Source of the DNA: a virus
Lineage: Duplodnaviria; Heunggongvirae; Uroviricota; Caudoviricetes
Virus record (IMG/VR): IMGVR_UViG_3300001199_000003
Span: 1-58,536 of that record
Strand: one strand, 5' to 3'
DNA length: 58,536 bases
The position numbers were made by a program, and so were the translations under genes. This document shows positions 1 through 58,536 of the stretch, one piece after another. The notes beneath the pieces were generated by a model. That model ran no database searches and was not told where the DNA came from. It saw only the letters and a list, made by a program, of their open reading frames with translations. Numbering within the stretch: position 1 is the stretch's first letter; every line of letters begins with the position of its first letter.

Positions 1-114
1 TCTTACCTATTAGGTGACGGCCAAAGAGTTGAGGCTAATTTAGTTATGGAACGCGCATTGATCGACTATAAGCGTTCTAAGGTTCGTAAGGTATTAGGCT
101 TTAAAGTTAAATAA
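1..114 (+). CDS. 3' end of a hypothetical protein (truncated by window edge)
   Basis: Frame 1 is open from base 1 to TAA at 112-114 (SYLLGDGQRVE...LGFKVK); the next gene's RBS follows. Confidence 0.6.
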   Translation, partial: SYLLGDGQRVEANLVMERALIDYKRSKVRKVLGFKVK

Positions 115-148
115 GAATTGTCTTATTAAACCTTTCAAAGGAGTATCT

Positions 149-259
149 ATGAGAGTTCTAATGATCACGGCCATACTAATGGCGTTCTATGGGTTGAGTC
201 AGACCATGCGTGGTAACGTGTCGCTTTATACGCAAGGTTTTGAGGCTAGACTAAAATAA
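149..259 (+). CDS. small hydrophobic protein (36 aa); frame stays open past the TAA to 352
   Basis: AAAGGAG RBS, ATG at 149, MRVLMITAILMAFYGLSQ...; below the ORF-track length cutoff. Confidence 0.55.
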   Translation: MRVLMITAILMAFYGLSQTMRGNVSLYTQGFEARLK

Positions 260-447
260 ACATTTGGCATAGGTCTTGCTACATGGTCAGGTAGCTTTTT
301 GCTACTCGGCTATGTAGTTGGCATCATTCTTGCATTCCAGACGCACGAATAGCCGCAGGGTCACACTGCAGCATTTTGGAGTGAGGTTGAGCGAAATGAC
401 AGGGGGCAAAATGGCCTTTTCTGACAGTATTCGACAACCCACTAGAT

Positions 448-575
448 AGACCTAACCAATGATCTACCAGTCATGAGTCTAAGTTATTGAAACTATTGAC
501 CTATTGGCATGACCTAGGCTAACGCCTTAAAATCACACTCATGACCTTGTTTTATCTCGGAACGCTTGACCTATT
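448..575. repeat. cluster of short iterated TGACCTA-like motifs in a non-coding tract
   Basis: AGACCTA 448, TGATCTA 460, TGACCTA 497, 510 and 567, TGACCTT 542; TTGACCTATT occurs twice (496, 566). Confidence 0.5.
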
Positions 576-1116
576 AGGAGTCAGGCATTCCCTTGTATCA
601 CTATGAGCTTTTAGGGAGCTATCTAACATGGGCGTAAGCTATGGGCCTAGGTTGGTTAGTTCTAATAGGCGAATATGGCTACTAGAGAGTGATACCCTAT
701 AAAGATTGTATGACGTATAGGATTGATAAGGCATGTAAACGCTTAGAATGGCATATAATCGAATGATAACGAATGTTTAGGCCAAAATGGTTAAATTGCT
801 ATAAACGTCAATAACGCTTGATTTTAGAGGCTTTTTGCATTTTATTGTCTTATATGACAATTACAGCGTTGCGTTATGTATTGACGTGGTGTATCATGGT
901 TTTAACTAAGGGGCTTTCATGTACACTCTATGTATTTTGCATCAAAATGGCCACATCTCGAAACATGACGTTGATTCGGCCAATGAGATAAAAGCTTTGT
1001 TTGATCTCAATAAGGGTTCTAGCTTTAAACTATATCAACGTGACACTGATACTTATTTTAGTGCTGAATATGTTCGCAAGCTTCTTAAACAATAATTGAC
1101 TAAATAAGGAGACTGT

Positions 1117-1401
1117 ATGAAAATCAGGATTGAACGCGTTATAATGTCGGGGCGTGGCCCTAAGTTTACTTACTGCCTTAAAAATGAGGCTAACCAAATT
1201 TTGTTTGCGGTCCATAGTGGTCAATACATGGCGTGGACTAAAAAGAAGGACGCGCAACGCATAATTGACGCTATTGAAACTCATGGCCTAGAATACGTTG
1301 AGGCCAAACTAGAACGCAAGGCGTTGCCCGAAAAATGGCCAGGTGAGCATGAGGGCGTTTCAGCTATGGCAGGCGATAACTACGAAAGATTGACCGAATA
1401 A
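1117..1401 (+). CDS. hypothetical early protein
   Basis: AAGGAG RBS, 94-aa ORF, tightly packed with neighbours. Confidence 0.75.
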   Translation: MKIRIERVIMSGRGPKFTYCLKNEANQILFAVHSGQYMAWTKKKDAQRIIDAIETHGLEYVEAKLERKALPEKWPGEHEGVSAMAGDNYERLTE

Positions 1402-1410
1402 GGAGTCATT

Positions 1411-1635
1411 ATGAGCGTTTCAGTATCCTATAATAAACTAATTAAACGAATCAAAGTGAATGACTTTGTTAGCACTGAATTCTATAAGGTTGACGATATC
1501 GCTTATCATATGCTATGCGGTCAAGTGTTGAGCTTAGACGCTATCAATGAGCTTTTAAAGCTTGACGATGAATGGTTCAACGCTGCAATTGAAAACGCTT
1601 TAAATGTTTTAGACCTTAATAATGAGACGGCTTAA
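1411..1635 (+). CDS. hypothetical early protein
   Basis: AAGGAG RBS, 74-aa ORF. Confidence 0.75.
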   Translation: MSVSVSYNKLIKRIKVNDFVSTEFYKVDDIAYHMLCGQVLSLDAINELLKLDDEWFNAAIENALNVLDLNNETA

Positions 1636-1648
1636 AAAAGGGGTTATT

Positions 1649-1843
1649 ATGAAGCTTTATAAAAAGATAGACTTTTATTATTTAGGTGACTACATCTATT
1701 CGACTAACCAAAGTAGAACGTGTAAAGAGGCTAAAGCCAAACTAATTGAGCGCCTCACCATGGCAGGGCATTCTAGATTAGGTTTACTTGAAAGTCAGAT
1801 GCTAAAAAACTCTCACTTAATTAAAGCGCGTTTTGCTAAATAA
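1649..1843 (+). CDS. hypothetical early protein
   Basis: AGGGG RBS favours ATG 1649 (MKLYKK) over 1622. Confidence 0.7.
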   Translation: MKLYKKIDFYYLGDYIYSTNQSRTCKEAKAKLIERLTMAGHSRLGLLESQMLKNSHLIKARFAK

Positions 1844-1852
1844 GGAGTAACT

Positions 1853-2317
1853 ATGATTAGTGCTAACGGATCACTGCCACTAAATAGGACTGGCATACAA
1901 TTAGAGCAAGACCAAAAACGTCAAGCTATCTTAGACGAAATGATAAGGCTTAGACCTGACACTGAATTTTCAGTCAATAAGTACACGACTGATTTAGTTT
2001 ACTATTCGGCTAGCGTCGTAAAGGGTAAGATAGTCATAGGCCGAGACACTAGAGGGATATATCTAAATGCTGATCCTGCTAAACTGATCAAGTATGGTTT
2101 TAGAACTGAATTAGAGGCCCGCAACGCTATCAATGAAGTGATGCCCAAAGCTTTGAGACACTATGAAGAATGCCTAAACGCTTATAGGGAATTGACTAGT
2201 AAAATGGGCTTTAGCGTGGGCTATAACTATGAGGGCGATACTCATGGGATCTATGATGAATATCAATACATTTCGTTTAAGCTAGACGGTTTTGATTTTA
2301 CTTTTACGATTGACTAA
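1853..2317 (+). CDS. hypothetical early protein
   Basis: TAAGGAGTAACTATG junction, 154-aa ORF. Confidence 0.8.
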   Translation: MISANGSLPLNRTGIQLEQDQKRQAILDEMIRLRPDTEFSVNKYTTDLVYYSASVVKGKIVIGRDTRGIYLNADPAKLIKYGFRTELEARNAINEVMPKALRHYEECLNAYRELTSKMGFSVGYNYEGDTHGIYDEYQYISFKLDGFDFTFTID

Positions 2318-2326
2318 GGAGTAACT

Positions 2327-2662
2327 ATGAAAACGACTAAAGAGATACCAGACAGATACGCTCTAAAAGTTGGCATGGTGTTTATAAACAATTATACTAA
2401 GAACATGCTAACTATTGAGTCAATAGACATGGTTGACGAAGAACTTACTTTTAGACGTAACAAAGATAACACACTAATTAAAAGGCCTATAAGCCATTTT
2501 CATCGCACTATGAGCACGCTAGATTGGTCTTACGTTGTATCTATAGCCAAAACAGAAGAAGTGGTTCTAAGGCATTGTTTTCATGTAAACGTAGTCAATG
2601 AGTCTTATTTTAGTGGTAACAAGTATAAATGGTGTAAGGATTGCGGCGCGGCGTTAAAATAA
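2327..2662 (+). CDS. hypothetical protein with C-terminal C-x-H...C-x-x-C zinc-ribbon-like end
   Basis: Identical TAAGGAGTAACTATG junction; HCFH...WCKDCG. Confidence 0.75.
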   Translation: MKTTKEIPDRYALKVGMVFINNYTKNMLTIESIDMVDEELTFRRNKDNTLIKRPISHFHRTMSTLDWSYVVSIAKTEEVVLRHCFHVNVVNESYFSGNKYKWCKDCGAALK

Positions 2663-2665
2663 TAG

Positions 2666-2694
2666 TTGACACGCATAGTCATGTATGGCATAAT
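2666..2694 (+). promoter_or_regulatory. sigma70-type early promoter
   Basis: TTGACA-17-(TGn)CATAAT, preceded by AT-rich TTAAAATAATAG. Confidence 0.8.
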
Positions 2695-2720
2695 GAGTCA
2701 TGACTAACAAAGGAGTTTAT

Positions 2721-2861
2721 ATGTTTAAGGTAAGATCATTCTATAAGTTCTCAATCAACGGCAAAACTGCCTTGATCCTGGCCACTTCTGTTTTGAACGC
2801 CATGGACATCATTGAGAGTGAGGGTTTTACTTCATACGCCTATATGGGAAAGGTTGGATAA
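2721..2861 (+). CDS. small hypothetical protein (46 aa)
   Basis: AAAGGAG RBS, MFKVRSFYKF...KVG; fills the gap after the promoter. Confidence 0.7.
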   Translation: MFKVRSFYKFSINGKTALILATSVLNAMDIIESEGFTSYAYMGKVG

Positions 2862-2862
2862 T

Positions 2863-3150
2863 ATGAGCAAGACTAAACAAAAACAGATCACTATCATTGG
2901 TAAGCGTTGGTTTGATTCTAAGCATGGGAACACCTATTTTACAGCGCGTATTTTTATCAACAATGAGCTGGTCCATACTATGCCCATGCAATACGGCTAT
3001 GGGAATCAATACGAATGGGCTGCAATTAAATGGCTTGAAACTAATGGCCACATTGACCCTAGCCTAATGCTCTTTGAGATACGCGAAAAATACAAGCTAT
3101 TGGTTGAATGTTCGGATGTTCTTAAACGTGAATTAGATAAGGCGGTATAA
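2863..3150 (+). CDS. phage hypothetical protein
   Basis: Start at MSKTKQ directly after the previous stop; KRWFD...GNTYF...QYGYG motif. Confidence 0.75.
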   Translation: MSKTKQKQITIIGKRWFDSKHGNTYFTARIFINNELVHTMPMQYGYGNQYEWAAIKWLETNGHIDPSLMLFEIREKYKLLVECSDVLKRELDKAV

Positions 3151-3151
3151 G

Positions 3152-3352
3152 ATGAAAGAAGTTTATGTTTTAACACTTAAGACACCAGATTTTACAGCTC
3201 AACGCATCTTTAGCAATCCAGCTAAAGCGTTGCGTGAGGCATCAAAGACGCGTCAAGAATATAACGCAGTGTCATGGCTTGAAACTAAGCACGGCCACAT
3301 TTCGGCAACTGGCACGCTTTCGATCACGGTTAAAGCCGTAACATTGGAATAG
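3152..3352 (+). CDS. hypothetical early protein
   Basis: 66-aa ORF adjacent to the previous stop. Confidence 0.7.
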   Translation: MKEVYVLTLKTPDFTAQRIFSNPAKALREASKTRQEYNAVSWLETKHGHISATGTLSITVKAVTLE

Positions 3353-3363
3353 GGGGGGGAATT

Positions 3364-3795
3364 ATGGGAATTGATACAAAACTATTAGTCAATGCTAAAT
3401 GGGATGTAAAAAATATTGAGACGCTATTAGTTGAGGGGTTGGGCCATAAGATTGAACGTGCCGAATATAAAGGAGACCACGCATTTTTAAACATCATTCT
3501 AAGCAATGGCAGTAAGCGCATGATATACGTGGCCCACACAACGGATCACGGCGGCCTTAACGGTTTACTTCTTTCATTGCATTCTAATGATGAAGCTATA
3601 GACCTATTTAAGTCTATTGCTAAAGTGTTGGGCGGTTTCCTAAATAAGAATGACTCTAGCAATGATTATGAGATGTTTCAAGAACCACACGACGGCAACG
3701 CACGCTTTGTTTTAGATCATGTTATCTTATCCAAAGCAGTGTCAAGGTCTAGTGAGTTAGCCGATAAGGTAAAAGAAGCGATTGATTATAAATAG
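3364..3795 (+). CDS. hypothetical early protein
   Basis: G-rich RBS, 143-aa ORF. Confidence 0.8.
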   Translation: MGIDTKLLVNAKWDVKNIETLLVEGLGHKIERAEYKGDHAFLNIILSNGSKRMIYVAHTTDHGGLNGLLLSLHSNDEAIDLFKSIAKVLGGFLNKNDSSNDYEMFQEPHDGNARFVLDHVILSKAVSRSSELADKVKEAIDYK

Positions 3796-3803
3796 GAGAC
3801 ACT

Positions 3804-3926
3804 ATGAGAACGATTGCACTAATAGGGGAACTAATTGACTTGATTTTCTTTGGTATCATTTTAAATAAATGGCTTTGGATCGGGGGCGCATTCGGCTATC
3901 TGATCTATAAAAGCCGCAACGGATAA
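3804..3926 (+). CDS. small membrane protein (40 aa)
   Basis: AGGAG RBS; MRTIALIGELIDLIFFGIILNKWLWIGGAFGYLIYKSRNG. Confidence 0.65.
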   Translation: MRTIALIGELIDLIFFGIILNKWLWIGGAFGYLIYKSRNG

Positions 3927-3935
3927 GGAGTGAGT

Positions 3936-4190
3936 ATGAAAAAAACTAACGAAGAACTTATTTTAGTTGGCCTCAAAGCTTATAAGAATGAATTAGATCG
4001 AAAGATAACTCAATGCTTTAAGGAATGGGCTAAACACTTTGAAGCTGATTATGTAAGCTTATCAGACTTAGAGTCTGCGATTAAAGACTTAGAGCAATAT
4101 AAAAATGAGTTATCCGAAGTTGTGGCCAAAATTCATGAGCTAGATCCGCCAACCGATCAAGGTTTTGCAGCCGACGATATACCATTTTAG
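3936..4190 (+). CDS. coiled-coil protein ending in an SSB-like acidic tip (GFAADDIPF)
   Basis: AAGGAG RBS; heptad-like helical body; last residues DDIPF match the bacterial SSB C-terminal motif. Confidence 0.75.
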   Translation: MKKTNEELILVGLKAYKNELDRKITQCFKEWAKHFEADYVSLSDLESAIKDLEQYKNELSEVVAKIHELDPPTDQGFAADDIPF

Positions 4191-4250
4191 GATTATATGA
4201 AAGAGAGATTTAATTTAACTAAACCAAACGTAATTATCAAAGGAGTTTTT

Positions 4251-4532
4251 ATGAAAGAGCAAAACGAAATGAACCAAACTAATGAGCAAGCCGAGATTCT
4301 TATTAAGCGGTATTCTAACCGCAAGCTATATGACACCGAATCAAGCCGATATACTACGTTGCCCGAAATTCAGGCAGCGGTTAAAAGTGGGCGCATCATT
4401 CGGGTCATTGATAACGTATCTAAAAAAGACATCACTAATAAAACGCTGCTCATGTCTTTGGTTGAGACCGAAGGGGAACGCGATGACCTATCAACTGCCG
4501 ATGTTATGGCATTAGTCAAGCGTGGTCTATAA
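4251..4532 (+). CDS. phaR: PhaR-type (PHB accumulation regulator N-terminal) DNA-binding protein
   Basis: IKRYSNRKLYDTESSRYTTL...I...V..G..IRVID..SKKDIT..TL matches the PHB_acc_N signature; AAAGGAG RBS before ATG 4251. Confidence 0.85.
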   Translation: MKEQNEMNQTNEQAEILIKRYSNRKLYDTESSRYTTLPEIQAAVKSGRIIRVIDNVSKKDITNKTLLMSLVETEGERDDLSTADVMALVKRGL

Positions 4533-4831
4533 TGAGAGTCATTGCATTGCTCATTCTTTTATTGCTCATTAGGCATCACGCTAACGCGTCTACTTTGGAG
4601 TGTTTCACGGATGAACCACGTCAATATAAGTTTGATCTAGGCGCTCAAAAAGTTGGCAGTTATCGAGTTGAGGTCAAGCATGAGACTGGTAAGCTTGCGG
4701 GCCTAACCTATGACTTTGTTATACGTGACGTTGCATCGCTTAAGGATTACGATGACTATCTAATCAAGCGCATGACCGTGGGCGTTCCATATAATATAAC
4801 TTACGCTTTGAGGTGTAAGATCCTGGAATGA
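4532..4831 (+). CDS. hypothetical secreted protein
   Basis: TAATG coupling; N-terminal signal peptide (A-N-A). Confidence 0.7.
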   Translation: MRVIALLILLLLIRHHANASTLECFTDEPRQYKFDLGAQKVGSYRVEVKHETGKLAGLTYDFVIRDVASLKDYDDYLIKRMTVGVPYNITYALRCKILE

Positions 4832-4911
4832 GGGAAATAATGAATTTAATTGCTGCAGTGTTTAATTTTATGATACGATGCGTCGAGATAGCTTTTAACA
4901 AGGGGCAAAAA

Positions 4912-5505
4912 ATGACTAAAAATATCTTTACAATCGTACTCGACACACTGCCTAATAAATTCCCGACTACTCCCGATCAAGATGCTTTCATTCTTAAATT
5001 GAGTGAGGTTTCAGGTGTTACAATAACTCAAGATAAGCCAACCGCTGCGCTTATTTTAGGGCCAAAAATGTTAACTGCAGGCGGTTGTTACGCAACTATC
5101 AACCCTGAAACTGAAGTGATCATTCTAAATGAAAACGCTAACAATGATTATTGGTATAGCACTATTTTTCATGAGCTAGCTCATGCAACTGGATCAAGTA
5201 AGCGTTTTAACCGCGTGGGTGTTGTAGCCTGCCAAACTAAGACTGACTATCATTTAGAGGAAATTATTGCCGAGTCAGTAGCTATGAGAGTTATGGAGTC
5301 AATGGGTTTAGCAACGGATGAAACACGCGCTAAATCTAATTCATATATTCAAAGCTATGAAAGACCGCTTATTATGTTTGGCGCTATGGTTGACGTGATG
5401 AAACTAGATTATGAGATTAGTAAGGCCGAGGCTTTAGTTATGGACTGGCTTAATAAAGCAGGTTTAAAAGCCGTCTCTCAAGGTGTTGAATTTAAAGCGG
5501 CTTAA
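4912..5505 (+). CDS. zincin-like metallopeptidase (MPTase / ArdC C-terminal-type domain)
   Basis: YSTIFHELAHATG (HExxH) ...RFNR... YHLEEIIAE; AGGGG RBS before ATG 4912. Confidence 0.8.
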   Translation: MTKNIFTIVLDTLPNKFPTTPDQDAFILKLSEVSGVTITQDKPTAALILGPKMLTAGGCYATINPETEVIILNENANNDYWYSTIFHELAHATGSSKRFNRVGVVACQTKTDYHLEEIIAESVAMRVMESMGLATDETRAKSNSYIQSYERPLIMFGAMVDVMKLDYEISKAEALVMDWLNKAGLKAVSQGVEFKAA

Positions 5506-5509
5506 GCTA

Positions 5510-5538
5510 TTGACTATAAGCGTTAAAGCGCGTATAAT
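5510..5538 (+). promoter_or_regulatory. sigma70-type early promoter
   Basis: TTGACT-17-TATAAT. Confidence 0.85.
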
Positions 5539-5556
5539 CAAAGCATAGGAGACTAT

Positions 5557-5685
5557 ATGAAACGCATTAGAGTTATGAAAGTTCCACGAATGACTTTAGC
5601 TATTCAAAAAAGGCTAGAGGCGTTCGGGTTTACGATCATAACCATAACAGTTTCATACGGTCATGCCGTGATTAGATACAAGTGA
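5557..5685 (+). CDS. small basic hypothetical protein (42 aa)
   Basis: AGGAG RBS; MKRIRVMKVPRMT... Confidence 0.6.
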   Translation: MKRIRVMKVPRMTLAIQKRLEAFGFTIITITVSYGHAVIRYK

Positions 5686-5693
5686 GGTTTACA

Positions 5694-6233
5694 ATGGTTC
5701 AATTTATTTTAGGGGCTATGTTTTTAGTTGTCATTGCATTTTTTTGCAATAGTGAGGCTAAAACTAATGACCGCACGCCTGCTATTGAAACGGATATAAT
5801 CGAGGTTGACACTAGACCGCAAGACGTTGAGGGTTTGGCCAAAGCTAACGGGTTCAAGCCGTCTAAAAGAATTATTGACGCTATCATTAGAGCATCTGAT
5901 ACGTATTCAATTGACGCATTAGAATTGACTGCTATTGGTATCATTGAGACGGGTTTAGGAAAATACAACGTGACACGTAAAAACAAAAATGGCACGCATG
6001 ATAGGGGCGTGTTTCAGATCAATACGGTTAACTATTCTAAATGCGTTGAGTATAACTTAGATAGTCCCGAGGGTTCTGCTCTATGCGCTGCTAAACTTCT
6101 TTCAAGTATTAAATCAAAGCGCGCTGACTACTTAGGCGTGTATCACTCTAAAACGTGTAAGCCTGCGTTTTGCCCTAAAAAAGCTTATATGAAAAAACTC
6201 TCTAAAGTTCTAGCACTAACTACCGATAACTAA
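5694..6233 (+). CDS. lytic transglycosylase (SLT domain) with N-terminal membrane anchor/signal
   Basis: AIGIIET (catalytic Glu), NKNGTHDRGVFQIN motif, hydrophobic N-terminus. Confidence 0.8.
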   Translation: MVQFILGAMFLVVIAFFCNSEAKTNDRTPAIETDIIEVDTRPQDVEGLAKANGFKPSKRIIDAIIRASDTYSIDALELTAIGIIETGLGKYNVTRKNKNGTHDRGVFQINTVNYSKCVEYNLDSPEGSALCAAKLLSSIKSKRADYLGVYHSKTCKPAFCPKKAYMKKLSKVLALTTDN

Positions 6234-6284
6234 CTATATGCGTCAATCCCTATAAATATAGGGGTTTACGTATTAAAATAATAG

Positions 6285-6313
6285 TTGACCTTTTTAATAA
6301 AATGACGCATAAT
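6285..6313 (+). promoter_or_regulatory. sigma70-type early promoter
   Basis: TTGACC-17-CATAAT; shares TTAAAATAATAGTTGAC exactly with the 2654-2670 promoter. Confidence 0.8.
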
Positions 6314-6352
6314 GTAAGTAAGAGAGTAACTAACCAAACAATAGGAGCTAAC

Positions 6353-6931
6353 ATGTTTAATCAAGACGCATCACCTCTTAAATATAAGCCACGTAAAAAT
6401 GTTTATGAAGGTAGCAATAACGTATTCAATCCAGAAACCTTTGAGGCGCATTCTTATCAATGGTGGATGTATGTTTGCAAGGTTAAAGGTGTTATCATTT
6501 TTAATGATCATAACTATTCATCTAGCACTAATAAGCATCAAAGTAAAATGAAGTCACTCCTTAAGGAGTTGGGCCATAAGATCGGGTTCGTTGTTTACCA
6601 ACGCGAAAGCTTATCACACGGTCTATTTTTAGATCATGATTATGAAAATCTGGCTTTGAATGAGGTTCGTTTGAAAGCTGCAAAAAGACCGGATCAAGTT
6701 AAAGAGTTGACCGCTGCGATTGCTCACTGTAAAGAGCGCATTGCAACGCTTAAGAAGCTAGGCGCTAAAGCTAACATGACTCTAGTAAACCATAGAGTTA
6801 ACGCTAAAAATTCAGAAGCTAGCCGTCTTGAAAGACAGCGTGAAAAATCACGCATTGCACGCGAAAAACGCGCTTTAGTAGTGAACCAGTTTAAGGATGT
6901 AGCCGAGTCAACTGCAGCGGTTGACATCTAA
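6353..6931 (+). CDS. hypothetical early protein (basic, coiled-coil C-terminus)
   Basis: AGGAG RBS before MFNQD at 6353. Confidence 0.8.
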   Translation: MFNQDASPLKYKPRKNVYEGSNNVFNPETFEAHSYQWWMYVCKVKGVIIFNDHNYSSSTNKHQSKMKSLLKELGHKIGFVVYQRESLSHGLFLDHDYENLALNEVRLKAAKRPDQVKELTAAIAHCKERIATLKKLGAKANMTLVNHRVNAKNSEASRLERQREKSRIAREKRALVVNQFKDVAESTAAVDI

Positions 6932-7213
6932 GAGCTAAAGAGTTTTAAGTTACTAAACTGAAACAATAGGAGTTTATATGAAGAAGTCTAATGCAATTGG
7001 TATGCCAGAAGCTGTAAAGAAAATGGGCCAGGAACTTAATAGGGATATAGTCGAGCAGCTCAAAGAAGTAAAAAACGACTATACAGAAGAATCATATAAA
7101 GATATTCGTAAGAAGCTAAACAAAGAACGCATCAAAGCTTTAGGCTTTACATTGATCCAAGGCGGTAAGGCCGAGTAAGAGCTAAAGAGTTTTAAGCTAC
7201 TAAACTAAAACAA
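6929..7213 (+). repeat. 38-bp direct repeat pair (6929-6966 and 7176-7213) flanking one gene
   Basis: TAAGAGCTAAAGAGTTTTAAG(T/C)TACTAAACT(G/A)AAACAA, 2 mismatches. Confidence 0.9.
6978..7178 (+). CDS. hypothetical protein inside the direct repeats
   Basis: AGGAG RBS, 66-aa ORF. Confidence 0.75.
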   Translation: MKKSNAIGMPEAVKKMGQELNRDIVEQLKEVKNDYTEESYKDIRKKLNKERIKALGFTLIQGGKAE

Positions 7214-7222
7214 GGGGCTACT

Positions 7223-8257
7223 ATGTTTAAAGATACAATGAAGAACCAAAGCAATGACTCGATTGATTTAGGCGGTGTTATGGCTACGATGCCAAAAAAG
7301 CAAAACAAACCGGCTTATAAAGTTCCACGCAACGCATCTAAAGACCTTAAAGAGGCTATGACTGCCTTCTTTAGTGGGCATGTTCTTAAATCAGGCAACT
7401 ACGTTGCAACTGAAAACGCTTTAGTGTATCGCTCTATCAGTGTTGTGGATAACTTTAAGCAAGACGTTCTATGCCTGCGATTGATCCAAGACGGCCAAAC
7501 TCACTACTTAGGGAATAGCTCAACTATGAGTGTTTCAGGTACTAGCATTGCATTCGGTAAGCGTACACGCTCATGGGGCGCTAGTGAACCTCAAAGAGTT
7601 ATGGAGTCAATGGGCGTGCCTATGCTACCGTTTAACGCATTCACGCAAGCAGGCTTAAAGGTTACTCAAACGCGCATCATTGATCAAGGCGGTTCGGAAA
7701 CTGTTAGACGTAAGACTAAAGAAGACCGTAAAGGTAACGCTATTTTTGAAAACGTACACTTTACAGGCGCTAGCTTGTTTAGGAATGGGGATGAATTCCT
7801 AGGATACACTTACTTTTTATTCGACATTGACCGCGTTGAGATTGAACACGGCATTTTTAATCCGTTCATCGTACAATTGCCACGCGCAGTCAACAGCATT
7901 GCCGAAGCGTATGACTCACTCATTCCTTTGGCAGTGCGTACAGCTAAAGCCGAAGGTAAGACAGTGTTGCGTCAAGGGGAACACTTCTTTATTAAGGTAG
8001 CAGATGCTAACGCTTATAAAGCAGATAGAGGGGCGCGCAGCGATACATGGAACGACGGCTTTAAGCAAGGCCGCCTATCAGCTCAAGGGAATAGAGACCA
8101 TATTGCATCACGTTACAATGAAAAATCTGGTTTAGTATCTGGCTTTGTCGAGCATCAAGGGCGTGAGCATTTAGATCTAGATTTAACTGCAGGTTGGTGG
8201 AAACCTATCCCTAATACAGCGGTTAAAGCTTTTACTATCTCGGGCGATATTGACTAG
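7223..8257 (+). CDS. phage hypothetical protein with RQG...H...EH C-terminal domain
   Basis: 344-aa ORF; VLRQGEHFF...HI...VEHQGREH resembles a small His-rich phage domain. Confidence 0.8.
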   Translation: MFKDTMKNQSNDSIDLGGVMATMPKKQNKPAYKVPRNASKDLKEAMTAFFSGHVLKSGNYVATENALVYRSISVVDNFKQDVLCLRLIQDGQTHYLGNSSTMSVSGTSIAFGKRTRSWGASEPQRVMESMGVPMLPFNAFTQAGLKVTQTRIIDQGGSETVRRKTKEDRKGNAIFENVHFTGASLFRNGDEFLGYTYFLFDIDRVEIEHGIFNPFIVQLPRAVNSIAEAYDSLIPLAVRTAKAEGKTVLRQGEHFFIKVADANAYKADRGARSDTWNDGFKQGRLSAQGNRDHIASRYNEKSGLVSGFVEHQGREHLDLDLTAGWWKPIPNTAVKAFTISGDID

Positions 8258-8338
8258 GAACTAATAGATCATAGGGGAGATGGGCCAAAATTGGTTATCC
8301 CTCTATGAATTCCTAAAAGTGTTTTTTAAGGAGACGTT

Positions 8339-8488
8339 ATGAACTTACTATTTATTGTTAACGCTTTGGTGTTTAGTTTCCTTTACGTTATCTGGAAAAA
8401 ATCAGACTGGCTTAATATGTCTATTAAGTTTGTTTTGTTTATCCTAGCAATTGCAAACGCTTTTCAAGCTTATCAGCTTTTAAAATAG
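8339..8488 (+). CDS. small two-TM membrane protein (49 aa)
   Basis: AAGGAG RBS; MNLLFIVNALVFSFLYVIW...FVLFILAIANAF. Confidence 0.7.
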   Translation: MNLLFIVNALVFSFLYVIWKKSDWLNMSIKFVLFILAIANAFQAYQLLK

Positions 8489-8497
8489 GAGTTAGTC

Positions 8498-8710
8498 ATG
8501 ATCACTTATCTAATTGAGAACGAAAGCAGTCAAGTAGTGGGCTATTCGTTCACTCTTAAAGAAGCTAAAGACTATCTAATCAAAGGTGAGGGCCACGTCA
8601 TTACTCAATTGGTTGGCCCATATAAGTATGAAGGTTTTCATCATTACTATATGAAACTAATCAAAGGTAAGTTTGTTAAAAGTAAAACAATTCACTATTT
8701 TAGCAAGTGA
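8498..8710 (+). CDS. hypothetical early protein
   Basis: AGGAG RBS, 70-aa ORF. Confidence 0.75.
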   Translation: MITYLIENESSQVVGYSFTLKEAKDYLIKGEGHVITQLVGPYKYEGFHHYYMKLIKGKFVKSKTIHYFSK

Positions 8711-8723
8711 ATAGGAGTTAGTC

Positions 8724-9020
8724 ATGCGTAAGTTCTTTTTATTGAGACATGAAGACGTGCATAATAATTCTGGCACGGGTGTTGTGGCGCAGGGTGTTCA
8801 GTTTGACAACGGCATGGCGTCAATGACGTGGCTTACCGATGAACCAACCGTGACGAACTTTAACCGTGGTATTCGTGGGATCAAACGCTTACATGGCCAC
8901 GACGGTAAGACCGAAATAATTATAGAGGGCGATAAAAAGACTGCTCAAAAATATGAAATGTGCTTAGACGTGGTTAGATCCAAAAAGTCTAAAGATAAAC
9001 ATAGGAGTGAAAATGATTAA
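8724..9020 (+). CDS. conserved phage hypothetical protein
   Basis: F.L.R.ED....SGTG.VA.GV.F..G....W...HGH.G.T pattern recognised from many phages. Confidence 0.8.
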   Translation: MRKFFLLRHEDVHNNSGTGVVAQGVQFDNGMASMTWLTDEPTVTNFNRGIRGIKRLHGHDGKTEIIIEGDKKTAQKYEMCLDVVRSKKSKDKHRSEND

Positions 9021-9213
9021 GATTTTAACTAAAAAAGAATTGATGGATAGACTTGAGGCGGCTGAAAAAATCATTGAGATTGTAGCTATGTATGGCAGGA
9101 TCAATCACGATAGACCTAAAGACTATCGTGAGCTTTGTCAGGATTATATAAACGAATTCATGCCAAACTCTCAAGAAGCTAGGCCAAAGGGTTACGTCAA
9201 TGAGCAAGACTAA
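9007..9213 (+). CDS. hypothetical protein
   Basis: AGGAG RBS, overlapping chain of ORFs. Confidence 0.7.
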   Translation: MKMIKILTKKELMDRLEAAEKIIEIVAMYGRINHDRPKDYRELCQDYINEFMPNSQEARPKGYVNEQD

Positions 9214-9400
9214 AGAAGAATTTGCATTAAGTAGACTGATAGATCTTATTGACATTGTGATAGCGCGTGAGTCAATACCTGAAAATAGTGATAGCTATGC
9301 GGATCTTGGTTGGGTCAAGTTCTATGCCAAAGACCTGGCAACTAAGTGTGGCGATTGCGGAGAGGCCCCCCGTGTGCTAAAATCTGATAAGGATAGTTGA
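9200..9400 (+). CDS. hypothetical protein
   Basis: Overlapping chain of ORFs. Confidence 0.65.
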   Translation: MSKTKEEFALSRLIDLIDIVIARESIPENSDSYADLGWVKFYAKDLATKCGDCGEAPRVLKSDKDS

Positions 9401-9433
9401 TTTTATAAAAGTATTTTTTAAGGAGAACATTAT

Positions 9434-9796
9434 ATGAGAATTGCATTCGATGTATTGGGAACACTCAAAGGATATAAAGGGCCAGCTTTAGCTGATGCTT
9501 TTAAGAAGCTGCAAGCTTTAGGTCATGAGTGTGTCGTGTGGTCTAGTGAATATTCTTACACTACAGAAATTAAGAAGCACTACGGTTTTGAATGTGAGAC
9601 TATGAGTAAGAAATCTAAAGGTGATTATGATTATGAAGAGAAACACTATTTCGACGTTGCAGTCGAGGACGATAGAGGTCAGACCTATCTAGGCGCTAGG
9701 CAGTTCGCATTCGTTGACGAATTGCGTTCTAATCCTGATCTAATGGTTGAGTTCATTCTAAAAAAGGGCAATGAACCAGGAGTTTCAGATGAATGA
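9434..9796 (+). CDS. HAD-like fold protein (degenerate DxDGT)
   Basis: MRIAFDVLGTL ... VVWSS ... VAVEDD. Confidence 0.6.
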   Translation: MRIAFDVLGTLKGYKGPALADAFKKLQALGHECVVWSSEYSYTTEIKKHYGFECETMSKKSKGDYDYEEKHYFDVAVEDDRGQTYLGARQFAFVDELRSNPDLMVEFILKKGNEPGVSDE

Positions 9797-10001
9797 TCAA
9801 ATTTTTACACCAGTTATCGTAGATGGCACAATGTTTGCAATTAAAATACATGATTTTGGTCCTTACGTTAAGATGAACGTGTTTCAAGAGGGTAAGCTGA
9901 TTGGATCTAAAAAGTTTCCTATCGCTACTGACATGGGTGAGGGCGTAGTCACTTATGCTATCAGAAGCTTACTAAAGGCCAAAGATGGCGAAGTTCACTA
10001 A
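9789..10001 (+). CDS. hypothetical protein
   Basis: AGGAG RBS before MNDQIF. Confidence 0.7.
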   Translation: MNDQIFTPVIVDGTMFAIKIHDFGPYVKMNVFQEGKLIGSKKFPIATDMGEGVVTYAIRSLLKAKDGEVH

Positions 10002-10170
10002 GCTAGAATTAGTGTGCGAAAATTGCGGAACGCAGCTTATGAACCTGGAAATTCATAAGAGCATGTTGTACTGCAATTGGTGTACCACTAATCAGAAGCG
10101 AAAGGAAAGACTTAAGCGTGAAGACGCAGAATGGGAACGCGCAGTTTCTCCTAAAAAAGAAACTGATTAA
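9985..10170 (+). CDS. small zinc-ribbon protein
   Basis: CENC...CNWC. Confidence 0.65.
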   Translation: MAKFTKLELVCENCGTQLMNLEIHKSMLYCNWCTTNQKRKERLKREDAEWERAVSPKKETD

Positions 10171-10195
10171 TTATTTTATCGAATATGTTTTTAGG

Positions 10196-10224
10196 TTGAC
10201 TAATTTAATACAGTATTATATTAT
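10196..10224 (+). promoter_or_regulatory. sigma70-type promoter
   Basis: TTGACT-17-TATTAT. Confidence 0.8.
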
Positions 10225-10254
10225 AAATATAAGACTAACAACAAAGGGATCAAA

Positions 10255-10938
10255 ATGAAATTTATTATGCTATCGCTACTCGTATTGTCAGTATCGTGTG
10301 GCCCACGTAGGCCAGGCAAGATTGGAGCTGAAGGCGCTAAAGGTGACACTGGAAACAACGGTCAAGATGGTTATTCATTAGTTGTAGATGTAGTGTCTCA
10401 ATCGGTTGGCGGAGTTAACTGTAATAGAACCGATATCTTCCAAGACAAAGACAGAAACAATTTTTATTCATCTGGTGACACTTATCAGAACGGCTTTTTA
10501 ACTTGTGACGGTGCCGTAGGTGCTCAAGGTATTCAAGGCATTGCAGGGGTTGATGGCCAAGATGGTGAGGACGGATTGAATGGCGCTAACGGTCTTTCGT
10601 CTTATGAAATTGCACTAGCTCACGGTTTTGTTGGCAATGAAGCTGCTTATTTAGCCTCACTTCATGGCACTAATGGAACTAATGGCGCACAAGGCCCTCA
10701 AGGATTGCCAGGAATTAATGCCGATACAACTTATCAGATTCTTTCAATCATTGACCCATGTGGCCCACAACACGCTCAAGGTTATGATGAGGTGATTCTT
10801 AAGCTAGGGAACGGTCAATATCTTGCAAGCTTTTCCGATAATGCTAATGGTCAAAATACTAGATTCGGCATTCTTCCTAACGGTAACTACACTACAACCG
10901 ATGGAACTGGATGTCATTTTTCACTTCCTATACTTTAA
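10255..10938 (+). CDS. collagen-like (Gly-X-Y) lipoprotein
   Basis: Lipobox SVSC; three G-X-Y stretches; Cys-containing C-terminal domain. Confidence 0.85.
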   Translation: MKFIMLSLLVLSVSCGPRRPGKIGAEGAKGDTGNNGQDGYSLVVDVVSQSVGGVNCNRTDIFQDKDRNNFYSSGDTYQNGFLTCDGAVGAQGIQGIAGVDGQDGEDGLNGANGLSSYEIALAHGFVGNEAAYLASLHGTNGTNGAQGPQGLPGINADTTYQILSIIDPCGPQHAQGYDEVILKLGNGQYLASFSDNANGQNTRFGILPNGNYTTTDGTGCHFSLPIL

Positions 10939-10953
10939 TTATAAGGAGTCAGC

Positions 10954-11157
10954 ATGAAAGCAGTTAAGGTAACTCTAACTCTAGAGTTTGAAACAGAAGA
11001 TGTAGACGATGAAACTCTTAAAGAAGCTATCGCTGAGGCTTTCGAGGAGAAAGCTGAAAACGATGAACTTCTAGATAAGAAGACCAAAATTAAGATAACT
11101 GATCTTGAAGAAGACGAAGACGAAGAACCGGAACTTGAAGACGAAGACGAAGAATAA
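10954..11157 (+). CDS. extremely acidic small protein (possible DNA mimic)
   Basis: 30 D/E, 8 K and no R in 67 aa (counted). Confidence 0.8.
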   Translation: MKAVKVTLTLEFETEDVDDETLKEAIAEAFEEKAENDELLDKKTKIKITDLEEDEDEEPELEDEDEE

Positions 11158-11171
11158 TTGAAGGAGATTAC

Positions 11172-11411
11172 ATGAAAGCTATAATGGCAGCACTAGCATC
11201 TATCCCTATCATTGGCGGTCTACTGATTATATGCCTGGCTATCTTCTCGATTGTATGCGGATTCTATGGCCTCTATTTGGCTTTTAGCGCGTCAATCCTG
11301 TTAGGTATCCTAGTGTTTGTTCTTGAACCGTCACCTTTCATCATTGGATTCGTGATGATTTGTTTCGAGAAGAACCTGGCACAAGTGGTATTGGATTTTT
11401 TAACTAAGTAA
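11172..11411 (+). CDS. membrane protein
   Basis: Almost wholly hydrophobic, AAGGAG RBS. Confidence 0.75.
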   Translation: MKAIMAALASIPIIGGLLIICLAIFSIVCGFYGLYLAFSASILLGILVFVLEPSPFIIGFVMICFEKNLAQVVLDFLTK

Positions 11412-11436
11412 ACGAAAAGTGTTTTTGAGGTAGACT

Positions 11437-11907
11437 ATGTCAAAGAATATAACGCACCAGTTTTTTATTGATGAAGCAAAGACAATTGCTAATGATTCTA
11501 AAGATCCATCTACTAAAGTTGGGTGCGTAATTGTAGATTTAGATAACGAACCAGTATCTAGTGGGTACAATGGAAACATACCTGGATGCGATGAGACCTT
11601 TGTACCCATTATTAGGCCAAATAAGTATCTGACTATTGGTCATGCGGAACAGCACGCTGTCATTAAAGCTAGACGCAGTCTAAAAGATTGCAGGGCTTAC
11701 GTTACAGATGCACCATGTGAGATGTGCCTTAAGCTCCTGTTAATGGCAGGATGTAGAGAGGTTTGGTATGGAGATCCTCAGATCATGCGTGATCGCAGTA
11801 CGCAAGAACAGAAAGATGCTATCAAAGCTCTGATCCAAGCTACTAACGCTCAAGTAAACAACGTGAGCGGGGTATCTTACTTAAAAGAATTAGGGTTTGA
11901 ATCTTAA
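11437..11907 (+). CDS. dCMP deaminase (cytidine/deoxycytidylate deaminase family)
   Basis: SKDPSTKVGCVIV, GYNG, HAEQHA, PCEMC zinc motifs. Confidence 0.92.
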   Translation: MSKNITHQFFIDEAKTIANDSKDPSTKVGCVIVDLDNEPVSSGYNGNIPGCDETFVPIIRPNKYLTIGHAEQHAVIKARRSLKDCRAYVTDAPCEMCLKLLLMAGCREVWYGDPQIMRDRSTQEQKDAIKALIQATNAQVNNVSGVSYLKELGFES

Positions 11908-11931
11908 AAAGTGTTTTTGAAGGAGAACTAT

Positions 11932-12450
11932 ATGGATCTTAAAGCTGCTAACTTCCCTCAGGTATCTGCTGATCCTCACGCAAGGAATGATGCGCCATAT
12001 AAGACGGCCAAAGGTAGAGACGGCAAGCTATGGTTCTATCGTGATTGCAAATTTGCTGCTTCGGCTATCTATAAAGATGGTGGCTCAGGTAGTAAGGGTA
12101 TGGGCGGTAGGACATGTCGGTTCGATCTTGAAGATGGCACACACTATGACTCTATTGGTCCTTGGATGGGCGGTGCCGAACAATTATACGAAGAAACTGG
12201 TGTCGATTTAAGAGACAGATACGCTGTGCGTCTAATTATGTGCCGCAAGACTGAGTATCCTAAGAATGGTTATTACACTCGTCCCGATATGTTGGATGTG
12301 GTTCACTTCGAGGAAGAATTTGTTGAAGGGCCATTTAAACGTGGAGATATCTTAGCTCAGCAGATTGCTAACAAGCTAGGCGAGAAACTTTACTATTTCA
12401 TTGAGACCGCTGGCGGATCACACGCTGGTTGGATCTCACCTAAGGAGTAA
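11932..12450 (+). CDS. hypothetical protein
   Basis: AAGGAG RBS before MDLKAA. Confidence 0.8.
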   Translation: MDLKAANFPQVSADPHARNDAPYKTAKGRDGKLWFYRDCKFAASAIYKDGGSGSKGMGGRTCRFDLEDGTHYDSIGPWMGGAEQLYEETGVDLRDRYAVRLIMCRKTEYPKNGYYTRPDMLDVVHFEEEFVEGPFKRGDILAQQIANKLGEKLYYFIETAGGSHAGWISPKE

Positions 12451-12452
12451 TT

Positions 12453-12674
12453 ATGTTAAAGCTATTTTCTATCAACACAGATATTGATACAGAATTCTCA
12501 GTAGTTGGCATTGCTAACCTTGAGACCAAAGAAGTGGAGTTTCAGGGCCATCTCAATGGAGTTCCATTCGTTAAGGGTGAGGACTATGAAGAGGTTAGAG
12601 AAACTGTAATGCAACGAATTGAAGGAGATAACGTCCACCATCTTCATGGGGTGGGGAGTGGTCTGATAAATTAA
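12453..12674 (+). CDS. hypothetical protein
   Basis: AAGGAG RBS. Confidence 0.75.
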   Translation: MLKLFSINTDIDTEFSVVGIANLETKEVEFQGHLNGVPFVKGEDYEEVRETVMQRIEGDNVHHLHGVGSGLIN

Positions 12675-12719
12675 ATAATCGAGATATTTCTCAAAAGTGT
12701 TTTTTAAGGAGAACATTAT

Positions 12720-12980
12720 ATGGATACATCAAATGAACTAAAGGTTGTTAAGAAGAGTGGCAGCTTTGAATTGATCCAGGTATCGTTAGGTAACTTCTGC
12801 GTGCGTAAGACTTATAAGAGTCTATTTGGCTTTGGACCAATCAAGAAGACATTCCTTTGTCTTGACCGTGTAGGTCTTGAGTTCACATTCGATAGCCTAT
12901 TAAGCGGTGTCACTGTTAGCACCTTTGACAGATGTGAGTATGTATTCAACTGCAACGTACTTAAAGAGGGCGGTGTCTAA
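12720..12980 (+). CDS. hypothetical protein
   Basis: AAGGAG RBS within the repeated motif. Confidence 0.75.
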   Translation: MDTSNELKVVKKSGSFELIQVSLGNFCVRKTYKSLFGFGPIKKTFLCLDRVGLEFTFDSLLSGVTVSTFDRCEYVFNCNVLKEGGV

Positions 12981-13228
12981 TGAAGCCTTCAGCTACAATT
13001 ACAGTACTAGATGTGATTGATCGCTTCAAGGCTTACCACGAACTTCCCAGGAATGGAGCATGGGGTAGCTTACATATTGTTTTGGATGATCAAAATCTTA
13101 AAGATCATTTTGTGGAGTTCTGCATTAAGTATGCAGAAGAAAGGGGAGACACTGAAGGAGCAGAACTTGGAAGAATTCTGCTTAAGATGAGTGAGACTCA
13201 GCGTAGTAAAATTTCGAGGTTAGCATGA
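12980..13228 (+). CDS. hypothetical protein
   Basis: TAATG coupling; GSLHIVLDDQN motif. Confidence 0.75.
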   Translation: MKPSATITVLDVIDRFKAYHELPRNGAWGSLHIVLDDQNLKDHFVEFCIKYAEERGDTEGAELGRILLKMSETQRSKISRLA

Positions 13229-13602
13229 TACAGTTTAAAAGAATGTGGCGCTCATTCTATAAAAACATTATTATTAAGCGTAAGTTCAGATCCTATTGGA
13301 CTTCCTTTGTGGATAAGGAATATCGTGATCAGATCAGACACATCTATCAGATCACTAAACATTGCACCGCATCTAAGATGATGAACATTCCCACTCACAT
13401 GTTAGTTCATGGCCATAAAGTTATCTATCGTGGGTACGCTAACGATCTTGTATTCAATGATTGTGCTGACCTTGAACCAATTAAGGTCGTGGAGTACCAG
13501 GGCCAATACGTTGTGGTTGATGGTAATCACAGGCTACCAGCTATCATGTCTAGATATAAGCGTGGAAAAATGCAATGGACTAAGTGTGAGCTTATTTATT
13601 AG
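13225..13602 (+). CDS. ParB/Srx N-terminal-like domain protein
   Basis: PIKVV....YVVVDGNHR motif. Confidence 0.7.
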   Translation: MIQFKRMWRSFYKNIIIKRKFRSYWTSFVDKEYRDQIRHIYQITKHCTASKMMNIPTHMLVHGHKVIYRGYANDLVFNDCADLEPIKVVEYQGQYVVVDGNHRLPAIMSRYKRGKMQWTKCELIY

Positions 13603-13631
13603 TTGACAATTATTATCAACCGTTATATTAT
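13603..13631 (+). promoter_or_regulatory. sigma70-type promoter
   Basis: TTGACA-17-TATTAT. Confidence 0.8.
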
Positions 13632-13651
13632 ATTAATACAACGGAGGACAC

Positions 13652-13849
13652 ATGAGTAAACGCGTACCGATCTACATGAGCGTTCAAGAAATGTGGGACG
13701 CTAAAGAAGCTTTAGAGACTGCTCTATTGACTAAAGGTGTCCTTAATATGTCGGACGAAGAGGTCCGTAGAAGAGATAGATTCTTAGATATAATCCGTGA
13801 AGAAATTGATCGTAATACAGAACCGACAGGGAGCAATGATGAGCAATGA
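13652..13849 (+). CDS. hypothetical protein
   Basis: GGAGG RBS. Confidence 0.75.
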   Translation: MSKRVPIYMSVQEMWDAKEALETALLTKGVLNMSDEEVRRRDRFLDIIREEIDRNTEPTGSNDEQ

Positions 13850-14141
13850 ATCAACTGTTCAATTTGATTTTGGATTAGTGATCAAGGTCCATATTGATAC
13901 TCCTATGCTCATTTGGGCTATTAATTACCAAAAGACCATACATGGAGTTCCTTACCATAAGCTATCTAAAACGCGTTTGATCTCTTTCTTAAAAGATCAG
14001 ATAGGCATGTTTGGAACTAATGGAGATTCATTGTTTGGATCTACTTATGATCCAGACGAGATATCAGCTGAAGATTTCGCCAAGATAGAAAAGGCGATGG
14101 AAAGGATCTTCGATAGATCAAATCACAAAGGATTACTATGA
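13836..14141 (+). CDS. hypothetical protein
   Basis: GGGAG RBS before MMSNE. Confidence 0.7.
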   Translation: MMSNESTVQFDFGLVIKVHIDTPMLIWAINYQKTIHGVPYHKLSKTRLISFLKDQIGMFGTNGDSLFGSTYDPDEISAEDFAKIEKAMERIFDRSNHKGLL

Positions 14142-14500
14142 GTAAAATAATGAAGTTCGCAGATGGAGCCAAAGAAGTTGAGGTGGGTATGCAAGTTGTT
14201 TACTCGAATGGTCAAAGCGGTCGTCACCATCATATGCTTAATGAATCAACCGTAGAGAAAATTGGTAACAAGCTGGTTACACTAAAAGATGGTAGTAAAT
14301 TCTATCTTGAAGATGGTACGAAGCAAACAGAATATACTTCTGGAAGACTTTACTCTTCAAAGGAAGAATACGATCTATCTGTTAAACGAGCTGAATTAAT
14401 TCACACCGTAGAAAGAAGAGTAAAAGACTATAGCTTCCACATGACATACGATCAAGCGATTAAGATAGCAAAAATAATTGGGTTAGAAATCAAAGAATGA
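14138..14500 (+). CDS. hypothetical protein
   Basis: ATGA overlap with neighbours. Confidence 0.75.
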   Translation: MSKIMKFADGAKEVEVGMQVVYSNGQSGRHHHMLNESTVEKIGNKLVTLKDGSKFYLEDGTKQTEYTSGRLYSSKEEYDLSVKRAELIHTVERRVKDYSFHMTYDQAIKIAKIIGLEIKE

Positions 14501-14679
14501 AACGGAAGAATAAGATTATCAAGAATATCTGGTGCTGCAGGAATGAAGAGAGATTCATCGCTGTGAGTCGCATCAATGGCAATGCTTGGTATATCATATT
14601 CTTTGGCTATGAGTTTTGGATAGGCCCAGGTAAACCTGGCTTCGTTGGAACAGATAGAACTAAAAACAGGAGAGAATAA
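14497..14679 (+). CDS. hypothetical protein
   Basis: ATGA overlap, 60 aa. Confidence 0.6.
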   Translation: MKRKNKIIKNIWCCRNEERFIAVSRINGNAWYIIFFGYEFWIGPGKPGFVGTDRTKNRRE

Positions 14680-14680
14680 T

Positions 14681-14926
14681 ATGGCTAAACATGTGCATGG
14701 CGATACAATTGAATACACCTCAGATTACGTAGAGGGAGATATCGTTAAATATGAAGCGGATAATAAGCTGGATATGAAATCAATTGAATACTCTAAAATC
14801 ATAAAAGTAAAAGCTAGACTTCACAATGACAAGACTTTAATGTTGTCCTACGTAATGGAAAACGGCAAACACGTAGAGCTTAGCGCAATTAAGGAAATGA
14901 TTAAGAAAAATTACAGTAAGTCTTAG
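14681..14926 (+). CDS. hypothetical protein
   Basis: AGGAG RBS before MAKHVH. Confidence 0.7.
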   Translation: MAKHVHGDTIEYTSDYVEGDIVKYEADNKLDMKSIEYSKIIKVKARLHNDKTLMLSYVMENGKHVELSAIKEMIKKNYSKS

Positions 14927-15390
14927 CCTTCAGAATCCTGCTTCGATAAGTAGTCAAGATTAATAGAGCCCCCCGTAGGTTTCTTTTCCTCGGGGGCCTC
15001 AGTTTTCCCAAAAGTGTTTTTTCGCTTACCCTGATATACGGGCTTACCAGCCGCGATACGCTTCGCCTCTTCTTCCTCGGCTCGCCTATCAAACTCTGCC
15101 TGCTCGCCCGCCTTAGCACGTTCGTATTCAGGGTCATTAATAGTCTGGAGCGTATCCATGATATGCTCCAGCTTCTGATAGTCCTCAACGTCCATATCCT
15201 CAGATTGAGCTTCAAACACGTTAAGGATCACATGCTCAGGGTCCATCTCAAGAACTTGGACCAAAGGAGTGTGGAATTTCTCAGAATATTGACGACAAAG
15301 CGCACGCCAAACAGATGCCTCAGTTGGGGCCATCTTGTTAGCTATAGCTTCAGCTTGACAAAAATCTAGAAGTTCTTTAAATTCAATCAT
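14923..15390 (-). CDS. putative tail-assembly-chaperone-associated protein
   Basis: Acidic helical 155-aa ORF downstream of a chaperone-like gene; role inferred from context only. Confidence 0.45.
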   Translation of the reverse strand: MIEFKELLDFCQAEAIANKMAPTEASVWRALCRQYSEKFHTPLVQVLEMDPEHVILNVFEAQSEDMDVEDYQKLEHIMDTLQTINDPEYERAKAGEQAEFDRRAEEEEAKRIAAGKPVYQGKRKNTFGKTEAPEEKKPTGGSINLDYLSKQDSEG

Positions 15391-15560
15391 AGTTTTTATA
15401 AAAGGAACGAGCGACCAAGTTTTACGTCAATGCCTGTCCTGAGGCAAGTACGGTTTTCTCGTTCTATTCCAGACGATAGCAGCTTCTGGACCTTACGGAC
15501 TCAACCCTATCATGACCGTGTTACCCTGCTAGGCAGCGCACGTAGAATCAAGGGATAATG
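15391..15560 (-). ncRNA. candidate structured intergenic RNA
   Basis: GC-richer 170-nt gap with several complementary segments and a CC-GTAA-GG tetraloop on the - strand. Confidence 0.45.
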
Positions 15561-15561
15561 T

Positions 15562-16080
15562 TTAATTTTCGTCTTCTTCTTTTTCATCTTCCTCTTCTGG
15601 CTCATCGTCATCACCTTTCATGGCTTGATCGACTGAAGAGATACCACGATTCAATGCGTCTTGTTTCTTCTTCTTAAGCTGAGACTTATACTTCATCTCA
15701 GATCCTAAGGCAGCATCAAGAACAGCTGCAATAACATTCTCATCGGCAATGTCACCAGCCATAGTGGCAGGACTAGATGAGGCCCAAAATGGTGGAGAGG
15801 TAATGATGCGATACTTCAATTGAGTAAGAGCATAAGCCAAGAACGATTCATGCTCTGAAGCATATAGAGGTTGATTACCTAATAGTTCACGACGCTCACG
15901 ATCAGCTGCAATTTGCTGCAATGGGCTAAGATAACACTTAAATCTGAAAGCACCTACGTAAGTACCATGAATGTCACCATCCATACGCATTTCCCAAGTA
16001 GCAGTATTACCCTCAATGATAATGTCTGACCTTTCTAGGTTCTTTTTATCTAATGCTTTTTGTTCTTGTTCACTTAACAT
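15562..16080 (-). CDS. putative tail assembly chaperone
   Basis: G.Y.G.F.FK..L......A.R..RELLG...LAYAL..L...I...P.FW pattern resembles myovirus tail chaperones; acidic tail. Confidence 0.55.
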   Translation of the reverse strand: MLSEQEQKALDKKNLERSDIIIEGNTATWEMRMDGDIHGTYVGAFRFKCYLSPLQQIAADRERRELLGNQPLYASEHESFLAYALTQLKYRIITSPPFWASSSPATMAGDIADENVIAAVLDAALGSEMKYKSQLKKKKQDALNRGISSVDQAMKGDDDEPEEEDEKEEDEN

Positions 16081-16344
16081 AAGTACCTCATGACCAAATA
16101 TATCATATCTTCAAACCTTTCTCGGCCAAAGGAATGACGCAGTGTGGTCATCTCTATAATGAATGGTAGAGAAAGGAAGTGCAGAGAAGGGGCGTTTCAC
16201 AAACGCTATATCATATCTTTTTTTGATAATTGAAACTTTCATACTTGACCAATTTAATACGAACGCGCAAGCGCTTGAAACGAAAGGATAAAACGATAAT
16301 AAAAAAATAATTGCAAAATAGTTGAAAATAATTGATAATTTGTT

Positions 16345-16758
16345 ATGGGATATAATTTGAAAGTTATAAGACAGAACGCATCTTTAGCTAATACCAGCGA
16401 AAGAATATGTACTAAATGTGAAATACTTAAACCTTTGTCTGAGTATTCTTATCGAACAAACAAAACTACTAGATTCTCTCATTGCAAGAGTTGCGTTAGA
16501 ATTAATCAAATCACTAAGAAAATGGGAATATCTCCAGAGTTCTATCTTCAAATGGTTAAAGATCACGGAGGGAAGTGTTCTATCTGTAATGTTTACGAAT
16601 CTACATTGGCTAAAGGTTTAGCTGTAGATCACGACCATGAAACAGGAAAGATACGAGGTCTTTTGTGTTCGCAGTGCAATACTGGATTGGGGATGTTCAA
16701 AGATAGCTTGACATTCTTGACAAATGCTATAGACTATCTAAAGAGAACAAAGGAGTAA
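16345..16758 (+). CDS. endonuclease VII-family HNH endonuclease (free-standing, homing-type)
   Basis: N-terminal CxxC..CxxC; CSIC...LAVDHDHETGKIRGLLCSQCNTGLG. Confidence 0.9.
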   Translation: MGYNLKVIRQNASLANTSERICTKCEILKPLSEYSYRTNKTTRFSHCKSCVRINQITKKMGISPEFYLQMVKDHGGKCSICNVYESTLAKGLAVDHDHETGKIRGLLCSQCNTGLGMFKDSLTFLTNAIDYLKRTKE

Positions 16759-16760
16759 TT

Positions 16761-17030
16761 ATGAATACAGATATGTCAGGATACAAACTTCTTAAAGACG
16801 ATCAAGGTCACTATAAGCTGGTATCTAATAAAGGTACATTCAAAGGTAACGCTAGCCAAGTGACTACTTATGCCGTGCTTGAACATGGCTTCTCTAAAGA
16901 AGAGATCGACCTTAGTATGTCGGTGATGGCTGAACGATCTCATAATGCAGCAGAATTTGGTATCTTTAAATCATTTATGTGGTCTTACGATCAAGGAGTA
17001 ACGAATGAAAATTATTCTACTTTGCATTAG
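16761..17030 (+). CDS. hypothetical protein
   Basis: AAGGAG RBS. Confidence 0.75.
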   Translation: MNTDMSGYKLLKDDQGHYKLVSNKGTFKGNASQVTTYAVLEHGFSKEEIDLSMSVMAERSHNAAEFGIFKSFMWSYDQGVTNENYSTLH

Positions 17031-17334
17031 TCTTTTGGCTTTAACAGCTTGTGACTTTAGGGATGCTATTCCGTACACGATTCGTGGCCCTAAGTTTAAA
17101 GTGGGAGAATGTATAGCTTCCAAGATGAACGTGAGAGAGTTCAGTCAACGTGAGCCTTGGGAAACGAAAAAGATTCTTTACGTGGAGAAGGTAGTAAGCC
17201 TTGGAAAAGATAAGTACCGCACAGCTGCAGTGGTTAGCGAAAGCATGGTGATGTACACTACTACTTCTTATGTTATGGATAGGTATTACCAAACCGTGGA
17301 TTGTCCACCAATTCTTAAATTAAGGAAGTTATAA
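17005..17334 (+). CDS. lipoprotein
   Basis: Lipobox LTAC. Confidence 0.75.
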   Translation: MKIILLCISLLALTACDFRDAIPYTIRGPKFKVGECIASKMNVREFSQREPWETKKILYVEKVVSLGKDKYRTAAVVSESMVMYTTTSYVMDRYYQTVDCPPILKLRKL

Positions 17335-17618
17335 TGAGTAAATTTCTAGAGTTAGCTAAGAAGTTCGAGAAGCTTCAGGAAGAAATGAATAAGACTAGAG
17401 AGGATCTTGAAGGCGAGATGATCAACATCGGACTTGAAAAGTATATTCAAGATCCAGATACTCTGGCAGTCTATAAGATCATCGTGCCTACTGGGACGTT
17501 TGTATCTTTCAGACAGATTGACTATAAGCGTACAAACTTGGACGGAGAGAAAGGCGGAGGCCCTTCTGTTTTAGCCAAGAAAGAAGCTGAAGAAAAAGGT
17601 TTTATACTTAAGAAATAA
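17334..17618 (+). CDS. hypothetical protein
   Basis: TAATG coupling. Confidence 0.75.
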   Translation: MSKFLELAKKFEKLQEEMNKTREDLEGEMINIGLEKYIQDPDTLAVYKIIVPTGTFVSFRQIDYKRTNLDGEKGGGPSVLAKKEAEEKGFILKK

Positions 17619-17641
17619 CGCCGAGAGGCAAAGGAGTTAAT

Positions 17642-18454
17642 ATGGAATTTTGGAATGATCCTGAGTTTAAGAAGATTAGAAATAAGGTATTGATGGGGCT
17701 AGGTGCTATCCTGTTAGTGTCAGCATTTGTAAGTTCTATTTATGTGATTGATCCAGGTCAACGCGGTATTGTTGTGACTATGGGTAAAGTATCGAGTTTT
17801 AGCGGAGAAGGTCTCGGATTTAAGACTCCATTCTTCTCTAGTGTAATCAGAGTAAGCGTGCGTCAACAAACAGAAGAGTTGAAGGCTCCAGCTTTCAGTT
17901 CAGATATGCAGATGCTTAACACGACTATCAAAGTTCTTTACAGAATTCCTGAATCTGGTGTTGTTTCTATGTATAAGGACTATTCTGGTAATCCATTTGA
18001 TGCTTTGATTGCTCCACGGGTTCAAGAAGCTTTGAAGGAATCTACTGTTAACGAGACAGCTGAAGGTATCGTTAAAAAGCGTGAGATGATTAAAGCTAAG
18101 ACTCTTGAAGCAGCTCGTCGTAAAGTTGGAACCATATTGGTTATTGAAGATATTGTGATCGAAGATGTTAAATTGAGCCAAGAGCTTGAGAACGCGATTG
18201 AACAGAAAATGGTTCAAGAGCAAGAAGCTGCAAAAGCAAATTTTACAAAAGAGAAAGCTACGATTGATGCAGAGACTGCTATCATCACAGCCGAAGGTGA
18301 AGCTCAAGCCATTAATAAGCGTGGTAAGGCTATTCGCGAGAACCCAGGAGTGGTTGATCTGATCATCGCTGAGAAATGGGATGGAGTTGCTCCGCTCGTA
18401 GTGGGTGGGGATAAGGGTGCAAATATTATGCTACCGATCACCAATAAAAAGTAA
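17642..18454 (+). CDS. SPFH/band 7 (prohibitin-like) membrane protein
   Basis: N-terminal TM, IDPGQRGIVVTMGKV...GLGFKTPF, C-terminal AEGEAQA coiled coil, IAEKWDG..P. Confidence 0.92.
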   Translation: MEFWNDPEFKKIRNKVLMGLGAILLVSAFVSSIYVIDPGQRGIVVTMGKVSSFSGEGLGFKTPFFSSVIRVSVRQQTEELKAPAFSSDMQMLNTTIKVLYRIPESGVVSMYKDYSGNPFDALIAPRVQEALKESTVNETAEGIVKKREMIKAKTLEAARRKVGTILVIEDIVIEDVKLSQELENAIEQKMVQEQEAAKANFTKEKATIDAETAIITAEGEAQAINKRGKAIRENPGVVDLIIAEKWDGVAPLVVGGDKGANIMLPITNKK

Positions 18455-18468
18455 AATTTAAGATGAAG

Positions 18469-18492
18469 GGCTGGAGCAATCCAGCCTTTTTT
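18469..18492 (+). terminator. rho-independent terminator
   Basis: GGCTGGA-GCAA-TCCAGCC followed by T6. Confidence 0.85.
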
Positions 18493-18504
18493 AATGGAGT
18501 TCTA

Positions 18505-18756
18505 ATGGAAGTTACCACTGCTTTAGTTGTTTGCGTAGCTATGATTGCGTTTAGTATGACCATCTGCTCAGTGTTTAGGACTCTAAAACCTAAACCAGCA
18601 ACGCCTCCTTTCAAGAAAGATCGGTTCACGCTGATTGAGGAAGAGCTTGAAAGGCTGCACGATGAGCTTGGGAATTACAGTCAAGGCGATGACGAGCTAA
18701 AAGAAATATTTAGAGAAATTGGTAAACTAAATGACGCATTGTCTCAAAAAGAGTAA
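18505..18756 (+). CDS. membrane-anchored coiled-coil protein
   Basis: GGAG RBS before MEVTT (the upstream in-frame start lies in the terminator). Confidence 0.7.
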   Translation: MEVTTALVVCVAMIAFSMTICSVFRTLKPKPATPPFKKDRFTLIEEELERLHDELGNYSQGDDELKEIFREIGKLNDALSQKE

Positions 18757-19134
18757 TTACTCTTTAGAGTTGTCGATCATTTTAGTCAAGAGACTGACCA
18801 TTTGCGTATGTTGATTTCGGAGTTCTGACCGCAGATCCTCAATCTTTTGGCCAAGGTTACGGATCTCTCCGTTGTAGGTTTCACGAAGATGTTGAAGGTC
18901 TTTGTCTACAGATTCTTCTAGGTTTTCGACTCTAGCGTTGAGCTTGTCCAGCTTACCCTGGAGTTCTAATTCTTTCTTAAGGAGTTCTTCTTTAGCAGAT
19001 TTGAGGATCTCGTCAGACAGAGCTTTCTTGGAAGCATCGGCGTCTTTCTGGATCTTACGAATAGTGAGCCATGATCCACCAATTACGGTGATAGCTCCTG
19101 CGACGGCTAAAATGGCTTCCCAAGTTATTTCCAC
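18757..19134 (-). CDS. membrane-anchored coiled-coil protein (late; possibly lysis-related)
   Basis: GGAGG RBS before GTG 19134; N-terminal TM; late motif at 19157. Confidence 0.7.
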   Translation of the reverse strand: MEITWEAILAVAGAITVIGGSWLTIRKIQKDADASKKALSDEILKSAKEELLKKELELQGKLDKLNARVENLEESVDKDLQHLRETYNGEIRNLGQKIEDLRSELRNQHTQMVSLLTKMIDNSKE

Positions 19135-19211
19135 GTTGTGTCCTCCCAACTATGTATAAGATTGTGATAGATGTGATATACTTAATACGAACACAAAATG
19201 AGAGGTTCTAA

Positions 19212-19520
19212 ATGCCTGAAAATCAACAAAATCCATCTTTTTTAGACAAATTTAAGTCTCCGCTGAGCTATCTATGGGATAACCATAAGGTTTTCTTAAT
19301 CATTTTTGGGGTGGCAATTATAGCCTTTAAATTCCGAGAAGTGATCATTGATTTGCTAGTGGCTGATTCCCATAAAAAGATGGATGAAGCTAAGAAACAA
19401 GACGCAGTTCTGAAGACAGAGGAAAAGCAAGCCAACGACCAGGCTGAGCAGCTCATAAAAGAGGCTGAAGCTCTTTCCCAAGATAAACCTAAGGTCGATG
19501 AGGATTGGTATAAAAAATGA
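19212..19520 (+). CDS. TM + coiled-coil protein
   Basis: Single TM followed by a heptad region. Confidence 0.75.
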   Translation: MPENQQNPSFLDKFKSPLSYLWDNHKVFLIIFGVAIIAFKFREVIIDLLVADSHKKMDEAKKQDAVLKTEEKQANDQAEQLIKEAEALSQDKPKVDEDWYKK

Positions 19521-19825
19521 GAAAATACCTAATTTACGTAGGCGTGGTGCTATGTTTTGCTCTAGCTGGTAATAGAATTTACAGCGCTTACAAGAACTAT
19601 TTCGACTATAGGCCACTAGCCGCCGTAGGCGAATGTCTTGAGATCCAGGATGAGAAACTGGGCCGACTAGAAGTTAAGATCATTAAGAATGACGATAAAG
19701 CCGGAATCAGTGAGGCAGTTGTCGCTATAGAAATAATGCCTGGGTCAAAACTATACGCTGGAGTTAGAGTTAAATACTCTGAGCTTCGCGATCTTGGAGC
19801 TGAAAAAACGGAGTGTTCAGAATGA
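19517..19825 (+). CDS. membrane-anchored hypothetical protein
   Basis: ATGA overlap; N-terminal hydrophobic segment. Confidence 0.75.
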   Translation: MRKYLIYVGVVLCFALAGNRIYSAYKNYFDYRPLAAVGECLEIQDEKLGRLEVKIIKNDDKAGISEAVVAIEIMPGSKLYAGVRVKYSELRDLGAEKTECSE

Positions 19826-20214
19826 GAAAACTTATTGCGATTATACTGATCGTTCTATCTTTACCACTATCAGCAATGGCTGAATGTGATTTTAAGACTG
19901 GCATTACTAAGAACGATAATAGTACCTACACTTACACGAAAGAATGCCATATTAAAGTTGGTGAGCTTAGACAAGACTTAGACATCGCTAACGAACAAAA
20001 TTTGAAGTTCACTAAAGCTCTGGAACTAAAAGACCTAGCTCTTAGTAAAGCCGACCAACGGGCAGACATGTGGCAGCAAACTGCCTTTAAGCTTGAGGAT
20101 CGCATTACAACTATTGACGGTATGCGTACTTCTAATCAATGGTTCATGTTTGGCTTTGGTATGGTAACTATGTTTGGAGCAGCTTACGCAGCTTCACAGT
20201 TAAATCACCGTTAG
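19822..20214 (+). CDS. secreted coiled-coil protein with C-terminal TM
   Basis: Signal peptide (SAMA), two Cys, coiled coil, WFMFGFGMVTMFGAAYAA. Confidence 0.75.
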   Translation: MRKLIAIILIVLSLPLSAMAECDFKTGITKNDNSTYTYTKECHIKVGELRQDLDIANEQNLKFTKALELKDLALSKADQRADMWQQTAFKLEDRITTIDGMRTSNQWFMFGFGMVTMFGAAYAASQLNHR

Positions 20215-20711
20215 ATTATATGTTTGCCGTGGGCCTTAATAATTGGATTAAGGCCTTTAGGTGTCATGAAGTCAATGTCGTAATCTATAGGTATTTCTAG
20301 GATTTCCTCACAGAAAAAAGCTCCAAGTTCGGAGCAAACAAATGTTTCGTCTCCGTCTCCTTTAAGTTTCACTCTATGTCCAATTCTTTGGCTTAAAATT
20401 ACTAGCAGTATTTTGAATAGAAATTTTATACCATATTTAGTTCCAGCATATTTCATAAAGAAAGATATAAGCTTTTCTTTTTTATCGTCTGGTAATTCAA
20501 ATTCATATTCTTCAATAATTACGTTGTCTTTTAAGAATATGTCAATATTCATGAAGTTTACCTGGAGGCCGCTAGCCTGGTATATGTACTCCCCATATTT
20601 TGATTGGCGGCGAATATAAACATGAGAGTAATCAGAGCCATCTACAATTTGAATAATTTTGCTGAGCCAGCTACCTTTATGTGATGAAAATCCTATATAT
20701 ACCTTTTCCAT
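20211..20711 (-). CDS. permuted papain-like amidase (YaeF/YiiX-type NlpC/P60 superfamily)
   Basis: His before Cys: S.II......YSHV ... G.KY ... FVCSEL. Confidence 0.85.
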   Translation of the reverse strand: MEKVYIGFSSHKGSWLSKIIQIVDGSDYSHVYIRRQSKYGEYIYQASGLQVNFMNIDIFLKDNVIIEEYEFELPDDKKEKLISFFMKYAGTKYGIKFLFKILLVILSQRIGHRVKLKGDGDETFVCSELGAFFCEEILEIPIDYDIDFMTPKGLNPIIKAHGKHII

Positions 20712-20875
20712 TAACTCACCTCTTTAGCCCAGAAAAATCTGTACCATCCACTTATGTTATCAATAGAAATTAAATAATAACCGAGTGTATTTTGCTCATC
20801 AATATGTTCTTGTATCTCTTCTTCCGTTAAAGCAGAAGCGTTTCTTAATTTAGTGACTTTGTTTTGTATTGCCAT
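20711..20875 (-). CDS. small hypothetical protein (54 aa)
   Basis: MAIQNKVTKLRNASALTEEEIQEHIDEQNTLGYYLISID...; TAATG-coupled to the amidase. Confidence 0.7.
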   Translation of the reverse strand: MAIQNKVTKLRNASALTEEEIQEHIDEQNTLGYYLISIDNISGWYRFFWAKEVS

Positions 20876-20876
20876 A

Positions 20877-21671
20877 TTATAACCTGTATATTTGTATTAC
20901 TAGTTGCATGTTTACTTGCAAACCATCTGGATGCTTTAGGATTACTCTCATCTTACCTTGATGAGTTGATGAATTATAAGTCAAATATTTTGTGACTCTA
21001 CCGTCTATTTCAAAAGAACTGTCTGGTGCTAGAAACTTTAAATTAATACCGCTTGCGAATTCTTTTGATCCTCCATATTGAGCAGGAATATCTGGTGCTC
21101 CAACTATCCATAGCCTAATATCTTGAGATGGATTTGAGTTAATCCTTAAAGCTCCACCTATAATTTCATAATCAAAGTTAGGTTCAAAATCAATAACAGT
21201 TTTTACGCAAGAATTCAAGTTTGCGTTAAGCAATCCTGGAGTAGTAATTTCTTGATTACTCGCATCGTATATTTTACAATTTATCCAAGGGATACTTACG
21301 TCATCCGAAGTTTTACAATAAATAGTATCTAAAGTAGAAGTGGTTATCTCTATAGGTACAGCCCAAAAGCTCCAACCTTTTTTGGCTGCTTTCATTCGCA
21401 CTATCAGTGCGCCGTCAATGTCTTTGTTATTGTAGTTAAACTTATTTACACCTTTTAAATATTCTTCAGCTTCTTCGACAGAAGACATGTCTCTGTTGCC
21501 ATCGTTAACTATTAGGTTGTTTAGCCTAATGTCTTTGATGAAAGATATGTCGGTGTAAAGAGCAAACCAATAATTAGACAGAACTTCTAAACTTCCATAA
21601 GCAGGTATTGTGACTTGACCGTCTGCGTAATATAAATCATCGGAAGAAGGATTATTTATGATTAGCTTCAT
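20877..21671 (-). CDS. tail-fibre-operon protein, probably virion-associated
   Basis: 264-aa beta-rich ORF 1 nt downstream of the tail fibre. Confidence 0.65.
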   Translation of the reverse strand: MKLIINNPSSDDLYYADGQVTIPAYGSLEVLSNYWFALYTDISFIKDIRLNNLIVNDGNRDMSSVEEAEEYLKGVNKFNYNNKDIDGALIVRMKAAKKGWSFWAVPIEITTSTLDTIYCKTSDDVSIPWINCKIYDASNQEITTPGLLNANLNSCVKTVIDFEPNFDYEIIGGALRINSNPSQDIRLWIVGAPDIPAQYGGSKEFASGINLKFLAPDSSFEIDGRVTKYLTYNSSTHQGKMRVILKHPDGLQVNMQLVIQIYRL

Positions 21672-21672
21672 A

Positions 21673-24600
21673 TTATCCTAATCTAATGATAGTCATTGAT
21701 CTATCGTGACAAGTTTGCGTTCCAACAACCGCTCGCCATCTTGCTTCAATTGCTTCAGAGCCATTCACCGTAACTACTGCCTGGGTATGGGCACAAACAT
21801 TGGCTCCACCGGAAATACCGATATCACGTTCGGACCCAGAAACTTGTGTTACTCCTGCATAAATACTAATAACCATCCTAGTAGCACTGTTAGCTGAGCT
21901 ATTAACGCTACCGCTGAAACTAACAAAATAAGTACCTGCAGCTGGGGTTATTGTCATTCCTGCAATATCATTATCTGTGCCAGAAGCAGTTGTATCGTCT
22001 GCGGTAGCGGTAACTGTTTGGTTTGCAAGAATAGTATTATGAACGTGATCTGCTCTGGCAAAAGAAGTAGAAGCTCCTTCAGAATTTGCAACGCCAGTAT
22101 TCACTGGAGCAGCTGCGTCAATCGCATGTCTATGGTCGCCACGAGCGAAAGTGTTTGCGGTTCCAGCAGCAGCAGAATCATCTGGTTGGATAGCTGTGAT
22201 GTCTCCAACTAAGGCGGTAGCCACAGCGTGTGTGTGATCGTTTCTAGCGAATGAAGTTCCAGAACCTTCTGCGTTTGAAGTTGCTGGAGAAAGGTTCGTA
22301 GTTGGAGCAGCTGCGGGAATATTATGGACGTGATCCGCTCTTGCTAAACTATTAGATGTACCAGCAGCATTAGATTGATCTGGATTCTGAGTTACAGGTA
22401 CATCTGTAACGATAGCATGTTGGTGATCTGACCTAGCTAATGAATTGGCTGTACCCACTCCGTTGGTAGTATTTCCACCTACAGCGGTAAGCGGAGCAGC
22501 AGTAGCTATCGGATCTGCTCCATTAGGTAAATGCCTAGATGCGTGAGCAGATATATCTACACCATCTACGTTTCCTACGTTAGTTATTTGTTGTCCACCC
22601 ATATCCAACGCTCCAGTCATTGGCTTAGATCCATCTAGCATTAAAAACTGAGTATGCCCAGCATCTCCCGTTGTTAACCCTAGTAGTCCACTATGGAAAG
22701 AAGCAGCGGAAACGCCACTAGCTTTAAAGCCAATGACAGGTCTATCATCTCTGATTTCTACGATATTAGCAGTGCCTTGATGAACGATTATAGAAGCGAT
22801 AAGAGTAACTCCATCCGTGAACTCTGGAGGAGGAGTTGGTATATTACCTTGCTGTGCAAGCGTTAAATCGGAGTATTCAGCTTGAGAATATACTAAATGA
22901 TATTTTTCATCAGCCCCATCACCAATAATATAAAAAGAATGTTTAGCATAATAACCAGCGGTTAAAGCTACTAATGTACCGCTGTTGTTGTCATACTGGG
23001 CATTATCAACCGTATTTTGCGTACCATGAAGATATCCACCGACTCCATCTCTATAATGATAACCCCAAGTAAAAGCGGTATTCCCAGATGGAGCAAATCT
23101 AGTATTTCCGAAATAATATATTCCTCCAGAAACGTCCAAACCTCTAGTGCCGTTTTCTGTAACAGCACTTCCTGTAGAATATATTGGACCAATAGCCTCT
23201 CTTTGATATTGCTCAATGAGTGTTCCTAGTTGTTTGTCTCTTATAGAAGATTTATCAATAAAATGAATAGTAGACGCAAATGTAGCTACTCTACCAAGAA
23301 TAATATTTTGAAGAATATTGGGTTGAGATGCAGCGAAAGAAACCACGCCTGTATCTGTTACGTATATATAGTTAGCAGAATCGGCTGGTAACGTAAGAGG
23401 AGTAACGGACCAGAATACCTCTTTCATGTAATCATCTACTGGATCTTGAATAAATCCAGCACCGGCAGATATAGATACCCCCAATCCACTGGTTGTCGTG
23501 ATTGCTCCGCCATCATAAGCGCCTACTGGCGATGTTTCTCTGATTAATCGAGATAGAGCTAGTCTTCTATCGTGCCTATCGCCTTGGAAAATATCGCCAA
23601 GAGTTACTTCCCCTACATCTGGGACAATAGCGTCTAGGTAATTCAATTTTACTGGAGAACTAGAATTTACAGAAACTTTCGTACTGTCTGCTAATCCTTG
23701 GAACGCACCAGTTGCACCAGGATGTGAAACCAGAATATCGTTTGTTATTGAATTGAAAATAGCTCCAGTAACTTGAAGAGAAGGCGCTGCTCCAACATTT
23801 TCCACTTCCAGTGCAGTAGTAAAAAAGTCTTGAGATACTTGTCTAGCAAGCAATCTTGCGCCATCTCCTATACGGAAAAATCTTCCACCTAAACTTGCTT
23901 GCGCTCCCCAGTTAGTCGCAGAAAGTACAGCACCTGTACCTGTAGCGCGTCCTACGTCTGGAACATTTGCGGCGAATCCTACGTTAAAATTATCTACAAT
24001 AAGAAAAGCTGGAACCGTAGTTGTACTTTGGCAATAATAACAAACAGTAGGGGCGGAATCCTGTGTAATTGTTGCGCCATTCAATAGAACTGCCCCAACA
24101 TTGAATCCATTATTGACCAAAGAAACGTATCCGTAGTTATTACCGAAACGAATATTTTCTAAGGTAATAGCAACTGAGTCTGCTCCAGGAACTACGGTAT
24201 TTACAGCAAACTTATTAGCGTCAGTTGCACCTCTTAAAGTTATGTTTTTAACAGCGAACGAATCTGCTGCTTCAATGACGTGTTTATTAGTGGCATTAAC
24301 TTCGATAACAACAGTTGAAACATCTTCACCTATGATAGTTACGTATGGTTTACCTAATATAGTATCTTCAATATAAACTCCAGGTCCGACTTTGATTATA
24401 TATTGATTAGTTACAGATGCTGTAGTAATAGAATCTACTGCTGATTTTATGGAAGAGAAATCACCGCCACGCTTAGCAACAGTAATAATATTAAGGTCTT
24501 TGTGAACATGAAATACTGAACTTTGAGGCTCAATTTCTGTTTTAAGATATTCGACCATTCCATCGACATTTCCTGTGGCCGCGATATGCTCAACTATTAG

Positions 24601-26289
24601 ATCCTTAGTATTGTTCTCCATGTTAAGAGCAGTTGCTTTAATAGAAGTTGCTGCGCCTACATTCGGCATATAAATAGCTTTATCGAAACTATTCATATTA
24701 ACAGCTGTAGCCCTTAAAGCTCCACCGTTTTCCAATTGAATACCAACGGTTCCGACAGTAGGAGTTGGTAATCTGAGTTGGATAGCATTTAAAACAAGTT
24801 GAGTGTTTACTCCATCAGATTTCATTACATAGGTTGGCAATGGTGCAGGCGATCCACTCATCGTAGAATTTTGAAAAGCTATGGTTGTTCTATTATTAAA
24901 ACTTACATTATTGTTAGCTAAGAATCCAGTATTGAATTGATATTGATTTCCCCATAAGCAATTTAAGAAAGTTAGTGTAGCGTTAGCCTGGTCAGCATAA
25001 CATTGTGCTAACATTGAGTTAGGACCAAGTCTGCAGTCTTTAACTATAAAAATACCATTAGTAGAACCTACTTGAGATGAGTGATAGATAGCAGGTACTC
25101 CAGGAGATGTTACTCCTTTAATTTGCAAATTCTCTATTTGAGAAAACTCATACCCATTAATCAATGAGGATGTAGGATCTATAGCATTTACGACCGTGAC
25201 TCTGTCAGCAGAACCTCGTACAAATACATATGGTTTCATTGTTAGAGGATTTTCGTTAAATACCCCAGCTCCAACGTCAATTAAATAAGGGTTAGACTCA
25301 CTATTGGTTGTGATCGCATTTAACGCATTTTCAATTGTTAAATACTCGCCAGCGCCAGGATTTTTCTTTACACGCAATATGTTTTGTACTGAGAATCTTA
25401 GATCATTACCTTGAGCGATAGTATCTACTGTGCTTCCGTAAACTGGAACGATCACACCTGAAAGGTTTTGAATGCCGCTATCAGCTTCCACATTATGTAC
25501 GTGATCTGCTCTAGCTAGTTCTATAGCAGTTCCTTCAGCGTTAGCATCTCCAGTATTTACTGGAACGCCAGTAAGAATATTATGCTTGTGCATAGCATCA
25601 GAAACTCTTCCACTGCTTCCTTCAGAAGCCGCCGAACCAGCTCGCACATCTCTTACGTCAGAAAGTATTCCGCGAATAATATTTTGAGCGTTTCTTACTC
25701 GCTCATCCGTCAAAGAAATTATATTGTTTAAATCTGTACTAAATTTAGCAAAAACGATAGTGTAAGGAGGAGCTAAAACGCCAGATCCTGTTTGTTTTAC
25801 TATTCCGTCAATATCTATGTAAACTTCACCGTTCGTGATGTTTTGACTCAAAAGAATATCATTCGCTACCAGTTGGTAGAAAACTCCATCAAATCTAGCA
25901 GTTCCTCCTGTAAAATGTAAGATCCTGCCAGATACGATTGAAGGTCTGAAATCTGCTTGAGCTTTGTCATTAACTTGGTCAATAGCATCTTGAACTTGCG
26001 AAGCAGAAAGGCCAGACACAGAATTGTCGTATGGAACCTCATCTGCATCTTGAAATGCTGCGTTAGCTTCCACTGTGGCTAATTTGGTTTTTTCAGCATC
26101 TGTAAACGCATTTGTATCTGCGTTAGATTCATAGGCAGCTTTAACCGCAGCCGGAGAAAGAATTGCGCTTCTTAAAGTTGCAATCGTAGCTTTTCTTCCA
26201 CCGTTTGGATTTACAGCAGATTCGACTGCGTAGATAAGGTCAGCGTCTGAAATAGATAACAGTTCTGGTAAATTTCTAACTTTGCTCAT
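21673..26289 (-). CDS. long tail fibre / tailspike with two beta-helix-like modules and AR.DH.H repeats
   Basis: 1538 aa, Gly/Ala/Thr/Ser/Asn-rich; two V.K..G.(Y/F)..I..A...I....Y.I.VG.GV motifs; six ARxDHxH repeats. Confidence 0.85.
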   Translation of the reverse strand: MSKVRNLPELLSISDADLIYAVESAVNPNGGRKATIATLRSAILSPAAVKAAYESNADTNAFTDAEKTKLATVEANAAFQDADEVPYDNSVSGLSASQVQDAIDQVNDKAQADFRPSIVSGRILHFTGGTARFDGVFYQLVANDILLSQNITNGEVYIDIDGIVKQTGSGVLAPPYTIVFAKFSTDLNNIISLTDERVRNAQNIIRGILSDVRDVRAGSAASEGSSGRVSDAMHKHNILTGVPVNTGDANAEGTAIELARADHVHNVEADSGIQNLSGVIVPVYGSTVDTIAQGNDLRFSVQNILRVKKNPGAGEYLTIENALNAITTNSESNPYLIDVGAGVFNENPLTMKPYVFVRGSADRVTVVNAIDPTSSLINGYEFSQIENLQIKGVTSPGVPAIYHSSQVGSTNGIFIVKDCRLGPNSMLAQCYADQANATLTFLNCLWGNQYQFNTGFLANNNVSFNNRTTIAFQNSTMSGSPAPLPTYVMKSDGVNTQLVLNAIQLRLPTPTVGTVGIQLENGGALRATAVNMNSFDKAIYMPNVGAATSIKATALNMENNTKDLIVEHIAATGNVDGMVEYLKTEIEPQSSVFHVHKDLNIITVAKRGGDFSSIKSAVDSITTASVTNQYIIKVGPGVYIEDTILGKPYVTIIGEDVSTVVIEVNATNKHVIEAADSFAVKNITLRGATDANKFAVNTVVPGADSVAITLENIRFGNNYGYVSLVNNGFNVGAVLLNGATITQDSAPTVCYYCQSTTTVPAFLIVDNFNVGFAANVPDVGRATGTGAVLSATNWGAQASLGGRFFRIGDGARLLARQVSQDFFTTALEVENVGAAPSLQVTGAIFNSITNDILVSHPGATGAFQGLADSTKVSVNSSSPVKLNYLDAIVPDVGEVTLGDIFQGDRHDRRLALSRLIRETSPVGAYDGGAITTTSGLGVSISAGAGFIQDPVDDYMKEVFWSVTPLTLPADSANYIYVTDTGVVSFAASQPNILQNIILGRVATFASTIHFIDKSSIRDKQLGTLIEQYQREAIGPIYSTGSAVTENGTRGLDVSGGIYYFGNTRFAPSGNTAFTWGYHYRDGVGGYLHGTQNTVDNAQYDNNSGTLVALTAGYYAKHSFYIIGDGADEKYHLVYSQAEYSDLTLAQQGNIPTPPPEFTDGVTLIASIIVHQGTANIVEIRDDRPVIGFKASGVSAASFHSGLLGLTTGDAGHTQFLMLDGSKPMTGALDMGGQQITNVGNVDGVDISAHASRHLPNGADPIATAAPLTAVGGNTTNGVGTANSLARSDHQHAIVTDVPVTQNPDQSNAAGTSNSLARADHVHNIPAAAPTTNLSPATSNAEGSGTSFARNDHTHAVATALVGDITAIQPDDSAAAGTANTFARGDHRHAIDAAAPVNTGVANSEGASTSFARADHVHNTILANQTVTATADDTTASGTDNDIAGMTITPAAGTYFVSFSGSVNSSANSATRMVISIYAGVTQVSGSERDIGISGGANVCAHTQAVVTVNGSEAIEARWRAVVGTQTCHDRSMTIIRLG

Positions 26290-26297
26290 TTTATTCC

Positions 26298-27254
26298 TTA
26301 ATCGAGATTTAACGGCGTATTGTCGTCATCCAACAATTGAGTGCCGTCATCATCGTTAATATATCTGTTTAATTTTAAGTCCCATCCATTAACGGATGCG
26401 TAATTTGTCACAACTGCTTCGCCTAACAGCGCTCCATCTTCTCGATATGTAAGCGTTAAATTGCTTCCTGCGAAAGATGGAACAACCGAATCATAGTTGG
26501 CTAGTTTCATCCAGTTTGAAGCACTAATCAATGCAATAAATTTTTCGTAAGTGCTACTGGTAGGTATTGGATTTTCAGGAGTATATGAATTTCCGTTACC
26601 ATCGTGAAGAGAAACGTCTTGCGAGACCGTGTCGGTATCTACAGTTCCGCGTTTAGCTGTAATTCTTTGAACTTGATCTGTTTGGTCAGTATCCGTGCTT
26701 CTAGTGTGGCCAATCAGTCCAATATTGTCTGGATCTGGATTAGTTTCTGCATCGTAGAATCCATCCACGTCTACGTCTACTTGAACATCTACTTCAGCGT
26801 GGAACTGGCCATCTACAGCTAAACGATTAAGGCCGTTACTGTCTCTGACGCTATCAATGGCATTACCGTATTGATCGTCAATTTCAACGCCAATGGTTGT
26901 GCCAGGCTCTTGTCTATAAACGGCTTGAATAATATCTTCAGGCTTAAGTTTTGCTTTATCTTGTTCTTCTGCTAGTATGTAAGCACCAGAAGCTACCGTG
27001 TAGGCAGTTAAATCTGTGCGCGCAGTCAATGTGTTGGTTTGTTGAGTCGTAGGAAATGGGCCGACAATGATGGTATCTGGTCCGATTACTCGTTTAACCT
27101 GAACCTGGATCGTATCTTGGCCAACAGCGGATATGGAAACCTTCTGCTTGACTTTGAAGCCAGCAGCAGATGTAACTTTAATGACGCCGTACTGCCCACC
27201 ATTAGCCGTAAAAAGCTGTGGAGCGACCGCAGGCCATTTTTGTTCAATAGCCAT
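26298..27254 (-). CDS. putative virion/tail protein
   Basis: 318 aa, heads the tail-fibre operon, late motif upstream. Confidence 0.7.
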   Translation of the reverse strand: MAIEQKWPAVAPQLFTANGGQYGVIKVTSAAGFKVKQKVSISAVGQDTIQVQVKRVIGPDTIIVGPFPTTQQTNTLTARTDLTAYTVASGAYILAEEQDKAKLKPEDIIQAVYRQEPGTTIGVEIDDQYGNAIDSVRDSNGLNRLAVDGQFHAEVDVQVDVDVDGFYDAETNPDPDNIGLIGHTRSTDTDQTDQVQRITAKRGTVDTDTVSQDVSLHDGNGNSYTPENPIPTSSTYEKFIALISASNWMKLANYDSVVPSFAGSNLTLTYREDGALLGEAVVTNYASVNGWDLKLNRYINDDDGTQLLDDDNTPLNLD

Positions 27255-27311
27255 AAACCATACCCTTTAGATCTACCCGTGTAGACCTTTATAAGATTGG
27301 CTCAGGTATGG

Positions 27312-27692
27312 TTATCCAGGGAGGATTTCGTCAGATTTAGCTGCAGGAGCCTTAGATTCAGCGGGAGCTGAAGCTTTAATTGTAGTAGTTTCAGTAGTTT
27401 TGCTCTCAACAGAGAATGAACCGTCAGCACCTCTTTGGAACTTGCGGCCCCAATAAAGTCCAGCGCAAACCATAAACAAATTAAGGGTTTGAGAAGGGTC
27501 GATTCCACCTACAAGACCAGAAGCCTTACCGATCATACCTAACATGCAGAAGTTAAAAGAAACTATAACCAACGTAAGACTCACAGAGCCTTTGCCGGTT
27601 TCAGGATCACGGAAAGTAGGCAGAGGAAAGCCTCGCTCGTTCATACCGCGTACCATTTTAAGCCATTTTTCTTTTAATTCTTGTGATGTCAT
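27312..27692 (-). CDS. holin-like two-TM protein
   Basis: Start trimmed to MTSQEL because the ORF-track start lies in tRNA-Pro; two hydrophobic segments, charged C-tail. Confidence 0.55.
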   Translation of the reverse strand: MTSQELKEKWLKMVRGMNERGFPLPTFRDPETGKGSVSLTLVIVSFNFCMLGMIGKASGLVGGIDPSQTLNLFMVCAGLYWGRKFQRGADGSFSVESKTTETTTIKASAPAESKAPAAKSDEILPG

Positions 27693-27714
27693 ACTGGGAA
27701 GATTAGGACGGAAA

Positions 27715-27791
<77 letters not shown>

Positions 27792-27796
27792 AAATA

Positions 27797-27872
27797 TGGA
27801 GCCGACGACAGGAATCGAACCTGCTGCCTTCAGTTTACAAAACTGTTGCTCATCCTCATGAGCTTCATCGGC
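27797..27872 (-). tRNA. trnT: tRNA-Thr(UGU)
   Basis: GCCGATG/CGTCGGC acceptor, loop TTTGTAA, GGTTCGATTCC, encoded CCA. Confidence 0.93.
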
Positions 27873-27882
27873 ATTAAAAAAA

Positions 27883-27957
27883 TGGAGCCGTTGGAGAATT
27901 TTGAAATCTCGGCCTTCGCATTGGAAGTGCGACGCTCTGCCTCTGAGCTACAACGGC
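27883..27957 (-). tRNA. trnG: tRNA-Gly(UCC)
   Basis: GCCGTTG/CAACGGC acceptor, TCGCA-CTTCCAA-TGCGA, U73, CCA; T-stem has U53.U61. Confidence 0.9.
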
Positions 27958-27961
27958 TAAA

Positions 27962-28042
27962 TGGTGAGAAGCTAGGCTGGCGCTGGTATCCAACATTTCC
28001 CTATTTGCGTTAAACCCTTCATTTCCTCCGAAGGGACTTCTC
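27962..28042 (-). ncRNA. tRNA-like RNA with 7-bp acceptor stem and ACCA end but no canonical anticodon/T arm
   Basis: GAGAAGT...GCTTCTC-A-CCA; internal CCCTTC/GAAGGG and GTTGG/CCAGC helices; sits between tRNA-Asp and tRNA-Gly with the same short T-rich spacers. Confidence 0.7.
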
Positions 28043-28050
28043 ATAAAAAA

Positions 28051-28128
28051 TGGCGGCACGTATCGGATTTGAACCGATGATCTCCTCATAGACAGTGAGG
28101 CATCCACTCCAGGCTGGACCAACGCGCC
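28051..28128 (-). tRNA. trnD: tRNA-Asp(GUC)
   Basis: GGCGCGT/ACGTGCC acceptor, CCTCA-CTGTCTA-TGAGG, G73, CCA. Confidence 0.95.
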
Positions 28129-28140
28129 GAAAAAGAAACT

Positions 28141-28169
28141 AATATACCCTAAAACGAAAAAACCCGCAA
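28141..28169 (-). promoter_or_regulatory. possible sigma70 promoter for the tRNA array
   Basis: TTGCGG-17-TATATT on the - strand, overlapping the tube terminator. Confidence 0.45.
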
Positions 28170-28187
28170 GTGGTTAGCTTGCGGGTT
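28157..28187 (-). terminator. rho-independent terminator after the tail tube
   Basis: AACCCGCAAG/CTTGCGGGTT stem, T-run on the - strand. Confidence 0.85.
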
Positions 28188-28213
28188 GTAATTGGTTGAT
28201 TTTGTTAAATCAA

Positions 28214-28663
28214 TTACGGCAAGCTTACTGCTCCAGTCCCTTCATCTTGTGCTCCAGATTCATCACTTGCACGGATACCCATGTAGTTGATAGAAACACG
28301 CGATGTGGCTTTCGCATTATAGTTTGTGTTATCTGTTGTCGGCACACACCCGAGGATCGTTTCCATTGTTTCGCCGGTCTGACGATCCACGATAGTCATC
28401 GTGAAAGGCTCGAAAGCCAATAGATCTTGGATTTTCGGGACTTTAGGAAGAACGTGCTTACCTTGGCCAACAACGCGGAAACCTGAACAAGATACGTTCA
28501 CGGCTTCTTTAGACGTGATCGCAATTTCGTCAGGGCTGTAACGGCCAAGCAAGTGAATTGCTTCGACCCCAGTGCTGTTTGATACGCTACAAGACTCAAA
28601 GATACCAACCAGTTGGTTGTCAATGTAAACTTTGGCTCGTGCGCCTGTGACTACTTTACTCAT
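28214..28663 (-). CDS. tail tube protein
   Basis: 149 aa directly after the sheath; TGARAKVYID..LVG...E.IH.LG...P.E motif. Confidence 0.85.
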   Translation of the reverse strand: MSKVVTGARAKVYIDNQLVGIFESCSVSNSTGVEAIHLLGRYSPDEIAITSKEAVNVSCSGFRVVGQGKHVLPKVPKIQDLLAFEPFTMTIVDRQTGETMETILGCVPTTDNTNYNAKATSRVSINYMGIRASDESGAQDEGTGAVSLP

Positions 28664-28688
28664 ATTTAATTCTCCTACCTATCTAAGA

Positions 28689-30839
28689 TTAAGCTGCCGA
28701 CTGAACTTGCGAGAAGCTCAGGTTAATTGGGATGAAGTAGATCGCTGTAGCGAGTTTAACTTCAACCGCAACGTCCATTGTAGGACCTGAGATCGAGATC
28801 TTGTCGTTTTTATAACCAAGAGGTGCGTCATCACTTGCAGCGATGAGTTTGATTTTCTTGTATCCATCCATTTTCTGAGCAAGGAAAGACTTGGCTGTAG
28901 CCGCATCAACATCTGCAAGAGATTTACCAACGAATGCTTTTTGGAAAGCATCGGCGATATCAAGAGCAATGATGTCCGAGCAATAAGTTGCTTGGATAGA
29001 GTTGTAAACAAAGTTTGTATCGAAACCGTAAGTTGTCTGGTCAGAAACCCAACGATTACCAGCTGTGTCCTGAGTAAGGAACAGAAGGCCTGCATCAAGA
29101 GCATCTTCGCAATCACCAGGAGATCCAGAGTCGAAACCTGAAGGATCAACGAAGCTGATTACGTTTGCAAACTTATTAACAATTGCTTTATAGAATCCAC
29201 CAGCCTGCATACCAGCAGCAACGCAAGATGCGTACCATGGTTGGAAAGTTTGGATTTCACCAGTCGAGTCAACTTGAGCTACCTTCTGAAGAGTCAGAGA
29301 GCAACGGTAGTTAGCAAGACCTTGAGCAACTGCTTTAGCGTCAGTGTAGCTGTCATTCCAGAAAGAAAGGATACAGATACGGTTTTTCTTAAGCTTAGGA
29401 GTGCTGTACTGAATACAGTGAGACTTAGTCGCTGCGTTAATAGCAGAAATTGTATAAGTCGAACCAGAGTCAGTGATTCCTTCAGCGATATCTTGAGTTG
29501 CATCTTGCGAGAAGAGCGGGATCACGATATTTACTTGAATACCGGCAAGCTGATTCAAAGCGTTTACGATATCAGCAGCTAAAGTTGCACCACGAGCACC
29601 GCCAGCAAGGAATGCTGCAGTTGCCATAACAGCTGGAAGACCAGCAGTTGCAGTTGGAACGAACTCAAGAGCGTTAGAAGTTCCAAGAATTTTTGCAAAG
29701 TCAGAAGCAGCAGTTTTGATACGGCCAGGACGTTGAGCAGCAGCTGTTGAAGCGATACCGATTGCGGTTACAGAATCAAGAGCAGCTGGAACTTGTTGCT
29801 GAGCAGCTGCAGAAGCAAGTGCAGAGTAACCAGTTTGAGCAGCAATGAAAGCGGCTAAATCAGCAATTGTACGGTATTGAGTCATATCTACAGACAAGTT
29901 AGCACCAGTACCGCCAGTTACAGCAGTTGTGAGCAATGTCTTAGCAGCGTTGATTGTCAAAGTTGCAGTTGTGCCTTCGTAACCAATGAACAGACCGATA
30001 TTAGAAGCAACATCGAGTGTTTCGCTGAAACCGATATCTGGACGAGAGATAGCGACTTCGACTCCAGGTTCTTGAGCAGAGACAAAAAGTCCAGCAGCAA
30101 GGCCAAGGGCAGCAAGATCAGCTGAGTTATCAACTAATTCAAAAGATTTACCCCAACCTTTACGGTTAGCGGCAGAATCAGTTGCGATTTTAAATTTCAA
30201 CGAGTTAGCAGCAGCGCCTGCAGAGGCAACGATGCCAGCTGGAAGTTTACTGTTAAGTTCGATGATCAAAGTAGCAAGATCAGCGTGATCAGCTGGAACA
30301 GCCGACAAAGTAACAGTTGTAGAAGTCAAACCGTTAAGACGGATTTGGAATTCTGCACCGTTAAGTGCTGCGCCGAAAGCTGGGATTGTAGTACCAGAAA
30401 CTTCAGGAGTTGCTTCAGCAGCAATCGAAGTGATTTGGTATTTGTACTTGTTACCGTTCTTACCAAAGTTCTGGTCACGAAGAATACCGTAGTCGGTATC
30501 AACGATGGCAGAAGCTTTCGTAGATGAGTTGGTTTTAACAATGTAGATTCTGTTAGCAGAACCAGCAATATCTGCGTCCGAGCTTGGAGCAGAGAATGCG
30601 CGCATTGCATCAACAATTGGACCAGAAAGGTATTGTTGAGACACCTTATCTAGTTGGTCAGGTGTGAACGAGTTGTTCTTAAGAACTACGTTCTGGTAGC
30701 TGTCGCCACCGTCAGCTTCACCGATGATAACTACGTTACCAGATGCGCCGAGTCCAACCGGATTACTTTTAACCGTGACGTTTGGATATGCGCCAGGGAC
30801 GTTTGTATTTACAAAACTTGTAACTACTCTTTGAGCCAT
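28689..30839 (-). CDS. tail sheath protein
   Basis: 716 aa; PGAY...V..IIGEADGG N-terminus; sheath C-terminal domain (DQTTY...NSIQ). Confidence 0.92.
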   Translation of the reverse strand: MAQRVVTSFVNTNVPGAYPNVTVKSNPVGLGASGNVVIIGEADGGDSYQNVVLKNNSFTPDQLDKVSQQYLSGPIVDAMRAFSAPSSDADIAGSANRIYIVKTNSSTKASAIVDTDYGILRDQNFGKNGNKYKYQITSIAAEATPEVSGTTIPAFGAALNGAEFQIRLNGLTSTTVTLSAVPADHADLATLIIELNSKLPAGIVASAGAAANSLKFKIATDSAANRKGWGKSFELVDNSADLAALGLAAGLFVSAQEPGVEVAISRPDIGFSETLDVASNIGLFIGYEGTTATLTINAAKTLLTTAVTGGTGANLSVDMTQYRTIADLAAFIAAQTGYSALASAAAQQQVPAALDSVTAIGIASTAAAQRPGRIKTAASDFAKILGTSNALEFVPTATAGLPAVMATAAFLAGGARGATLAADIVNALNQLAGIQVNIVIPLFSQDATQDIAEGITDSGSTYTISAINAATKSHCIQYSTPKLKKNRICILSFWNDSYTDAKAVAQGLANYRCSLTLQKVAQVDSTGEIQTFQPWYASCVAAGMQAGGFYKAIVNKFANVISFVDPSGFDSGSPGDCEDALDAGLLFLTQDTAGNRWVSDQTTYGFDTNFVYNSIQATYCSDIIALDIADAFQKAFVGKSLADVDAATAKSFLAQKMDGYKKIKLIAASDDAPLGYKNDKISISGPTMDVAVEVKLATAIYFIPINLSFSQVQSAA

Positions 30840-30852
30840 TTTATTCTCCTAA

Positions 30853-31131
30853 TTACTTAACTTTTTTAAGTCCAAAATGTGCGAGGCCTTTATCGAAATC
30901 CTTTGGGTCGTCCAGCTTTGAAGCCTTAAGGTGTTCCCAGAGAATCGGTTCGAGATCTTTAGCCTTACCGTATTGGTATTTGTTTTCTGCCCAGAAAATT
31001 CTGAACTTTTCACGTTTTTCGTGATCTTCAAGCTTTACTTCTTTGGCCACATTAAGCGACATGCGGTAAGCTTTAGCTTCTTCGAGAGTCATTTCTGACT
31101 TTTTCTCTTGTTTTTCTTTTTTATCAGACAT
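30853..31131 (-). CDS. hypothetical protein
   Basis: Coupled ORF upstream of the sheath. Confidence 0.75.
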   Translation of the reverse strand: MSDKKEKQEKKSEMTLEEAKAYRMSLNVAKEVKLEDHEKREKFRIFWAENKYQYGKAKDLEPILWEHLKASKLDDPKDFDKGLAHFGLKKVK

Positions 31132-31523
31132 TATTGCGCTCCGGTAGGTCCGGCCGGTTCTGCAGGGGCAGCTGGCGCAGCAGGTTTAGCTTTTTTCTTA
31201 GCTTCCATGTGTCCACAAAATTTAGCCAGTTTGAAGTGGCCTTTTGCGCCTGGAGTAGTTCCCCACTCAGGGTTTCCATTAACTTTAGGGTTGTCTTGTG
31301 TTGGTTGAGGGTCTTTTTTAGCTTCAACGCGCTCACCAGGGTTTACTGATTCGCCTTGGGTCTCTTCTTTAGGTGCAATTTCACCTTTAGGAGCCTTGCC
31401 TTCCTTTTCGGAAAAAGGATTCTCAGCTTTTTTCATAGCTTCGTGTTTTTTAAGCACTTCTTCGGCTTTTTTCAAAACCGCTACAGCTGCTTCTTTGGCG
31501 CTATATTTCTTTTCGTCAGACAT
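31131..31523 (-). CDS. hypothetical late protein (LKKAE motifs; possible internal head protein)
   Basis: Late motif at 31545; GAGG RBS. Confidence 0.7.
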   Translation of the reverse strand: MSDEKKYSAKEAAVAVLKKAEEVLKKHEAMKKAENPFSEKEGKAPKGEIAPKEETQGESVNPGERVEAKKDPQPTQDNPKVNGNPEWGTTPGAKGHFKLAKFCGHMEAKKKAKPAAPAAPAEPAGPTGAQ

Positions 31524-31663
31524 ACTTAAACCTCATTACTCACTTAAGATTGACACAGCCATGCTGTATCGAACCTAACATTGTGATATCATTAGACAAT
31601 ATTTTTAATTCCTATAAAACTCTAAATATCAATCTCGTCTTCGTTAAAGATTGCGAGAAAGGC

Positions 31664-32683
31664 TTATTCATCATCATCTTCGCTATCGACCGTGTACCAA
31701 GTTTCCTTAGTTTTGTCGATAAAGTCAGGAGTCGGAAGATTTGAGATGATCTTGAGACCGCCAATATAGCCTGGGGCAGGAGAGTTAGGTCCAGTGCTTT
31801 CACGAAGAAATACGTTTTCAATAATACGGCGTGGGCTCTTGATCCAGGTGTACTCTGTTTGGCCAGTTAATTGGATAGATCTCATATAAGAGTTTTCACC
31901 GTTTGCACCAGAATATGTCGGATTTTCCATCAAAGGCGAGTTTGATACGCTAGACTCGCAGAATCCTTGGGCTTCTAAAAGAGACTCGCGGTATCTTAAG
32001 ATAGAATAAAGTGCAATTGAATGGAGCCACATAGCAACTTGCGGATCGCCATGACTATAACACGCCACTTCGCAGCTTTCCTGGAAGAAAGCATGTTCAA
32101 CGCGGGCTTTGTAAAATTGATATTGAGGGACCACAGCTAATTGAGTTGCATCTAAAAGAATACCTGGCTCAATATGGATACCTTCATCGGTATAGTCTTG
32201 GATTACAAATCCTTGACCTTGCTCTGGGTCAACCAGAATCATTCCAGCTGAAATTCCAGACATTCCCTTAATAGTATCATCTACTTCCACGATTCCAGTG
32301 TTAGGATCGTAGCCAACAGGGACAAATGGTTTAACGATATAAGGAATCGGCTTACCAATCGTCTGAGGCATCAAAACAAGGCTCTCAGTAGATTGATCAG
32401 CCATGTGCTTCATGTCTGACTTTTCAGGCGCGGGCCCAGGTGTAATCGCGATCAAAGGCATTTTATCCTTGTCGTTTATCCCACGCATCTTGATTTCTAT
32501 TTCGTTTTTAAGGAACCATTCTTTGCAAGCGTCGATCTGTCTTTGGCCGTACTTGTCCTTAAGATAAGGATTATCCAAACAATCGCCAAGCATGTGGTCG
32601 ATAAGCCATGGACTTTTACGCATGTCTGCAATACCAAGTTCAATGGCAGTTTTTACTGTTAAATCTAATTGAAAAATTCCCAT
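31664..32683 (-). CDS. putative tail completion/terminator protein
   Basis: 339 aa; position upstream of sheath-tube. Confidence 0.55.
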   Translation of the reverse strand: MGIFQLDLTVKTAIELGIADMRKSPWLIDHMLGDCLDNPYLKDKYGQRQIDACKEWFLKNEIEIKMRGINDKDKMPLIAITPGPAPEKSDMKHMADQSTESLVLMPQTIGKPIPYIVKPFVPVGYDPNTGIVEVDDTIKGMSGISAGMILVDPEQGQGFVIQDYTDEGIHIEPGILLDATQLAVVPQYQFYKARVEHAFFQESCEVACYSHGDPQVAMWLHSIALYSILRYRESLLEAQGFCESSVSNSPLMENPTYSGANGENSYMRSIQLTGQTEYTWIKSPRRIIENVFLRESTGPNSPAPGYIGGLKIISNLPTPDFIDKTKETWYTVDSEDDDE

Positions 32684-33460
32684 TTATTTCCACTTCTCCA
32701 TTACTTCTGGGAGGATCTTTTCTTCCCATTCCTTCATGGCCCATTCTAGGGCTCGGTCAAGGAACTTTTTAGGCTCCATACCAGGGTGATGCCATTTACC
32801 CGCTGAGCCTGGCCCAGAAGATACGGTTCTAAATGTTAATATATCACGGCGCACGTTGCCGGACTTTGTAACTGATTGATAGATCGAAAGATTCTTGAAC
32901 TGCGGAGTATTACCTTTACCAGGGCCACCCATAGTTCCACGGGGATTACCAAAATCGAATTCATGAAGTTTCCCGATTTTAGGAGAACCATCGTCATTCT
33001 TTTCTATTTTCTTAAAAGGTACTTTTTCTTTTCTAAGTTGAGACTTAAGATAAGAAACGACCATTTGAGTGCTTGGTGTCTGCTGAGATGGAGCTGTTCC
33101 ATAATCGAATGGGATCGCTTTATAACGATGGCCATCTTTAGAGGTCTTGAAGTTATTAGCCAAAAGACCAGGCTTCATGTCTTTATTGGGTTCGATACCC
33201 TCTTCAATCCAAAGACCGTCTTCGTCAACTGAAATTATCCAAACACCAGGACTGATCTCTTCAAAGCCAAGAGAATCCATGAAAGGCTGGCGAGAAGTCT
33301 TAAGCTCTTGCGAAGCCATCTCTTTTACTTTGGCATCGGTGATAGCAGCTAAGTTCGCGACAGCTTTATTTAGATCTTGTTCAACTTCTACCTTGAAAGA
33401 CTTAAACTGCTCTGCCAGTGCGGCTGCGTCAATGTTAAAATTCAGCTTAATGTCGCTCAT
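32684..33460 (-). CDS. putative neck/tail-completion (HK97 gp10-like) protein
   Basis: Helical N-terminus, WIEEG motif, W.HPG..PKKFL..A C-terminus. Confidence 0.6.
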   Translation of the reverse strand: MSDIKLNFNIDAAALAEQFKSFKVEVEQDLNKAVANLAAITDAKVKEMASQELKTSRQPFMDSLGFEEISPGVWIISVDEDGLWIEEGIEPNKDMKPGLLANNFKTSKDGHRYKAIPFDYGTAPSQQTPSTQMVVSYLKSQLRKEKVPFKKIEKNDDGSPKIGKLHEFDFGNPRGTMGGPGKGNTPQFKNLSIYQSVTKSGNVRRDILTFRTVSSGPGSAGKWHHPGMEPKKFLDRALEWAMKEWEEKILPEVMEKWK

Positions 33461-33462
33461 TA

Positions 33463-34896
33463 CTATCCCTGAGCTGGTTTGACCGGCTTACCTTCAGGAC
33501 TTAAAACGCGGCCTTCCTTCATATTAATGAAAGATTCTTTACCATTTTTAGGATCGACATATTTCTTTTGGCCTTGAGCATTGATAGCTCCAGAAGGTAG
33601 AGGAGTACGAGCTACGTGTTGAGTAGTTGCTGAGGTAGGAAGTTTTCCGACACCTTGACCGATACCGCCAGCTGGGGCTCCACCGTTTTCGGGATGGGCG
33701 GGAAATGGGTTAGCCCAAGAGTTCCCATTGTTAGAGTCACCGTCTTGCGATGCACTTCCAGCAGCTGGAGCATGTTGAGGCTGCGGAGCGGCTCCGCCAT
33801 TATCAGGATGAACAGGAAATGGGTCTTGCCATTCAGATTGAGGATTTCCTTCAAGTGGGTTTTGATCAGGAGTTGCGCCATTTTCAGAAAGACCCAACAT
33901 TTTAGCCATTTCAATCATCGCTTTAAGCATCATGATTGAAGATGAGTAAAGCTGAGGAGCTTGAGTTTGAGATCTTTCGATGATTGATTTACAAGCTTTG
34001 AATCCAGTCAATGCCTGAGATACCATTTGAACTACACGTTCACGCTGAATATTATCGGCATGATTGTCCAGTCCTTCATGTAGGACAGAGCTAAGATCAG
34101 GAGAAACAGCTGTATTATCTTCATCGAGAGCCATATCGCTAGGTGCGTTTTGAGAGTAACTTTCAGGACGACTTACGCCATCAATAACATCTGTTCCAGG
34201 AACGATGGCTGCAGCGTCAGTCTGTAACGCAACTTGAGCGCCCTGTGGACCAGGACCATTTGCTCCAGTAGAAGGATCTTGCTCAATTTGTTGAGCAATC
34301 GCTTGCATTGCTTCTTTAGACTGATCAACTTGAACTGACTCAGCAGGACTTACGATACCGTCTCCATTAAGATCAGCTGGACCAGCAGAGCCAGAAACAT
34401 TAGACTCACCTGTACCGTTTTGGTCCAGAAGTAAGTTATTGTTTGTAGTGTCATCCATTGGAGTGACTTGCTCTTGAGGATCTTCGCCAGGAATAGGTTT
34501 AGGGATCGCTGGAGCGTCAAGCGCTTGACCAGCAAAATCTTCAGAGTTAGTAGTTGTAGGATTTTGAGTTTGCGGGACTGCTGCACAATATTGGCAATCA
34601 GATCCTTGTTGCGCGTCGGCGCAATATTTACAACCAGGAGCGGCAGCCGCTACTTCAGGACGATTACAATATTGGCAATCAGATCCAGCAGTGCCGTTAG
34701 AAGCAGCGCAGTATTTGCAAGAAGCTAAGTCTTGAGCGGGAGCTTCAGAACGAGCGCAATAATGGCAATCACCTTCTTCAGGATCATTAACTTGCTTAAG
34801 CGCTACGCAATATTGACATCCAGTATCTTCAGACATGGCAATTGTAGAACTGCCAGCATCTGGCGCTGCCGATGCTTGTTTTTTCAACTTATCCAC
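33463..34896 (-). CDS. low-complexity protein with six C-x-Y-C repeats
   Basis: GCQYC, DCHYC, SCKYC, DCQYC, GCKYC, DCQYC; two PFPxHPxNGG repeats. Confidence 0.75.
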   Translation of the reverse strand: MDKLKKQASAAPDAGSSTIAMSEDTGCQYCVALKQVNDPEEGDCHYCARSEAPAQDLASCKYCAASNGTAGSDCQYCNRPEVAAAAPGCKYCADAQQGSDCQYCAAVPQTQNPTTTNSEDFAGQALDAPAIPKPIPGEDPQEQVTPMDDTTNNNLLLDQNGTGESNVSGSAGPADLNGDGIVSPAESVQVDQSKEAMQAIAQQIEQDPSTGANGPGPQGAQVALQTDAAAIVPGTDVIDGVSRPESYSQNAPSDMALDEDNTAVSPDLSSVLHEGLDNHADNIQRERVVQMVSQALTGFKACKSIIERSQTQAPQLYSSSIMMLKAMIEMAKMLGLSENGATPDQNPLEGNPQSEWQDPFPVHPDNGGAAPQPQHAPAAGSASQDGDSNNGNSWANPFPAHPENGGAPAGGIGQGVGKLPTSATTQHVARTPLPSGAINAQGQKKYVDPKNGKESFINMKEGRVLSPEGKPVKPAQG

Positions 34897-35851
34897 GTTT
34901 GCTCCTCAACACTTCTAAAAGCATCTCAATGTTTTCTACGTCCCAGCCACGGCCGAAACGGATTTTGATGCCTTCTTCAGTTTTCTTAATATGAATTTTT
35001 TTGTCCATGTCATCGCCTAAGCAGACACAGCCAGAGAACATTTTGCCGTCAAAGATATTCTTTTTACAGTCTGGGCAGCTGACCTGTTCATTTTTGGTCA
35101 TCTCAATAGAGAATTCGCCAGGTTTTTGCTTGCTTTTACGTTGATCTAAGAAACCTTTTAACGGAGATTCTTTTTTTGATTTCACGCCTTCCTTAAATCC
35201 TTCTTCCATTGCTTTTTCAATTACTTCGGAAGATGGGTAAGATGGGCCGTTATCAGTAATCTCTTGAGCCCTTGCTTCAAAGCTTGGTACTATCGGAGCC
35301 ACGTCATCGCTCAGTTTAGCCATAAGTAATTGTTTGATGGCGTCTCTTTCTTCAATTTTCTTATCGACTACTTTGCCGATTAGATCGTGAAGAGCAAGTC
35401 TTTCATCAATCAAGTTTTGCAGTTTTTTAGTAACATCTTCAGCGGGCTGTTTCTTATCGTTATCAACTAGCTTTTCAGTGTCATACATTTCAAAAGCACT
35501 CATGATCACAAGGCCTACGCCAGGGATAGAGCGATATTTGAAATCTACGATTCTTACGTTATCTTCAAATACTTCTCCAGAATAAACATCACGCTCATGT
35601 TTACTTAAACGAACCATGGAGTCTGAGCCAACTTCTAGCTTAATTTCTTTGGTCTCGCCAATAGTCATCGGAGTAAGTTCGCGGATCAAGAGGGCCATGA
35701 TGGTTCTGGGAACGATCATTAGTGCAGTCTTGATCTCTTCGTGATCTACAGTCGTGCGCGTTCCTGGCTTCCACAGCTCAACTTTGGCCAAAGACTCGAA
35801 AAAGTCTTTACCTAGCGTCTTGCTTAGAAAATGGTCAGCGTTGAAAGCCAT
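34889..35851 (-). CDS. hypothetical head-region protein with C-terminal zinc ribbon
   Basis: CPDC...CVC near the C-terminus. Confidence 0.75.
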   Translation of the reverse strand: MAFNADHFLSKTLGKDFFESLAKVELWKPGTRTTVDHEEIKTALMIVPRTIMALLIRELTPMTIGETKEIKLEVGSDSMVRLSKHERDVYSGEVFEDNVRIVDFKYRSIPGVGLVIMSAFEMYDTEKLVDNDKKQPAEDVTKKLQNLIDERLALHDLIGKVVDKKIEERDAIKQLLMAKLSDDVAPIVPSFEARAQEITDNGPSYPSSEVIEKAMEEGFKEGVKSKKESPLKGFLDQRKSKQKPGEFSIEMTKNEQVSCPDCKKNIFDGKMFSGCVCLGDDMDKKIHIKKTEEGIKIRFGRGWDVENIEMLLEVLRSKRG

Positions 35852-35862
35852 TTTAATGCTTC

Positions 35863-36324
35863 CTACTTGATTTCAGTTTTGATAGACGTATCGTCTTCGA
35901 TTAGATAAACCAAAAGCGTTGCCGCAGAAGCGATAACTTGATCTTGATCTCCGCACGCAATATATGTCCAATCATTAGGAGCACATGCGATACCTACGTT
36001 TTGTCCATCCGTGTTAGCTTGAACCGCACCAGGAGCTTGAGAAACAGGAGTTAACTGTGTTCCAGTATTTGCAACAAAACCTAAAGTGATAGATCCTACT
36101 GCACCAGCGTTATTGTAAACAGCTAAGTTACGGCCTTTCGACGGTAAAGTACGAACAGTAGTGGCATCTGTAGTCCACGCTGTAGCGCTGGAATTTAGAG
36201 GCTTAAGTTTGCGGCCCACTTCAACATTCTTCTGTGCCCCAGCATGTTCGTTGTAGGTGTGGTTAGAGATCGCTGAAGGATCTTGGGTCTTATTGCCTGG
36301 GAATACTCTTTGAATTTTAGCCAT
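35863..36324 (-). CDS. putative virion protein
   Basis: Late motif at 36357; AAGGA RBS. Confidence 0.7.
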   Translation of the reverse strand: MAKIQRVFPGNKTQDPSAISNHTYNEHAGAQKNVEVGRKLKPLNSSATAWTTDATTVRTLPSKGRNLAVYNNAGAVGSITLGFVANTGTQLTPVSQAPGAVQANTDGQNVGIACAPNDWTYIACGDQDQVIASAATLLVYLIEDDTSIKTEIK

Positions 36325-36373
36325 AAATAATTGGTTTCCTTATAGTTTAGTAGGTTTAAGATTGTCGTACATT

Positions 36374-37303
36374 TTATTCATCTTCTTCCTCGCCAATAGT
36401 GCTCATATCGACAGGAATATGAGGGGAAGGCTTAATAGATGAAACTGGTTCTTTTCCTTCTCTTTTCGGGTCCTTAGACTTCAATTGATTAAGCTTATCG
36501 CCCTTATTTTGATTATGGAACATGTATTCACGTACAACAAGTGCGTGATAAGGCATACGCTGAGGGGCTCTTTCCCCATTTGTGGTTACGTTAGTAATAC
36601 GAACTTCTTTTAAAAGGATCGTAATGTACCAATATGAGCGATACAGGTAACGTACCGAATATACTCGTCCTTTACCAGTTTCTGGATCAATACCAGGATT
36701 TTTACCGCCAGCTAACCATCGAATATTTCCATCTGCGGTGATACTGTAATCAACACCTTGTGTATAGGCTACGTTCCGAGAATCAACCAGAGGCATTTCC
36801 ATCTGAACAATAGGAAACATGGGAATATTGTCAACGCCTGGTTCGTAGTCCATCTTTTGAGGATTCGAGACTAGAACGTCAGCTTCAGGATCAGCTACAT
36901 AAATGCGGTCGCCTGGCGAGAGATAAATACGAGCACCATTAGATACTCCACCATTTTCATTATAAAATCGAGGAAGTACCAGTTTAGACTCTGAGGGGTC
37001 CAAAACACCGGCTTCTCCACGTTTACGATCACGACTGTTATCGGTCATGGTAGCGGTAAATTTCCCTGCACAACGGTAAATCATGCCGTTTGAAGTGATC
37101 GTATCAACTCCGTCATTTCTACGGTAGTCTCCTCGATCATTTTGGCCAATAGGAGAGGGCATACCTTTATAATGAAAGTATTCAACTCCCAAACCAGTAG
37201 AGAGGCCCACTTCGAGACGATCAAGATCAAATGATTCTTGGACGTACTCCATGTTCCTATCTATGACATCAATTTGATTGCCTCTAGGCGTTCTGTTGCT
37301 CAT
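36374..37303 (-). CDS. putative head-closure/neck protein
   Basis: 309 aa; YSVRY..R..W motif; position among head-tail genes. Confidence 0.55.
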   Translation of the reverse strand: MSNRTPRGNQIDVIDRNMEYVQESFDLDRLEVGLSTGLGVEYFHYKGMPSPIGQNDRGDYRRNDGVDTITSNGMIYRCAGKFTATMTDNSRDRKRGEAGVLDPSESKLVLPRFYNENGGVSNGARIYLSPGDRIYVADPEADVLVSNPQKMDYEPGVDNIPMFPIVQMEMPLVDSRNVAYTQGVDYSITADGNIRWLAGGKNPGIDPETGKGRVYSVRYLYRSYWYITILLKEVRITNVTTNGERAPQRMPYHALVVREYMFHNQNKGDKLNQLKSKDPKREGKEPVSSIKPSPHIPVDMSTIGEEEDE

Positions 37304-37475
37304 TTTTCTTTACACACTTATTAACTAATTCTTCAAGTTTCTTATCGGTTTCGATATGACATAAAGTCAAGATCTCTTTGATCTTATTAAGACTTATATC
37401 ATTTCTCTGCGGTTGGGCTTCGATTTGACAGTTAGTGTCGTAGGATTCAAGCGTTTCTTGTCTTTTCTGTAACAT
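37284..37475 (-). CDS. small hypothetical protein
   Basis: Fills the gap between coupled genes. Confidence 0.5.
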   Translation of the reverse strand: MLQKRQETLESYDTNCQIEAQPQRNDISLNKIKEILTLCHIETDKKLEELVNKCVKKNEQQNA

Positions 37476-37476
37476 A

Positions 37477-37986
37477 TCATTTACCCTGAATTCTTACCTT
37501 TGCTGCGCCGCAAGAAAGAGCTTTTTCAGTAGTTGCACCGGCTAAAGCTGGAGCGAACTCTTTGGAAATATCCATTTTGTTCACAACGATAGCGTCTTTT
37601 TCCAGTGTTGTCTGAACGCTTCCTATTCTCACGTCATGTTTAGTGATTTGGAATTCGATGTTTGTGCCAGACTGAATAGAGTACAGGTCGTGGCCAGACT
37701 TTTTGAGGTCTTCGGAAAGATAATGAGTGTGCTTAGTTACAACTGCAGGATTAAGAGATATTTCACTCTTCATCATGGCAGGCTGGAACGCAAGGTATTG
37801 CTTTTCAAGGTTATACTTAACAATAGCAGGGTGCGAGCCAGCCGCTAGAGCTTCGTCAACCATCTTACCTTGATTGCGGCCGACAGCAATGTGGAATCCA
37901 CCTTTAGTACGTAGCATTTTAACGGGAGCGCCGTTCATCATGCCAACGTCTTCGATTGATTCGATTTCATTTGGAGTAATATTCAT
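37477..37986 (-). CDS. hypothetical head-region protein
   Basis: Coupled ORF, MMKSE motif. Confidence 0.75.
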   Translation of the reverse strand: MNITPNEIESIEDVGMMNGAPVKMLRTKGGFHIAVGRNQGKMVDEALAAGSHPAIVKYNLEKQYLAFQPAMMKSEISLNPAVVTKHTHYLSEDLKKSGHDLYSIQSGTNIEFQITKHDVRIGSVQTTLEKDAIVVNKMDISKEFAPALAGATTEKALSCGAAKVRIQGK

Positions 37987-37987
37987 A

Positions 37988-38818
37988 TTAGATGTTCCCC
38001 ACGAAGTATCGTGTAGAGAAGATGGCTTTCAATTTCTTTGTAAGTTCTTCTTTTTTCTTTTCTAGTTCTTCAATGCGAAGCTTGTATAACATCGGTCCTG
38101 GACCGCTTGACGACTGACTAATTCCATCTTGACTTTGGCTTTGAGACGTAAAGATATTCAAAGGTGCGATTTCGCTAAGAATAGCGATAGCAGCCACTGT
38201 ACCAATTAGTTCGTTCACTGGGGTTGGGATCTGTCCTTCTTTATTCGACAAGCCTGCAGTATAATTGACTTGCCAATAAGCCGGAACCCAGTTTAGCCCG
38301 TCAATGACGGTCAAGAAAGCGATACCGGCATTGCCGACAGCGCCCTGTACTGAATTGACGCCATAAGCTGAAAGTAAAGGAATGCAATTAATCAAACCTT
38401 TAGAAAAGTTAGCGGCTTCGATCCAAGTAGGAGGAACTTCAAAAATTGAGTTACCGTCAGCAGAGACAATGGCTAAGTGCTCAAGAGAGATGATAGGACG
38501 CATCTCAGTCATAATATGGATATATGCCCGATATAGGGAATAATCAAAAGGAGCCTTGAATTTGAATGATTCGCGAGTAATTACAGTACCAAGAAGAAGT
38601 TCAACTTCGTTCATAGCAAGGTAGATACGGTCTTTTAGATCGTCAGGAGTGAAAGTGTCGCCGTTACGGAATCTGAGATTAATACCTTTTAGAAAACGAC
38701 TAACTAGCTGTTCAGGCGTTAAAGGTGGCTCACAACGACGCATCAATCCAGAAGTTTCGGCTGCGTGAACTGGATAGATCGCTGTACCGTATCTTTTAGT
38801 TTGGGTAAAATTTGACAT
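37988..38818 (-). CDS. putative head-tail adaptor
   Basis: A..EVE..LG..I; V.YTAG; S.S.DGISQS patterns typical of adaptors. Confidence 0.65.
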   Translation of the reverse strand: MSNFTQTKRYGTAIYPVHAAETSGLMRRCEPPLTPEQLVSRFLKGINLRFRNGDTFTPDDLKDRIYLAMNEVELLLGTVITRESFKFKAPFDYSLYRAYIHIMTEMRPIISLEHLAIVSADGNSIFEVPPTWIEAANFSKGLINCIPLLSAYGVNSVQGAVGNAGIAFLTVIDGLNWVPAYWQVNYTAGLSNKEGQIPTPVNELIGTVAAIAILSEIAPLNIFTSQSQSQDGISQSSSGPGPMLYKLRIEELEKKKEELTKKLKAIFSTRYFVGNI

Positions 38819-39303
38819 TAACAACACCCATCGTTAAATGTATTTTCTACGTTCAAGATATTGAGAGCAGAGAATCTACGAATAGAATTACCTTCAGCAA
38901 CAGCGAACTGTACGTTTCCAGAGGCAGGCATTTGATTTGGTCCAAGAGTAACAGACCAGATAGATTTATCGTTAGGATCTTGAACGGCAGTAGCGTTAAT
39001 TACTGCGGTATCGTCAATTGAAGGAAAAGTGACAGTGATCGAAGCAGGTTGATTTGGAGTCCCAACGCCTACCATATATCGAAGGCCAATATTGCCAGAA
39101 AGAGTGGAATTAGCACCAAACTGGTTAGCTGGAGCAAACTGTCCGATCACGTTGGCGGGCCCCTGATCAAGGTCAACTATTTGAAAATACATAGTATTAG
39201 GATCACCACTACGGATAATCCACTGGTTCCCATACGAGAATGAATTCACGTTAGCATAATTCAAAAGGGGTCTGGCAGAAAGTCTCATTGCATTTAGCTC
39301 CAC
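38818..39303 (-). CDS. putative virion protein
   Basis: Late motif at 39323; TAATG-coupled to the adaptor. Confidence 0.65.
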   Translation of the reverse strand: MELNAMRLSARPLLNYANVNSFSYGNQWIIRSGDPNTMYFQIVDLDQGPANVIGQFAPANQFGANSTLSGNIGLRYMVGVGTPNQPASITVTFPSIDDTAVINATAVQDPNDKSIWSVTLGPNQMPASGNVQFAVAEGNSIRRFSALNILNVENTFNDGCC

Positions 39304-39404
39304 AATACGATATACTCTTTAGTAAGATTGCTGTAAACATACTACTAAGACATATATATCACATAAACCTTAGTATTTACTGATGTTTAGCAAAAGGAGG
39401 GAAT

Positions 39405-39608
39405 GTGTACGAATTAAACAATAACTACGACGTAGTGAACATGACTCAGGACGAAATTAGCCGAGGAATGGGACTAACCCAAGAACAGCTGCTTATGAAG
39501 GTTTCAAATCTTTTAGATGACTACACCTTAAAAGAAAGTGAGCGCGAAAAGCTTCTAACAATTAAGAAAAATATAGGTAAAAACATCAATAACAGGAGAA
39601 AATCATGA
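39405..39608 (+). CDS. hypothetical protein
   Basis: AAGGAGG RBS. Confidence 0.65.
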   Translation: MYELNNNYDVVNMTQDEISRGMGLTQEQLLMKVSNLLDDYTLKESEREKLLTIKKNIGKNINNRRKS

Positions 39609-40258
39609 AAGTTATCGGCCTAACAGGGTTCGCCAAATCAGGTAAGTCAACCGCTGCTGAAATTCTAAAGGGTTTAGGAGGAGAAGAAGTAGCCTTCGCA
39701 AAGCACTTAAAAGATGTCATTTCTGCAGTCCTGGATATTCCTAGAAATCACCTTGACGATCAGAATTTTAAAGAGATTCTTTTTAAGAAACCTATCGTTC
39801 TTACCAAAGAAGATATCATCGACATCCTGGCAATGTTTGAGGTTCCTGATCGTTTCGTGCCAGCTGCTATTTTGGCTCACCAGGGAGTAGAACTTCAGTC
39901 TCCTCGTCACGCAGCTCAGTATATTGGTACGGAAGTTCTTCGCGCTATTGATCAGAACATTCACATTAATATGGCTTTCAAACTATCTTCAGCTTCTAAA
40001 GCTCCATTCTTTATTTGCTCAGATATGCGCTTTGATAATGAACTAAATGCTGTTAAAGATAATAAAGGTCTGTCTATCGGGATTTCTCGTAAGAAGGCTA
40101 CTCCATCCAATCTAGAAAATCTTCATCCTTCAGAAAAAGAGATACCTACATTGATCAGTCAGTGTGATTTGGCAGTGGAAAATGAAGGCACAATTGAGGA
40201 ACTTCAAAATGCCGTTCGCAAGGCAGCTCTGGATTTTCTAACTTACAGTATTAAGTAA
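39605..40258 (+). CDS. deoxynucleoside monophosphate kinase
   Basis: IGLTGFAKSGKSTAA P-loop, FA..LK, Q.IGTEV.R, SDMRF.NE, HPSE. Confidence 0.92.
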   Translation: MKVIGLTGFAKSGKSTAAEILKGLGGEEVAFAKHLKDVISAVLDIPRNHLDDQNFKEILFKKPIVLTKEDIIDILAMFEVPDRFVPAAILAHQGVELQSPRHAAQYIGTEVLRAIDQNIHINMAFKLSSASKAPFFICSDMRFDNELNAVKDNKGLSIGISRKKATPSNLENLHPSEKEIPTLISQCDLAVENEGTIEELQNAVRKAALDFLTYSIK

Positions 40259-40263
40259 TAAAA

Positions 40264-40288
40264 AAGCCCCGTGGGAACCACGGGGCTT
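40264..40288 (-). terminator. rho-independent terminator between convergent genes
   Basis: AAGCCCCGTGG/CCACGGGGCTT 11-bp stem, T-run on the - strand. Confidence 0.88.
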
Positions 40289-40349
40289 ACATCTAACGCA
40301 TTCGCGAAAGATTGATTAGCTGCAGGGGAACAGCTATAGAAAGGATTTA

Positions 40350-40622
40350 TTAAGTAGCCATCAATCCAGCGGCTTTAAGAGCAGCAATAACAGCATCAAC
40401 TTTTGCTTCAATAGCGTCAAGACGAGCTTCTGTTCCAACTAGAGGAGCAGCATTTGAGCCAGTCCCATCTACTCCGACCAGAGCAGCAGTTGCTCCAAGT
40501 GCGGCTACAGCAGCAGCTTGAGCGTTGCCACCTGCATCAATTGCTTCGGCAATTTCAGCTGCTGATTTTTTATCAGCCATTGCAACGGTTAAAATTTCTT
40601 TTGTTTTTTTCGATAAAGCCAT
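40350..40622 (-). CDS. head fibre/decoration-like protein
   Basis: Ala-rich; C-terminal KVDAVIAALKAAGLMA motif. Confidence 0.7.
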   Translation of the reverse strand: MALSKKTKEILTVAMADKKSAAEIAEAIDAGGNAQAAAVAALGATAALVGVDGTGSNAAPLVGTEARLDAIEAKVDAVIAALKAAGLMAT

Positions 40623-40691
40623 GACATTCTCCTTATGGGGAAAGACACGTTGCGTAATTGCTTCGTGACATGTTATCTAAGGAGAAGATTA

Positions 40692-41411
40692 CTACAGAAC
40701 GTAGACGATTGATCCATCTTGGCATACTTCACGGATAGCACGCATAGGCTTATCGTCAGCTGGCGAGTAGTATTCGTTCAAAGAAGAGCCATTTACGTAG
40801 GTCGTTTTGCTGTCGTAATGGAAGCCTCTGCCTTCGTGTATGTGCCCGAAAACATGGAGTTTTATCTCAGAATCTGCGATTGCTTTGGCCAATTCAACAC
40901 AGCCCACGTTATGTCCACCACGAACGACAGTATCTAAGATATTGTAAGGTGGCCCATGGGTAAGTAGGATCTCAGTATCTTTAGGGATGGCATCCCAATG
41001 GGGCTTAATTAGACCGTAAACTCTAGGCCAAAGATGGTCAGCTTCACTTTGATTACGAGCACGGTTAAAAGCCCAGTTATGGAACCAAGGAGTTACAGGA
41101 GATCCCCAAATTTTGATCCCCTCCACTTCAACACCAGAATCGTTTAAAAGATGGATTCCCCATTTAGCGAATTCTTTTTGCCAATAATCAAAGTTCTTTT
41201 CTAGGTCCCAATCGTGATTTCCAGGGATTACGATCTTATAAGTATACTTTTGTTTGGCCATCCAACGCATAAAAGACTCAACTTCATCGTGTTCGCCACG
41301 ACTAGTGAAATCGCCAGAATGGAGTAGGATATCCCCACCTTCGCATGTGAATTTCTCATGGCGGTTATGGGTATCAGAAAGAATGTCTATGATGAGTTTT
41401 TGGTGTTCCAT
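40692..41411 (-). CDS. calcineurin-like metallophosphoesterase
   Basis: SDTH, HSGD, PGNHD, THGPP, GHIH motifs. Confidence 0.92.
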   Translation of the reverse strand: MEHQKLIIDILSDTHNRHEKFTCEGGDILLHSGDFTSRGEHDEVESFMRWMAKQKYTYKIVIPGNHDWDLEKNFDYWQKEFAKWGIHLLNDSGVEVEGIKIWGSPVTPWFHNWAFNRARNQSEADHLWPRVYGLIKPHWDAIPKDTEILLTHGPPYNILDTVVRGGHNVGCVELAKAIADSEIKLHVFGHIHEGRGFHYDSKTTYVNGSSLNEYYSPADDKPMRAIREVCQDGSIVYVL

Positions 41412-41423
41412 GAAAATGATATA

Positions 41424-41960
41424 TCATAGAATTTTGTTTTTCTTTTTACGGTTTTCGTAAGCGGTCAAGTGCTGGAGATTCCATGGAACATGTAGACCTG
41501 ACACGTTCTCGCCCTGTAGAGGGACGATGTGGTCTACCTGAAATCCTTCTGGGCAGCTCTCGTAAATAGCCTTGATTTGGGCCCAATGATCCTCGGTTAG
41601 CCAAGAAAGAGTTGCCTGAAGAATACGAGCGCGACGTTTAGCGTTAGCGAACCTAAAGTATTGGTTCATTTTATTTCTATTCTTATCTCGCCATTTAGCC
41701 ATATATCCTGGTCGGCGCTGATTTCCAACTATTTTCTTGTGATTTCTGGATCTTTCTTTACATTCCTCAGTATGATTGTCGTAATATTGCTTTTGACGTT
41801 CCAAAGCAAATTCTTTATTGGCTTCGTAATTAACTTTATCGCGTTGAACGTATTTATCTTTATTTTCTTGCCTGTGTTTTTTGCGATAACAAGATTTACA
41901 TGTAGAATCGGCGTACCATTGAGGGGTTTCTTTAGTTCCGCAAACTGAGCATTCTTTCAT
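41424..41960 (-). CDS. HNH endonuclease (free-standing)
   Basis: N-terminal CxxC..CxxC; VDHIVPLQGENVSGLHVPWNLQ. Confidence 0.9.
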   Translation of the reverse strand: MKECSVCGTKETPQWYADSTCKSCYRKKHRQENKDKYVQRDKVNYEANKEFALERQKQYYDNHTEECKERSRNHKKIVGNQRRPGYMAKWRDKNRNKMNQYFRFANAKRRARILQATLSWLTEDHWAQIKAIYESCPEGFQVDHIVPLQGENVSGLHVPWNLQHLTAYENRKKKNKIL

Positions 41961-41980
41961 GGTTACTTTAGATAATAAAA

Positions 41981-42004
41981 AAGCCCACCTTTTCAGGTGG
42001 GCTT
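41981..42004 (-). terminator. rho-independent terminator after the major capsid gene
   Basis: AAGCCCACCT-TTTC-AGGTGGGCTT, T-run on the - strand. Confidence 0.88.
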
Positions 42005-42010
42005 GGTTAA

Positions 42011-43396
42011 TTAAGACAATTGACCGGTAATGTTCTCTATGAGCACATTTTTTCTTGGTTGGTACATAGCCAAAGACAAGAAACGGAAATGTGCTTCTGG
42101 AAGCGACAGATCGTTAACCGCAAGTTTCAATTTGCTGTAAGGAGCAAGTTGAGCGATACCCATTGTGTTACCTTGGATAAGGAATCCAGTAACAGAACCA
42201 GGCTGACGGTTTCCAAGGTCACGGAACACAGGGTTCCCAGCGCCTTGAGCGATACGGCCGATAAACTTAGCAGATGCAGCAGATCCACCAGCTTCAGAAC
42301 GGTACACGTTGTAATACTGAGCACCAGCAGCAGCTGTGATAGTCACAGTTACAGCGTTACCAGCAGTTGCAACAGCCTGAGCAGAAGCGGTTGATGGAGC
42401 AGACTCACCACGCATAGATACCGAAGTAACATAGTAGTTATAAGTTGCAGCAGCAAGAAGAGATCCAGCAGCACCAGCGTCAGCAGTTGCAATCGCAGGA
42501 GCTAAAGGCGAACCAGCGCGTGAACGTGCAGGACGAGTTTTACCAGAAAGGAAACGAGATGCTTCAAGACTTACTACTGCAGCAGATGTCCACTGAGTAC
42601 GAAGGTGAGCACCAGTTGCTTCTTGAGCAGAACCAGCAAGCATGATTCTTTCTTTAGCGTGAGCAATTTTGTTGTACGCAGAAAGAGAGATAGGGTCAAG
42701 AACTAAACGGTCAGCCGCACCCATGTTCATTGCTGAACGAACAGATGAATCTTCGATGATAGACTGAGTAAGAGTTCCACCGGCAGAAAGAACAACAGTT
42801 TGGTCAGAACCGAACTCAGCAAACATCAAGTCTTGAGTGTTTGATTGAGCGTCAGATTGACGAACTTGTTGATCGACACCGATCATATTAGGGACTTTAG
42901 CAACAGCAAGCGGGTTTCCGTCAAACACACCAGCGTTAGAGAAGTCAGACTGTCCACGGAACAAGTCGAATTCAATATCACCAGCAAGTTTCATAGCTGC
43001 ATCTGAAGCAGCACGATCTTCAGCTTTTACGCCGTCGAATGCACCGATCAAGTTAGCGGCTACAGTTACACGACGAGTTGTCGAGTAATATGCCATTGGG
43101 ACTACCGCACGAACGTAGTTCGACGTATCCTCTTCGCCAATTCCGCCTTCAAATTGAGCAGAACCACCGAAGATTCCGTAGTCAAGTTGACGGTTAAACT
43201 GGTGCAATTGAGACTTAACATCTTTCGATGGAAGCATCTTTTGCAATTTGATGTGCGAGTCATCAAATGTTACGTTCTGCATTACTGGGGAAAGATCTTC
43301 CACCATTAGTGCAGCACCTTGTGCTAGTTGGCCAGGAGCGGCGTTGTAACTACCTGCTTCGAGGGCCTTCATGAGTGACTGAAGTTGTTCAATCAT
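42011..43396 (-). CDS. major capsid protein
   Basis: 461 aa; L..EDL...M.NVTF, F.GDS-like FRGQS, follows the scaffold; resembles SPO1/Twort-like capsid proteins. Confidence 0.88.
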   Translation of the reverse strand: MIEQLQSLMKALEAGSYNAAPGQLAQGAALMVEDLSPVMQNVTFDDSHIKLQKMLPSKDVKSQLHQFNRQLDYGIFGGSAQFEGGIGEEDTSNYVRAVVPMAYYSTTRRVTVAANLIGAFDGVKAEDRAASDAAMKLAGDIEFDLFRGQSDFSNAGVFDGNPLAVAKVPNMIGVDQQVRQSDAQSNTQDLMFAEFGSDQTVVLSAGGTLTQSIIEDSSVRSAMNMGAADRLVLDPISLSAYNKIAHAKERIMLAGSAQEATGAHLRTQWTSAAVVSLEASRFLSGKTRPARSRAGSPLAPAIATADAGAAGSLLAAATYNYYVTSVSMRGESAPSTASAQAVATAGNAVTVTITAAAGAQYYNVYRSEAGGSAASAKFIGRIAQGAGNPVFRDLGNRQPGSVTGFLIQGNTMGIAQLAPYSKLKLAVNDLSLPEAHFRFLSLAMYQPRKNVLIENITGQLS

Positions 43397-43425
43397 TTTA
43401 ATTCTCCTTCTTTTACCTTCTGCAA

Positions 43426-44304
43426 TTATTTAAGCAGGTGGCTTATTGTGTTGAGGTTGGCTTGGTTAAGATAGAAAGCATTAATTGCATCTCTATCGTT
43501 TTTACTAAGTGTTGGGTCTGCGGCTTTTTTCATCAAAAGTGCTGTGACTTCTGATTTAGAAAGTTGTTTCTCTTCATTACTAACAGCTTCACTTTTAGTG
43601 ACTTGTTCGTAATTCGTGATGGCCTTCCCTTGAGGCACTTTCTTAACTAGTTGAGTTAAGAATTCTTGGACTCCAGCTAGATTCTTTTGAAGTTCAGCAG
43701 CTTGTGCTTTAGCAGCAGCAGCTTCTGATTTCGCGAGTTCTAACTCGGCATTTTCTGATTTTTGCATAGTCATATCTCCACATTTGTCAATTTCACCAGG
43801 AGCGGCTGGAGCTGCAGGGGCAGCAGGAGCGGCAGCAGGTGCTTGTGCAGCAGGGGCAGCATGATTATGCTCAGCGCCAATTGCATCTAATGCTCTAACG
43901 CATGAATCATGATGAGCCAAAAGCTCAGCTTTAGACATTGACATATACATGGCGTCCATGTGTGCAATATCTTCGGCATCATAACCACTTGCGTCACCTT
44001 CAGCGGCAGGAGCGGCAGGAGCTTGTTCACCTTCAGCAGGAGCAGCAGGAGCAGCTTCGGCAGCGGGTGCGGCTTCTTTCGATTCAGCAGCTGGAGCGTC
44101 TTTAGGCTTCTCTTCCTTAGACTCTTCAGGTTTAGCTTCTTTTGATTCCGCTGGTTTGTCTTTCGACTCTTCAGCAGGTTTGTCATCTTCGGCTTTAGCT
44201 AAAGAGGCAGGAACAGTTGAACCAGCAATATCAGCGATATGCGCTGAAAATTCTGTTTCCAGATTCTTAATGAGTTGTGACAACTCTTTTTCTGTGTACT
44301 GCAT
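43426..44304 (-). CDS. scaffolding protein
   Basis: Ala/Pro/Glu-rich, coiled coil, six xxK(S/A)E motifs, directly upstream of the MCP. Confidence 0.75.
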   Translation of the reverse strand: MQYTEKELSQLIKNLETEFSAHIADIAGSTVPASLAKAEDDKPAEESKDKPAESKEAKPEESKEEKPKDAPAAESKEAAPAAEAAPAAPAEGEQAPAAPAAEGDASGYDAEDIAHMDAMYMSMSKAELLAHHDSCVRALDAIGAEHNHAAPAAQAPAAAPAAPAAPAAPGEIDKCGDMTMQKSENAELELAKSEAAAAKAQAAELQKNLAGVQEFLTQLVKKVPQGKAITNYEQVTKSEAVSNEEKQLSKSEVTALLMKKAADPTLSKNDRDAINAFYLNQANLNTISHLLK

Positions 44305-44342
44305 TCTGACCTCCTAAGTCGTTTAAATTATTTTTGAATTAA

Positions 44343-44804
44343 TTAAACGCCTTTAGTTGGCCAATAAAGCTCATCAAGTTCGATATCAACTGCTTTAGCA
44401 TCCATTGAAGTTGCAGAAACGGCAGTACCGTTAGCGATTTCTTTAAGTTGGATAGCAACGCCAGTTTTGATAGCTTCAAATTCAGCAATCAAAAGATCAA
44501 CGTCAGTTGGGATTGGGTTGTTTGCAGCAGTAAGCTCGTAAGCAATTTCGCATTTATGAGGTGCGAAAGCGATGAGGTCATTACCGAAAACATCTTTAGA
44601 TACAGCGTCAACTGCTTTAATACGGATAGCGATTACAGCTGCTCCGGCAATTTCAGAACCAGCGTCTGACAAGAATAGCATAGGCCATCCAGCAGCGTCG
44701 CGAGTTTGACGTACAGTGTCAATTGTTGCAGATCCAGCGTAACGAATTTTGAGCTTGTCAGCTACATCTCGAAGCAACGCATCTGCTTTTGCAAGACTTT
44801 TCAT
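44343..44804 (-). CDS. putative head protein
   Basis: First gene of the capsid operon. Confidence 0.7.
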   Translation of the reverse strand: MKSLAKADALLRDVADKLKIRYAGSATIDTVRQTRDAAGWPMLFLSDAGSEIAGAAVIAIRIKAVDAVSKDVFGNDLIAFAPHKCEIAYELTAANNPIPTDVDLLIAEFEAIKTGVAIQLKEIANGTAVSATSMDAKAVDIELDELYWPTKGV

Positions 44805-45019
44805 TTTTATAACTCCTTATTGGTTTAGGTACATAGACAGTCCTCAATTGAGAACGGCTAACCTGTTGTAACTTAATAAAGAATAGGTCGCACGCAAAAA
44901 AGCCTACAATATCGGTAGGTTACAGGTCAAAAGCTGCCAAAACTGCTTCTATGCTTAGTTCAAGTAGCACGTTTAATTGGCTTTGTTGCAATCTTTGATA
45001 TAAGTAGTTAGGAGATCTC

Positions 45020-46858
45020 ATGGGAATGTTCATCCACGGAATTGCGGCTTCAGAAAACATCGACAGTTCAGGCGAGCGTATTTCTATTCTAGGAATGGAC
45101 ATATCGTCTTTGGCCGTTGATGGAGTCTTCAATTGGGAGCACAAAGCCGACCAACCTGGCCAAATTGTTGGGAAAGTCTTAAAAGCTAAGAAGATCTTCT
45201 CTGAGCAGGACTGCGAAGACGATGTTCAATTGATGTTTTTTCAGAAATGTGGAGTTCCATATCTTTATGTCATGGGCGAACTAATGGACGACTATAAAGA
45301 GTCAGCCAAAGAAGTAGCTGGAATGTTCCGTTATGACGCAGACCATAAAGAATCTAACGAAAAAACCGTTATGAATTTCTCTATTGAAGGCGCTAAGATT
45401 GAAAAGCAAGGCATGGATATTCTTAAGTCCATTGCTCGTAAAGTTACATTAACTGCACTTCCTTGTAATAAAGCTGCAATCGCAGAGATGGTTTCTACTG
45501 CTCCGGCAAAACCTAAAAAGAACTCGATTGATGAGCTTTTCAAAACTGAAGAGATTAAAGCTGAAATTTTTGAACCACTTCAGAAAGATCAACCTAAGCT
45601 CACCGTTGCTCCACCTCCAACTCATATCGGCCAAACTAAATCTGGTAAGGGTATTCTTCCAAACGCTAAAATTCATGAATATACTGATTTCGATGAAACT
45701 GACCATAGAGATGCGGCTACTGCTCACTTAAATATGGCTTCTAAACTTGGTGAAACTAATTTCAAAATGGCTCAACACCATAGAAATAAAGGGCTTCTCC
45801 ATAACTCAGCCGCCAATACTTTGGCTGACAAGAAAAAACGTATTTCATCTGGTAAGCCGACAGTAGCTACTCCGGCTCCTATTACTGGGCCTTCTAAAAC
45901 TGGAAATTCTAAACTTTCTACTGGTATGCCTTACGGCCTTAAAAAAGCTCTTGATGCTGGATCTGGAATGGCTGCTCCGTCCCAATTGACTGGCGGAGCT
46001 GCTTTAGCCAAAGAAGATCTAGCTAAACCTAAGAAAAAGTCTATGTGGTTAGCACGCGCTGAACAAGAGTACGGTTCTTGGTCTAAAAAAGAGCAGTTCG
46101 AGTCTTTTATAGCAAAACGTATGCCTAACCTTACTAAAGGTGAAATTATTGCGATTGGCCAAGTTATGGTTTTAAATAAATCTATGACTTTAGAAAACGC
46201 CATAGCTTCTATCGCAAATCTTCCTACTTTAAAAAAAAGACTAAAATCTAGCGATCCTTTAAATAAGAACGCTGGAAAAGATAGTATCTTCGCTTTGATC
46301 ATTTTTGACGGATGCGATCTTCATGACATTCTTCATTGTTCTCATTTTGCTACCGATGAAGTCGGCTCTTATGAGAAAATCAAGAAAGTAATGGATGAAT
46401 ATTTCAAAGATGGCGTCGAAGCTAATGAATTGACATTTAAAGATGCTGGTACTTTAGGTAAACACGATCAACCAGTTCTTTTCCTTACTGAGGGTGATCC
46501 GTATCGTGATCTTCTTGAAAAACTGAAAGAAGTAGCTGAATATAAGTATGCGTCTTTCAGACCACATATTTCTGTGACTACAAATGTTGACGAATTTAAA
46601 GGCAAAGTCTCTGCCATCGTCATTTCGGTCAATGGTGAGATCAAAGATCGTTACGATTTCAAGCACAAAGATAGGATACCTGGCGGTCTTTCCGATAAAA
46701 AGAAACCTAGCGACTTTGATTCTAAAAAGTTGGCTGCAGGCACTAAAGTAGAATCAGAACATACTTCTGACCCAGGCATTGCAGAAGAAATCGCAATGGA
46801 TCATCTTACAGAAGATCCTAATTATTACGAAAAACTCAAAACAGTTGAGAAAAAATAA
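45020..46858 (+). CDS. prohead protease-like polyprotein with a 2H-phosphoesterase (Acb1-like) domain and DUF5661-like C-terminus
   Basis: IHGIAASE..DSSGE.I...G, NWEH, FSIEG (HK97-type protease); H439-C-S and H516-I-S; G..VE.EHT.D...A.EIA.DHL.E.P.YY.KL. Confidence 0.75.
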   Translation: MGMFIHGIAASENIDSSGERISILGMDISSLAVDGVFNWEHKADQPGQIVGKVLKAKKIFSEQDCEDDVQLMFFQKCGVPYLYVMGELMDDYKESAKEVAGMFRYDADHKESNEKTVMNFSIEGAKIEKQGMDILKSIARKVTLTALPCNKAAIAEMVSTAPAKPKKNSIDELFKTEEIKAEIFEPLQKDQPKLTVAPPPTHIGQTKSGKGILPNAKIHEYTDFDETDHRDAATAHLNMASKLGETNFKMAQHHRNKGLLHNSAANTLADKKKRISSGKPTVATPAPITGPSKTGNSKLSTGMPYGLKKALDAGSGMAAPSQLTGGAALAKEDLAKPKKKSMWLARAEQEYGSWSKKEQFESFIAKRMPNLTKGEIIAIGQVMVLNKSMTLENAIASIANLPTLKKRLKSSDPLNKNAGKDSIFALIIFDGCDLHDILHCSHFATDEVGSYEKIKKVMDEYFKDGVEANELTFKDAGTLGKHDQPVLFLTEGDPYRDLLEKLKEVAEYKYASFRPHISVTTNVDEFKGKVSAIVISVNGEIKDRYDFKHKDRIPGGLSDKKKPSDFDSKKLAAGTKVESEHTSDPGIAEEIAMDHLTEDPNYYEKLKTVEKK

Positions 46859-46916
46859 GTAGTTATAGCTTCTTTCTATTTTAATAAAAAATCTTATTAT
46901 TTTTAATAAAAAACAT

Positions 46917-46945
46917 TTGCATTTCTGTAGATGATACGATATATT
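46917..46945 (+). promoter_or_regulatory. sigma70-type promoter for the ncRNA/pth2 unit
   Basis: TTGCAT-17-TATATT, AT-rich upstream; overlapping TGnTACGAT. Confidence 0.65.
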
Positions 46946-46951
46946 CTATTC

Positions 46952-58536: not shown

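Follow-up and report, generated by a model that had tools for sequence, protein, structure and literature searches.

Why should a phage genome encode an 84-amino-acid protein that ends exactly as a bacterial SSB does but appears to lack any part that would bind ssDNA? In bacteria, the C-terminal tip of SSB (SSB-Ct) is the single docking peptide that organizes more than a dozen enzymes of replication, repair and recombination. In E. coli, this peptide has the sequence ...MDFDDDIPF; in bacterial SSBs, tens of residues of linker lie between the core and the tip, and the contacts of SSB-Ct with its partners are individually weak. The tip has been pursued as an antibiotic target, and small molecules that block SSB interactions have also been the subject of work. 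The gene that raises the question belongs to a virus record of 170,618 bp (41% GC) in IMG/VR, and the window, that is, the whole stretch of DNA analyzed here, comprises the first 58.5 kb of that record. The phage carries the gene set of a myovirus, namely, the tail sheath, the major head protein and the terminase; its closest isolate is Myxococcus phage Mx1, the capsid protein of which is 52% identical to that of the phage.

The gene in question (hereinafter, the tip gene, encoding the tip protein) and the elements of its product are located in the window as follows.

3923..3928, + strand: Shine-Dalgarno sequence AAGGAG, 7 nt 5' of the start codon, read directly from the sequence
3936..4190, + strand: coding sequence of the tip protein (P0001), 84 aa, from the ATG at 3936 to the TAG at 4188-4190 (stop included), read from the sequence
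3948..4040, + strand: helix 1, residues 5-35, predicted by AlphaFold2; carries ELILxGL, a conserved motif in which L8, G12 and L13 are invariant
4059..4142, + strand: helix 2, residues 42-69, predicted by AlphaFold2 to be antiparallel to helix 1; contains invariant E58, L59, I66 and L69
4143..4163, + strand: linker of variable length, residues 70-76, LDPPTDQG; contains invariant P71 and is 2-4 residues shorter in homologues
4164..4187, + strand: C-terminal tip FAADDIPF, residues 77-84, the same as the SSB tip of Bacteriovoracia

The ATG at 3936 was preferred over the in-frame GTG at 3930 because the homologues begin likewise, with MK(T/K).... Codons 4161-4187 specify GFAADDIPF, and the protein ends in ...DQGFAADDIPF-TAG, so our re-reading agrees with the preliminary description of an 84-aa frame with this end. 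The residues D80-D81-I82-P83-F84 directly precede the stop and form a free C-terminal motif of the SSB-Ct type. Among the ORFs of at least 30 codons in the 170.6-kb genome, the tip gene is the only one that ends in acidic-x-[ILVMF]-P-[FWY] or in IPF/LPF.

The AlphaFold2 model of the tip protein, built from an alignment of seven sequences (mean pLDDT of 82), shows a hairpin of two helices and, after it, a disordered segment, residues 70-84, which has no secondary structure and a pLDDT of about 50-57, so the tip is predicted to be accessible. According to the alignment and the model, the tip begins just 2-7 residues past helix 2 across the family, and there is no long disordered linker. The modeled protein is all-helical, without a basic or aromatic surface motif; its net charge is -7, within a family range of -2 to -7, and all seven members are acidic. 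Comparison with Pfam and PHROGs yielded coiled-coil noise only, with no match to PF00436 or any other SSB family at E <= 1 and no PHROG SSB. The earlier suggestion that this is a helical protein without an OB fold is thus borne out by both the model and the profile searches. Because the protein is acidic and has no OB fold, it is apparently not a DNA binder and it is outside the SSB family PF00436, given that the OB fold defining that family is missing. The fold searches (Foldseek against PDB and the ESM Atlas, and a sequence profile against PDB) retrieved generic helical hairpins and coiled coils only, which is uninformative on function. Many of the generic hairpins matched by Foldseek form four-helix bundles. 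The coiled-coil or oligomeric character suggested in the preliminary description is conjectural, its basis being the predicted helical hairpin.

Run exhaustively against 1.84 billion representative proteins, phmmer detected two genuine relatives of the tip protein, and a profile search (about 1.8 billion representative proteins) enlarged the family to seven, that is, the query and six homologues of 76-79 aa, all six from related uncultured phages. A word-indexed protein search recovered the query alone, scans of IMG/VR with the tip protein and with the family alignment retrieved no relative, and none of 50,697 phage records matched the region in megablast. The matches obtained with tblastn against phages, all with E = 5-8, were rejected; the one in an Aeromonas phage is located inside a 489-aa protein and is due to chance.

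Conservation of the terminal IPF had been chosen beforehand as the test on which the proposed role of the tail could fail, and we found that not only these three residues but the entire ADDIPF is invariant in all seven proteins, the bodies of which are 39-48% identical; the last eight residues conform to F[A/C]ADDIPF. Averaged over pairs, the column identity is 0.94 in the tail, 0.53 in the N-terminal half of helix 1, 0.50 in the C-terminal half of helix 2, 0.37 at the distal end of the hairpin and 0.21 in the linker. The distal end (residues 25-50) is the least conserved part of the hairpin and also carries an indel. Among five loci, the tail codons show synonymous differences (ATA/ATC, CCA/CCG/CCT, TTT/TTC and GCA/GCG) while, with the exemption of the one A/C residue position, the encoded peptide is unchanged; it follows that selection maintains the peptide rather than the DNA. 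As judged by these comparisons, the tip is under strong purifying selection. A DNA mimic of the Ocr or ArdA type, in which an extended array of surface carboxylates imitates the DNA backbone and the charge is strongly negative, was considered but appears unlikely: the charge of the family is modest (from -2 to -7) and is not conserved, and what is conserved in the protein is the tip rather than an acidic surface.

The same pattern of conservation bears on the origin of the gene. Given that the tail is the same as the tip of the probable host SSB (see below), capture of the 3' end of a host ssb gene is a possible origin, and one could imagine that the gene is nothing but a functionless relic of such a capture, fused to an unrelated ORF. 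However, seven diverged homologues retain the tail while the synonymous sites and the body drift, and the reading frame, the Shine-Dalgarno sequence and the synteny are conserved as well; these observations nearly refute the relic scenario, and we give it hardly any credence.

The sequence of the tail points to a particular group of bacteria. In GTDB, with one genome per species, AADDIPF followed by a stop is found at at least 80 loci; among the matches listed, 34 end in FAADDIPF, and all 34 come from Bacteriovoracia, a class of predatory bacteria, under the labels Bacteriovoracaceae, Bacteriovorax, Peredibacter, Halobacteriovoraceae or older names for the same group, whereas the other clades among the matches listed have P, I, A or T in place of the F that begins the tip. 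The 34 listed frames are 145-186 aa long, save two shorter ones of 63 and 74 codons, and the four bacterial FAADDIPF proteins that were checked are canonical PF00436 SSBs, with scores of about 141 bits. Across 238 species genomes of the class to which Peredibacter belongs, FAADDIPF-stop was detected in 57 and F-x-ADDIPF-stop, where x is always A or T, in 146; the reversed-pattern control in the same 238 genomes returned zero. Position -6 is variable in both sets, with A or T among the bacterial SSB tips and A or C among the phage proteins, and F-C-ADDIPF, the tail of two of the phage homologues, is found in none of the 238 Bacteriovoracia genomes. The tip of the phage protein described here matches the Bacteriovoracia SSB tip at 8 of 8 residues, and its last five residues are those of the E. 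coli tip. At the nucleotide level, 19-24 of the 27 positions of the tail are identical to those in the host genes, which is uninformative.

Additional features of the phage genome are compatible with a host from this class. The GC content of the phage (41%) falls within the range for the bacterial FAADDIPF loci (35-50%). The phage also encodes a tmRNA (75 bits with Rfam; missed by ARAGORN on the phage genome), with the tag, read by eye, GNVEEKMAA; the tags of three Bacteriovoracia are GNDYAMAA, GENQFAMAA and GEETFAMAA, and common to all of these are the glycine resume codon and the ...MAA end, a resemblance to Bacteriovoracia that is only suggestive. The major capsid protein of the phage has no match in the 238 Bacteriovoracia genomes, which says nothing either way on the host. 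Taken together, the tail match, the GC content and the tmRNA tag make a member of Bacteriovoracia the probable host, although this assignment depends in part on the tail itself.

An SSB of the gp32 type is encoded elsewhere in the phage genome. The replication module, located at ~82-97 kb, encodes a DnaE-type polymerase, a gp32-like protein, a UvsX-like recombinase, a DnaB-like helicase and a primase. The gp32-like protein matches a PHROG SSB with E = 1.6e-6 and Pfam gp32 with 24.7 bits, slightly below the cut-off, and the six best PDB matches of its AlphaFold2 model (pLDDT of 82) are the cores of RB69 and T4 gp32, with a probability of 1.00. Its tail reads ...SDADFLKSLGL; there are more than 270 homologues, and among about 120 of these listed, nearly all end in ...MSD(A/D)(D/E)FLKSLGL. 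Thus, by sequence, the phage's own SSB is devoid of a host-type tip, and the lineage has a distinct, conserved tail instead. No PF00436 SSB was detected in a six-frame search of the whole phage genome, and neither a beta clamp nor Pol III chi was found in the phage.

The existence of this second tail has to be taken into account when asking which proteins the tip is addressed to. Conceivably, the tip could be a private phage tail that binds a phage-encoded partner, its likeness to the host SSB being due to convergence. It is established that the tail of a phage SSB can end in an aromatic residue and bind proteins of the phage replisome, as described for T7 gp2.5 (PMC10359462). With the tails of T4 gp32 and T7 gp2.5 (PMC10359462), the tip protein shares a general principle, the organization of partners in replication and repair by a short acidic tail; those tails, however, sit on a phage SSB and bind phage proteins whereas the tip protein copies a host code. 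In the phage studied here, the role of the T4 gp32-type tail falls to the ...SDADFLKSLGL end of the gp32-type SSB, so that the lineage already owns a conserved SSB tail of another sequence, and a match at every one of eight residues to a single bacterial class goes far beyond what a generic acidic-aromatic tail would be expected to show. We therefore consider convergence to be highly unlikely.

The distribution of the tip gene is strikingly narrower than that of the SSB gene, with seven family members for the tip protein versus more than 270 for the gp32-type SSB. A close relative of the phage, G239 (a 104-kb contig, 65% complete), possesses the same SSB (P0035), a syntenic early region and a gene for a PhaR-type protein that is 66% identical to the one next to the tip gene, but there is no tip gene in its early region and no ORF ending in D-x-P-F-stop anywhere in the 104 kb. 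Across five relatives in IMG/VR, namely, G239 and four more distant ones, no relocated tip was detected, the lone match being a 13-codon chance frame, and Myxococcus phage Mx1 has no tip either. Given its absence from these relatives and the difference between seven and hundreds of homologues, the tip gene appears to be an accessory gene of one subclade rather than a fixed part of the replisome.

The peptide, as opposed to the gene, is found on many phage proteins. In IMG/VR, ADDIPF followed by a stop is present at at least 80 loci and, among the matches listed, the carriers include canonical SSBs, DUF669, T7-gp2.5-like (SBB_T7), DUF3127 and Pam3_Gp34-like proteins as well as non-SSB proteins, that is, an SF2 helicase (two loci), an AAA_5 ATPase (two loci) and an Erf-like annealing protein. 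The presence of ADDIPF on such varied proteins among these matches indicates that it is a portable module in phages. In the PF00436, DUF669, SBB_T7 and DUF3127 proteins that end in ADDIPF, a ssDNA-binding domain is encoded 5' of the tip, whereas in the tip protein such a domain is absent.

Some of the listed carriers are very small, 81-109 aa, and are nevertheless SSBs by PHROG, and non-OB ssDNA binders do occur in phages, Drc being the case described (PMC7145618). Hence the question whether the tip protein itself could be a minimal SSB of a new fold that binds ssDNA via its helices and recruits partners via the tip. Such a protein would have to bind ssDNA with a net negative charge in 7 of 7 family members and an all-helical structure that lacks a basic or aromatic surface motif and resembles no SSB family, in a phage that already encodes a gp32-type SSB; this combination makes the possibility exceedingly small.

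Copies of the host SSB tip encoded by phages are not without precedent. Bas52_0087 is a phage ssDNA-binding protein with two OB folds and the end FDDDIPF (bioRxiv 10.64898/2026.04.29.721553; 10.64898/2026.10.27.754916), and prophage DUF669 proteins carry DDDIPF (PMC13687109); the authors of these studies propose SSB C-terminal mimicry as the means to interface with the host (bioRxiv 10.64898/2026.04.29.721553; 10.64898/2026.10.27.754916; PMC13687109). The tip protein resembles these proteins in being a phage-encoded copy of the host tip. Unlike them, however, it has no DNA-binding part: Bas52_0087 and the DUF669 proteins bind ssDNA via the OB or DUF669 domain, and their tips recruit partners to the DNA, whereas the tip protein, for want of such a part, can only fill the pockets of the partners or bridge them to another protein. 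The likeness to bacterial SSB itself is limited to the disordered extreme C-terminus that ends in Asp-Asp-Ile-Pro-Phe-COOH; there is no OB fold, no ssDNA-binding domain and no long linker, and the scaffold is an acidic helical hairpin. In the literature, we found no description of a SSB-tip mimic without an OB fold or a DNA-binding part, and the Hna paper does not mention the SSB tip. Mimicry of the host SSB tip by phage proteins is known, and in the present case it is reduced to the tip alone.

What could such a tip bind? Many partners dock on SSB-Ct, and occupation of their pockets by peptides or fragments blocks those contacts (PMC5872125; PMC10018359). Judging by its sequence, the tip of the phage protein is likely to dock into the pockets with which the SSB partners of the host bind SSB-Ct. 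If it acts as a decoy, the predicted action, occupation of the pocket, would be the same as that of the synthetic SSB-Ct peptides and fragments; these are laboratory reagents (PMC5872125), whereas the tip protein would be a natural, virus-encoded counterpart on a folded scaffold. We searched for candidate partners in five genomes of Bacteriovoracia, each with an SSB that has the FAADDIPF end. PriA and RecJ were detected in all five, RecG and RecO in four each and RecQ in three, whereas Pol III chi and ExoI were found in none of the five, so that both are probably unavailable in this host. Of the partners originally named for the tail, PriA, RecO and RecQ accordingly stay on the list while ExoI and Pol III chi drop out.

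The neighborhood of the tip gene contains the following features.

2666..2694, + strand: candidate sigma-70-like promoter, TTGACA-17-CATAAT with TG, 11/12 matches, in an intergenic gap at the head of the tip-gene block
4251..4532, + strand: stand-alone PhaR-type N-terminal DNA-binding domain (PHB_acc_N; Pfam E = 1.2e-20), 3' of the tip gene
4828..5505, + strand: ArdC-like zincin metallopeptidase (MPTase-PolyVal), by Pfam and PHROGs (best PHROG 'anti-restriction protein'), the last gene of the block

The tip gene lies among small genes of the + strand, about 80 kb from the replication module. At every sufficiently long locus, the same order is kept, namely, the tip gene, sometimes a gene for a 66-aa protein, the PhaR-type gene, a gene for a 101-aa signal-peptide protein and the ArdC-like zincin gene; the PhaR-type gene is found 3' of the tip gene in synteny at four loci (L003, L256, L257 and L258). 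Because the 66-aa gene intervenes between the two at some loci, the tip gene and the PhaR-type gene are not strictly coupled. The next site that is as strong as the putative promoter is at 5510-5538, past the block; promoter-like sites in total are no more numerous than in shuffles, and for this reason we treat the site at 2666..2694 as a candidate only. The phage TGTGATATA promoter motif is absent near the tip gene. Given its place among the small + strand genes that follow the candidate sigma-70-like promoter, the tip gene is presumably expressed early.

With the tip predicted to dock into host proteins and without a DNA-binding part, there are two ways for the protein to act. It could be an adaptor, in which the hairpin would bind a component of the phage (candidates are the gp32-type SSB, the DnaB-like helicase, the DnaE polymerase and the PhaR-type neighbor) and the tip would bring a host SSB partner to the phage DNA; this partner could be PriA, which would serve to load the helicase at D-loops, or else RecO or RecG. 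The adaptor would thus supply in trans the host-type tip that is missing from the phage SSB. This possibility is compatible with the mosaic, incomplete-looking replisome of the phage, in which the searches for a beta clamp, chi and a PF00436 SSB all came up empty, with the absence of the host-type tip from the phage SSB and with the conservation of the hairpin base; furthermore, the listed ADDIPF carriers in IMG/VR act on DNA (SF2 helicase, Erf-like annealing protein and SSB folds), which suggests a recruiting tag. The genomic and evolutionary context, however, speaks against an adaptor. The tip gene is far from the replication module and shares a block with an anti-restriction-type protease, and the family of seven is to be compared with the more than 270 members of the SSB family that it would serve. 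Moreover, G239 has the same SSB, yet none of the proteins encoded in its 104 kb carries a tip; Mx1, the closest isolate, is likewise without a tip; and conservation is poor in the distal half of the hairpin, which also includes an indel. On balance, we regard the adaptor as the main rival, somewhat less likely than the reading described next.

The alternative, which we tentatively prefer while considering it possible rather than probable, is that the tip protein is a stand-alone SSB-tip decoy, that is, an inhibitor that competes with SSB for the host partners. This reading is favored because the gene has an accessory distribution and is distant from the replication module, the phage SSB has a separate tail of its own, and there is no second functional domain in the protein. 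The decoy could operate as follows. A small acidic two-helix hairpin would serve as the scaffold that presents FAADDIPF-COOH, the exact SSB tip of the probable host, and the protein would be made early, from a host-type promoter. The tip would then fill the SSB-Ct pockets of host genome-maintenance proteins, the candidates being PriA, RecJ, RecG, RecO and RecQ; the occupied partners would be uncoupled from SSB-coated DNA, so that replication restart and repair in the host would be crippled, and the ssDNA and ends of the phage would be spared attack by SSB-guided helicases and nucleases. The phage itself would be unaffected inasmuch as the ...SDADFLKSLGL tail of its gp32-type SSB is unlike the host tip. 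Since the tip follows the conserved hairpin base almost at once, additional contacts from the scaffold may render the binding of a weak generic motif tight or target-selective; given the very short linker, a bound partner would touch the conserved hairpin base, with a possible gain in affinity or selectivity.

Several observations are relevant for the assessment of the decoy. The presence of the tip gene in the same block with the ArdC-like, anti-restriction-type protease counts in its favor. Counting against it, the weakness of individual SSB-Ct contacts would demand abundance, multivalency or extra contacts, and the other phage carriers of the tip considered here work in DNA metabolism (SF2 helicase, Erf-like annealing protein and several SSB folds), which, for the motif in general, speaks for recruitment rather than inhibition. 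The decoy reading is also weakened by the fact that the host was assigned partly from the tail and that early expression is deduced from position and a promoter-like site only. As for the original proposal of a SSB-tail mimic that sequesters or redirects host proteins, the mimicry is upheld by the eight-residue tail, which is that of the SSB tip in the probable host clade, whereas sequestering and redirecting are both compatible with the data; the further suggestion of a decoy for SSB-sensing defenses drew no support from the analysis.

Mimicry of short linear motifs is well known among viruses of eukaryotes. If the tip protein is indeed an inhibitor, it would represent the use by a phage of the same kind of mimicry against a bacterial hub protein, with the SSB-guided restart, recombination and nuclease functions of the host being switched off and the phage SSB carrying a different tail. 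It could, although we put this forward with some reserve, be the first case of a natural protein that inhibits the SSB interaction hub of bacteria, one that offers the exact host tip on a minimal, possibly multivalent helical scaffold. More generally, phages would be seen to attack or hijack the SSB hub directly, beyond the use of their own SSBs, and a phage could insulate its own SSB from such an attack by means of a different tail. A protein with these properties would also be a ready tool for switching off SSB-partner contacts in cells, on a scaffold of 70 residues; because the last five residues are those of the E. coli tip, E. coli could be used for testing. Finally, the tail match yields a host prediction, Bacteriovoracia, for a lineage of 170-kb phages that previously had none, which suggests that matching of SSB tips can serve as a signal for host prediction.

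The C-terminal tip of the 84-aa phage protein exactly matches the SSB tip of Bacteriovoracia (host loci L132, L136, L161 and L174), the GC content of the phage genome is similar to that of these bacteria, and the phage tmRNA tag, GNVEEKMAA, resembles the Bacteriovoracia tags in having a Gly resume codon and ending in MAA. Because of these shared features, we predict Bacteriovoracia, which are predatory bacteria, as the host of this 170-kb uncultured myovirus; to our knowledge, no large phage of Bacteriovoracia is known. The tmRNA, which lies in a stretch of the same genome beyond the window (L255), is missed by ARAGORN despite its Rfam score.

L255:1180-1605 (genome about 102.7-103.1 kb), phage tmRNA, Rfam, 75 bits

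The canonical SSB tip is kept in the five Bacteriovoracia genomes (G001-G005) although none of the five gave a match to either of two partners, Pol III chi (PF04364) or the C-terminal domain of ExoI (PF08411). PriA, RecJ, RecG, RecO and RecQ are present among these genomes.

The phage also encodes, outside the window, an SSB of the gp32 type whose family comprises over 270 proteins.

L005:8087-9271 (genome 88087-89274), gp32-type SSB

Among the matches listed, nearly all members of this family end in a conserved tip of their own, ...MSD(A/D)(D/E)FLKSLGL, which differs both from the T4 code and from the bacterial SSB tip code; in the SSB of the present phage, a helix some 54 residues long (304-357) is predicted ahead of the FLKSLGL-type tip.

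As the proteins that carry it in IMG/VR contigs show, the SSB tip is a portable tag on phage proteins other than SSBs. The ADDIPF end was found in SF2 helicases (ResIII, Helicase_C and zinc ribbon; at least two loci), in AAA_5/CbbQ-type ATPases (at least two loci) and, among the matches listed, in an Erf-like annealing protein.

L017:925-2661 (-), L038:3224-4930 (+), L088:224-1612 (+), L059 and L068:8931-9677 (-), ADDIPF-ending SF2 helicase, AAA_5/CbbQ-type ATPase and Erf-like loci

Downstream of the tip gene, two neighbours are encoded in the window.

4532-4831 (+), 99-aa protein that starts with a signal-peptide-like segment, encoded between the genes for the PhaR-type protein and the ArdC-like protease
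4828-5505 (+), 225-aa MPTase-PolyVal-type zincin metallopeptidase (C-terminal domain of ArdC), best PHROG annotation 'anti-restriction protein'

The former has a 101-aa counterpart at the same position in the homologous loci L003, L256, L257 and L258, and no match to the ArdC-type N-terminal ssDNA-binding domain was detected within the latter.

Pam3_Gp34-like proteins (PF23977, 204 bits) of about 260 aa end in ...KGEGADDIPF in many viral contigs.

L025:4476-5258 (+), Pam3_Gp34-like; similar in L012, L028, L035, L041, L054, L057, L061, L074 and L089 (at least 10 loci)

Separately, ...AADDIPF terminates UvrD/PcrA-type helicases (780-850 aa) of Rhodobacteraceae (Roseobacter group) in at least nine loci; these are chromosomal repair helicases that bear an SSB-type tip themselves.

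L148:3330-5738 (-), L133:4052-6523 (+), L141, L152, L153, L179, L183, L194 and L197, UvrD/PcrA-type helicases with the AADDIPF end

Follow-up and report, generated by a model that had tools for sequence, protein, structure and literature searches.

Stable RNAs that are not tRNAs have long been known from phage tRNA clusters, as RNA C and RNA D of phage T4 illustrate. Their genes, rnaC (species 1, 139 nt) and rnaD (species 2, 119 nt), are arranged head to tail with tRNA genes, at 1 to 6 nt from their neighbours. The T4 record annotates both merely as small stable RNAs and leaves the function field empty, and to our knowledge no function has been assigned to either of them by anyone. The tRNA-like domain of tmRNA, an RNA of about 260 to 400 nt that carries a G3:U70 pair (the pair that AlaRS reads), has an acceptor helix and CCA and no anticodon arm. 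The t-elements of plant mitochondria occur in an mRNA context and retain a tRNA shape. They are reported to be non-decoding tRNA-like structures that help to form the 5' and 3' ends of neighbouring transcripts (PMC1920247). Bacterial RNase P cleaves hairpins with an acceptor-type helix, contacting the RCCA (through its P15 loop), N(-1) and G1:C72; its natural non-tRNA substrates include pre-4.5S RNA, phage M3 RNA and the phage-derived antisense C4 RNA (PMC11143913). A terminal helix, a 3' RCCA and a single-stranded 5' leader are enough for correct cleavage, and processing of pre-4.5S RNA is independent of the specificity domain of the enzyme (PMC11143913).

The element that we describe lies in a tRNA array in a stretch of 58,536 nt, here called the window, which is part of an IMG/VR virus record of 170,618 bp in which ARAGORN finds only five tRNAs. 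The tail-tube protein (PF26461) encoded upstream indicates that the source is a large tailed phage. The element occupies the 93-nt gap between tRNA-Asp and tRNA-Gly (Table 1), and its boundaries are those of a tRNA gene, with position +1 of a terminal helix of 7 bp at the 5' end and ACCA at the 3' end. A first-pass annotation of the sequence had drawn attention to this stretch as a CCA-ending, tRNA-like RNA, and rereading the minus-strand letters of 28042-27962 gave the same sequence. The acceptor stem (GAGAAGU/GCUUCUC, with one G-U pair), the discriminator A and the encoded CCA are all present, as in a tRNA, and the placement with short spacers was likewise as annotated: they measure 8 and 4 nt, against 10 and 5 nt for the remaining tRNA-tRNA spacers of the array. 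CCA is encoded by all four array tRNAs. The same 81 nt occur without a single change in an independent Logan assembly (run SRR2043728, locus L075), so that the element is not an assembly quirk of one pipeline.

Table 1. Features of the element and of its surroundings (coordinates in the window)
Feature	Coordinates	Strand	Basis or remark
81-nt element, whole: three-way junction with acceptor-like end and encoded ACCA	27962..28042	-	sequence reading, fold
P1, 5' strand GAGAAGU, predicted acceptor-like helix, positions 1-7	28036..28042	-	pairs with 27966-27972, probabilities 0.92-1.0
P1, 3' strand GCUUCUC, positions 71-77	27966..27972	-	sequence reading, pair probabilities
P2, predicted hairpin: 7-bp stem, 7-nt loop GAGGAAA	28015..28035	-	fold; alone -8.4 kcal/mol, z -1.9
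J2/3, 11 nt predicted unpaired, UUUAACGCAAA, joins P2 to P3	28004..28014	-	fold
P3, predicted: UAGG/CCUA base, 4x4 internal loop, UGUUGG/CCAGCG stem, AUA loop	27973..28003	-	fold
Discriminator A73 and encoded CCA	27962..27965	-	sequence reading
5' spacer UUUUUUAU (8 nt), from tRNA-Asp CCA to element; U at position -1	28043..28050	-	sequence reading
3' spacer UUUA (4 nt), from element to tRNA-Gly	27958..27961	-	sequence reading
tRNA-Asp(GUC), first gene of array	28051..28128	-	ARAGORN; Rfam 52 bits
Rest of array	27715..27957	-	ARAGORN, Rfam
tRNA-Gly(UCC)	27883-27957	-	ARAGORN, Rfam
tRNA-Thr(UGU)	27797-27872	-	ARAGORN, Rfam
tRNA-Pro(UGG)	27715-27791	-	ARAGORN, Rfam
Tail-tube gene (PF26461), upstream of island; anchor for every synteny comparison	28214..28663	-	
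126-aa gene directly 3' of island	27312..27692	-	
Tail-tube gene terminator, overlapped by possible weak promoter 5' of array	28141..28187	-	terminator called, promoter by eye

The predicted fold has three helices with pair probabilities above 0.8 throughout and a minimum free energy of -26.3 kcal/mol (z -2.2), which 8 of 200 shuffles equalled. It is unchanged when the 445-nt array precursor is folded as one, and 195 of 200 shuffles fold less well than the interior does when the terminal helix is left out. P2 (positions 8-14 with 22-28) abuts the 5' strand of P1 with zero linker, at the place of a D arm. P3 (UAGG 40-43/CCUA 67-70 and UGUUGG 48-53/CCAGCG 57-62) is connected, again without a linker, to the 3' strand of P1, at the place of a T arm but without the T-loop motif; P1 and P3 are able to stack into 11 continuous bp, followed by the internal loop. 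The second hairpin had been drawn differently before, with GUUGG and CCAGC closing a 9-nt loop and CUA left unpaired. That version comes to -19.7 kcal/mol, costs 6.6 kcal/mol more than the favoured fold and has a probability near 0; the ambiguity of register arises because CCAGCG and CCAGCC stand in tandem. The modelled topology is thus that of a tRNA minus the anticodon arm, without the U8/N9 linker or the D-loop and T-loop signatures. With the canonical tRNA (RF00005) the element shares the 7-bp acceptor stem, the discriminator, the encoded CCA, the gene length and the array spacing, and it has none of the anticodon arm, the U8/N9 linker and the elbow of D loop and T loop.

The element is neither a tRNA nor a tmRNA nor a member of any Rfam family. 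It matched no family at E<=10, either within 801 nt or alone as 96 nt, and this holds specifically for the tRNA model RF00005 and for the C4 family on both lengths. In YrlA/Y RNA-like RNAs (RF02553) a tRNA-like module with T and D arms is joined to a Ro-binding stem; a weak match to this family in the region falls on tRNA-Thr/Pro, off the element. ARAGORN reported no tRNA in it at a 1% threshold (-ps1) and none with its armless mitochondrial models at default; with the mitochondrial models at a 50% threshold there were only two low-grade calls, both of which ignore the acceptor ends. We therefore rejected an armless or rewired tRNA, for which ARAGORN gives no candidate and the only 7-nt loops, GAGGAAA and ACGCAAA, both lack U33. 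A tmRNA was rejected as well: ARAGORN (-m) called none, even at -ps50, Rfam had no tmRNA match, and the third acceptor pair is G3:C70 and not G3:U70. The element resembles the tRNA-like domain of tmRNA in its acceptor helix, CCA and lack of an anticodon arm, and it has a short internal ORF; it differs in having no G3:U70, no T arm and no pseudoknots and in measuring only 81 nt. A third candidate was a diverged member of a tRNA-Pro(UGG)-like family that we found in the islands of close relatives and from which we built a covariance model, R2. By eye, GGGAA(U)AUGUUGG and a stretch resembling a D loop are common to the element and these genes. However, 262 of 3,000 shuffles reached the score of the best local alignment (p about 0.09, not significant), and R2, run with filters off, detected all four neighbouring tRNAs and missed the element. 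Rfam, ARAGORN and this clade model thus bear out the earlier observation that there is no TTCRA loop and no anticodon arm.

The placement and the end features of the element are beyond chance. When the 93-nt gap was shuffled with its dinucleotides preserved, 71 of 50,000 sequences (about 0.14%) reproduced the arrangement, defined as a 7-bp helix with at most one G-U, any nucleotide and CCA, with both spacers at most 10 nt long. The genome as a whole has 0.26 frames of this kind per kb and strand, with the real tRNAs counted in.

Compared with the T4 RNAs, the element is on the same strand as its tRNA neighbours and likewise separated from them by a few nucleotides. It resembles rnaD, which ends in CACCA and has a predicted fold without a T arm, and differs from rnaC, which keeps a canonical T arm (GGGUUCGAAUCCC). 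In the MFE fold, the annotated ends of rnaD do not pair as a clean acceptor helix of 7 bp, whereas those of the element do. Both T4 RNAs are longer, and there is no similarity in sequence or model; a covariance model made from the single sequence of the element (R1) gave only noise on the T4 tRNA region (E at least 1). The same model found no homologue in 47 relatives, each searched over its entire record (for six the completeness is 90% or more), in 22 further loci of close relatives (13, 8 and 1) or in arrays that contain the same unusual tRNA-Gly. A blastn search of the element against GenBank phages gave no match, an exact 26-mer found no homologue in IMG/VR, and two exact words found none in metagenome collections. 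Sequences behind tRNA-Ala and in the 103-kb island of the same genome, compared by eye, have no motif in common with the element. A bacterial origin was rejected: a 20-mer had five matches, in unrelated MAGs with dissimilar flanks, and a 22-mer had none in prokaryote genomes. The scans of collections used exact words and a one-sequence model reaches moderately diverged relatives only; within these limits, the element is an orphan of one phage lineage. The first-pass annotation had suggested looking for conservation in related phage tRNA arrays, and the element was absent from every relative that we examined, the closest included.

The tRNA island that follows the tail-tube gene is accessory, and its content changes rapidly. 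Relatives of the tail-tube protein number 70 in IMG/VR and hundreds in the protein collection. The nearest relative found (L002) has a tube protein that is 99% identical, and 87% at the DNA level, and its island reads Asp - Asn(GUU) - Gly - Thr - Pro-like gene - Gln; the flanking tRNA-Asp, tRNA-Gly and tRNA-Thr are 74 to 77% identical to those of the window, against 87% for the tube gene. Other tRNA sets fill the island in L003, L004 and L077-L086: a small ORF and a terminator precede the tRNAs in L003 and L004 (tube proteins 95% and 91% identical), and Leu-Asn-Tyr-Pro-like-Asp sets are present in L077-L081 (95%). In L101 (97%) the island is absent, the terminator leads directly into the next gene, and this gene, the counterpart of the 126-aa gene that follows the island in the window, comes straight after it. 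No tRNA was found behind the tube gene in L076 (96%) and L085 (93%), where the next gene starts 82 and 166 nt past the tube gene. Across the phages compared (L101:1020-1102, L076, L085, L002-L004 and L077-L087), whose tube proteins are 91 to 99% identical, the island (27700-28160 in the window) is thus polymorphic in presence and content; no set is common to two lineages, and three phages (L076, L085 and L101) lack it outright. A further phage, L102 (tube 97%), has at about 550-680 what by eye is the 3' half of a tRNA (T arm and acceptor-like strand) together with a truncated 5' half; in contrast to the element, these fragments resemble real tRNA debris.

It had been foreseen that the homologous position in relatives might hold an ordinary tRNA of which the element is a decayed, unconserved copy. 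The first part of this is the case, as the Asp-X-Gly slot of L002 is filled by an ordinary tRNA-Asn and the element lacks conservation, but a recognisable decayed copy it is not. The element is no more similar to the tRNA-Asn of L002 than shuffled controls are, and its global alignment was worse than 4,837 of 5,000 interior-shuffled controls (97%), so that we rejected this origin. Neutral decay of a tRNA-Asn would also have damaged the terminal helix, yet this is perfect, and two new stable hairpins are not an expected product of such decay. Replacement of one cassette by another is the simpler history.

Our preferred reading, to which we give about an even chance, is that the element is one cassette, without a decoding role, of a small accessory tRNA island of hypervariable content and gives rise to a co-processed, stable, CCA-ended passenger RNA, comparable to RNA C and RNA D of T4. 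Its transcription, processing and stability are what we infer from the sequence. No terminator interrupts the array, and transcription of the element together with the tRNAs is thus to be expected; it and the four tRNAs would form one precursor. In general, polycistronic tRNA transcripts are separated by RNase P (PMC2190699). The enzyme would cut before G1, aided by U(-1), G1:C72 and the 3' ACCA, which would pair with RNase P RNA; cleavage by RNase P at tRNA-Gly, or by RNase E in the U-rich spacers, would leave a 4-nt tail, which exonucleases would trim back to CCA. The product would be a stable 81-nt small RNA with paired ends and a terminal CCA. Since it is known from a single phage lineage, the element most likely serves no conserved purpose and may persist through its compatibility with the processing of the array.

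The comparison with known substrates of RNase P is consistent with such a passenger. Like pre-4.5S RNA, M3 RNA, the C4 RNAs of P1 and P7 and acceptor/T-stem hairpins, the element combines a terminal helix and a 3' RCCA with a 5' leader. Its sequence has G(+1):C72, U(-1) and the ACCA end, features that RNase P reads on hairpins too (PMC11143913), so that tRNA-like processing can reasonably be inferred. What it does not have is a T-stem-loop and the 12-bp stack of acceptor and T stem that acts as a ruler for the enzyme; the predicted stack is 11 bp and runs into an internal loop, and there is no T-loop. The specificity domain of RNase P would therefore find no docking site, and cleavage could be slow or misplaced. 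As to t-elements, the neighbours of the element are tRNAs, which need no extra processing signal.

The terminator scan places the tail-tube terminator at 28187-28161 (-), and the array begins 33 nt beyond it. A promoter-like site was seen by eye in between and partly within it (TTGCGG at 28169-28164, 17 nt, TATATT at 28146-28141, all on the minus strand); its -35 hexamer matches the consensus at 3 of 6 positions, and a consensus promoter scan did not call the site. L002 has TATAAT in place of the TATATT. That the promoter is weak by consensus speaks against a co-processed passenger, and the perfect 7-bp helix and the two stable hairpins, for which a pure passenger has no obvious reason, hint at selection. 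The -35-like TTGCGG is at the same time the 3' half of the terminator stem, so that terminator and promoter-like site overlap, and the stretch 28141-28187 (-) of the window is 92% identical in L002, which exceeds the conservation of both flanking genes.

A rather unlikely alternative is that the element is recombination debris, the scar of a replaced or scrambled tRNA cassette, with a terminal pairing that is a relic or a coincidence and an RNA that is degraded. The reshuffling of the island among phages with 91 to 99% identical tube proteins agrees with this, as do the tRNA-fragment-like sequences of L102, the tRNA-Asn in the slot of L002 and the short internal repeats of the element (GGAAAUG and CCAGC, each present twice). 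However, no residual similarity was detected to tRNA-Asn, to the tRNA-Pro-like genes or to any tRNA model. The rarity of the acceptor-type frame among shuffled gaps and an interior more structured than most shuffles argue against it as well, and exact tRNA-unit boundaries with an intact ACCA are not expected from a scar.

It is unlikely that the element is a selected mimic of the acceptor end, an abundant acceptor helix with CCA that acts as a sponge for toxins of the tRNA 3' end or is itself aminoacylated. In its more specific form, in which the phage makes an acceptor-end-only mimic in bulk to soak up toxins of the toxSAS/CapRel and MenT/AbiEii types and so shields real tRNAs, we consider the idea improbable. 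The toxSAS enzymes, implicated in antiphage immunity, recognise nothing of a tRNA beyond the CCA groove and the first five acceptor bp; minihelices and even the pentamer CACCA serve them as substrates. Phages respond to defences that target tRNA by supplying tRNAs of their own (PMC11559606). MenT toxins extend tRNA 3' ends (PMC10435456). The perfect helix and the well-folded body of the element also speak for this role. On the other hand, it is a singleton, absent in every relative examined including the closest, which gives no indication of selection. FaRel2 has four acceptor determinants, and the element has only two of them (G1:C72 and Pu5:Py68), with A2:U71 and A4:U69 at the other two. For aminoacylation, it has no G3:U70 and no other minihelix identity set was recognised, and A73 is common to many tRNA species. 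The first-pass annotation had suggested an RNA that is processed like a tRNA and might be an aminoacylatable decoy, an amino-acid donor for a non-ribosomal ligase or a regulatory RNA. The frame for tRNA-like processing stands on anatomical grounds; aminoacylation, with neither G3:U70 nor an anticodon nor a known minihelix identity set, found no support, and nor did the amino-acid donor.

The loops of C4 antisense RNA are complementary to their target mRNA, and a regulator of this kind, a phage RNA matured by RNase P whose loops pair with phage or host mRNA, is very unlikely to be what we see here. C4 is a natural substrate of RNase P (PMC11143913) and the element would expose single strands of 7 and 11 nt, but the Rfam C4 family does not match it, and the complementary matches that it has in the 170-kb genome are, even at their best, no better than chance, none being antisense to a gene start; this includes J2/3, which has no complementary target at any gene start of the phage genome. 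The element had furthermore been called the structural complement of the 47-kb RNA, an idea that duplex prediction did not support: the duplex energies are within the range of shuffles, 50 of 60 and 7 of 60 mononucleotide shuffles being as good. A coding feature is extremely unlikely: GGAGG-AA-AUG could open an in-frame ORF of 16 codons (MKGLTQIGKCWIPAPA; stop UAG at 69-71), and a 29-nt stretch agrees at 26 of 29 positions with coding sequence (..YPGGNEPFNAYR..) of low-GC phages, but normal initiation needs more than the 2 nt that separate GGAGG from the AUG, the AUG itself is predicted to be paired within P2, ARAGORN finds no tmRNA, and the match, picked by a 17-base pattern expected to hit by chance, stands in a different reading context and goes no further, so that a protein-gene remnant was rejected (the pattern GGAGGAAAT-N6-TTTAACGC has 13 viral matches, the best of them, 26 of 29 nt in 30%-GC phages, being judged chance).

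Accessory tRNA islands of large phages contain more than tRNAs, and the element is a stripped-down example of this, as it has only the features used by processing enzymes and by readers of the acceptor end. If it accumulates, it would show what minimal portion of a tRNA is needed for the tRNA maturation pathway in vivo, and it would then also be a candidate for phage acceptor-end decoys against defence toxins that target CCA. An acceptor-end sponge, if true, would be a counter-defence principle distinct from resistant tRNA isoacceptors. As a single unconserved sequence, the element is a data point on the fast turnover of accessory islands in large phages.

Several unusual tRNA genes were seen nearby and in relatives. 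The tRNA-Pro(UGG)-like genes of the close relatives' islands are 78 to 79 nt long and are missed by ARAGORN (L077:3466-3543, L078:3491-3568, L080:1289-1366, L083:3477-3554, L086:3086-3163 and L002:4888-4966). Their anticodon loop is normal (UUUGGAG), but GG is missing from the purine-rich D loop (GAAnnAGAAAU), and the T loop is GGCAGUA or UGCAAGU where UUCRA would be usual. All four stems show covariation, with nine pairs changed on both sides and 99% of cells paired. In the copies of L083, L086 and L087 the 3' end is ACAG and not ACCA and the terminal helix has 10 bp, and these copies are therefore without a free CCA. ARAGORN also missed tRNA genes in L008 (about 6032-6107), L009 (about 4901-4976) and L013 (about 5081-5157), which by eye have Lys(UUU), His(GUG) and CAU anticodons. 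All three have a UGCRA T loop, with G replacing U55, and such loops may represent a non-standard elbow used throughout the clade. In the window itself, the T arm of tRNA-Gly(UCC) (27883-27957, minus strand) is odd: it reads GAGAUUUCAAAAUUCUC, Rfam flags a non-standard pair in it, and this arm recurs in the tRNA-Gly of seven otherwise different IMG/VR phages. The surroundings of the island include genes of the homing-endonuclease type: a GIY-YIG gene lies at L077:1998-2498 and L085:1998-2498, between the tube gene and a 716-aa gene that probably encodes the tail sheath, and in L079 the gene right after the island has a weak HNH_3 match.
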